Below are positions 1-38,146 of a stretch of DNA of 38,146 nt, piece after piece; position 1 is the stretch's first letter; each line of letters begins with the position of its first letter. The position numbers and the translations under genes are program-made. The DNA is from a virus (lineage: Duplodnaviria > Caudoviricetes), in IMG/VR virus record IMGVR_UViG_3300020045_005015, positions 1 to 38,146 of that record. The stretch is one strand, 5' to 3'. The notes beneath the pieces are model-generated. The model saw only the letters and a program-made list of their open reading frames with translations. It had not been told where the DNA came from and ran no database searches.

Positions 1-103
1 ATTGCCTTAAAGATTTTTTGGTGGCTGTCTTTGTAGAAACAATCGTGCTTTAAAATAGTTATGACGCGGCTTAGTGCCTCTTTCTCGATTAAAATGGCGC
101 CCA
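1..103 (-). repeat. Exact inverted copy of 1829-1931 (inside dnaB); probable chimera
   Basis: 1-103 is the reverse complement of 1829-1931 and replaces the 5' part of another gene. Confidence 0.9.
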
Positions 104-176
104 CGATGCCTTAAACGATGTGTTGGCCTGTGCAAAATGCTTTTTTGAATTAAAAAAATTGGGGTTAATTTTCTAA
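99..176 (+). CDS. C-terminal fragment of a DEDDh 3'-5' exonuclease
   Basis: Reads AHDALNDVLACAKCFFELKKLGLIF*, matching the ExoIII HxAxxD motif; its stop overlaps the next ATG (TAATG). Confidence 0.7.
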   Translation, partial: AHDALNDVLACAKCFFELKKLGLIF

Positions 177-592
177 TGAAAACACATCTAACATATTCGG
201 GTAAATTACTTCTTGTCGAATGGCAAAAGAAACGCTTAGAAATTCTTTCAAGAGATAATTGGCAGTGTGTTAGGTGTGGAGAATTGGAGGGCGTATTCCA
301 TGTGCATCATAAAACGTATGAGAAAGGAAAAGACCCTTGGGATTACCCAAATGAAAACTTTGAAAGCCTTTGTGGTGAGTGTCACAGAAAAGAACATTCT
401 AAAATTCATTTCGATGGACACGGCAACAATGTTACACAGCGTCATATAAATGATTGCTTACCATCAATTGTTTCACTTAATACGGAAATAAACGAGAAAA
501 TGGGATTGTTACAAAGTGGAGATGAATCAGTAATGCCACGAATTAAATTACTAATTAACAAAAGGAATCTTTTAAGAAAAAACCATGCATAA
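176..592 (+). CDS. HNH endonuclease
   Basis: RDNWQCVRCG...HVHHKTY...LCGECHRKEH. Confidence 0.9.
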   Translation: MKTHLTYSGKLLLVEWQKKRLEILSRDNWQCVRCGELEGVFHVHHKTYEKGKDPWDYPNENFESLCGECHRKEHSKIHFDGHGNNVTQRHINDCLPSIVSLNTEINEKMGLLQSGDESVMPRIKLLINKRNLLRKNHA

Positions 593-902
593 ATTAGAAT
601 TAAAGCCATTAAGTGTTAATGAGGCATGGCAAGGTAGACGATTTAAAACTGATGATTATAAAAGATTTGAAAGTAGTTGTTTTTATTTGCTGCCTAAAAT
701 CAAAATTCCTGATGGCAAATTAACACTAAATATTAATTTTTATTTTAGCAACTCAAATTCTGATATAGATAACTGCCTAAAAATGTGCATCGACATTTTA
801 AGTAAGAAATACAAGTTTAACGATAATTTAATTTACAGGCTAAATGTTAATAAATTTATAGTACCAAAAGGAAAAGAATTTTTTGAATTTGAAATAATTT
901 AA
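585..902 (+). CDS. rusA: RusA-like Holliday junction resolvase
   Basis: KPLSVN N-terminus, SDIDNCLK..D and FNDNLI acidic motifs. Confidence 0.8.
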   Translation: MHKLELKPLSVNEAWQGRRFKTDDYKRFESSCFYLLPKIKIPDGKLTLNINFYFSNSNSDIDNCLKMCIDILSKKYKFNDNLIYRLNVNKFIVPKGKEFFEFEII

Positions 903-903
903 C

Positions 904-1020
904 TAATTTTGACACATAATACCAAACGCCACATGAAAACTCAATTAACTTTTATTTAAAATATTCCCCCGAAAGAATCTCTTTCCTTACTGGCGTTTGG
1001 TAGTGGTTCCTAGGGGGAAA
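904..1020 (+). promoter_or_regulatory. Promoter (-7 box TAATTTTG) and structured leader upstream of the initiator
   Basis: TAnnTTTG at 904-911; 920-931 complementary to 991-1002; 964-970 complementary to 1013-1019. Confidence 0.6.
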
Positions 1021-1033
1021 ACATTTTTTACAC

Positions 1034-1777
1034 ATGGCAAGGCCTGAACGCAATACGGTTGATTATTTTCCCCACATTATAGGTGATGGCAAGAAGATGT
1101 TTTTTATACAGCATAAACATGGAAACGATGGTTACGCAACGTGGTTTAAGATTTTGGAGAAATTGGCATCAACCGAATTTCACTTTTTAAATTTAAATAG
1201 CGAGCAGGAAATTTTGTTTTTGTCTGCTTTTTGCCTGGTTGATGAAAAAAGGCTCTTAGAAATTATTTCGGACCTAGCCAAAATTGGGGCAATAAATCAA
1301 AAATTGTGGGATTTTAAAATAGTTTGGTCTGATGTTTTTATAGAAAGTATACAAGATGCGTATTCACGTAGAAATAATAAATGTATACATTTTGAGGGTT
1401 TATGTATACATTTACTAGGTTTAGGTATTACAATAACCCAACAAAGTGCCGAAAAAGATGACAATAACCCACAAAGTAAAGTAAAGTATAGTAAAGTAAA
1501 GAATAGTAATGAGGAAATTAATTTAATCCTTCCATTTAAATCTGAAATTTTTAAAACCGAATGGGATAAATTGTTAAAAACAAAAAAGTGGCAAAAGAAA
1601 TCGAAAGAGGCGTTGGAGGCCAGCCTAACAAAACTAAGTGAATTTACAGAGGCAGAGGCAATTCAGGCGATTAGGGATGCAATAATTGGCGGATACCAAG
1701 GCATTTTTCCTAAATCTAATAATCAAGTAAATCCAAACCAACATTTAACAGTAGCTAAAGCAAAAAACCAACTTTAA
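1034..1777 (+). CDS. Phage replication initiator (DUF4373/Lin1244-like)
   Basis: MARP...VDYFPH N-terminus, GNDGYATWFKILE, KVKYSKVK linker, directly upstream of dnaB. Confidence 0.8.
   Translation: MARPERNTVDYFPHIIGDGKKMFFIQHKHGNDGYATWFKILEKLASTEFHFLNLNSEQEILFLSAFCLVDEKRLLEIISDLAKIGAINQKLWDFKIVWSDVFIESIQDAYSRRNNKCIHFEGLCIHLLGLGITITQQSAEKDDNNPQSKVKYSKVKNSNEEINLILPFKSEIFKTEWDKLLKTKKWQKKSKEALEASLTKLSEFTEAEAIQAIRDAIIGGYQGIFPKSNNQVNPNQHLTVAKAKNQL
1379..1510. repeat. Iteron-like repeats, putative replication origin inside the initiator gene
   Basis: ATGTATACATTT at 1381 and 1402; ACAATAACCCA at 1430 and 1461; AGTAA-type run at about 1475-1510. Confidence 0.55.
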
Positions 1778-3117
1778 TGGAAAACGGAAAATTACAGCCA
1801 CAGGCGTTAGATTTAGAAGAAGCGGTACTGGGCGCCATTTTAATCGAGAAAGAGGCACTAAGCCGCGTCATAACTATTTTAAAGCACGATTGTTTCTACA
1901 AAGACAGCCACCAAAAAATCTTTAAGGCAATTGAAGAATTAGCCAAAAGAAACGAGCCAGCAGATATTTTAACAGTCACTAACGAATTGTTAAAAAACGG
2001 AGAGCTTGATGTGGTTGGCGGACCATTTGCAATTGTTTCTTTAACAAATAGGGTTGCTAGCAGTGCAAACGTAGAGTTTCACGCGCGGGTGGTTTTGGAA
2101 AAGTTTATGTTGCGGGAATTAATTAGGATTTCAGCCGAAACCATAACCAAGGCCTACGATCCAGAGGTTGATGTGTTTGATATTTTTGGAGAGGTCGAAA
2201 ATAACATCAAAAAAACAATCAATTCAAACACAAGGGGAGGTTTCGAAATGATTGAGGATGCAAAAAATAATTTCCTAAACGAGTGCACCATCGCATTAAA
2301 TTCAAACAAGGCCACCGGAATAGAGTGTTCAATTACCAAACTAAATCAACACACAAACGGGTGGCAAAAAGGGGATTTAATAATTTTAGCGGCCCGCCCA
2401 GGTATGGGTAAAACATCTGCAGCTATGGACTTTGCCTTAAACCCCGCCTTAAATGGAATCCCAGTTGCATTTTTTAGCCTCGAAATGTCGACAGAACAAT
2501 TGGCTGCAAGGGTGCTTTCCTTGATAAGCAGAATAGATGTGCAGGAAATTGTAATGAAAAAATTAAACCACGAAAAATTAAAATACCTAATTAACGAGGG
2601 CAAGGCAATTGATGGCACTAAATTATTCTTGGATAAATCAAAATCACTTTCAATTGTCGAGCTGTCCGGTTTGGCCCGAAGGTATGTCAATGAAAACAAA
2701 GTGGAATTAATTGTTGTTGATTACTTGCAATTAATGAAAGGATCAAGTAAAAAATTCGGGGGAAATAGGGAGAATGAAATCGCGGAAATTAGCCGGGGTC
2801 TTAAGTCTTTAGCGCTCGAATTGGATATACCAATAATTGCACTTTCTCAATTAAGCCGAGAATGTGAAAAGCGACCAGACAAACGCCCCCAGCTTTCAGA
2901 CCTTCGGGAATCGGGCGCAATAGAGCAAGATGCCGACATCGTTGTTTTTATTTACAGGCCAGAATATTATAAAATTGAACAATACGACATCGGAAACGGA
3001 GAACAAATATCAACCAATCAACTATTAATTTTTGATTTTGCAAAGTTTAGAAATGGAAAATTAGGTGAAATTATGGCAAAGTTTATTGGTTCAAATGCAA
3101 TGGTGTGTAATTATTAA
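1777..3117 (+). CDS. dnaB: Replicative DNA helicase
   Basis: AARPGMGKT Walker A, FFSLEMS, IVVDYLQLM, LSQLSR, SDLRESGAIEQDAD. Confidence 0.98.
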   Translation: MENGKLQPQALDLEEAVLGAILIEKEALSRVITILKHDCFYKDSHQKIFKAIEELAKRNEPADILTVTNELLKNGELDVVGGPFAIVSLTNRVASSANVEFHARVVLEKFMLRELIRISAETITKAYDPEVDVFDIFGEVENNIKKTINSNTRGGFEMIEDAKNNFLNECTIALNSNKATGIECSITKLNQHTNGWQKGDLIILAARPGMGKTSAAMDFALNPALNGIPVAFFSLEMSTEQLAARVLSLISRIDVQEIVMKKLNHEKLKYLINEGKAIDGTKLFLDKSKSLSIVELSGLARRYVNENKVELIVVDYLQLMKGSSKKFGGNRENEIAEISRGLKSLALELDIPIIALSQLSRECEKRPDKRPQLSDLRESGAIEQDADIVVFIYRPEYYKIEQYDIGNGEQISTNQLLIFDFAKFRNGKLGEIMAKFIGSNAMVCNY

Positions 3118-3120
3118 AGA

Positions 3121-3360
3121 ATGAAACTAATTAAAATTAAAATACATTTTCGGGCCTTCGGGATGGATAACCAAACGATGGAGATAAATAAACTTAAAGG
3201 TTTCGGATTACCTCATGCAGAAAAATTTATTAAAAGGTACACGAACTGTAAAACATCAATTGTTTATTCAATAGAAATTGATGGAGAAATTATTTACAAC
3301 GAAAAATACGAGCCATTTCAAGTGGTAGGAAAATCACAAAATTTAATTAAAAAAATATGA
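3121..3360 (+). CDS. Hypothetical protein
   Basis: Tightly packed in the operon. Confidence 0.65.
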   Translation: MKLIKIKIHFRAFGMDNQTMEINKLKGFGLPHAEKFIKRYTNCKTSIVYSIEIDGEIIYNEKYEPFQVVGKSQNLIKKI

Positions 3361-3743
3361 ATAATTACGTGAAATATTGCCCAAACGTATGGGTTGCAAA
3401 ATGCACTGAAAAACACGAAAAAGGAGAAATTATCCCGGTGGCCACTAAATACGGAAAAGAAAACGATAGTATCGTGTATAATTTTTTAGGAGAAAAAGAT
3501 GGGTTTTATTTTTACTCAATAGTTAGGGCCGAATACTGGGAGAGAAGAAAATCAATAATTAATCTATCAATGCCAGAAAGTTTAGAGTTTTACGAGTTTG
3601 AACTTGAAAAAGCAAAAGCAAAGCATGAAGGATTGAAAAACGGAACTATTGAGCGCGGACACTCTTTTTCTTTAACCTATGCAAAAAAAGAAGTTAACGA
3701 ACTTGAAATTAAAATAAAAACAGCCAAAAAATTATGGGGCTAA
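3357..3743 (+). CDS. DUF3560-related protein, apparently with an internal deletion
   Basis: N-terminus (PNVWVAKC..TKYGKEN..YSIVRA) and C-terminus (INLSMPES..SLTYAKK..KLWG) resemble the Bacteroidota DUF3560 family as I recall it; the central GHHSE core is absent. Confidence 0.6.
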   Translation: MNNYVKYCPNVWVAKCTEKHEKGEIIPVATKYGKENDSIVYNFLGEKDGFYFYSIVRAEYWERRKSIINLSMPESLEFYEFELEKAKAKHEGLKNGTIERGHSFSLTYAKKEVNELEIKIKTAKKLWG

Positions 3744-3756
3744 AAACAGTTAAAAC

Positions 3757-4659
3757 ATGCCAATAGATTATAAAAAATATCCACCAAACTGGCTGAGTGA
3801 AATAAGGCCAAGAATAATGCAAAGAGCAAATAACACTTGTGAAAACCCAGGTTGCGAATTCAGGCATCTAGAAGAAGTTTGGTCTGTTCGTTTTAAGGGT
3901 AAAACTACCGGGTGGTTTCGCGATTTTGATGAAGCAAATTCATACCCTAAGACAATTGAAGGAAAAAATAAAAAGATTATTCCAAACCCTAAAAAAGTAA
4001 AAGTTGTATTAACAATAGCGCATTTAGATCACGATGAATTAAATCACAATGTTACAGATGAGCGATTAAAAGCATTGTGCCAATTGTGTCATTTACGTTA
4101 TGATTCCAAAGAAAAATATAAAAGGTCCTTAAATAAAAAAACCATGAGTAGAGTAATCACGTTTTCACGAACATTCCCCAAGCACTGCAGCAATGCGGGA
4201 AAGCCAACTTATTTTGTTGAGAAATTTATGAAGTCTAAAAACTCGTATATTTTCAATGATAGTGAGGTGCTGCCAATTATTAATCTAAGTGTATTGTCTG
4301 AGTGCAAACCGAAAAGGCACACAATCAGAGCGGGCAATAGATGGAAGGCATTAGATACATTTTCGCCAAGGGTGTGGTCCGGCAAGCCTTATAATTCTAA
4401 GCAAATAATTATTGGTAAGGACACACTAATTACCTCAGTTAGAAGTGTAGTTATTACCAATGGTGAATGGTTTATTGATGATAAATCTATTGCTAAATTT
4501 GACCTCAGAGGCCGCGAATGGTTTTTAAAAGACTGTACGGTTTTAGAGCAATTGGCAATTAACGATGGCTTAGATGTATTGCAGTTAATCGAGTGGTTTA
4601 AATTTCCTTGTGAGTTTAATGGACAGCTTATCGCATGGAACGAAAATTTTAATTATTAA
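3757..4659 (+). CDS. HNH-like domain in frame with an ASCH/PUA-like domain (possible internal start at 4144)
   Basis: MPIDYKKYPPNW...LTIAHLDHD...LCQLCHLRYD, then MSRVITFS...KRHTIR...WSGKPY...LAINDG. Confidence 0.7.
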   Translation: MPIDYKKYPPNWLSEIRPRIMQRANNTCENPGCEFRHLEEVWSVRFKGKTTGWFRDFDEANSYPKTIEGKNKKIIPNPKKVKVVLTIAHLDHDELNHNVTDERLKALCQLCHLRYDSKEKYKRSLNKKTMSRVITFSRTFPKHCSNAGKPTYFVEKFMKSKNSYIFNDSEVLPIINLSVLSECKPKRHTIRAGNRWKALDTFSPRVWSGKPYNSKQIIIGKDTLITSVRSVVITNGEWFIDDKSIAKFDLRGREWFLKDCTVLEQLAINDGLDVLQLIEWFKFPCEFNGQLIAWNENFNY

Positions 4660-4686
4660 AAACACAAACAAAAAAACAAAACAATT

Positions 4687-5049
4687 ATGAATGTAAAAAA
4701 ATTTATGCTAAAGAAATTTCCAACCAATCAATACATTGATTGTCCAGTGCCACAACATCATTGGGAAACTATCCAGGAGTATGCAGAAAAATATTACCAA
4801 TGGAAAATAAAAACAGAAAAAATAGAAATAGGTGATAATGAAAAATTTGGCAAAATTCAACATTATGAAATTGGCGATGTGGTTGTTTGGAGAGGGCAAG
4901 ACCCATGTATAGGTGTTGTAAAAGGTAGGATTAGGGAAAATCATAAATTATCCAACGATTATAATTCACTTCATTATTCCAATCTTAGATTGGCAACCGT
5001 AAAAGAAAAGATAATTTTAGGAGAAAAAAACATATTATTAATAGATTAA
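4687..5049 (+). CDS. Hypothetical protein
   Basis: ORF with A-rich leader, in operon. Confidence 0.7.
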   Translation: MNVKKFMLKKFPTNQYIDCPVPQHHWETIQEYAEKYYQWKIKTEKIEIGDNEKFGKIQHYEIGDVVVWRGQDPCIGVVKGRIRENHKLSNDYNSLHYSNLRLATVKEKIILGEKNILLID

Positions 5050-5052
5050 CCC

Positions 5053-5286
5053 ATGAAACAAAAACTTATAACAGGAATACTAGCCTTAAGCGTAATTATA
5101 CTTATTTTTGTAAGTGTAATTCAAAGCGCTAAATGTAATTATCTATCTGGTAAAATAACTAGGATGGAAATTTACCAAGAATACACAAACAAGGTAATCG
5201 AGACGCAAAACTATGAATTAGGTTTAAGGCCTGTTTACTGCCCGAATGTTAGGAATTGTAAAACGTGTAAAAATAAAGTGAAATAA
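5053..5286 (+). CDS. Hypothetical membrane-anchored protein
   Basis: Hydrophobic N-terminus; its stop codon lies in the TAAC core of the attC-like site. Confidence 0.65.
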   Translation: MKQKLITGILALSVIILIFVSVIQSAKCNYLSGKITRMEIYQEYTNKVIETQNYELGLRPVYCPNVRNCKTCKNKVK

Positions 5287-5413
5287 CGTTTCCGGGCTTG
5301 CCGTCAGGTGGGGATTGAAAGCACTAAACTTTAAATATAGAACAAATGAAAATAGAAAGCACAAATGTTGATTTAAGCACGGAAGCCCCACTTGTGGCAA
5401 ACCCGTGTTATGT
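5281..5413 (-). other. attC-like recombination hairpin
   Basis: TAAC(5284)-GTTTC-CGGGCTTGCCGTCAGGTGGGGATT pairs imperfectly with AAGCCCCACTTGTGGCAAACCCG-T-GTTA(5410), with an asymmetric spacer, a bulge and an AT-rich variable loop. Confidence 0.7.
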
Positions 5414-5675
5414 GCCGTTAATTTTAGAAGGTACGGCAGCTTGCTCAATGAGAGATGAACTTAAAAAAGCAAGATTTGAAAAGAAAATCACTTTAAAGGA
5501 AATTACAGACAAACTTTCAAATATGGAATTACCTAAATGGTTACAAAGTCAAATCTTGCAAATGTCAAACCATAGAAAATATGATAGAATTACTTGCCCA
5601 ATTGAGCAAGCGATGGAAGCAGCAGTAAACTATCATATTGTAAAAGAATTGATGAACGAAGGTGTGTCGGCTTAA
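5346..5675 (+). CDS. Cassette-encoded hypothetical protein (alternative start 5448)
   Basis: ATG lies inside the hairpin loop; stop lies inside the distal inverted repeat. Confidence 0.65.
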   Translation: MKIESTNVDLSTEAPLVANPCYVPLILEGTAACSMRDELKKARFEKKITLKEITDKLSNMELPKWLQSQILQMSNHRKYDRITCPIEQAMEAAVNYHIVKELMNEGVSA

Positions 5676-5737
5676 TGGCACATAACATAAAATATGTATT
5701 ACATCACATTTAACAATTTGATTTAAAATTATATACA
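5672..5737 (-). other. attI-like site / recombinase upstream region
   Basis: TTAATGGCACATAAC (5672-5686) is a 14/15 inverted repeat of GTTATGTGCCGTTAA (5407-5421); no hairpin follows; 51 bp from the recombinase ATG. Confidence 0.55.
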
Positions 5738-6565
5738 ATGAACATTTCTGAACACGCCACATTCTTTGAACAGGAAATGAAAAGGAGAAATTTTAGTGCT
5801 CAAACTATTAATAACTATTCTAGTTGTATAAAAGTTTTCTTTTCTAAATCTAATAAAGACCACCCTAAAAACATTAATGAAACAGACATTAGGTTGTTTC
5901 TTTCTACTTTTGATGAACCAAACACACAAAGGGCTTACCACTCTGCAATAAAAAAGTTTTATGAAATTTGCTTAAATCAAAAGCAGAAATTCCGCTATAT
6001 ACCTTATGCTAAAAAATCAAATAAACTACCAATAGTTTTATCAGTTGATGAAATACAATCAATGTTTAACGTTTGTGAAAATTTAAAGCATAAAGTAATA
6101 CTTGCCTTATTGTACTCTTGTGGTTTACGAGTAAGTGAATTAATTAATTTGAAGTGGGAACACATTGATAGAAGTAGGAAAATAATTAATATAATTCAAG
6201 CTAAGGGTAAAAAAGATAGGCAGATTGGATTACCTGAAACTATTGTACCATTACTAGAAAAATATTTTATGCAATACAAAAGCAAAGAATATATTTTAAA
6301 CGGTCAATCTAGTTTACAATACACCGACAGAAGTGTTGGCGAAGTGATTAAGCAATTAGCATTTAAAGCTGGTATAAAAAAGAAAGTTTATACACATTTA
6401 ATTAGGCATTGTACATTCACTCATCAGGTGGAAATGGGTATTGACATTAATTTAATTCAGAAAATTGCAGGTCATTCATCAGTAAAAACTACCATGATTT
6501 ATACGCATATTTCAGATAACCTAATCAGTAAAATAAATTCACCACTAAACCAAATTCAACTATGA
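5738..6565 (+). CDS. Tyrosine recombinase, integron-integrase-like
   Basis: SAM-like N-domain, KLPIVLS, GLRVSE, KGKKDR, HLIRH, AGH, TTMIYTH, C-terminal SPL. Confidence 0.95.
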   Translation: MNISEHATFFEQEMKRRNFSAQTINNYSSCIKVFFSKSNKDHPKNINETDIRLFLSTFDEPNTQRAYHSAIKKFYEICLNQKQKFRYIPYAKKSNKLPIVLSVDEIQSMFNVCENLKHKVILALLYSCGLRVSELINLKWEHIDRSRKIINIIQAKGKKDRQIGLPETIVPLLEKYFMQYKSKEYILNGQSSLQYTDRSVGEVIKQLAFKAGIKKKVYTHLIRHCTFTHQVEMGIDINLIQKIAGHSSVKTTMIYTHISDNLISKINSPLNQIQL

Positions 6566-6657
6566 AAAAATACCTTTTACTAATCCTGTTAATCTTTGCC
6601 ATTCCTACCGTATCACACGCAAAGAAACACCGTAGAATGATTAACGCCGATGCATAA
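6562..6657 (+). CDS. 31-aa peptide with a Sec-type signal
   Basis: MKKYLLLILLIFAIPTVSHA|KKHRRMINADA; ATGA overlap with the recombinase stop. Confidence 0.55.
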   Translation: MKKYLLLILLIFAIPTVSHAKKHRRMINADA

Positions 6658-6677
6658 GCCATTTAAAAAATAATTCG

Positions 6678-6685
6678 TAAATTTG
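6678..6685 (+). promoter_or_regulatory. Bacteroidota -7 promoter box
   Basis: TAAATTTG upstream of the packaging genes. Confidence 0.55.
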
Positions 6686-6710
6686 GTACTAAATTAGTAA
6701 CAGATAGTAT

Positions 6711-7004
6711 ATGGCGTTTGAGAAAGGACATAGCAAACTTGGAGGCAAAACAAAGGGGTCAGAAAACAAGGTGTCTAAGGCCGCCCGTGAACTTTTTTTA
6801 ACTACATTAGAGGGAGAGGTAGAACACATTTCAGCTTCATTTGCACAAGTTCGTGAAACCGACCCCGCCAAATATTTAGACTTGTTTGCAAAATATGCCC
6901 AATACTTTATGCCAAAAAAATTAGATATTTCAAACTCTGATAATCAAAAAGGCATACCAATAGCAACTTGGGCCAACAAGAAAAATGATAATGGTAAAAA
7001 ATAA
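6711..7004 (+). CDS. Putative terminase small subunit
   Basis: MAFEKGHSKLGGKTKGSENK N-terminus; position upstream of terL. Confidence 0.65.
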   Translation: MAFEKGHSKLGGKTKGSENKVSKAARELFLTTLEGEVEHISASFAQVRETDPAKYLDLFAKYAQYFMPKKLDISNSDNQKGIPIATWANKKNDNGKK

Positions 7005-7015
7005 GTAGGTAGCCT

Positions 7016-7046
7016 TTTGCCAAATCATTTTTTATATGTAAATTTG
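7016..7046 (+). promoter_or_regulatory. Bacteroidota promoter (-33 TTTG, 19-nt spacer, -7 TAAATTTG)
   Basis: Canonical spacing; ATG 4 nt after the box. Confidence 0.65.
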
Positions 7047-7050
7047 CCAC

Positions 7051-7560
7051 ATGGAAACATGGAAAAAAGTACCTAATTTCAGTAAATATATGGCTGAAAA
7101 AAGCGGGTTAATTAAAACCTTTAACTGGAAAGGTTCAGGCCAAGAAAGAATAATGAAGCCAGCAGTTACTAATGGTTATGCAAAAACAGTAATGATAAAT
7201 GACCAGGGCGAGTATAAGTCAATAAAAGTGCATAGAATAATAGCTTTAACTTTTTGTGAAAACCCATTTAACAAAGATTCTGTTAATCATATTAACGGAA
7301 TAAAAACAGACAACAGGGCAGAAAATTTAGAATGGTGTACACATCAAGAAAACATTAAGCATGCGGTAGATAACAATCTTATGGTTGTAATTAAAGGTGA
7401 ACAAATCGGTAATAGCAAACTAAAAGAACATCAGGTTTTAGAAATTAGAGCAAAGTTTATACCAAGGAAATATACAAGGGTAAAATTAGCAAAAGAGTAC
7501 AATGTTACTGAGGGAACAATAAAGGATATTTTGTATAAAAGAACGTGGAATCATATATAA
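7051..7560 (+). CDS. NUMOD4-HNH homing endonuclease
   Basis: ETWKKVPNFSKY, VHRIIALTF, VNHINGIKTDNRAENLEW, C-terminal HTH-like region. Confidence 0.92.
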   Translation: METWKKVPNFSKYMAEKSGLIKTFNWKGSGQERIMKPAVTNGYAKTVMINDQGEYKSIKVHRIIALTFCENPFNKDSVNHINGIKTDNRAENLEWCTHQENIKHAVDNNLMVVIKGEQIGNSKLKEHQVLEIRAKFIPRKYTRVKLAKEYNVTEGTIKDILYKRTWNHI

Positions 7561-8805
7561 ATGGTAGTTCTAAACCCGCTATATGACCCAATTTTTACAA
7601 CAAAAAAAAGGTACATAATTTTAACAGGAGGTAGGGGTAGTTCTAAATCATTCACCGCTTCCACGTTTCTTTGCTTGCTTTCATACGAATTAGATCATGT
7701 TATTTTATTCACTCGGTACACAATGAGTGCTGCGGAGATTTCTATTATCCCTGAGTTTAAGGAAAAAATAGATTTATTAGAGGTGCCAAATCAATTTAAA
7801 ATTAAAGAGAAAGAGATTGTAAACAGAAGGACCAGCTCTGAGATTTTATTTAGAGGTATTAAAACATCAAGCGGAAACCAGACAGCCAATCTTAAATCAA
7901 TAAATGGCCTTACAACATTTGTAGTTGATGAGGGTGAGGAATTTCAAAGCGAGGAAGATTTTGACACAATTGATTTATCAGTTAGGACTAATAAAAATCA
8001 AAACCGAATTATCATAATAATGAACCCATCAACCCAAGACCATTGGGTTTACAAAAGATTTTTTCAAAACAATTCACGAATAGAAATGGTTGATGGATTG
8101 CCAGTAGAAATTTCCACACATCCCGAAGTGCTGCACATTCATACAACCTACCTAGATAATTTACACAATTTAAACCCCGCTTTTGTAAAACGCATTTTAG
8201 ACATGAAGGCCACGTCTGAAAAGCTTTATGGGCACAAAGCATTAGGCCAGTGGTTAAAGATAGCTGAGGGGGCTTTGTTTGGCGATTTAAAAACATATTT
8301 ACCCGCAGAAAACACTGTTTACGATGGGGCAATGGCTTACATTGATATTGCGGATGAGGGCACAGATTTTTTATGTATGGTTGTGGGTAAGAATGTCAAA
8401 GATATAATACACGTTCCAGAGGTTGTATTTTCAGAATCAAATACAGATATTACTTTGCCACAATGCGCGGAGGTAATTAAGAGACACAAAATAAAATATT
8501 GCAGGGTAGAATCCAATTCAATGGGTGCAATGTTTGGCCGCAACCTACAAAAGTTAGTTCCCGATTGTCAAATATTATTAACCGCATCAACAACACACAA
8601 GCACACTCGAATTTTAATGAGTAGCAATGATATTAATCATTATATGAGATTTTTACCAGAAGCGCAAAGGGATGCAATGTATAGTAATTATATGAAGTTA
8701 ATGGCTCTTTACACAAAGGATGGAAAGTGTAAGCAAGATGATGCACCGGATGCGACAAGCGGCCTAATGATATTTATTCAATCAATGCTCAGTCATTTGT
8801 ATTAA
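7561..8805 (+). CDS. terL: Terminase large subunit (PBSX-like)
   Basis: GGRGSSKS Walker A, VVDEGEE Walker B, MNP, YIDIADEGTD and DDAPD nuclease motifs. Confidence 0.96.
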   Translation: MVVLNPLYDPIFTTKKRYIILTGGRGSSKSFTASTFLCLLSYELDHVILFTRYTMSAAEISIIPEFKEKIDLLEVPNQFKIKEKEIVNRRTSSEILFRGIKTSSGNQTANLKSINGLTTFVVDEGEEFQSEEDFDTIDLSVRTNKNQNRIIIIMNPSTQDHWVYKRFFQNNSRIEMVDGLPVEISTHPEVLHIHTTYLDNLHNLNPAFVKRILDMKATSEKLYGHKALGQWLKIAEGALFGDLKTYLPAENTVYDGAMAYIDIADEGTDFLCMVVGKNVKDIIHVPEVVFSESNTDITLPQCAEVIKRHKIKYCRVESNSMGAMFGRNLQKLVPDCQILLTASTTHKHTRILMSSNDINHYMRFLPEAQRDAMYSNYMKLMALYTKDGKCKQDDAPDATSGLMIFIQSMLSHLY

Positions 8806-8849
8806 AAAAATAATTACTTTTACAGCTCTGATTGTTTGCTCCATAAATT

Positions 8850-8875
8850 CCGCACCTAAAAAGTGCGGTTTTTTT
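8850..8875 (+). terminator. Intrinsic terminator between convergent terL and portal
   Basis: CCGCAC-ctaaaaa-GTGCGG followed by T7. Confidence 0.8.
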
Positions 8876-10085
8876 ATGGTTTTAAATCAAGCAATAAACT
8901 ATCAATTACTTTTTTACCCTCGGCTGCAGTCAAAAGACCATTAGTAACTAACTGCACAACTGATTCCGACATTGATTTAAAGTTGTTTACATTATCAGTA
9001 GAATCTTCGCGCAAAATCGAAAGGTGGGAATAATCCATAAAGATTTCAAAACCATCAGCCACCCCTAATTCTTTGGTCCATAATTGCGTGTCTTGGTCTG
9101 CGTCTGGAATGATTGTATCTTGGTAGGTCATCACCATACCATGTTTTAAATTTTCATAGGTAGAATTTAAAAACAAGTTTCTGTTAACCCCGTAATGATC
9201 GGCAATAGTTAATAGGTTTGCATCCACCTCTTCAAACAATAACATTTCCTTTGTGGGGTAAGTCATTGGTGTAAATGTCATGTTTGCCTCTGTTAAATGT
9301 ATTCTTTGTTGGCCCCTTTGAACACCGTATTTTCTTTTTAAACTCTCTTGTAATTCCTTTTTCTGGGTTGGCGTCATTGGAATAGAGCCCCCAATGTCTT
9401 TTGTGCCTCCAGATGAAAGGATGCCGATTCCACCCAATTCACTCATAATAACATTTCGGTATTCGTAAGCCAGTTTTGTATTTGATAATGGAAATTGCAA
9501 TGAATTAATAGGGCTTGTGCCGATTAAAGGGTTATCCAAGTCTGCGTATTTACTCCAAATAATATCTTTTGTTGGGTATTTTTTTAAATCATCGCAGCTT
9601 TGAAATTGGTATTCTGCAATAATTTTATCAATCTCTATTTGGTCAAAAACTTTACCTGTTAAGACTGGCTGCACGTATCTTGGTGATATGTTCCAAAGGG
9701 CAACAGGATATTTAGAAAGCGCTGAGGTTTTGTTCTTGTAAATGAATTGATTTCCGTAGATTAATTTTTGCTGCTTAAGCTGGACCAACCACTCATTCAT
9801 TGACTGCGTTGGGTTTGGATTGTTTATAAGTTTTGAAAACTCCTTATCTTCCACCAATTCGCCTGTTTTCTTATTTCTGATTCTAAGCATCCCCGCTGAA
9901 TACATCATGGCCCGCTTGTCAACTATTGCCTTTAATTGAGGGATGGAATTATACATTTCATAAGGCTTGTTTACGTCTAGCCATATTGGCCCCTTTTGCC
10001 CTAACAAATATGAGTTACCACTATACACATTTGACCCCTTAAAGAAATCTAATAACGCTCTAAAACCGCTTGAAATTGACACCAT
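8874..10085 (-). CDS. Phage portal protein (HK97-like), inverted orientation
   Basis: LINNPNPTQS, LIYGNQFIYK, GTSPI, IADHYGV..STYEN, YQDTIIP; 403 aa, between terL and protease. Confidence 0.92.
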   Translation of the reverse strand: MVSISSGFRALLDFFKGSNVYSGNSYLLGQKGPIWLDVNKPYEMYNSIPQLKAIVDKRAMMYSAGMLRIRNKKTGELVEDKEFSKLINNPNPTQSMNEWLVQLKQQKLIYGNQFIYKNKTSALSKYPVALWNISPRYVQPVLTGKVFDQIEIDKIIAEYQFQSCDDLKKYPTKDIIWSKYADLDNPLIGTSPINSLQFPLSNTKLAYEYRNVIMSELGGIGILSSGGTKDIGGSIPMTPTQKKELQESLKRKYGVQRGQQRIHLTEANMTFTPMTYPTKEMLLFEEVDANLLTIADHYGVNRNLFLNSTYENLKHGMVMTYQDTIIPDADQDTQLWTKELGVADGFEIFMDYSHLSILREDSTDNVNNFKSMSESVVQLVTNGLLTAAEGKKVIDSLLLDLKP

Positions 10086-10176
10086 GTTTTACAAATTTTT
10101 TATAAAAATAAGAAAAGTTAATTAAACAATCCTTTTTGGTTAAAAACTGCATGCATCCATGTAAATGTTTTTTTGT

Positions 10177-10184
10177 TACTTTTG
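10177..10184 (+). promoter_or_regulatory. -7 promoter box for the head operon
   Basis: TACTTTTG 4 nt upstream of ATG 10189. Confidence 0.55.
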
Positions 10185-10188
10185 TTTT

Positions 10189-10278
10189 ATGAGCAAGACA
10201 AAAACTTTAACCGAGGATGAAATTAAGGCCATAAAAAAAGGCAAAAAGAAAATTATTAACGAATTAATTAAAAAATAA
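10189..10278 (+). CDS. 29-aa basic peptide
   Basis: MSKTKTLTEDEIKAIKKGKKKIINELIKK*; TAATG coupling to the protease gene. Confidence 0.55.
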   Translation: MSKTKTLTEDEIKAIKKGKKKIINELIKK

Positions 10279-11102
10279 TGGACATTCCAAAATTTAAGAG
10301 CAAAAAAGAATTGTTTGATTTCTTAGTTAAGAATCAAAAAGTTTTAATTGCTGAAAAGAAATTTCAAACCAAATTTGGCGATGTTCTTGTTTTGCCAGCC
10401 CTTGCTTACGAAGAAAAAGATGAGGAAACAACCAAGGCTATTTCAACACCCGCAGCATTTACTGGGGAAAAAATAAAAGTTGTGAGCGCAATCAATACCA
10501 CAATGGTAATGGATAGCCACGATGATGTTCATATTAATGGTCTTTGGAATAAATCAGTAAAAGAAAATAAATCTTTCTACTTATTAAAAGAGCATAAACT
10601 AACTTTTGAAAACATCATCTCGGACCAAGTAAAAGCATCGGTAAAAATGATGACTTGGAAAGAGCTTGGTTACGATGCAAATGGAGAAACGCAGGTATTG
10701 TTATTTGATAGCATGATTGATAAGGCGCGCAACCCTTATATGTTTGAACAATATATTAATGGATGGGTTAAAAATCACTCCGTTGGTATGCAATATGTGT
10801 CAATTGGTTTGGCGGTTAACAACAAAGATTACGTTGCAGAAAAAGCCTTGTTCGATAAATACATTGACAAGATCGTAAATAAAGATTACGCCGAGGAAAA
10901 AGGATATTTCTGGGCAGTTACAGAAGCTAAGGCAATTGAAGGTTCTGCCGTGCCTATTGGTTCAAATAAAATTACACCAACTTTATTAGTTGAAGAAAAG
11001 ACTGAGCCGCTTGATAGCACTCATACCGAGCCGCCAGCAGGCACTCAAAAAGAACAAAAAATAGATTACAAAAAACTAACTAACAATTTCAATTTAATTT
11101 AA
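10278..11102 (+). CDS. Prohead maturation protease
   Basis: DSHDDVH, HSVG and EGSAV motifs; precedes the capsid gene. Confidence 0.8.
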   Translation: MDIPKFKSKKELFDFLVKNQKVLIAEKKFQTKFGDVLVLPALAYEEKDEETTKAISTPAAFTGEKIKVVSAINTTMVMDSHDDVHINGLWNKSVKENKSFYLLKEHKLTFENIISDQVKASVKMMTWKELGYDANGETQVLLFDSMIDKARNPYMFEQYINGWVKNHSVGMQYVSIGLAVNNKDYVAEKALFDKYIDKIVNKDYAEEKGYFWAVTEAKAIEGSAVPIGSNKITPTLLVEEKTEPLDSTHTEPPAGTQKEQKIDYKKLTNNFNLI

Positions 11103-11113
11103 AAAAACTACAA

Positions 11114-12526
11114 ATGAAAAAAACTATCAAAAGCGACTCGATGCTAGGTCGCAGATTAAAAGAAAGAAAGACTTTCAAAATTATTGGCATTGCATTACTT
11201 GGCTTAATTGCTGTTTGTTTTGCGTTTGCTTTTTCAGGCTACAGCCTAACTGATTTATTCACTACTGGTGGAGCCGTATCAATGGCTGGTTTGCCGTTTA
11301 TTATGTTCCCAAAACAATTATCTCTTGATGGAGGTGAAGGCGGTGGAACTGAATTATCAGCAGAAGAAAAAGCACTGTTGGATAAAGTTCGTTTAGCTGT
11401 TAAAGGCGAAATTGAATTAACTAAAGGTGAGATTGAAGCCCTTGCAGCTAAGGTTGAAAAAATGAAAGATTACGAAACTTTAAAACAAGAACACGTTGTT
11501 TTGATGGGTGAGTTAAAAGCAATGAAGGAAAACGGACAGGTTAATCAATCGCCAGACATTCAAACTCAAATTAAATTATGGGTTGAAGAAAACAAAGTGG
11601 CATTGAAAAACATTAAGTCTGGTCAGAAAGCAGATTTAACAGCATTGACTGTTAAACTTAATTCACCAATGACGCCTTCAAACACTTACAACAGCTCGGC
11701 TTATTTGCCACAACCAGAATTTCAAGCAGAACCTAATGAAATCGTAAGAGTTGCACCAACGTTTTGGGATTACCTTAAAAAAGGTGTTACAAGTGCCGCA
11801 GCATATGTTTGGGTTAATAAAAAGAATCCAGAAGGAGCAGCAGGATTCATCGGGCCAGGGGTTGCAAAACCGGGCGTTAGTTTTGAACTTGCAACAGAAA
11901 TTTCTAATGCTAAAAAAGTGGCAGTTTCTGAAAAATGCGCGACTGAATTATTAGAGGATATCCCAGGAATGGCTTCTTGGTTGCAAAATGAAATTGCTTA
12001 CCAATTAAAGGCAAAGATAAACACTACCTTAATGACAGGCGTGGCTTCATCTACTGTTCCTGCTGGTATCCAAACTTTATCAGTTGCTTATTCTTTAACA
12101 GGAGTTGAAACAGCTAATCCTAATAATTGGGATGCGATAATTGCGGCAGTTGCACAATTGCGTTCTGGAAACTTACAAGGACAAGTTACAGCGTTTATTA
12201 ACCCTGTTGATTACGCAAACATGATTTTAACTAAAGCTACATCACAAGGTCAATTATTTGTTCCTGCACAAAGTGGCGTAACAATTGTTGAAGATAACAA
12301 CATTCCTGTTGGTTACTTACAAATAGCTATTTTAGATTACTACAAAATTTTAATCTACAAAGCGTTTTCTGTAATGTTTGGTTGGGAAAATGATGACTTT
12401 ACTAAGAACTTAGTAACTGCAATCGGTGAAATGCGTATCCACCAATTCTCTTCTGAGAATCACACAGGGTTTGCAATTTATGACACTTTTGCGAACATCA
12501 AAACAGCAATCACACCAGCACCTTAA
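11114..12526 (+). CDS. Major capsid protein (HK97 fold) with a hydrophobic N-terminal extension
   Basis: Coiled-coil delta-like region, ATELLED, INPVDY, NDDFTKNLVTAIGEMR. Confidence 0.9.
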   Translation: MKKTIKSDSMLGRRLKERKTFKIIGIALLGLIAVCFAFAFSGYSLTDLFTTGGAVSMAGLPFIMFPKQLSLDGGEGGGTELSAEEKALLDKVRLAVKGEIELTKGEIEALAAKVEKMKDYETLKQEHVVLMGELKAMKENGQVNQSPDIQTQIKLWVEENKVALKNIKSGQKADLTALTVKLNSPMTPSNTYNSSAYLPQPEFQAEPNEIVRVAPTFWDYLKKGVTSAAAYVWVNKKNPEGAAGFIGPGVAKPGVSFELATEISNAKKVAVSEKCATELLEDIPGMASWLQNEIAYQLKAKINTTLMTGVASSTVPAGIQTLSVAYSLTGVETANPNNWDAIIAAVAQLRSGNLQGQVTAFINPVDYANMILTKATSQGQLFVPAQSGVTIVEDNNIPVGYLQIAILDYYKILIYKAFSVMFGWENDDFTKNLVTAIGEMRIHQFSSENHTGFAIYDTFANIKTAITPAP

Positions 12527-12538
12527 TTAAATTAATAT

Positions 12539-12566
12539 AGGGGGAGATAGCAATATTTCCCCCTTA
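12539..12566 (+). terminator. Hairpin after the capsid gene
   Basis: GGGGAGATA-gcaa-TATTTCCCC stem; weak U tract. Confidence 0.55.
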
Positions 12567-12580
12567 TAAAAATTATAAAA

Positions 12581-12805
12581 ATGGCAAAAGTAATAATCAC
12601 AGCTAAAGGTTCTAAGATGCCAACAAACTCTTGGGCAGAAGGTCAAGAAATAGAATGCCACGATAATATAGCCAAGCTATTTATTGAGAGAGGAATTGCT
12701 ATTGACCCGAAAAACAAAGAACAGGTTGAAAAACCTGATGAACAAGTTGAGCAAGTTGAAAAACCAGAAGGCAAAAAAAAGAAAAACAAAAATGAAAAAA
12801 TATAG
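12581..12805 (+). CDS. Small head-associated hypothetical protein
   Basis: Position after capsid; IAKLFIERGIA motif, charged tail. Confidence 0.7.
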   Translation: MAKVIITAKGSKMPTNSWAEGQEIECHDNIAKLFIERGIAIDPKNKEQVEKPDEQVEQVEKPEGKKKKNKNEKI

Positions 12806-13565
12806 TTTAATTATAGCAATGTGCGCTTTGTTCTCAGTAACAAAAGCACAATCCGTTGTTACCACTATGGTTTCAAGCGGTGACACGTTGGTCAATACAA
12901 CTCCTGATTACGTCACAATCACACCAAATTTTTACTATGAGCAAGTTTCTTTTCAAGCAAAAGTTACTAAGATTAGTGGAACGGTTGATGGGTACGCGCT
13001 TATTCAGGGGTCGAATGATGCAACGAATTACAACGATCTAAACACAGACACCTTAGATTTAACTGATGTTACTACTAACACGAAGATTTGGGTTTTGACA
13101 AACAATCCATTTCTTTACTACAGAATAAAATTTGTAGGTGTTGGCACTATGTCGGCCAAGATTTACGGTTACTGTTTAACTGCTGGCATAAAATTAAGGC
13201 ACGTTGTAACAACAATGACACAGGCTTATGGCTCAACAAGTGACACAATTGTAAACACAGCTACAGGTTATGTAGGTTTAACGGTACAGAATTACTATGA
13301 TAAAGTAGGCATTCAAACTGTTATTACTAAAATAAGCGGTACTGTTGCCGGTACAGTTACACTGCAAGGTAGTAACGATGGAACCAACTATGTGACTGTT
13401 AGCAGCTCTTATTCAGATGCGCAAACACACACGGCCACCAACGTTGCAACAAGCACTAAACTATTTACAATTACAGGAAGCCCTTACAAGTATTACAGAT
13501 TGTCTTATACAGGCAGCGGTACAATGAGTGCAACAATTAAAGGTTACGTGGTAGTAAATAAATAA
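12792..13565 (+). CDS. Signal-peptide protein with two tandem beta-rich repeats
   Basis: Start at 12792 (MKKYSLIIAMCALFSVTKA|Q); duplicated DT.VNT/TKISGTV.G/QGSND.TNY/YYR/GTMSA. Confidence 0.8.
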   Translation: MKKYSLIIAMCALFSVTKAQSVVTTMVSSGDTLVNTTPDYVTITPNFYYEQVSFQAKVTKISGTVDGYALIQGSNDATNYNDLNTDTLDLTDVTTNTKIWVLTNNPFLYYRIKFVGVGTMSAKIYGYCLTAGIKLRHVVTTMTQAYGSTSDTIVNTATGYVGLTVQNYYDKVGIQTVITKISGTVAGTVTLQGSNDGTNYVTVSSSYSDAQTHTATNVATSTKLFTITGSPYKYYRLSYTGSGTMSATIKGYVVVNK

Positions 13566-14065
13566 TGGGAACAATAATAAATACAACTGACTTTGTGGGC
13601 ATTCATAAGATTGCTCAAACTTCTTTTACAGAATTGGATTTATTTATTACCCGTTTTGAAGAAAAGTACTTAATTGAAGTTTTGGGGTTTGAATTGTTTA
13701 CTTTGTTTAAGGCTAATTTAACGGCTGGTGTTCCAACTAATCCAATTTACATTGCAATTTTTAATGCAATTAGAATGGATGATGGAAATTGTGTTTATCA
13801 AAACAATGGAATGAAATCAATGATTTTAGGCTTTGTTTGGTTTGAATACATGGCAACCCAGAAGTTTAAACAAACAGCCAGTGGTACAGTAGCAAATCAA
13901 ATTGACGTTGCACAAAACCTTTCATTTGATGATATGGGAGGGTATAAAAACTATAACGATTCGGTGAATGATGCAAACGTTATTCAATGGTACATTAATA
14001 AAAACTTAAGCGATTACCCAACATTCGCTGGCCAAAAACAAGAAATAGCACACTGGGCATTATGA
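13565..14065 (+). CDS. Putative head-tail adaptor
   Basis: Position and size. Confidence 0.6.
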   Translation: MGTIINTTDFVGIHKIAQTSFTELDLFITRFEEKYLIEVLGFELFTLFKANLTAGVPTNPIYIAIFNAIRMDDGNCVYQNNGMKSMILGFVWFEYMATQKFKQTASGTVANQIDVAQNLSFDDMGGYKNYNDSVNDANVIQWYINKNLSDYPTFAGQKQEIAHWAL

Positions 14066-14763
14066 TAAGAGTAGGTACACATAAACTATTAGAACCGTTG
14101 ATAAACGCAATGAATAAAACCATTGTTGTTTCTTCAATTGTTACTGTTGGTATTGTACACACTCTAAATTCTTGCAATACCTTGTGGCTAACTTTTAATA
14201 AAAACAATCCGAACATTGTAATTGATGGGGTTACTTATCAATTGGTTTCCGTAACTCCTAATGTTTCAATTGTCGTTACTCATCCAACTATTGTGCCCAC
14301 AGTAACTGAGTTTGATATTGCTTTACCGTTCTTTTTTTACGGAACAATCAAGTCTACAAATTCAGAACTAACAGAAAAATTAAACTCTTGGGATAAACTC
14401 CCCATGATTTATTTGCATGACCCAACAAAAGAAAATTATGATGCAGACCCTTTTTCCTCTATTGACAGGGAATCGGAATGTGATTTATATTTTCTTGCTG
14501 AAAACAATTTTCAAGACTGGACCAACGCGCAACATGAGGCATTAGCCATTATTCCTATGCGAAACATGGCAGATGCTTTTATTGGAGCCTTAGAAGGTCG
14601 AAGAAATTTAGTTGCAGAGGATTACACTTATGAATTATTTAATCGAGTACGTTGGGGCACAGAAGAAACAACCGGGAATAATAAGCAATTTTTTACCGAC
14701 AATGTTTCTGGTGTTCAAATGAGAATTATTTTATCGTTCTTACAAACAAATTGCAATTGCTAA
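14062..14763 (+). CDS. Putative tail completion/terminator protein
   Basis: Position before the major tail gene. Confidence 0.55.
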   Translation: MIRVGTHKLLEPLINAMNKTIVVSSIVTVGIVHTLNSCNTLWLTFNKNNPNIVIDGVTYQLVSVTPNVSIVVTHPTIVPTVTEFDIALPFFFYGTIKSTNSELTEKLNSWDKLPMIYLHDPTKENYDADPFSSIDRESECDLYFLAENNFQDWTNAQHEALAIIPMRNMADAFIGALEGRRNLVAEDYTYELFNRVRWGTEETTGNNKQFFTDNVSGVQMRIILSFLQTNCNC

Positions 14764-14798
14764 AAAAATTAAAAATTAAACAAATAAATTTATAAAAA

Positions 14799-15734
14799 AT
14801 GGAATTATGTAAATGTGGTGATGGCCTATCAAACTCTGGCCTCCCAAGTTGCTTAGAATTATTATCGACCGCTTCGGGAATCATTATGGTTCCTTACATG
14901 AACAGCGCTGGCAGTGTTAACGCTATTGATTTAACGGCAACACTAGACGCTGCTTATGTTACCGCAAAATTAAACCATGTTGATCCTACTTATCGCTGGT
15001 ACCCAATTCAAGGAATTAAGAATGTTGAAGATTTAAGGGGGGACCCAGAATTTGAAACATTTAACGACAATTCTAAGATGCGTGTACAAGATGGTATTCG
15101 TACATTCAAAGGGTTTAAACCTGGGGTTGTACCTTCTTATGTGGGTAACATCAATGATGCTACTTGCGATAAAATGGGAATCTTTATTATCGGTGTAGGT
15201 GGAGAATTACAAGGCTCTGATAAAGTTGCAGGGTTTTTATACCCACTTTTAATTTCTGCCAACTCTTGGGTTGCGAATTATTTCAAACCACAAGATAAAG
15301 CAGTTTCTAAAATGATGTTGGAATTTCAAATTGATCCACAAGAAAATGATAGAAACTTGTCTTACATTGCACAAACTGAATTTAATAATTACAACTTGTT
15401 AAGCATTAACGGGCTTCAAGATGCAACTATTGAAAACCTTACAGTTGATAGTGCAACGGTTGTTAGTTTTGATGTTGAAACCATGTATGGTACAGCAGTT
15501 ACAAAAAACAAAGTAAAAGGCTTAGTTTCTGCCGACTTTGTTTCTTCTGATTCAGCAGTTGTGGCTAAAGTTTACAACGAGGATACAGCAGCTGACGTAA
15601 CTGTGGTTGCCGCAGAACCAACGCCTGGTAGTTACACATTAACATTTACAGCTCAAACGGCAGGCGATGTTATTCGTGTAAAAATCAAAAAGAATGGTTT
15701 TGAATTTGAGGAAACAACATTTGTTGCTCTTTAA
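14799..15734 (+). CDS. Putative major tail tube protein
   Basis: Position, C-terminal Ig-like region, followed by a terminator. Confidence 0.7.
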   Translation: MELCKCGDGLSNSGLPSCLELLSTASGIIMVPYMNSAGSVNAIDLTATLDAAYVTAKLNHVDPTYRWYPIQGIKNVEDLRGDPEFETFNDNSKMRVQDGIRTFKGFKPGVVPSYVGNINDATCDKMGIFIIGVGGELQGSDKVAGFLYPLLISANSWVANYFKPQDKAVSKMMLEFQIDPQENDRNLSYIAQTEFNNYNLLSINGLQDATIENLTVDSATVVSFDVETMYGTAVTKNKVKGLVSADFVSSDSAVVAKVYNEDTAADVTVVAAEPTPGSYTLTFTAQTAGDVIRVKIKKNGFEFEETTFVAL

Positions 15735-15751
15735 TTAATTTTAATTCATCT

Positions 15752-15786
15752 AAGGCGTGGTGGTTCAAAGCCACTACGCTTTTTTA
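15752..15786 (+). terminator. Intrinsic terminator
   Basis: GCGTGGTGG-ttcaaag-CCACTACGC followed by a T tract. Confidence 0.8.
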
Positions 15787-15798
15787 TTTTTATCCACT

Positions 15799-16029
15799 AT
15801 GAACAAACAAGAAGTAAAAACATTAAAAGTAGGTCCAACAACTTTCTATTTAAACAGTCTTGTTGGAATGCCTAAGCAGAAATTTATGGACTTATATTGT
15901 CCAAATGGAATAAAAATTAACGGCATTAGGTGGGAACCATTAGCTGTATGGGGTGAAATTCAAAAAGAATTAATTAGGGTTGGGTTAAAAGAAGATGATA
16001 GAGAATTGCGTAAAGTTCATGCTAAATGA
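15799..16029 (+). CDS. Hypothetical tail-module protein
   Basis: ATG 15799 preferred because the GTG start lies inside the terminator. Confidence 0.65.
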   Translation: MNKQEVKTLKVGPTTFYLNSLVGMPKQKFMDLYCPNGIKINGIRWEPLAVWGEIQKELIRVGLKEDDRELRKVHAK

Positions 16030-16490
16030 AAAGATTGAAGGAGTTGCAGAGAAAATTAAACCGCATTAAAGACGAAAGGTTTTTAATGCGCATGCTATTT
16101 TCTGACCCAACATTTTCAAAATTAATCGTTTCTTTAAATGTGCACGATCAATTGTATGATAAAGGAATTGACAGCATGGGCCGTTCATTGGGTGATTACT
16201 CATTGGCTACGATTACAGGCACTAAGAATTTTAAGGGTAAGATTGCAAAGGGTCAACCTTATGACCACGTTACGTTAAAGGATTCGGGCGATTTTTACGA
16301 ATCATTTAGGGCAAAATTAGTTGGCACAAACATAATTATTACAGCACAAACAATTAAAGAGAATACAGATTTATTAAAGGTGTGGGGGGATGATATTATT
16401 GGCTTGACAGATGATAACCTACAGGTTGTTATTAACAGGGCAAGAGAAATTTTGAACATTAAAATTAGAGAATATTTATTTAAGTCATGA
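16026..16490 (+). CDS. Putative neck/morphogenesis protein
   Basis: YS..T...K..KGQPYDHVTLKDSGDFYESF motif. Confidence 0.65.
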   Translation: MKRLKELQRKLNRIKDERFLMRMLFSDPTFSKLIVSLNVHDQLYDKGIDSMGRSLGDYSLATITGTKNFKGKIAKGQPYDHVTLKDSGDFYESFRAKLVGTNIIITAQTIKENTDLLKVWGDDIIGLTDDNLQVVINRAREILNIKIREYLFKS

Positions 16491-16945
16491 TTTACTACGA
16501 AAGCATTGATGAATTGCCAATTTATAATTGGAGAAAAATCAACGAAACAAATGATTTAAAGTATTTGTTGAAACAAAAGTGTGGTTTAACCAAGAAGAAA
16601 TTTCTAATTTTACAACAGGCTTGGGAAAAATTGTATGATAATTTTCTGGACACTTTTGGAATTAACGATGATTTTAAAAAAGTGATGGAATTAAAGAGGG
16701 ATATTTTGGTTTTGAAAATCAACATGCAAATGGATAAAGACCCATTTATTATTAACTTTATCGAGATGAAAGAGGTTGAGTTAAACGCAATAATTAAATC
16801 GGGTGAGTCGGGAATTTCGTTTAATGAAATAAAAGCGCACGTTGCAAAGTTTATGGGGTTTGCAATTAATGAAAAGGAAACATCAACAAGGGATTATTAT
16901 ACCTACGTAGAATTATTTAAAAAAGAAAATGGCAGAGACAATTAA
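16487..16945 (+). CDS. Putative tail assembly chaperone
   Basis: Directly upstream of the tape measure gene. Confidence 0.5.
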   Translation: MIYYESIDELPIYNWRKINETNDLKYLLKQKCGLTKKKFLILQQAWEKLYDNFLDTFGINDDFKKVMELKRDILVLKINMQMDKDPFIINFIEMKEVELNAIIKSGESGISFNEIKAHVAKFMGFAINEKETSTRDYYTYVELFKKENGRDN

Positions 16946-19900
16946 ATCTAGTGAATTACTTGATACGGCTGGCATTACAAATGATTTGTCAAGGATAAAT
17001 ATTGAGTTAAAAGAAATGATTAACTCTCTTGATGTTCAATTGAGAAAATCAATACCTGTTTTAAATCAACTAAAAGTAAATAATTCCCAGTCCATAAAGG
17101 ACATGAACCAAGCAATGAAGGAATCAAACGCCTTATTGCAACAGCAAATAAAATTAGAACAATTACAGTTTCAAACTGAAAAGGAACTTATTAAAATTGC
17201 AACAGAGCAGCAGAAATTAGAGCGCGAACAAATAAAGACAAAACAGGCATTACTTGCCGAGGAAAAGAAAGCAACAGCAGCTAAGGAAAAAGCAAACAAA
17301 GAGCGTGAAAAAGCGAATGATTTATATTCTAAAGAAAGCAAGCGGTTAAATGATTTAAGAAAAGAATACAGAAACCTTGTATTAACTGAAGGTGAGGCAA
17401 CGGAAAAAACAAAAAAATTAGGCTTAGAAATTCAAAGCCTTGATGCTAAATTAAAAAAAGTAGATGCTAGTGTTGGACAGTTCCAACGCAATGTTGGTAA
17501 TTATCCCAAGCAAGGTTTCTTTAGCCAGGTTGGAGCCTTTTTTACCGGCAATGTTTTGGCTCAGGGGGCCAGCAAACTTGTTGGTGTGTTTAAGGATGCC
17601 ATTACAGTGAGCCGTGATTTTGAAAAATCACTGGCTAATTTATCAGCCATTACCGGGGCAAGTGGAAAAGACCTCGGTTTTTATAAAGAGCAAGCGAAAC
17701 AATTAGGTTTAACAACGCAAGGTGGAGCCAAGGCAGTTGTTGAAGCGTTTAAATTAATTGGTTCTGCAAAGCCAGAATTATTACAAAATAAAGAGGCTCT
17801 GGCAGGGGTAACAAAGCAGGCCATTTTACTTTCAAAGGCTGCGGGTTTAGAATTGCCAGATGCAGCAACCAGGTTAACCGATGCCTTAAACCAATTTGGT
17901 GCACCCGCAGAACAGGCGGGTAAGTTTGTTGATATACTTGCATCCGGTGCAAAGGCGGGAGCTGCAGAGGTGCCAGAAATTACCGATGCGCTTTTAAAAT
18001 TCGGAGTTGCTGCAAAATCTTCTAACATTTCAATACAAGAAAGTGTTGGAGCAATTGAATTACTGGCTGAAAAGGGACTAAAAGGGGCCGAGGCTGGAAC
18101 TGCATTAAGGAATGTTTTCTCTAAATTATCTGCATCCAAAATATTACCACCAGAAGCCCAAAAAGAATTGGCAAAAGCTGGTGTTGACATTAAAAAATTG
18201 TCTGATAATTCATTGCCATTAAGCGCAAGGTTAAAAGAATTAAGCAAAATCCAAGGCAATGCAAGCGCAATTACTCGCGTGTTTGGCTTAGAAAACAAGA
18301 TTGCAGGGGAGGTTTTAATATCAAACATTCCAAGGTTAAACGAATTAACTGCAGCTGTAAATGAAAACGGAGTGGCAACACAGCAAGCGGCCACAAACAC
18401 CGACACGTTTGACCAGGCCATGGTTGAAGCTGGGAACGCTTACGATAACCTATTATTGCAAATTACTGATGGGGATTTTGGGGCATTAATAAAAGGGTTT
18501 GTAAAGGTTGCAACTGAGGAATTAAATAAGTTTACAAAGCAGCTAAATTTTATTGGAAAAAACTTTAATAATGGCATTGGTGCAACCGCAAGGGATGAAG
18601 CTTTTAATAGAAATACACAGGCACAGCTTAAGAATTACGCTTTGTTAACCGAGGCAAATAAAAAAGTTTATGTTGAAAAATTAAAGCAAGATATTAAGGC
18701 GGAATTGGCCCTTGTTGAGATTGAAAAGAACGCGGGCAGACACAATAAACGTTTAACAACGGATGAACTGTTAGCCCTACAGGAGCGCACAGAGGCCAAA
18801 TTAAGAATCTTACAAGCGCTAGAGGTAAAGACCGTTAAGGGTTCTGAAAATACGATTAACGAGCAAGTGGATAATGACATAAAAGGCAATGAAAAACGCA
18901 ATAAAATTGCGCGAGATGCTTATGAAAAGAAGATAAAAGCCGAGGAAGATTATAGGCAAAAACTAAAAGAGCTTCAAGAAAAAGAGGATCGTGAAATGGA
19001 GGAATTGAACAATAAAATTAAGGAGGATTTAAAGAAAACATTTGCAGCAAGGGAGGGAATCAGACAGGAAAACTTTAATTTGGAGCTGGAAAATTCAATT
19101 GCTCGTTATGAAAAGGAAAAAGAAATTGGAAGCATTGCAGATAAAGATGAATTGGATAGATTAAAAAAATTATTAGAAGAGGCAAACCAAATTAGAAAGC
19201 AAGCCTTAAAAGATAAATATGAATATGATGTTAACCAAGAGGGCTTAAATAATGCGCAAAAATTAGAGATTACAAATAAATACAACAATGATGTTTTGCG
19301 TTTAGATACAGATTTAAATAAATCTAAGGAGGAATTAGAAGCCGAATCAAGAAAAAAACAGGAGGAAGAAGATAAAATTTCATTGGAAAAAAGGAAAGAG
19401 GCAATGTTTGATTATTTAAATAAATCTTTAGACATGGTTGAAAAGGAGATACAAAGAGAAAATGATTTAAAACAAAAAGCTCTTGATGATGAAATTTCCA
19501 GAAGGGAAAAAAGCATTGCTATTCAACAGTCTTTAGCAGAGCGTGGTCAAAAAAACACCCTTGCGGAAGAAGAAGCGGAGCTGGCAAAATCACAACAGAA
19601 AAAAGAAGATTTAAAAAAGCAACAAATCAAGCAAGAAAAAACATTGGCGTTTTTAAAGTTGCTTGCCGGGTATGCAGAAAAGGACCCATCAAGCGCACTC
19701 CAAAAAGCGTTAGTTGATACGGCTTTATCTTCTGTAATTACTGCAGCATTTATTGATGGAACTGAAAATGTAGGTAATGACCCACAGTTTACAAAAAATA
19801 AAATCAGTAACGGAACTGATGGTTATGTTGCAAGATTTGATGGTGATGAAAGAATATTAAACCCAGAGCAAAACAAAATGGTGGGAAATTTATCCAATGA

Positions 19901-20183
19901 GGAGTTGGCGCTATTGGCCCGCAATTATAACAATGGAAATTATTTACCAAACTATGCAATGGGGTTAAATGTTGAGCCATCAACTGCAAATAATATTTAT
20001 CAATCAGCACAGTTAAACCAACTGATTACACTCAATAAAAAAATTGAAAATCTTGAATCCGTAATAAAGAGCAAACCAGTTAATACAACCAACATTGACA
20101 ACCTAGGGAATGTGATTAACTCGGAGCTTAAAAATGGATTCAAACAAAATAGAATAATAATGAAAAAGCCCCTTAAAATTTAA
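16929..20183 (+). CDS. Tail tape measure protein (TP901-like core)
   Basis: Long helical protein; FQRNVGNY, FEKSLANLSAITGA, GAEAGTALRNV. Confidence 0.93.
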   Translation: MAETIKSSELLDTAGITNDLSRINIELKEMINSLDVQLRKSIPVLNQLKVNNSQSIKDMNQAMKESNALLQQQIKLEQLQFQTEKELIKIATEQQKLEREQIKTKQALLAEEKKATAAKEKANKEREKANDLYSKESKRLNDLRKEYRNLVLTEGEATEKTKKLGLEIQSLDAKLKKVDASVGQFQRNVGNYPKQGFFSQVGAFFTGNVLAQGASKLVGVFKDAITVSRDFEKSLANLSAITGASGKDLGFYKEQAKQLGLTTQGGAKAVVEAFKLIGSAKPELLQNKEALAGVTKQAILLSKAAGLELPDAATRLTDALNQFGAPAEQAGKFVDILASGAKAGAAEVPEITDALLKFGVAAKSSNISIQESVGAIELLAEKGLKGAEAGTALRNVFSKLSASKILPPEAQKELAKAGVDIKKLSDNSLPLSARLKELSKIQGNASAITRVFGLENKIAGEVLISNIPRLNELTAAVNENGVATQQAATNTDTFDQAMVEAGNAYDNLLLQITDGDFGALIKGFVKVATEELNKFTKQLNFIGKNFNNGIGATARDEAFNRNTQAQLKNYALLTEANKKVYVEKLKQDIKAELALVEIEKNAGRHNKRLTTDELLALQERTEAKLRILQALEVKTVKGSENTINEQVDNDIKGNEKRNKIARDAYEKKIKAEEDYRQKLKELQEKEDREMEELNNKIKEDLKKTFAAREGIRQENFNLELENSIARYEKEKEIGSIADKDELDRLKKLLEEANQIRKQALKDKYEYDVNQEGLNNAQKLEITNKYNNDVLRLDTDLNKSKEELEAESRKKQEEEDKISLEKRKEAMFDYLNKSLDMVEKEIQRENDLKQKALDDEISRREKSIAIQQSLAERGQKNTLAEEEAELAKSQQKKEDLKKQQIKQEKTLAFLKLLAGYAEKDPSSALQKALVDTALSSVITAAFIDGTENVGNDPQFTKNKISNGTDGYVARFDGDERILNPEQNKMVGNLSNEELALLARNYNNGNYLPNYAMGLNVEPSTANNIYQSAQLNQLITLNKKIENLESVIKSKPVNTTNIDNLGNVINSELKNGFKQNRIIMKKPLKI

Positions 20184-22078
20184 TGGTAAAAGTAAATTTC
20201 TATATAAACAACAACCTGGTTAACCCTCCTGAGAATTGGCGGGCATTAGAAATTGAATTAAACTTTGATAGGGACAGAACAAATGTGCGTGAAAGCGTTA
20301 CATTAACCACCCTCGATTGGGTAAGAGAAAACGCTGATTTTTTATTAGATTACCGCGAAGATGGGGTTGGAATTGGGGTTGGAATTTTAGAGGCCCCAGC
20401 ATTAAGAATTGAAATTGAAAGAGGTGGGGTAATTGAAAAGCCATTTGATGGTTACATTGATACTGCAGCCAGTGGTAAATGGTCTAAAATACGCACAAGT
20501 TTAACAGCTAAGGAGAGAAAAAAAATAGATTGGTTAAATGATGTTGCGGATGGTTTTACTTTTGAATACTTGTACAAGTCAACAGGTGAAATTACTGATA
20601 ATGATTTTATTTTTGTGCCCTACATTTTAAGTAGTGTGCCAGACTATAAAGAAAGTGCAATTGCATTGTTAACCGTTGCTTTTATTGGTAACGAATTAAG
20701 GTCTGCAATAAACGAACTTGCCAAGGCATCATCGGCAATGAGTTCTTATTTTTATTATACCGCTGTACTGGCTTTAATTCTTGAAATAATATACATTGCA
20801 GCACTATTAATTACACTTGTAAAACTAATTAAAGATGTAATTCTATTCTTAATTCAGCCTGTAAAATATCATGCAGGCATGAAGGCAAAAAGATTGTTTG
20901 AGGCAGGTTGCAACCACTTGGGGTTAACATTTAAAAGTGATATTTTTGATACTGCACCATACGAAGATTTGTGTATAATTCCACAAAAGTATCAGAACCT
21001 CCCCGATGTAACAGAGCCTCGTATTTTTGGATTTCAACAACCCGACAAAACAAAACAAAACGGTTATTACCAAGGAACTTTTGGGCAATACATACGAGAT
21101 ATGAAAGTTGTGCATAATGCTAAAGTTGAGATTAGAAAAAACCTTTCAAATAATAATGATGAGCTTTGGTTTATTAGAGATGACGTAAATTTAAGCACCC
21201 CACAATATCAATTAGCCGACATACAAAACTTTGATAGCGACACCAATGTTGATGAATTTAGGGCAAATTATTATCTGAAATTTGAGATTGATACAACAGA
21301 CAGAAACACGGTGCAGGAGTACACAGGCACAGCGTATCAACAAATATTATCTCCTATAAGGGTAAATGATGCCTCGTTAATTTTAATGAAGGGATTGGAG
21401 CGAATAGATATACCATTTGCCCAAGCAAAAAGAAAAGAAGATTTAACCGTTCCAGAGGAAATAGTTGATTTCTTTTTGACTGTTTTTAATTCATTAGTAA
21501 ACGGAATTGCTGCAGTAATTAACGGTGTAATTTCTGTAGTTAATTTTATCACTAGCAAAATAAATAATTTAATAAACGCCTTGGGTGTTTTCGGGATAAA
21601 TATTTCGTTTAATTTCCCATCAATTCCACAGATAAACTATGTAAACCTTAATAATTTAATTGATAACAGAATTGGAATGATGAAGATTGAAACCGATTAT
21701 TTCAACATTCCAAAATTGGTTTTGCTTGACATTAAATCTTTACCAAAAAACACCAAGATTACAGCTCAAAACTCGACTTATTTGAGCGCTGAGTATCTTT
21801 GGAAAAACTTTCATTTCATTAAATCATGGCTTCCATCAGCAGCAAAACCGAACGGAAATCAGTATCTTATTAAAACTTTTGAAAAAGTACCATTTACTTT
21901 TACAGATTATTTAAAAGTAAAGGATTCAAATATTATCTTTGATTACCAAGGAAAGGAAGCGGAGGTGATTAGTTTGAAATGGAATCCTTATTCTTTGGTT
22001 GCAGATATGACAATTAGATTTTCAACATTATTAACTGATAATTTACAACTAACAGAGCTAATTCCAAATGGACAATAA
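20183..22078 (+). CDS. Tail tip/hub structural protein
   Basis: Follows the tape measure gene; internal hydrophobic helical segments. Confidence 0.65.
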   Translation: MVKVNFYINNNLVNPPENWRALEIELNFDRDRTNVRESVTLTTLDWVRENADFLLDYREDGVGIGVGILEAPALRIEIERGGVIEKPFDGYIDTAASGKWSKIRTSLTAKERKKIDWLNDVADGFTFEYLYKSTGEITDNDFIFVPYILSSVPDYKESAIALLTVAFIGNELRSAINELAKASSAMSSYFYYTAVLALILEIIYIAALLITLVKLIKDVILFLIQPVKYHAGMKAKRLFEAGCNHLGLTFKSDIFDTAPYEDLCIIPQKYQNLPDVTEPRIFGFQQPDKTKQNGYYQGTFGQYIRDMKVVHNAKVEIRKNLSNNNDELWFIRDDVNLSTPQYQLADIQNFDSDTNVDEFRANYYLKFEIDTTDRNTVQEYTGTAYQQILSPIRVNDASLILMKGLERIDIPFAQAKRKEDLTVPEEIVDFFLTVFNSLVNGIAAVINGVISVVNFITSKINNLINALGVFGINISFNFPSIPQINYVNLNNLIDNRIGMMKIETDYFNIPKLVLLDIKSLPKNTKITAQNSTYLSAEYLWKNFHFIKSWLPSAAKPNGNQYLIKTFEKVPFTFTDYLKVKDSNIIFDYQGKEAEVISLKWNPYSLVADMTIRFSTLLTDNLQLTELIPNGQ

Positions 22079-22289
22079 AGAGCAAATAAATTCTCAAATC
22101 AACAGCATTCTATCAGGTGTAAATGGCCTTTTGAAAACAGTTGAAAGTAAGTTAAAGGAAAACGCACCTAAGAATAAAGAGGAGGCACAGGCGGTTAAAG
22201 ACTTTGCTGAAAAACATAATTTGTTTGAGAAATTAAAAACAGTGAAAAGAGATTTCAACCAAGTAAAAAAAGAGTTTGCTAAAAAATAA
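22068..22289 (+). CDS. Hypothetical helical protein
   Basis: Fills the operon gap. Confidence 0.65.
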   Translation: MDNKEQINSQINSILSGVNGLLKTVESKLKENAPKNKEEAQAVKDFAEKHNLFEKLKTVKRDFNQVKKEFAKK

Positions 22290-22292
22290 ACT

Positions 22293-24962
22293 ATGCCAGT
22301 AGACTTTAAAGACATAAGAATTAAATCAGCATTTAGGACCGGAAACCCTACCAATTTTTTATTGGCAAATATCGGTGAGAAAATTACGATTGAAATAGAT
22401 GTGGAGGTTTCTACCTATGCCATTGCGGATAATGACAATGATATTTTATTTAATTACACTAACGGAATGATTGGTCCAAATTGGGTTTATGATCCAAGAG
22501 GGCAATTTAAAAACTTTAATGTTGGTGATGTTGTTGAGTACAAAAATTATGTAACCAATGGTTTTGGTGGCACACCCGCATATAGTGGGGTTATAAATGT
22601 AATTGATAAGTTGGATGATTTCCACATTCAAATTGATGTTGATTTATTTCCGGGGCAAATAGACCAAGGTGGTACACAGGGAATTTGGAATGTAAAAACT
22701 CCAATCACAGGCTTAAAATATAAGTGGAATTTTATAGAAAATGATGATGCGCTTACATTCGAATCAAAAGTTGATGGCACTGAACAGGTAGCATTGGCGC
22801 CAGCAATTAGTGCCACAGCCTTTCAAACATCTGGAGCTTTAATTGTGGGTGTAAAATATATTATTTCAGATTTTAATGCTGGCGACGATTTTACAAATGT
22901 TGGAGCTGCAAGCAATGCGACTGGAATAATTTTTACAGCTACAGGCACAACACCAACAACTTATTCAAATGGCTCTACATTAAATGTGGTTTCTGATTTA
23001 ACATTTATCGGAGCAAAAACCTATCAAATCGGTTCAGCTTCCGTTTATGGCAACAATATTAATACAGCTTCATTGTATGGATTCAAGTTTACAATTATAC
23101 ATGAAACGGTTTTAACTCCTTTCTTTTTATCTGCTCAATGGACTGATTTACTTGCCAGAATTGCACCAGATTATTATTTTAATACCGCATGCTTAAAAAG
23201 TGTTTTTGATATTGAAGCGTTTTTTAATTATGCAGATCCTAATAGATCGGTTTCTGGAACAAGTGATGAACTAGAGGGGAATACTGGTTGGTTTGATGAA
23301 AACTTTAACACAGGTGTTACTAATTATTCCGTTGATAGCATAGTTTACAAAGACCCATCAGCCGTTGTAATACCCGGCATTTCACTTTCAACAAATGAAA
23401 CAACAGTGGAAATTACGGTAAAAAATACTGTAGACACACCGTTTTCAAACAACAATACAAAATTCACTTTAAATTTTTGTAAGGCTCCATTAAACGAAAG
23501 CGAATATCAAGGCAATGCTAAAACATTACAAGAAAACTTTTTATTTGATACTGCTTTAAATACGGTAGGTGCAGCAAGCGTGGATGGGGATAATTACGGT
23601 ACCGCTTACCAAGTTTTAAAAGATGTTGAGGCCACATTTGTTTCTTCAAGTGAGATTTTAATTACTGCAAAAATTGCAATGGATGCTTCAATTGTTGCTG
23701 ATTTAAATACATTGGATGAAGCCAGATATATTTTATTTGTTGCTACTCAAAACCATTTACATGATGCCCCACCGCCAACAGTAATTGATGCAGTCACATT
23801 ATTTGTAGACGCGCAAGAATTTTATGTGGATTTGACAGACCCCGGAATGATTGTTTTTGCAAACAAATACTTAAGGCATTACGAAGAAGATGTTGCAACT
23901 GAGGGCACAACCTCTTTAGAGGCATATAAAGAGGATGAGATGGTTGCTTATACGCAATTTTACGTTGATCATACGGGCAGAACGACAAACACAATTCAGT
24001 TAACAGAGATAACAGCTAAACTTAAAGCCAAAGATTCAGTTACATTGGCAGAATTTGATTTAGATGAATGGCATTTGCCATTAAGTGGATTGCCTTACGT
24101 TGCCGGTGACCAATACATAGATGTTACTTATCCAAGACCTTTTCACATTCCTGTTGCTGAAATAAGAAAAAACATTCAATTAAAAAGAACACCAGGGCAA
24201 GATGTTGGATTGCAATCTTATTACCTTTTACAATTTCCTTTTTTGATTAGGTGGGAATATTTTTTACCATTACTTACTGCTAATTATGATTTCTTCGATG
24301 CTACTGAACCAAACAACGGTCTAAACAATGATTGGTTTAGGTATCAGGATTTGCTGGCAGATTGGAAAGTTTATTATGAGGTAATTATAAAGGCTAAAAA
24401 AGATGGAGTTCCGTTAATTTTCAACATTGAGGAACAGGCTTTATTATTTGATTACGATGATAAATTTGTTGACTTTCAGTTCGTATCAATTAAATCTTAC
24501 GACCCTGATAGTTTAACAGAATTATTAGATCCAAGCGGGCCGACTAAATTTTTACTAGGTTACAAAAACACTTTAGTTAAGGCCGTGTTTTCCAACTTAA
24601 CCAACCATCCAATAACATTGGCTGACGTTCATTTTTGCGTAGGTATTGAAGTTTATGAAGAAGGAGGGGTTTCTGGTAGGCGTAGAATTTCATCGGTTTG
24701 GACATTAGATTCAGACACATGGTTCTTGTCAACTGATGGAAGCGGAAAAGTTGTTAAAACCTTACAGACACAAGTTAACCCCGGTGATTTAATCGAGGCT
24801 TCAATGTATGTTGATTTCTCGAAAATCCCTTTAAATAAAGACTATTTTAAAATAACAGCTAGGTTGTACGATGGAAATAGTTTATCACCATTGGCCCGCG
24901 TAGATGAGCATGATGTTGATAGATTTACAGAGGATAGCGATTTAAGAATAATAGAAGCATAA
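22293..24962 (+). CDS. Large tail structural protein
   Basis: 889 aa, beta-rich, in the tail module. Confidence 0.7.
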   Translation: MPVDFKDIRIKSAFRTGNPTNFLLANIGEKITIEIDVEVSTYAIADNDNDILFNYTNGMIGPNWVYDPRGQFKNFNVGDVVEYKNYVTNGFGGTPAYSGVINVIDKLDDFHIQIDVDLFPGQIDQGGTQGIWNVKTPITGLKYKWNFIENDDALTFESKVDGTEQVALAPAISATAFQTSGALIVGVKYIISDFNAGDDFTNVGAASNATGIIFTATGTTPTTYSNGSTLNVVSDLTFIGAKTYQIGSASVYGNNINTASLYGFKFTIIHETVLTPFFLSAQWTDLLARIAPDYYFNTACLKSVFDIEAFFNYADPNRSVSGTSDELEGNTGWFDENFNTGVTNYSVDSIVYKDPSAVVIPGISLSTNETTVEITVKNTVDTPFSNNNTKFTLNFCKAPLNESEYQGNAKTLQENFLFDTALNTVGAASVDGDNYGTAYQVLKDVEATFVSSSEILITAKIAMDASIVADLNTLDEARYILFVATQNHLHDAPPPTVIDAVTLFVDAQEFYVDLTDPGMIVFANKYLRHYEEDVATEGTTSLEAYKEDEMVAYTQFYVDHTGRTTNTIQLTEITAKLKAKDSVTLAEFDLDEWHLPLSGLPYVAGDQYIDVTYPRPFHIPVAEIRKNIQLKRTPGQDVGLQSYYLLQFPFLIRWEYFLPLLTANYDFFDATEPNNGLNNDWFRYQDLLADWKVYYEVIIKAKKDGVPLIFNIEEQALLFDYDDKFVDFQFVSIKSYDPDSLTELLDPSGPTKFLLGYKNTLVKAVFSNLTNHPITLADVHFCVGIEVYEEGGVSGRRRISSVWTLDSDTWFLSTDGSGKVVKTLQTQVNPGDLIEASMYVDFSKIPLNKDYFKITARLYDGNSLSPLARVDEHDVDRFTEDSDLRIIEA

Positions 24963-24978
24963 TTATTATATTTGTAAT

Positions 24979-25911
24979 ATGGCAGGAAATGTAGGTTTTG
25001 AAATATTTAAGTTGATTAAGGAAAATCCAATTCCAGAGGTTCCTACTTTGGACTTGCCAGCGAACACTTTATTTTCTTGTTGCTCTGATTTTTCTTTAAA
25101 AGTTTTAGCAACAACAGACACAAATGATGAATACAAGAACGATAGATCAAGTTTCATTTATTGGTTTGACCCTGTAGTTTCTGCAGCTGTTCTCGTTTTA
25201 CAACGTTACCAGAATGGAGATTATGAGCAAGTGGCATTACTAAATGATGCTACTTACGGCACAGCTTACCTTTATGGCTTCTTTACAAATGTAGATGGGG
25301 ATAAATTTGTCGGCTATCAATTAGATTGGAAAGAGGTTTTAATTGCATTTGGTGAGGGGTCTTACAGGGTAGTTTGTAAAATAACATTAAGCTATGGAGG
25401 CACAGGAGAAAAAGCATCAAATGAATTTTGCTTAAAAACTTATTCACCAATTTTAGCAGATGTTACAGTTAGATTAGAATATTATTTGAATGGAATAACT
25501 GCTGACATAGATTTTGATTACAAAAGAAAAAATTTCGGTGAATTAAACTGGTTTAACCAATTGCGTTTGCCGGGATTCTTTGGTTATCCATCATCTGAAT
25601 ACGAAACAACAACAATAATGTACAATGATGGCCAGCAACCATTTGTTGAGGATAATATGGTTGAGGAATACAATCTAATGCTTAAGCCATTACCATATTT
25701 TGTACACAACATTTTGAAAACAGATTTCATGATGGCCGATTCTGCATTTGTTACAGATTACAATTCGCGCAATAACTCAACGTTTGTAAAAAAACAAGTG
25801 ATTAAAAAATCAGGTTACGCTCCTAAATGGTCAATGCTAAGGGCAATGTTGGCGCCAATTGAATTAAAGTTTAATCCATATTTTAATAACAATAAAAAAT
25901 TTAGGAATTAA
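24979..25911 (+). CDS. Tail structural protein
   Basis: Position in the tail module. Confidence 0.6.
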   Translation: MAGNVGFEIFKLIKENPIPEVPTLDLPANTLFSCCSDFSLKVLATTDTNDEYKNDRSSFIYWFDPVVSAAVLVLQRYQNGDYEQVALLNDATYGTAYLYGFFTNVDGDKFVGYQLDWKEVLIAFGEGSYRVVCKITLSYGGTGEKASNEFCLKTYSPILADVTVRLEYYLNGITADIDFDYKRKNFGELNWFNQLRLPGFFGYPSSEYETTTIMYNDGQQPFVEDNMVEEYNLMLKPLPYFVHNILKTDFMMADSAFVTDYNSRNNSTFVKKQVIKKSGYAPKWSMLRAMLAPIELKFNPYFNNNKKFRN

Positions 25912-27584
25912 TGGGAATTAAAATTAGTGACATAGTAACCTTAAATGCATCGCCAACAAATGATGATCGGTTTGAGATTTCCAGAAAAATATCAAGCGCA
26001 CCTGATGTTTGGGATACGCAATATATAACTTGGTCAGATTTAAGCGCTCTCATTGGTGGTATACCAACACTTAATGATGTTTTAACTAACGGCCCAGATA
26101 CAGCAGGAGAGGACATAATTCTAACAAATGCAGACGTTATAAAATCTTCAACTCCTTCTAAATCTCAAATATGGTTTGGAGCAGCAGGTGATGAAATAAA
26201 TTTAGACAACGCAGGAGGTGGGGGTGGTCAATTCTTTTTGCATGGTTCTGATGGACTAGTAATCTTGCAAAACGCAGATGGCGCATTAACTTGGAATGCT
26301 TCGGACATAACTCTTACACATGGAGTAGAGATTAATCTAAGCACTCCAATAATAAACACTGCGGGTATTATAGTTAAGGACTCATCCGTAACAACAGCTG
26401 CTCTGTCCGTGGTGGATGATGCAATGACAGTTGGAGCTGGTGATGTTGAAGATTTAGATTCGGCTTCAAGAATTGCATCAACTAGCTACCAAACATCAAG
26501 TTCAGGAAACGAAGCTATATTGGTTGAATTAGCTACGAACGGAACTCAAACAGTAACAACTGAACATAAAGTTACTGGGGGTGTTGCAACATTAAAAGTA
26601 TTTTCTAATTATGCATCATTTGCAGGTATACAGGAGGTTTCGGATTACTCTGCCAATTACACAGATTTGAGCTACATGAATAAGGGCTCTATAACTGCCC
26701 TTATTCAATCATACGTCGCAGGCTTAATGGACTACAGAGGAGTCTATGATGCTTCTGTTAATGCTTACCCTTCTTCAGGGGGCTCAGGCACTGCGGGCGC
26801 AATTCTAAAATCTGATTTTTGGATTGTTTCCGTTGCTGGAACTTTGCCTACTGGAATAGTAGTGAATGCAGGAGATTTAATAATCGCAAAAGTTGACACG
26901 CCGGGCAACACTCAAGCCAATTGGTCTACTGTTGAGTATAACATTGGATACACTCCGGAGAATGCGGCGAATAAAAATAACACGGCATTAAGTACCTCGA
27001 CAACAGAGTACCCCACTCTGAATCTAGTTAAGACTGTAACGGACCTACTGGCTCCTCTAGCATCCCCAGTATTAACAGGTACTCCAGAAGCACCTACCCA
27101 ACCATTCGGGACAGACGATGAATCTATAGCCACTACAGAATTCGTGCAGGAAAAACTCCTTTCAAAAACATTCACAACAAACGCGACAACAACGTCCAAC
27201 TCAGCAGGCCCTTTGAGCAATTTTTCTTTTACAGGCGTGGCTAATGGGGTTTATGTAATTGATATTTTCATGCGTACTAACTGTAATAACACAGGCGGTA
27301 TAAAGTATTCGATTACATTGCCAGGCACAACAACTATGGGCGTGGCATTATTTGGTAACTCAACATCTTCAACAGCTTTTTCAGTTGAAGCTATGTCTGC
27401 AAGCGCAACGCTTAGTAGTGCGTTTAATACATACAACGGTTCTGGTGAAATGCGAATGCGAGGTAAAATAGTTATGGATGGAACTGGGGGGGTAGTAACC
27501 GTAAACTTTGCTAGTGGTGTAAATCTCCAAACATCGTTAATTGGTGCAAGTACTTCAAGTATGATTGTTTACAGAGACGCTTAA
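25911..27584 (+). CDS. Tail fibre / receptor-binding protein
   Basis: KISDI N-terminus, G/S/T-rich, APLASPVLTGTPEAPT..IATTEFVQ fibre motif. Confidence 0.8.
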   Translation: MGIKISDIVTLNASPTNDDRFEISRKISSAPDVWDTQYITWSDLSALIGGIPTLNDVLTNGPDTAGEDIILTNADVIKSSTPSKSQIWFGAAGDEINLDNAGGGGGQFFLHGSDGLVILQNADGALTWNASDITLTHGVEINLSTPIINTAGIIVKDSSVTTAALSVVDDAMTVGAGDVEDLDSASRIASTSYQTSSSGNEAILVELATNGTQTVTTEHKVTGGVATLKVFSNYASFAGIQEVSDYSANYTDLSYMNKGSITALIQSYVAGLMDYRGVYDASVNAYPSSGGSGTAGAILKSDFWIVSVAGTLPTGIVVNAGDLIIAKVDTPGNTQANWSTVEYNIGYTPENAANKNNTALSTSTTEYPTLNLVKTVTDLLAPLASPVLTGTPEAPTQPFGTDDESIATTEFVQEKLLSKTFTTNATTTSNSAGPLSNFSFTGVANGVYVIDIFMRTNCNNTGGIKYSITLPGTTTMGVALFGNSTSSTAFSVEAMSASATLSSAFNTYNGSGEMRMRGKIVMDGTGGVVTVNFASGVNLQTSLIGASTSSMIVYRDA

Positions 27585-27618
27585 TTAAAATAAATTATTA
27601 CATTAGTAAAAAAATATT

Positions 27619-27873
27619 ATGGCAAAGAAACCATCAACAGAAAAACCCTCTAAAGCTGGTAAAATAATCCAGTTAGAAGAGACACGTCAAAAGAAATTGG
27701 CAGAAGCGCAAAAACTTTTAGAAGATGCAAAGAAAGAGAACTCAATTAAGGCTCAGGCGCTCTTCGCGCAATTCCAAAAAGACACTGCATCTTTAGGTTA
27801 TGCGCTTAAGGTGAGAAACATCCTAGATGGAAACAAAATTGTTTCTCAATTTGTTCTAAGCCCTATCAATTAA
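27619..27873 (+). CDS. Hypothetical protein
   Basis: ORF after the fibre gene. Confidence 0.65.
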   Translation: MAKKPSTEKPSKAGKIIQLEETRQKKLAEAQKLLEDAKKENSIKAQALFAQFQKDTASLGYALKVRNILDGNKIVSQFVLSPIN

Positions 27874-27904
27874 ATAGATCAAAAAACTTTTACTTGGGTA
27901 GAGT

Positions 27905-28219
27905 ATGGCTAACTTTTCATCACTAAAATTTGAGGTAAAAGACCTAATTATGATAGGTACAGTTATGGCTACTCTTGGCGGGTTTGGGTGGAAAATACTT
28001 ACTAAGATTGAACACGTAGAAATGATGATTGCCGAGGTTAAAGTTTACAAGGGTGCGGATGATAAGGTTGTTAATACTAGATTGGAAAATTTAGAAATTA
28101 CCCAGGCGAACGACACGAAAAGACAAAACGATTTTGAAAAGTTCCAGTTTAAAATCGAGGCTATATTGGAAAATGATAACAGGTTAAAAATTGTAAAAGA
28201 TGGAAATAAAAATAATTAG
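27905..28219 (+). CDS. Single-TM coiled-coil protein (lysis module)
   Basis: LIMIGTVMATLGGFGWKIL. Confidence 0.6.
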   Translation: MANFSSLKFEVKDLIMIGTVMATLGGFGWKILTKIEHVEMMIAEVKVYKGADDKVVNTRLENLEITQANDTKRQNDFEKFQFKIEAILENDNRLKIVKDGNKNN

Positions 28220-28721
28220 AAACGTATTCACGGAAAACACAACTATTAGCGATTGGTTTACTGATAACATTTTTGACTGCCACACCTTAGAAGATAAGGA
28301 TAGGGGGTTGCATAATAAAATGACCTTAGAAGAAACCAATAAAATTAAAGTGTATGGTGATACTTGTATTGGGTATGGTAAATATGAAGTTGATATAACC
28401 TATTCGAATAAGTTTCAAATACACTACCCACTTGTTTTAAACGTGGTTGGGTTTAGCGGAATTAGAATACATTGTGGGGTTAATAAAAACCATACACTAG
28501 GTTGTTTGTTAACGGGTGAATCAGTTGTAAAAGATGGATTAAAAAATTCACAAGTTGCATTTTATAAAGTGTTTTTTAAAATGCTTAGTTACAAAACATC
28601 ACCGCCAATTGCATCGGAATTAATCGCATTACACAAAGCTAAAAACGCTGGTGGTTTTGCTAAATTGTACAATGCAAATAAGAATAGTAATAAAATTTAT
28701 ATCGAATATTTAAAACCTTAA
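28200..28721 (+). CDS. DUF5675-family putative endolysin
   Basis: CHTLED, GKYEV, GIRIHCG..HTLGCLLTG. Confidence 0.8.
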   Translation: MEIKIIRNVFTENTTISDWFTDNIFDCHTLEDKDRGLHNKMTLEETNKIKVYGDTCIGYGKYEVDITYSNKFQIHYPLVLNVVGFSGIRIHCGVNKNHTLGCLLTGESVVKDGLKNSQVAFYKVFFKMLSYKTSPPIASELIALHKAKNAGGFAKLYNANKNSNKIYIEYLKP

Positions 28722-28724
28722 ATT

Positions 28725-29027
28725 ATGAATTGGATAAAAAAAACTTGGTTCAGATTGCTATGGCATATCAAAGAATTAAACAAAACTTTTAGCAATGAAA
28801 AGAGTTACTATTTATCCAAGCGAATTGAAAGGGCTATACTTTTTATAAATGCTGTTTTTATTTTTGATTACTACGTTTTTAAAAATCTAAGCCATTTAAC
28901 CTATACCGAAATTATGGAGGCGTTTGCAATCAATTTGCTTTATGCTGGATTCCTTGTAAAACAAAATCAAGTAGATAAAAAACATGAAGCTAAATCTAAT
29001 AATCCTACTGACGTTAATAACGTTTAG
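28725..29027 (+). CDS. Putative holin
   Basis: Two hydrophobic segments, SKRIER, between endolysin and spanin. Confidence 0.6.
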   Translation: MNWIKKTWFRLLWHIKELNKTFSNEKSYYLSKRIERAILFINAVFIFDYYVFKNLSHLTYTEIMEAFAINLLYAGFLVKQNQVDKKHEAKSNNPTDVNNV

Positions 29028-29490
29028 CAGTTGCATCTCAGCTCGTAAACGTGCTAAAATTTGCGCCACGTGCCCTGTATCGGTTAAGGATAGCATAGTA
29101 AACACAACATCAACAATTGTGCGTGATACTACTATTTACATCACGATACAAGGTGAGCCAGTTATAATTGATAATCCTTGCGACACAAACGGCATTTTAA
29201 AGCCATTTAAAAGGGTTGAGCGTAACAATGGACTAATAACTACAATCGAAGCTAAAGATGGCAAATTAACGGCTCGATGTGATGCTGACAGCCTATCTAA
29301 AGTTATCGAGGCGTTGACCAAAATAGTTAACCATTCAAGTTCAAAAGATACGGTTAAAACAATCGAGGTTAATCGACCTACAAAATTCCAAGGTTTTACG
29401 TTTTGGTGGTTTTGGATAACTGTTGTTTTGTTGCTGTTTTGGATTGGCAAAAATTATTTGTTGCGGTATTTAAAAAAAGTTGTACCTTAG
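28984..29490 (+). CDS. Putative unimolecular spanin
   Basis: Lipoprotein signal (..LITFSS|C) and C-terminal TM FWWFWITVVLLLFWIG. Confidence 0.7.
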   Translation: MKLNLIILLTLITFSSCISARKRAKICATCPVSVKDSIVNTTSTIVRDTTIYITIQGEPVIIDNPCDTNGILKPFKRVERNNGLITTIEAKDGKLTARCDADSLSKVIEALTKIVNHSSSKDTVKTIEVNRPTKFQGFTFWWFWITVVLLLFWIGKNYLLRYLKKVVP

Positions 29491-29545
29491 CAATATGGGC
29501 TTGTAAGCTCGCTATTTAATCACTTTTCAACAAAAAGGGTCAATT

Positions 29546-29578
29546 AAACCAACCGTAAAAAAGTTGGTTTTTTTATTT
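29546..29578 (+). terminator. Intrinsic terminator, rightward
   Basis: AAACCAAC-cgtaaaaaa-GTTGGTTT followed by a T tract. Confidence 0.75.
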
Positions 29579-29579
29579 T

Positions 29580-29616
29580 AAATAAACAAACCCTAGCTAT
29601 TTCTAACTAGGGTTTG
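29580..29616 (-). terminator. Intrinsic terminator, leftward
   Basis: CAAACCCTAG...CTAGGGTTTG stem, T-rich tail on the minus strand. Confidence 0.75.
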
Positions 29617-29652
29617 ATGTATTTTTTGATGTGAACAATGTAAAAGTACTAA

Positions 29653-29811
29653 TTATTTTTTAATTACGCACGTTTTTTGCCCCTCAACTAATTCCGCAAC
29701 ATTACTATCAATTATAACTTTCATGTGTGGGTGGCAATTTTTCTTAAGCCATTTCATAACAGGTTTTACAACCTTATCGAAATCTTTGTGTTTTGTTTTT
29801 TCTGTTTTCAT
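29653..29811 (-). CDS. 52-aa phage protein
   Basis: MKTEKTKHKDFDKVVKPVMKWLKKNCHPHMKVIIDSNVAELVEG..., resembles a widespread small phage family (P.IKWL..N.HPH). Confidence 0.7.
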   Translation of the reverse strand: MKTEKTKHKDFDKVVKPVMKWLKKNCHPHMKVIIDSNVAELVEGQKTCVIKK

Positions 29812-29840
29812 ATTTGTTTTTATTAGTTTAATCTTAAAAT

Positions 29841-29867
29841 AAACCTGTAAGGATTACTTACAGGTTT
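29841..29867 (-). terminator. Perfect 11-bp hairpin, probable terminator
   Basis: AAACCTGTAAG-gatta-CTTACAGGTTT. Confidence 0.65.
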
Positions 29868-29972
29868 CTCTCATAAATCGAACGCATCTGCAATGTTCTG
29901 CCGTTAATTAATCCCAACATTGAAACGGATTAATTCCAGTAATATGCTCAGTTTATAGCGTTCTGCGCAGTT

Positions 29973-30173
29973 TTATAATGTTTTTTGTTTCAAGTTTGCC
30001 AAACTATATTCATCGCTTTCAGTTGATGTGTATTTATCCTTGCATTTATCACAAATATAAACGTAAAAATCTCCTTCGTAAACTTTGTTTTTTACGATGT
30101 GCTTTCGTTTGGTAATAGTTAATTCTAATACCGCACCAATACAACAAGGGCTGTTTAGCCTGCCTTTAATCAT
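29973..30173 (-). CDS. Small zinc-ribbon-like protein
   Basis: SPCC and YICDKCKDKYT motifs. Confidence 0.6.
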   Translation of the reverse strand: MIKGRLNSPCCIGAVLELTITKRKHIVKNKVYEGDFYVYICDKCKDKYTSTESDEYSLANLKQKTL

Positions 30174-30412
30174 TGTATTTCAGCGTCTAGTTTATTAATG
30201 TGATTATCAATAGACTTTATTAAATCAAAAGCATCAATTTTACCTGTTGGTAATGAATCATAAAGTTCGTTTCTTATTTCTGTTAATCGTTCAAACTTCT
30301 CCTCATAGAGCTTCATTACTGCATCGGCTAAATCGTGATAATCAGGCTTGCCATCATCTGTTTTAAATGAGTCTTGCATCGCCTTAATAACTTCTTCTTT
30401 GGTTGGTTTCAT
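30170..30412 (-). CDS. Hypothetical protein
   Basis: Packed leftward operon. Confidence 0.7.
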   Translation of the reverse strand: MKPTKEEVIKAMQDSFKTDDGKPDYHDLADAVMKLYEEKFERLTEIRNELYDSLPTGKIDAFDLIKSIDNHINKLDAEIQ

Positions 30413-30436
30413 TTGGGTTATGGGTTTAAATTAAAC

Positions 30437-30601
30437 TTATGGGTAATAATTATCGTTATAATCATCATTTTTCTTTTGTCTTTCACTTTGTCCAGTTAAA
30501 TCATCCGATGGTTTATCTCTGTAAATTATAGAACATACTATAAACCAAACCAAAAATAAAATAATCAATATGAATAAAGCATTCGCAATGTATGTTATCA
30601 T
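30437..30601 (-). CDS. 54-aa single-TM protein
   Basis: MITYIANALFILIILFLVWFIVCSIIYRDK... fills the operon gap. Confidence 0.6.
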   Translation of the reverse strand: MITYIANALFILIILFLVWFIVCSIIYRDKPSDDLTGQSERQKKNDDYNDNYYP

Positions 30602-30614
30602 CTGTTATCTAGTT

Positions 30615-30893
30615 TTAATTGGTTTTGTATGGCTTTAGCTTACCTAATTTTACTTGTTCGTCTCCATATAAAATTGAGTTTTTTTCTTCATCAGTTAAAC
30701 TAAAATCTTTTTCTTGTTTTGTTTTTAGCCAATCATAGCTTTCTTGCATTCTTACTTTTCTCGATTCTTCTTCAAAAAACAATTGACTACTTAATGCTGT
30801 TTGTAAAGCACTTATCATTTGTTCAGGTGTAAGCGGATTTGGCTTTTCTGCAATTCTTTCTAGTGCTAACACTAGTCTTTTTAATAGTCCCAT
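30615..30893 (-). CDS. Hypothetical protein
   Basis: Leftward operon. Confidence 0.7.
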   Translation of the reverse strand: MGLLKRLVLALERIAEKPNPLTPEQMISALQTALSSQLFFEEESRKVRMQESYDWLKTKQEKDFSLTDEEKNSILYGDEQVKLGKLKPYKTN

Positions 30894-30897
30894 TTTT

Positions 30898-31158
30898 TTA
30901 TCTAGTTTTAATTGGTTTCTGTTTATCGTAATCGTTGCGGTCTAGTTGCTCCATTTCTCGTAGTGTTACAAACATCCCATTCCAAAATTCGGTTGCTTCT
31001 TCCCATCCATTAAAGTTTTTACACTCAGTCCAAATAAATCCACTGCCAATAACTAACGATAATTTACTTGCTTTACGGCGTGGATGGTAAATTTTAGTTA
31101 TACACTCCCTCAACTCTTTCGGCAACGTATCGAGCCACTCTTTTACTGTTTTTTCCAT
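30898..31158 (-). CDS. Hypothetical protein
   Basis: KTVKEWLDTLP..F.W....G..FW pattern. Confidence 0.7.
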   Translation of the reverse strand: MEKTVKEWLDTLPKELRECITKIYHPRRKASKLSLVIGSGFIWTECKNFNGWEEATEFWNGMFVTLREMEQLDRNDYDKQKPIKTR

Positions 31159-31172
31159 TGGGTTAGATTTAG

Positions 31173-31400
31173 TTATTTTTTTGTCAGTCCTCGCAAATTC
31201 ATTTCCTCAATTTTCTTATCATTTTCAACAGCCTCTCTAATTCGTTCCTCCAAGTGCATTGTAAATCCTACCCTGCAACAAGTTACTTTCTTTTCAGAAA
31301 ATTCACACCCATCACTTTTACCTTCGCCTTTACAAGCCCCGTAAACTCCAATCCAGTCAGCTATTACATTTGCTAAATCTGATACTGTTTCAATTTCCAT
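31173..31400 (-). CDS. Cys-rich hypothetical protein
   Basis: IADWIGVYGAC..CCRVGF. Confidence 0.7.
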   Translation of the reverse strand: MEIETVSDLANVIADWIGVYGACKGEGKSDGCEFSEKKVTCCRVGFTMHLEERIREAVENDKKIEEMNLRGLTKK

Positions 31401-31403
31401 ACT

Positions 31404-31628
31404 CTATTTTTTTCTAGTTTTCGGTTTAAGTGTTACAACATAATTCTTCTTACTTTTCTCATGTGCTATAATATAACGCTCTGTTAACTGCTTTTTCATA
31501 ATCGTATCTGCTACGTGTAGATAGGCACAATAAGACTTATCACGAATCAGTAAACCTATAACAAACAAAGCAATTATCAGTAGTAGCGTAACGATGGCGG
31601 GGTAGGTGGATTTCATTTGGTTAGGCAT
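31404..31628 (-). CDS. Single-TM hypothetical protein
   Basis: AIVTLLLIIALFVIGLLI. Confidence 0.6.
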   Translation of the reverse strand: MPNQMKSTYPAIVTLLLIIALFVIGLLIRDKSYCAYLHVADTIMKKQLTERYIIAHEKSKKNYVVTLKPKTRKK

Positions 31629-32028
31629 TTAAGAGGTGTTTATGGGTGTAAATGTTTCCGATAACAACACAATCTACATCATCTGTACCAGCTTTTTTTC
31701 TGCTATTAAGATAATCAAATAGTGTTTTCGGTTTATTTCCCTTTGGATTAGTATGGAATTTTACCATAAATGCGCCTGTGTTTTCGCATTGATAAACTTC
31801 CACTTTCCATCTTTCAGAAAGTAAATCTTTAGTGTAAATCTCTTTACCATCAATACTTAGTTGTCCTGTGAATTGCGACAAAATAAATTGGTCTGAATCA
31901 CACGGCTGTTGCATATCTTTTCCGCAATCAATAGAATCAATTTCACCATTGTTGCCTATTGTAAAATACGATGGGATAAACTCATTGTTTTCTTTATCCC
32001 ATGCTCGAAACTTTATTTCTCTATTCAT
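31621..32028 (-). CDS. YopX-family protein
   Basis: MNREIKFRAWD, QFTG...GKEIY..D, VIGNIY. Confidence 0.9.
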   Translation of the reverse strand: MNREIKFRAWDKENNEFIPSYFTIGNNGEIDSIDCGKDMQQPCDSDQFILSQFTGQLSIDGKEIYTKDLLSERWKVEVYQCENTGAFMVKFHTNPKGNKPKTLFDYLNSRKKAGTDDVDCVVIGNIYTHKHLLNA

Positions 32029-32030
32029 CT

Positions 32031-32390
32031 CTACTTGTTTTTAAATTGTTCAACGTAATTTATTAGCGACATAAGCTCGGTGGATTTGAAGCGTTGTGGT
32101 TTGCCAGTTCCATTATGACTGAAATAACCTAAATATTTAATTTTTGGATTAACCACAATATGAGTAATACTTCTTGGTTTATTTTTGTCATTATTATAGC
32201 CATATTCTAACATTTGGCTATTATTAAAATATTCATCAGGCTTGTTATACCCAAGCATCCAAAGCACCATTTCTGTTTCAATAAGCGACTGTAATATTTC
32301 TTCTCTAGTGTTTCCGATGCCTTCAACGGCGATGTAGGGTAGTTGCATATTTATTTTTTTGGATTGTTTAGTAGCCTTTTGTGGATCCAA
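32031..32390 (-). CDS. Hypothetical protein (start may be 32349)
   Basis: Leftward operon. Confidence 0.6.
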   Translation of the reverse strand: MDPQKATKQSKKINMQLPYIAVEGIGNTREEILQSLIETEMVLWMLGYNKPDEYFNNSQMLEYGYNNDKNKPRSITHIVVNPKIKYLGYFSHNGTGKPQRFKSTELMSLINYVEQFKNK

Positions 32391-32647
32391 TTATTAACTC
32401 TTAATGGATTAGCAATTATAATTATTTTATTTTCACTATAAATCCTCCACCCCTCATTCCATTGCTGGCCCTTTCGTAATTGCCAGAAACTTGTCTCATC
32501 TTGCTTAAGGCCATCATCACTTAGAATGTCATCCCAGGTAATTACGCCATCTTTAAGCGTAATAAACCTGTGCCTGTTAGGTTCAAGTAGATCGTGTGTG
32601 ATTTTCTTACCTTGCTGTAGGGCTTTTTTTGCTTGTTCTTTGTTCAT
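32351..32647 (-). CDS. Hypothetical protein
   Basis: MNKEQAKKALQQGKKITH..W.EGW pattern typical of small phage proteins. Confidence 0.7.
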   Translation of the reverse strand: MNKEQAKKALQQGKKITHDLLEPNRHRFITLKDGVITWDDILSDDGLKQDETSFWQLRKGQQWNEGWRIYSENKIIIIANPLRVNNWIHKRLLNNPKK

Positions 32648-32655
32648 TTTGTGGT

Positions 32656-32859
32656 TTATTGTATTAATATTTTAGACGCCTTGATATAAAAAACTCCTTT
32701 TTCCTTTATCACTAATCTTTGAAAAATCACCTTAGATTTTTTTAATTTTCTAGGTATTCTTTTATATAAATCTTTTGGGTTCAAAATTAGTGTCCGCTTA
32801 AAATCATTCCCACAACACTCGTTAAATGGTGGTATTGATATATCACTACATGGTTTCAT
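32656..32859 (-). CDS. Hypothetical basic protein
   Basis: RIPRKLKK motif. Confidence 0.6.
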   Translation of the reverse strand: MKPCSDISIPPFNECCGNDFKRTLILNPKDLYKRIPRKLKKSKVIFQRLVIKEKGVFYIKASKILIQ

Positions 32860-32880
32860 TTCGTTATTGGTTTAATTTTA

Positions 32881-33090
32881 CTATGACCTTATTACTTTAT
32901 AATATTCTTCAATGTGTAATGTAGTTCCAAAAGACTTGTGTAGTGGTGATTTTTCATCAAATTCAATCAATGTGTTTTCAAGTTCTTGTTCTGTTGGGTA
33001 TGTTTCAAAATCTTTTTTCATACTCATAAATGGTTCCGCAAAATTATATTTAACCATCTTTATACTATATACTTTTTTTAATGTTGTCAT
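32881..33090 (-). CDS. Hypothetical protein, first gene of the leftward operon
   Basis: Follows the leftward promoter. Confidence 0.65.
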   Translation of the reverse strand: MTTLKKVYSIKMVKYNFAEPFMSMKKDFETYPTEQELENTLIEFDEKSPLHKSFGTTLHIEEYYKVIRS

Positions 33091-33105
33091 TTTTTTAATG
33101 GTTTT

Positions 33106-33197
33106 GTTAAAATATTTTTACAAACATACAACAAATATTTTAATTAAAAACAACGTTTGTTAAATAAATTTTACTATTTTTGTAAAATAATTTAAAC
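33106..33197. promoter_or_regulatory. Divergent promoters with three 16-bp operator-like palindromes
   Basis: Leftward TATGTTTG (33121-33128, minus strand) and rightward TATTTTTG (33175-33182); palindromes at 33106, 33159 and 33182. Confidence 0.65.
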
Positions 33198-33198
33198 A

Positions 33199-33567
33199 AT
33201 GAATAGAACAGTATTTATTTACGGATTGTTTTGCCCAATTGAAAAGCAAATAAAATACATTGGCTCAACTGTAGACTTAAGGTTTAGAACGAATGCTCAT
33301 TATTCAAATTGCGGCTCCCAAGGCATTCAAAAAACACTTTGGGTGGAAAAACTTAGAAAAAAAAATCTGAGATTTGAAGTAATAACAATTGATGAAACCA
33401 CCGAGCAACAAAGAGATTACTGGGAAAAATTTTATATTGAACTTTTTAAATCATGGGGATTTAATTTACTTAACTCAAAAACTTACTACAATGCAAAAGA
33501 AAAAAAAGAAAGATGGGAATTGCAAAAAAAATACATTACAAGAAAAAATAAAAAAAACAGGGCTTAA
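33199..33567 (+). CDS. GIY-YIG nuclease
   Basis: FIYGLFCP..KYIGST..R..H, E..YI, LLN. Confidence 0.85.
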   Translation: MNRTVFIYGLFCPIEKQIKYIGSTVDLRFRTNAHYSNCGSQGIQKTLWVEKLRKKNLRFEVITIDETTEQQRDYWEKFYIELFKSWGFNLLNSKTYYNAKEKKERWELQKKYITRKNKKNRA

Positions 33568-33688
33568 AAAAAGCTTTTTAGCCTCTAAAATTGGGCTTTC
33601 TAATACTGAATTTTCGTTTTTTCTGAATAAAAAAAGGCATTACGAAGGCAAAGAAGAAGAGCTTTTGGAGTTTTTAGATAGTTTGTAA
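33491..33688 (+). CDS. Cro-like HTH regulator (start uncertain)
   Basis: IKKTGLKKSFLASKIGLSNTEFSFFLN. Confidence 0.7.
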   Translation: MQKKKKKDGNCKKNTLQEKIKKTGLKKSFLASKIGLSNTEFSFFLNKKRHYEGKEEELLEFLDSL

Positions 33689-33783
33689 AAATAATTTTAC
33701 GCCTAATTATCAAACAGTTATGAAAAAACACAAAAATAAGTGTAAATTTATTTTTACAAATCAAAATAAATGCTTTATCTTTA
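33685..33783 (+). promoter_or_regulatory. Two more operator-like palindromes and a rightward promoter
   Basis: GTAAAAATAATTTTAC (33685), GTAAATTTATTTTTAC (33742), variant -7 box TATCTTTA (33776-33783). Confidence 0.55.
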
Positions 33784-33825
33784 CAACGTGATAGCAACTA
33801 AGCTACACATTAACTCGCAAAACAA

Positions 33826-33963
33826 ATGAAAACTACAAAAAAACAAACAGTAAAAATACTGGGCCAAACAGTAACTGTTGGCACTAAATTACACGCCAAA
33901 TTGGTGGACAGGGTAAAGCACTTTAACGACTTAGCTAAACACGAAACCAACCAAATTAATTAA
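33826..33963 (+). CDS. 45-aa early protein
   Basis: MKTTKKQTVKILGQTVTVGTKLHAKLVDRVKHFNDLAKHETNQIN*. Confidence 0.6.
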   Translation: MKTTKKQTVKILGQTVTVGTKLHAKLVDRVKHFNDLAKHETNQIN

Positions 33964-34027
33964 TAACCTTTTGCGAGCGAGGAAATCGGAAGAAAGTACT
34001 CGCCGCAATTTAAAAACAACTCGCAAA

Positions 34028-34381
34028 ATGAAAAAACCATTCAACCTATCTGAGTACGCTAAAAGCCTACTTAAAAAAGAGCCAGATTTAACTAAAGAAT
34101 TTACTGGTGTTTCTCAAAAAATACTGATTGATAAACTGGAATCAGATTTACAACGAGCCAAGAAAATAAATGTACGCTTATTAACGGCACACATCGAAAT
34201 TAACAGGCTTAAGAACTTGATTGATGCAAACCGCAAGAAAGATTTTTTCGAGTACGATTTGGCATTGCATGCAGAATTAACCTATAAAAAACTTTCACTT
34301 GAAAGCGAGGTTGAGGGATTAAATCAGATTTGCACAACCGAAATTCAAAACAAAATAAATAACTTAATCAAATACAACTAA
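34028..34381 (+). CDS. Hypothetical protein
   Basis: ATG 34028 preferred over the TTG that lies inside a hairpin. Confidence 0.7.
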   Translation: MKKPFNLSEYAKSLLKKEPDLTKEFTGVSQKILIDKLESDLQRAKKINVRLLTAHIEINRLKNLIDANRKKDFFEYDLALHAELTYKKLSLESEVEGLNQICTTEIQNKINNLIKYN

Positions 34382-34383
34382 AA

Positions 34384-35529
34384 ATGGAAAACACACAATT
34401 AGTAATCAATCCTAAAGACTTCGGATTAGATGAGAAAAAAGTAAATGAATTAACTAATGGATTGCAAGCCATTATAGAAGAAAGAAATGTTTTAATTGAT
34501 AACTATAAAACATTAATTGTAATCGAAGCCACTAAAGAAAACCTATCAATGTTTAAAGAATTGCGTTTGAAAATTCGTGATAACAGAACTAAAGGAATTG
34601 AAAAGTGGCACAAAGTAAACAAAGAATTTTTCTTAACTGGCGGTAGATTTGTTGATGCAATTAAAAATAAAGAGGTTGCAGAAAATGAAAGAATGGAAGA
34701 AAAACTTGATGCACTTGAAAAGCATTTTGAGAATTTAGAAAAAGAAAGATTAAAACAAATTCATTTGGAAAGAGTAGAAAAAATTAGTAAATTTAATTAT
34801 GAAATTGGCACTACTGATTTTTCTTTAATGGATGAAAATATGTTTGGTGCGATTTTATTAGGTGCGGAAACTAAACATAAGGAAGATTTAGAAAAAGCAA
34901 GGTTGGCAGAGTTGGCAAGATTAGAAGCGATTAGATTAGAGGAGGAAGAAAAAGCAAAACAGAAAGCGGAATTAGAAAGATTGAGATTAGAAAACGAGGC
35001 TAAAGAAAAAGAATTAAAAGAACAAAAAGCTAAAGCAGATGCGGAGTTAGCCGAGCAACAAAGATTAGCTAAAATTGAAGCAGATAAACAAGCTGAAATA
35101 TTACGCAAGCAAAAAGAAGAATCTGATAGAATTGCAAGTGAATTAAAGGCTAAGGCAGACGCGGAAGCAAAAAAGGCAAACGATATAATTGAAGCCCAAA
35201 GAAAAAAATTAGAGGCAGAAAGAGAATCGGCCAGACAAGCAGCATTGGAGGTTGAAAGATTGGCCAAAGAAAAAGCAGCCGCAGAGTTAAAGGCAAAGCA
35301 AGAAGCGGAAAAGCTAGAGGCGGAAAGATTGGAAGCGTTAAAGCAAGCCGAGTTGGCACCAGATAAAGAAAAGTTAACTAAGTGGCTTAATAGTTTATCT
35401 ACTGTAGCGGGTGAATTAAAAGTAAACGGCTTGCAAAACCAAGACGCCATTGCAGTTTCTAATTTAATTAATCAAAAATTTGAAGGTTTTAAAAAATGGG
35501 CACTTGAACAAATAACTAATATAAAATAA
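34384..35529 (+). CDS. Long coiled-coil protein (DUF1351-like position)
   Basis: E/K/A-rich heptads, C-terminal APDKEKL; upstream of recombination genes. Confidence 0.75.
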   Translation: MENTQLVINPKDFGLDEKKVNELTNGLQAIIEERNVLIDNYKTLIVIEATKENLSMFKELRLKIRDNRTKGIEKWHKVNKEFFLTGGRFVDAIKNKEVAENERMEEKLDALEKHFENLEKERLKQIHLERVEKISKFNYEIGTTDFSLMDENMFGAILLGAETKHKEDLEKARLAELARLEAIRLEEEEKAKQKAELERLRLENEAKEKELKEQKAKADAELAEQQRLAKIEADKQAEILRKQKEESDRIASELKAKADAEAKKANDIIEAQRKKLEAERESARQAALEVERLAKEKAAAELKAKQEAEKLEAERLEALKQAELAPDKEKLTKWLNSLSTVAGELKVNGLQNQDAIAVSNLINQKFEGFKKWALEQITNIK

Positions 35530-35531
35530 TT

Positions 35532-35762
35532 ATGAAAAACGCAGACAAACCAGCCCTACCAACTGTCGATACAATTCATCCCAGAACAGGAGAAAGGCAT
35601 GAGCCAATAAACTTAGGATTAACTAAGCGCGAACACTTTGCAGCTTTAGCAATGCAGGGATTATCAGCTAATGAAGGATTACACAGTTGGGATGCAGAAA
35701 GAATTTGTATTGAATCAGTAAAAATGGCTGACGAACTATTAAAACAATTAGAAACCAAATAA
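35532..35762 (+). CDS. Conserved small phage protein
   Basis: GLTKREHFAALAMQG...ADELL motif. Confidence 0.8.
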   Translation: MKNADKPALPTVDTIHPRTGERHEPINLGLTKREHFAALAMQGLSANEGLHSWDAERICIESVKMADELLKQLETK

Positions 35763-35770
35763 AAAAAACC

Positions 35771-36046
35771 ATGAAAAAAACAGAAACACCACAGCAGAAA
35801 ATCGCTAAACTCGAACTACAATTAAAGAGCGAGTTAAAACACAACGCAGCAATTGAAACTTCTAAAATCATTTGCGAGGGATTTAGAAATTCAATTAAGG
35901 AAAACAAAGAGTGTATTTTATTTCATCAGGGCCAAATAGCTCTTGCGGAAAAAGGATTAACTGAACACGAAAAAACAGCAGTATTACCATTAAAAAATTC
36001 TGAATTAACAGAAAAAAATATTGCTGAATTGAAAAAATCTTTGTAA
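35771..36046 (+). CDS. Hypothetical protein
   Basis: Packed operon. Confidence 0.65.
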   Translation: MKKTETPQQKIAKLELQLKSELKHNAAIETSKIICEGFRNSIKENKECILFHQGQIALAEKGLTEHEKTAVLPLKNSELTEKNIAELKKSL

Positions 36047-36155
36047 CATTGCCCTGCTATCCGTTAAAAAAAAGACATTAAAAAAATCTCCTTCCATTGC
36101 CACAAACCACCACGGTTGAACGGATAGCCTTTGGATTGGAGATATTAAAATCAAA

Positions 36156-36998
36156 ATGGAAACTACAAACAAACAACCAGAAGAAAACAAAGTTGCGGTT
36201 GCGACTGTGCCAGAAAAAAAACCATTGCAGGTTTGGCAACAAGCATTAATTAACGCTGAAACAAAATTTCTTGCCGTAGCAGGAAAAAAAGAATTAGCAA
36301 AAATTGAGCTAGGTTTTGCTTTAATGCTGATGGAAAAGAACAAGTATTTAAAAGATTGCACGTATGATTCAATTATAAATGCAGTCATTAATGTTGCAAG
36401 AACCGGCATTACCCTAAGCCCAATTTTAAAATTAGCACACTTAGTTCCGCGAAAAACTAACGGAGTTTGGGAGTGTTCGCTTGACTTTGATTATAAAGGC
36501 TTAGTAAAAGTTTTAAAAGACAATGGCTGCTTAAAGGATATACAGGCGATCATTGTTTATGAAGATGAAAAGTTTGAAGAAAGTAATTCACCCATCATTG
36601 CCCCTGTCCATGAAAAAAGACACTCTAAAAGTGAAGAGGAGCAAAAAGCAAGGGTTGTGGCAGGTTGCTATTCACAAGTTTTATTGTTAGATAATACCGT
36701 TATTTATACTCAGTTTATGCCATATTGGGAAATTCAAAAATCTGAAAAGGTGTCGCAATCTGCAAGCTCTGAGTATTCGCCTTGGAAAAAATGGAGAGAA
36801 GAAATGATTAAAAAAACTAAAATTAAAAGAGATTTTAAAACTTTAATTTCTGGAAATCCAAACGAAAAAGTAATACATGCGTTAGCGGTTGAAGAAAAAA
36901 ACACCGTTATTGATATTGAGGCTCAATTTACAGATGTAAAGTCTGATGCACAAAACACAGCACAAAACATTGAAAATAAAATAATCGATGGCGAATAA
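36156..36998 (+). CDS. recT: RecT-family single-strand annealing protein
   Basis: GITLSP...AHLVPR, DYKGL, IVYEDEKF, SPW..W.EEM.KKT.IKR. Confidence 0.88.
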   Translation: METTNKQPEENKVAVATVPEKKPLQVWQQALINAETKFLAVAGKKELAKIELGFALMLMEKNKYLKDCTYDSIINAVINVARTGITLSPILKLAHLVPRKTNGVWECSLDFDYKGLVKVLKDNGCLKDIQAIIVYEDEKFEESNSPIIAPVHEKRHSKSEEEQKARVVAGCYSQVLLLDNTVIYTQFMPYWEIQKSEKVSQSASSEYSPWKKWREEMIKKTKIKRDFKTLISGNPNEKVIHALAVEEKNTVIDIEAQFTDVKSDAQNTAQNIENKIIDGE

Positions 36999-37686
36999 AT
37001 ACCCAGACAATGATTGGATGCTTGCCAGATTAGGTAAATTTACATCCTCCAAAATAGGACCATTGTTTGTTGGTGGAACCGATAAACTTTCTGTTGGCGC
37101 CATAACCTACGTTAAAGAAGTTGCAACTGAAATTCTTACAGGAACGCAGCGTGAATTAAAAGTTTATGCATTAGATTGGGGAAATGAAAATGAACCTAAA
37201 GCTGCAGAATTATTAGCGGAAAAACATGAAGGCTTTGAATATCATGGTGGCGACAATAAACTATTTATTCCCTACACTGAGTTTTCGGGAGGTTCGCCAG
37301 ATGCCACAATAAAATTCCCAGGCAAAGTAGTTTTTGAAATTAAGGCGCCCGAAAACCCAGTTAATCATGTGGAATTTTTAATGTGCAATAATGGCAATGA
37401 TCTAAAAGCAATTGAAAAAAAATACTGGCAACAGCTTCAAAAAAATATGGCTTGCCTTGCTAAACTTTTAAATTGCAATGTTACAGAGGTTAAAGGAATC
37501 TTTGTTAGTTACTGCCCGCTTATGCGAAATGAAAATCTAAGGTTAAAAGAAATCACCGTTTACCCTGATGTTGAATTTCAAAAAGAGTTACCAATTAGAA
37601 TTGCAAATGCAGAAAATGAATTAAAAAAACTTATTAAATCTGTGTATGAAACTAATAAAGCACTTAGTAACAATCAAAGCGCATAA
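36988..37686 (+). CDS. YqaJ/lambda-type exonuclease
   Basis: W...RLGKFTSS, WG.ENEP.A, GSPD, EIKAP, YWQQLQ. Confidence 0.9.
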   Translation: MANKYPDNDWMLARLGKFTSSKIGPLFVGGTDKLSVGAITYVKEVATEILTGTQRELKVYALDWGNENEPKAAELLAEKHEGFEYHGGDNKLFIPYTEFSGGSPDATIKFPGKVVFEIKAPENPVNHVEFLMCNNGNDLKAIEKKYWQQLQKNMACLAKLLNCNVTEVKGIFVSYCPLMRNENLRLKEITVYPDVEFQKELPIRIANAENELKKLIKSVYETNKALSNNQSA

Positions 37687-37687
37687 T

Positions 37688-37804
37688 ATGACGCAGACCA
37701 TTCCAGTCAACACAAAATATCCTTTAAACGATATTACTGCAAAATGGTATATAAATAAGAAATATGGCAATAGTGCCGAATTAATTAGCGTTAAGACAAA
37801 ATAA
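37688..37804 (+). CDS. 38-aa hypothetical protein
   Basis: Fills the gap between the exonuclease and MTase genes. Confidence 0.4.
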   Translation: MTQTIPVNTKYPLNDITAKWYINKKYGNSAELISVKTK

Positions 37805-37806
37805 AA

Positions 37807-38146
37807 ATGGAATTAATATCTGAGGTTTATTTGGAAGATTGTGTAACTGCATTAAAGCGATACTCAGACAAACATTTTGATCTTGCAATTGTCGATCCAC
37901 CTTACGGTATAAATGCTCCAAACATGACGATGGGTAGTAATCCAAATAGAAAAAAATTTGGCACAGGAACAATATCAACGGCTCAAAAATTAAAAAAAGG
38001 TAGATTAAACAGTGGTGGTGGCAAAGTCTTCTTAACGGAAGATAGACACGGCATCATTGCAGGTACGGTAAAAGTGTTAGGCGTGCTACAAAATAAAGCA
38101 CGGGTGAATTTGTATCACAGAAAATCTGGGAATTTGATTCAATCAA
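37807..38146 (+). CDS. N6A/N4C DNA methyltransferase, partial (3' end possibly chimeric)
   Basis: YLEDCV..LK...DKHFDLAIVDPPYG; frame open to the window end. Confidence 0.85.
   Translation, partial: MELISEVYLEDCVTALKRYSDKHFDLAIVDPPYGINAPNMTMGSNPNRKKFGTGTISTAQKLKKGRLNSGGGKVFLTEDRHGIIAGTVKVLGVLQNKARVNLYHRKSGNLIQS

Follow-up and report, generated by a model that had tools for sequence, protein, structure and literature searches.

The evidence assembled here describes a mobile one-gene cassette that very probably occupies a conserved docking site in a phage genome, next to the gene for an Xer-like recombinase that is predicted to insert and excise it at the AA of a TAAC box. The locus lies in IMG/VR record IMGVR_UViG_3300020045_005015, the whole stretch analysed (38,146 nt) being referred to below as the window. 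Since the same layout is found with other genes in dozens of related phages, it is likely to be the phage equivalent of the bacterial integron, operated by another enzyme. The full proposal, namely that phages of the Bacteroidota type operate their own integron in which an Xer-like enzyme devoid of the I2 helix shuffles hairpin-bounded cassettes on folded single-stranded DNA, is tentative, and we give it slightly less than an even chance. The features of the locus are as follows.

5281-5287, + strand: in-situ left box AAATAAC, the last C of which (5287) is the first cassette base
5287-5685, + strand: one-gene cassette of 399 bp, from the C after the upstream AA through the AA of the TAAC box adjoining the docking site, with borders set by likeness
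5287-5421, + strand: attC-like hairpin site, consisting of C, spacer, stem, loop, stem, T and far arm
5288-5292, + strand: hairpin spacer GTTTC, 5 nt
5293-5313 with 5386-5405, + strand: inner stem arms of the hairpin, with the loop between them
5406, + strand: single T after the second stem arm
5407-5421, + strand: far arm of the hairpin, GTTATGTGCCGTTAA, beginning GTTATGT (5407-5413)
5448-5675, + strand: cassette gene, 75 aa, in the same direction as the recombinase gene; the open frame extends back to an ATG at 5346 (109 aa)
5672-5686, + strand: cassette right end, TTAATGGCACATAAC, complementary to 5407-5421
5685-5686, no strand assigned: crossover point, AA|C on the + strand and G|TT on the - strand, at which contig likeness starts or stops
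5687-5702, + strand: attI-like docking half-site, ATAAA followed by ATATGTATTAC; the full pattern is AAC, 5 nt and ATATGTATTAC
5738-6565, + strand: Xer-like tyrosine recombinase gene, 275 aa

The recombinase is of the simple two-domain type, with a core-binding domain (PF13495) followed by a catalytic domain (PF00589), and its RKHRHY set is complete; R131, K156, H220, R223, H246 and Y255 are present in all 11 sequences aligned. It lacks the IntI insertion, i.e. the I2 helix region between the catalytic Lys and the HxxR motif, and it is not an IntI. Facing VchIntIA (2a3v), residues 178-200 (23 aa) stand opposite chain residues 182-247 (66 aa); the TIGR02249 alignment covers only model positions 5-179 and 242-314, leaving 180-241 unmatched, and the structure model has no additional helix at 165-196. 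Scores against both IntI models are below the cut-offs (TIGR02249, 176.2 bits versus 265; NF011946, 92.3 versus 435). The initial annotation, which had put forward a distinct integron-like system with a non-IntI enzyme lacking this insertion, is supported on both counts. The top NCBIfam model is XerA, with 197.2 bits under a cut-off of 220, and the protein also remains under the cut-offs for XerD (158.5 versus 329.6) and XerC (150 versus 335.15). The closest fold match is XerA 5hxy (E 4.6e-14), the IntI4 fold is matched too, and models of tyrosine-type invertases give weak matches (E 7e-10 and 1e-9). In a 25-row tree with only four outside references and long branches, the recombinase family is set apart from IntI1, Shewanella-phage IntI and E. 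coli XerC and XerD (93/95).

The recombinase gene is placed between the replication and packaging modules of the phage, and no second integrase was found among the 24 window ORFs scanned. A tRNA scan of the window detected none, and there is thus no tRNA-type attP. RecT and an exonuclease are also encoded by this phage and might bring about shuffling at short repeats, a point against the main explanation. Orthologues of the recombinase were found on contigs of Bacteroidota and Ignavibacteriota genome bins.

The TAAC box adjoining the docking site ends at 5686, 51 nt before the ATG of a recombinase gene on the + strand, exactly where a G|TT core had been located initially. Of 91 related loci, 86 have a motif composed of AAC, 3-6 nt and ATATGT at 50-54 nt upstream of the ATG, the other five being without upstream DNA; in the window this motif occurs only once. 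Across 68 distinct docking segments the consensus reads aATtgC...TAAC|Ata.Aatatgtat, and the T located eleven bases from the cut never varies. The site has the appearance of an arm, about 6 nt and an arm, and its TAA-ending arm may resemble a dif arm. Four contigs start at (T)AAC, and 19 of 80 metagenome contigs have their end 54-131 nt upstream of the recombinase ATG.

At the other border, the letters of the left box before 5287 are phage backbone, among them the stop codon of ORF 5053-5286; this box is devoid of the ATTGC consensus of cassette ends and pairs with 5407-5411 only through ATAAC/GTTAT. The inverted arms at 5406-5421 and 5672-5687, 250 nt apart, match at 15 of 16 positions. Because the right end (5672-5686) pairs with 5407-5421, the circularised cassette would have a fully paired outer stem. 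The window hairpin is 72% alike across 133 nt to the hairpin of unit 1 at locus L068, and numerous short contigs from other metagenomes match 5288-5410.

The cassette gene, which runs on the + strand like the recombinase gene, most likely starts at 5448 rather than at 5346. In a tally made by hand from the listed variants, 20 of 25 variant places within 5448-5675 fall on codon position 3, versus one of four upstream. The gene product matched no Pfam or PHROG family; its first atlas match is annotated 'XRE family transcriptional regulator' (0.90), a lead only, and it is possibly a small XRE-type helix-turn-helix protein. Searches of viral contigs for relatives of this gene and of the backbone gene at 4687-5049 found none. 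An Rfam scan (E <= 1) of the window locus (L001) and seven related loci (L002-L008; 8 sources) gave 0 matches, and positions 4500-7500 used as a DNA query against cultured phages matched HNH endonucleases only.

Taken within the window, the repeat and the fold are each at chance level; it is the relatives and the rejoined circle form that make them significant. The in-situ fold of 5275-5420 is not beyond shuffles (z -1.36 for the minus and -1.40 for the plus strand), 15/16 repeats within 400 nt number 2 observed versus 0.78 expected per shuffled window, and a loose hairpin grammar has 9 matches in the whole window versus 8.55 +/- 3.6 in shuffles, with no further credible site. The hairpin initially drawn at 5281-5413 does exist, with spacer GTTTC and stem 5293-5313/5386-5405, but its in-situ fold is not significant; similarly, the 14/15 inverted repeat of 5407-5421 and 5672-5686 is real, and extends to 15/16 with one flanking base, but alone does not exceed chance. 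In the rejoined circle form, the window hairpin reaches -29.1 kcal/mol (z -5.15), versus -18.0 (z -1.75) in situ. All of the 39 units folded are more stable as a circle than in situ, with a median z of -5.6 versus -2.2, values inflated, as is the covariation described below, by the choice of units at 13/16 pairing or better.

Recurrence in relatives was assessed in two ways. A closing inverted partner that starts with GTTA and matches at 13/16 or more is present at 31 of the 44 non-redundant loci with 600 nt or more of upstream DNA, versus 0 in a reversed-query null and 2 in a complement-only null; the other 13 fall under 13/16 and, by eye, several of them are shorter repeats or contain an indel. 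When hairpins were sought by the site pattern and not via the recombinase, the full hairpin was present at 55 of 120 matches versus 3 of 600 control positions, and 28 of the 39 sites with at least 600 nt downstream close on their own ...TAAC end (both nulls 0). A recombinase relative lies within 1.5 kb at only 2 of these 120 loci, which counts against a link between enzyme and site. A loose AAC...GTTA pattern run over three genome bins gave fewer matches than the control and was uninformative.

The pairing is kept while the letters change. In 48 distinct outer-arm pairs, positions 5-7, 9 and 12-15 show three to four types of Watson-Crick pair each, position 11 is a T.G pair in 46, and the unit-specific letters covary out to 15-16 nt. 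In 38 inner-arm pairs, between 30 and 38 are paired at each position, with many pair types and almost no conserved sequence, and in 33 of the 38 the arms of the second half of the site are just 1-2 nt apart. Homologues thus do possess hairpins, of different sequences, as the initial annotation predicted, and the DNA upstream of their recombinase gene is variable rather than an invariant gene. The three refuting conditions named in that annotation were all decided in its favour.

The unit grammar of the window cassette recurs in 49 units of 32 loci. Tandem arrays of at least two units are present at 12 of 77 non-redundant loci, with five units at L076; the word 'minimal' used in the initial annotation therefore fits the window, with its single cassette, but not the relatives with up to five. 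Units mostly contain one gene and some contain no ORF at all. Of the 45 ORF-bearing units, 43 have their longest ORF on the + strand, pointing to the recombinase gene, and the two exceptional units also have + frames, of 122 and 80 aa. Among the proteins encoded by the cargo of related loci are methyltransferases of the MT-A70, Dam and C5 types, a Mom-like protein and an RNA ligase.

Exact breakpoints were found where relatives have exchanged DNA. Loci L020 and L038 are 100% identical across 784 nt from ATAAC rightward and unrelated leftward; L006 and L033 are 100% identical across 400 nt rightward, with an ungapped identity of 0.28 leftward; L009 and L026 have 90.5% rightward and 0.31 leftward of the homologous AA|C point. 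In all three pairs, the break is at the position homologous to the AA|C of the window. Unit 1 of L050 corresponds to unit 2 of L077 (74% across 594 nt), and L077 has an extra 303-nt unit beside the docking site. Cultured isolates of Polaribacter phage Freya are distinguished from one another by a block of 4.9 kb that lies precisely at the homologous AAC.

The window cassette itself is present, with about 96% identity and in other contexts, in three other metagenomes (X2, X3 and X4). These contigs span 5283-5692, 5294-5686 and 5405-5686 and then diverge from the window, the likeness ending at 5283-5294 on the left and at 5686 on the right; it stops at 5686 in three X3 records and in X4 record 23, and the X3 sequence continues into another spacer and hairpin. 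Contigs of independent origin thus support both the single cassette of about 400 bp and the cut at G|TT (AA|C) that had been proposed from the window alone. None of the metagenome runs searched contained the phage itself; the runs with a share of it, all available as contigs, reached at most 0.09. Three joints scored as 'skips about 236' were set aside as evidence, their sides being only 21-23 letters long and their middle unknown.

In the mechanism that we propose, the recombinase would cut after the AA of the conserved TAAC box, and the cassette would leave as a circle whose two ends rebuild an outer stem of 12-16 bp. The substrate would be the + strand hairpin, with its outer stem, a 5-nt spacer opposite one of 1-2 nt, inner stem and loop. 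Exchange of one strand would join this hairpin to the double-stranded docking site, and replication would then resolve the product. It is constant adjacency that points to the neighbouring recombinase as the putative catalyst of cassette exchange, and recombination probably takes place on a folded single strand, as with integron integrases. The seating of two monomers on spacers of 5 nt and 1-2 nt is a difficulty for this mechanism. Another point against it is that single-strand attC recombination is tied to the I2-helix insertion in the available part of PMC7790495, whereas the recombinase described here is without it. Given the methyltransferase, Mom-like and RNA ligase cargo, the likely benefit is the fast exchange of accessory and counter-defence genes among phages.

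Several other explanations account for part of these observations. Modules might be exchanged as duplex DNA in the manner of pdif modules, the TAAC arm, a 6-bp centre and the next arm forming an ordinary Xer-type site with no hairpin. A simple two-domain Xer-like enzyme, with XerA as the best match both in NCBIfam (197.2 bits) and in fold (5hxy), is in keeping with such a reaction, as is a docking site that reads arm, about 6 nt, arm; inverted arms also flank pdif modules in the accessible text of PMC7399989. This possibility is nevertheless unlikely. Inner arms that are variable yet complementary (30-38 of 38 per position) fit a structure and not a half-site read by protein, the 1-2 nt between the arms of the second half (33/38) are too short for a duplex centre, and the unit-specific letters of the outer arms covary out to 15-16 nt. 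Moreover, the centres of the docking and hairpin sites differ, so that mismatches would result from a full exchange of both strands. An ordinary phage integration module, with the conserved site as attP, possibly directed into host hairpin sites, and the repeats as accessory binding sites, appears decidedly improbable. The absence of a second integrase among the 24 ORFs scanned and the orthologues on contigs of Bacteroidota and Ignavibacteriota bins are in its favour, and simple Xer-like phage integrases do exist, for instance that of Brujita in the available portion of PMC8138268; however, it leaves unexplained the tandem one-gene units each closing on themselves, the cassette swaps inside phage contigs and the placement of the gene between the replication and packaging modules. 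Lysogenic integration could also coexist with cassette capture instead of replacing it.

An inversion switch, in which the recombinase would flip the 250-bp segment and turn the small gene or its own promoter on and off, has very little probability. Inverted 16-nt arms do flank a short segment beside a tyrosine recombinase gene and the invertase models are weakly matched (E 7e-10 and 1e-9), but the left arm is without a docking half-site, the likeness of the arms stops exactly at TAACA, and relatives have unrelated genes between their arms, tandem units and ORF-less units; with the longest ORF on the + strand in 43/45 ORF-bearing units, no flipped unit was seen. That chance repeats in an AT-rich genome happen to lie beside an unrelated recombinase gene is barely conceivable: although repeat, fold and loose hairpin grammar are at chance level within the window alone, this idea is refuted by the covarying recurrence in relatives, by the exact breakpoints and by the nulls of the closing-repeat and site-pattern tests. 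An IS or a MITE with terminal repeats was also considered and rejected, as the arms vary from unit to unit and tandem units lie beside one recombinase gene.

If the cassette system is as proposed, the chemistry of integrons either has two separate origins or is older than the IntI insertion credited with making it possible, and an Xer-like cassette platform would test the need for that insertion. Methyltransferases and other counter-defence genes would pass between phages on a dedicated, site-specific gene market invisible to integron-finding tools, and arrays missed by IntI-based tools would be revealed. Phage mosaicism would gain a concrete site-specific mechanism, and the spread of small accessory and anti-restriction genes among phages would be explained. 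The Freya isolates of Polaribacter phage are a possible bench system.

Integrons are the textbook bacterial gene-capture device, and the sites of the phage locus are placed relative to the recombinase gene just as in classical integrons. Common to both are a docking site at the 5' end of the recombinase gene and an array in which most units contain one gene. The units have an imperfect palindrome with AAC...GTT outer boxes, spacer, inner boxes and variable loop; the AA|C (G|TT) crossover lies on the sense strand of the recombinase gene; the far end of a unit completes its own outer stem; and extra units beside the docking site (L077 versus L050), ORF-less units and site families are common to both. 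Unlike classical integrons, the phage enzyme is without the IntI insertion, under the IntI cut-offs and not grouped with IntI1 or a phage IntI in our small tree. Its sites, in contrast to known attC geometry, have spacers of 5 nt versus 1-2 nt, a conserved T.G pair at position 11 instead of the known extrahelical bases, and an outer stem of 12-16 bp. Whereas integron cargo is read away from attI with a promoter in or near intI, the phage cargo faces the recombinase and runs along the phage's own transcription. The carriers also differ, being phages of the Bacteroidota type; in the available text of PMC9024848, IntegronFinder 2.0 reports a complete integron in one named Bacteroidota genome. The available part of Qi et al. 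2023 (PMC9892861) describes phage genomes with cassette recombination sites, often with no integrase nearby, but its subject is IntI integrases, attC/attI and sites recombined by IntI1, and a word search of its text returned no Bacteroid-, Flavobacter-, Cellulophaga or Xer. A MITE census (PMC11602168) may already include these hairpins among its elements shared by Bacteroidota and viruses, although neither 'attC' nor 'tyrosine recombinase' occurs in its text. A literature search found no published description of this phage cassette system.

Small accessory genes are also shuffled among phages as PeSL (promoter-early stem-loop) cassettes, which lie between stem-loops in the hyperplastic regions of T4-type phages. 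We know of no dedicated recombinase or fixed cut point for these cassettes, whereas the locus described here combines an enzyme gene with a docking site and a junction fixed exactly at AA|C. The pdif sites, which are recognised by XerC/D of the host, are duplex sites of 28 bp with a conserved sequence. In Acinetobacter plasmids, as outlined in the accessible text of PMC7399989, they flank genes as inverted Xer-type sites, and these genes are thought to be mobile as modules; in the phage units, by contrast, pairing of the inner arms persists despite free variation of their sequence, and at the head of the array is the gene of a dedicated enzyme. The CTX phage is recombined by XerCD through a folded phage strand and a duplex site, with a single strand exchange that replication completes (PMC3442271, available part). 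With this system and with those of one recombinase (XerA, XerH and XerS), the phage locus has in common a simple Xer-type enzyme and the arm-centre-arm look of the docking site. It differs from them in that the recombinase is under the XerA, XerD and XerC model cut-offs and is encoded by the phage, the folded sites bound gene cassettes, and arrays form.

The window is a complete virus record (38,146 bases; rated 100% complete, linear) of a tailed phage encoding RecT, an exonuclease, a RusA-like resolvase, a replication initiator and DnaB, and its gene order runs from the replication genes through the cassette region to the large terminase, portal, major head protein and tape measure. Among cultured phages, the recombinase of the window is closest to the Polaribacter phage Leef_1 integrase (35% identity), and on this likeness we assign the phage to a Bacteroidota (flavobacterial) type. 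The initial annotation had described an inverted repeat, a G|TT core (within the TAAC box as read on the + strand) and a hairpin next to this recombinase, and all three are present:

5281-5413, hairpin: AAATAAC, 5-nt spacer, GC-rich stem, loop, one T, GTTATGT
5293-5313 pairing with 5386-5405, arms of the hairpin stem, with a loop of about 70 nt between them
5406-5421 and 5672-5687, inverted repeat, match 15/16, 250 nt between the arms
5686, end of the TAAC box, 51 nt 5' of the recombinase ATG
5738-6565, + strand, recombinase gene

By themselves, the repeat and hairpin of the window are no better than chance: z values of the in-situ fold are -1.36 (minus strand) and -1.40 (plus strand), 15/16 repeats within 400 nt number 2 against 0.78 expected per shuffled window, and hits to a loose hairpin grammar are no more numerous than in shuffles. 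The sole other repeat of at least 15/16 within 400 nt, an AT-rich 19-nt inverted repeat (33682-33700 / 33742-33760), sits in the gap where genes switch from the - to the + strand and may be an operator or origin. An intergenic hairpin at 27713-27799 has self-paired AAC...GTT ends (AAGCGCAAAAAC / GTTATGCGCTTA) with a 5-nt versus a 2-nt spacer; its fold z is only -1.1 and it is without the ATTGC/GCAGT consensus; a solitary or decayed site is one possibility, chance another.

Related loci were taken from viral contigs (7), genome bins (3 true orthologues, leaving out three longer, different recombinases) and metagenomes (80 of 190 relatives). A docking motif, AAC-(3-6 nt)-ATATGT, lies 50-54 nt 5' of the ATG in 86/91 loci, the remaining five being without upstream DNA, and the sequence left of its AAC is unlike between loci, in agreement with the variable upstream DNA initially proposed. 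In 19 of the 80 contigs from metagenomes the sequence breaks off 54-131 nt 5' of the ATG, and four contigs start at (T)AAC; assemblies typically break in this way at places that are heterogeneous in a population. On the + strand, the previous ...AA|C is followed by a spacer (mostly 5 nt, usually G first), an inner arm, a loop, the second inner arm and 1-2 nt (usually T), then by GTTA-NNN-GCAGT, a one-gene body and ATTGC-NNN-TAA|C, after which comes the spacer of the next unit or the docking half-site. The right end of a unit pairs with its own GTTA arm; the in-situ left box pairs at AAC/GTT only. Homologues do carry this closing repeat, with a partner of at least 13/16 in 31 of 44 non-redundant loci having at least 600 nt upstream, against 0 for a reversed query and 2 for a complement-only query in the same 44. 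Walking along the chain revealed at least one unit in 32/77 non-redundant loci and at least two tandem units in 12/77, with five in one locus (L076).

Among 48 distinct pairs of outer arms, positions 1-3 do not vary, 3-4 kinds of Watson-Crick pair occur at each of positions 5-7, 9 and 12-15, and position 11 is T.G in 46, while the inner arms, little conserved in sequence, are paired in 30-38 of 38 at each position; selection of these units by pairing inflates the pairing rate and leaves the variety of pair types and the T.G unaffected. Folding the hairpin with its own end rejoined beats the in-situ stability in 39/39 units (median z -5.6 vs -2.2), and the rejoined hairpin of the window reaches -29.1 kcal/mol (z -5.15). 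The lengths of hairpin sites (L097-L216 and chain-walk units) cluster at about 60, 100 and 140 nt, with no continuum. A phage contig of 32% GC (L004) bears a GC-rich ORF-less unit ending GGGGAAC as a direct repeat 1.7 kb apart (40-121 and 1750-1831), and the similarity stops exactly at AAC.

An independent sample was drawn with the site pattern, without the recombinase as query, and comprised 120 fetched viral loci. The full hairpin was found in 55 of them (vs 3/600 random positions), position 11 of the far arms is G in 38/47, and 28 of the 39 loci with enough downstream DNA have their own ...TAAC closing end, both nulls giving 0. Since a recombinase relative occurs within 1.5 kb in only 2/120, most of the sites are distant from an enzyme gene or have none. 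In five loci (L139, L146, L152, L174, L176) the closing AAC is followed by TACTGG, TACCAG, TACCTA or TACCGA in place of the G-spacer or the ATATGT box, which may represent a second docking or end type. On another contig (C92, 1606-5786) of the Saprospiraceae genome bin that carries L009 (G001), about 4 kb of sequence includes three AAC...GTTA stretches whose inner arms pair, perhaps an array apart from the recombinase gene.

Several comparisons bear signs of cassette movement. From an ATAAC onwards, L020 matches L038 at 100% identity for 784 nt, the two being unrelated to the left of it; from the same point L020 matches L019 at 99.8% for 1276 nt. L006 and L033 are 100% identical in the right 400 nt (left ungapped identity 0.28), and L009 and L026 are 90.5% identical on the right (left 0.31); nine further such pairs are each a single contig present in two collections. 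L050 and L077 have in common only a cassette (74%, 594 nt) and the docking site with the recombinase gene (70%), and the extra 303-nt unit of L077 adjoins the docking site. The cassette of the window itself was found in contigs of three other metagenome runs (X2-X4), from three studies:

X2, covers 5283-5692, 16 differences
X3, covers 5294-5686, 17 differences
X4, covers 5405-5686, 20 differences

Outside these ranges their DNA is unlike the window, and past 5686 X3 has another spacer and stem. Cultured isolates of a single Polaribacter phage species differ in a similar way: compared with Freya_1, Freya_10 (L223-L226 are the records of these two) has an added 4,942-bp block, which carries about 13 small genes on the + strand and is bounded exactly by a ...ATTGTTTACAAC| box and the pre-integrase sequence, about 50 nt before the integrase gene. 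Of the first 4.2 kb of the block, 14-93% is present in Freya_5 to Freya_9. The Freya integrase is 29% identical to the window recombinase, and a quick check for a self-closing repeat gave at best 10/14. The available text of the source paper gives only a genome size range (44.0-48.9 kb). These isolates are a lead for bench work.

Within 5448-5675, 20 of the 25 listed variant places among the cassette copies fall at codon position 3, vs 1/4 upstream (hand count), and this bias argues that the small cassette gene is real and probably starts at 5448. Its 75-aa product has no family match in Pfam or PHROG and a weak XRE-type lead only. In 43/45 ORF-bearing units the + strand carries the longest ORF, and four units are ORF-less. 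Pfam matches (E <= 0.001) were obtained for 9/44 cassette proteins (MT-A70 twice, Mom, D12 methyltransferase, C5 methyltransferase, RNA ligase, a NUMOD endonuclease domain and two weak hits) and 35 had none. In 10/45 ORF-bearing units (in L002, L059, L061, L065, L068, L074, L076, L077, L080 and L090) the stop codon is supplied by the TAA in the closing TAAC box, so that the predicted cut would fall directly after it. The window ORF at 3757-4659 has an HNH-endonuclease head, and its C-terminal half (residues 133-282) is homologous to a free-standing 148-aa cassette protein of L002 (2503-2949; 33% identity, E 8e-12); what stands as a separate cassette gene in L002 is thus a fused domain in the window.

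The recombinase has a SAM-like N-terminal and a phage-integrase catalytic domain, and all six catalytic residues are present in 11/11 family members. Its best NCBIfam matches, XerA (197.2 bits), the IntI subfamily (176.2, in two stretches), XerD (158.5) and XerC (150), all score below the model cut-offs, and among solved structures archaeal XerA (1.2e-30) and VchIntIA (1.6e-28) are about equally close. The initial annotation held that the IntI insertion is missing, and this is borne out: 23 query residues stand opposite 66 skipped residues of the VchIntIA chain, TIGR02249 positions 180-241 are without match, and the structure model (mean pLDDT 82.4; best fold matches XerA 4.6e-14, IntI4 3.9e-13) lacks the extra helix there. 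A tree of 25 rows, with few references and long branches, places the family beside three flavobacterial-phage integrases and splits it (93/95) from IntI1, a Shewanella-phage IntI and E. coli XerC/XerD. Taken together, these data indicate a simple Xer-like recombinase rather than IntI. A 31-codon frame noted in reading the sequence (6562-6657) has a signal-peptide-like start and an ATGA overlap with the recombinase stop.

Each cassette has the greater part of its hairpin at the start and the second half of the outer stem at the end; from this, and from an order of parts like that of classical integrons, we infer that the system would work like an integron, a cassette being excised as a circle and inserted at the docking site via a cut after AA. 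The substrate would be the folded + strand, which we favour because the inner arms show covariation but no conserved sequence, because the centre of the second half-site is too short for a duplex site, and because the conserved T.G would turn into an A.C mismatch on the opposite strand, a difference that could mark the strand. Duplex Xer or pdif-like recombination in place of the folded-strand route seems improbable. An attP role of the site, beside the tandem units and the cassette swaps, is rated a little lower still, and an inversion switch, beside the unrelated genes and tandem units of relatives, would be very surprising.

Qi et al. 2023 (PMC9892861) describe phages with integron integrases, with attC/attI sites and with cassettes, in a text that, as available, mentions neither Bacteroidota nor Xer. 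The accessible part of IntegronFinder 2.0 (PMC9024848) names a complete integron in one Bacteroidetes genome, and that of Smyshlyaev et al. 2021 (PMC8138268) catalogues simple recombinases on phages, such a platform not being among them. The hairpins of the present system may be included unrecognised in a MITE census (PMC11602168). Our literature search found no published description of the system. In a classical integron, the order along the recombinase-sense strand is cassettes, AA|C, attI and intI, and the same order is found here.
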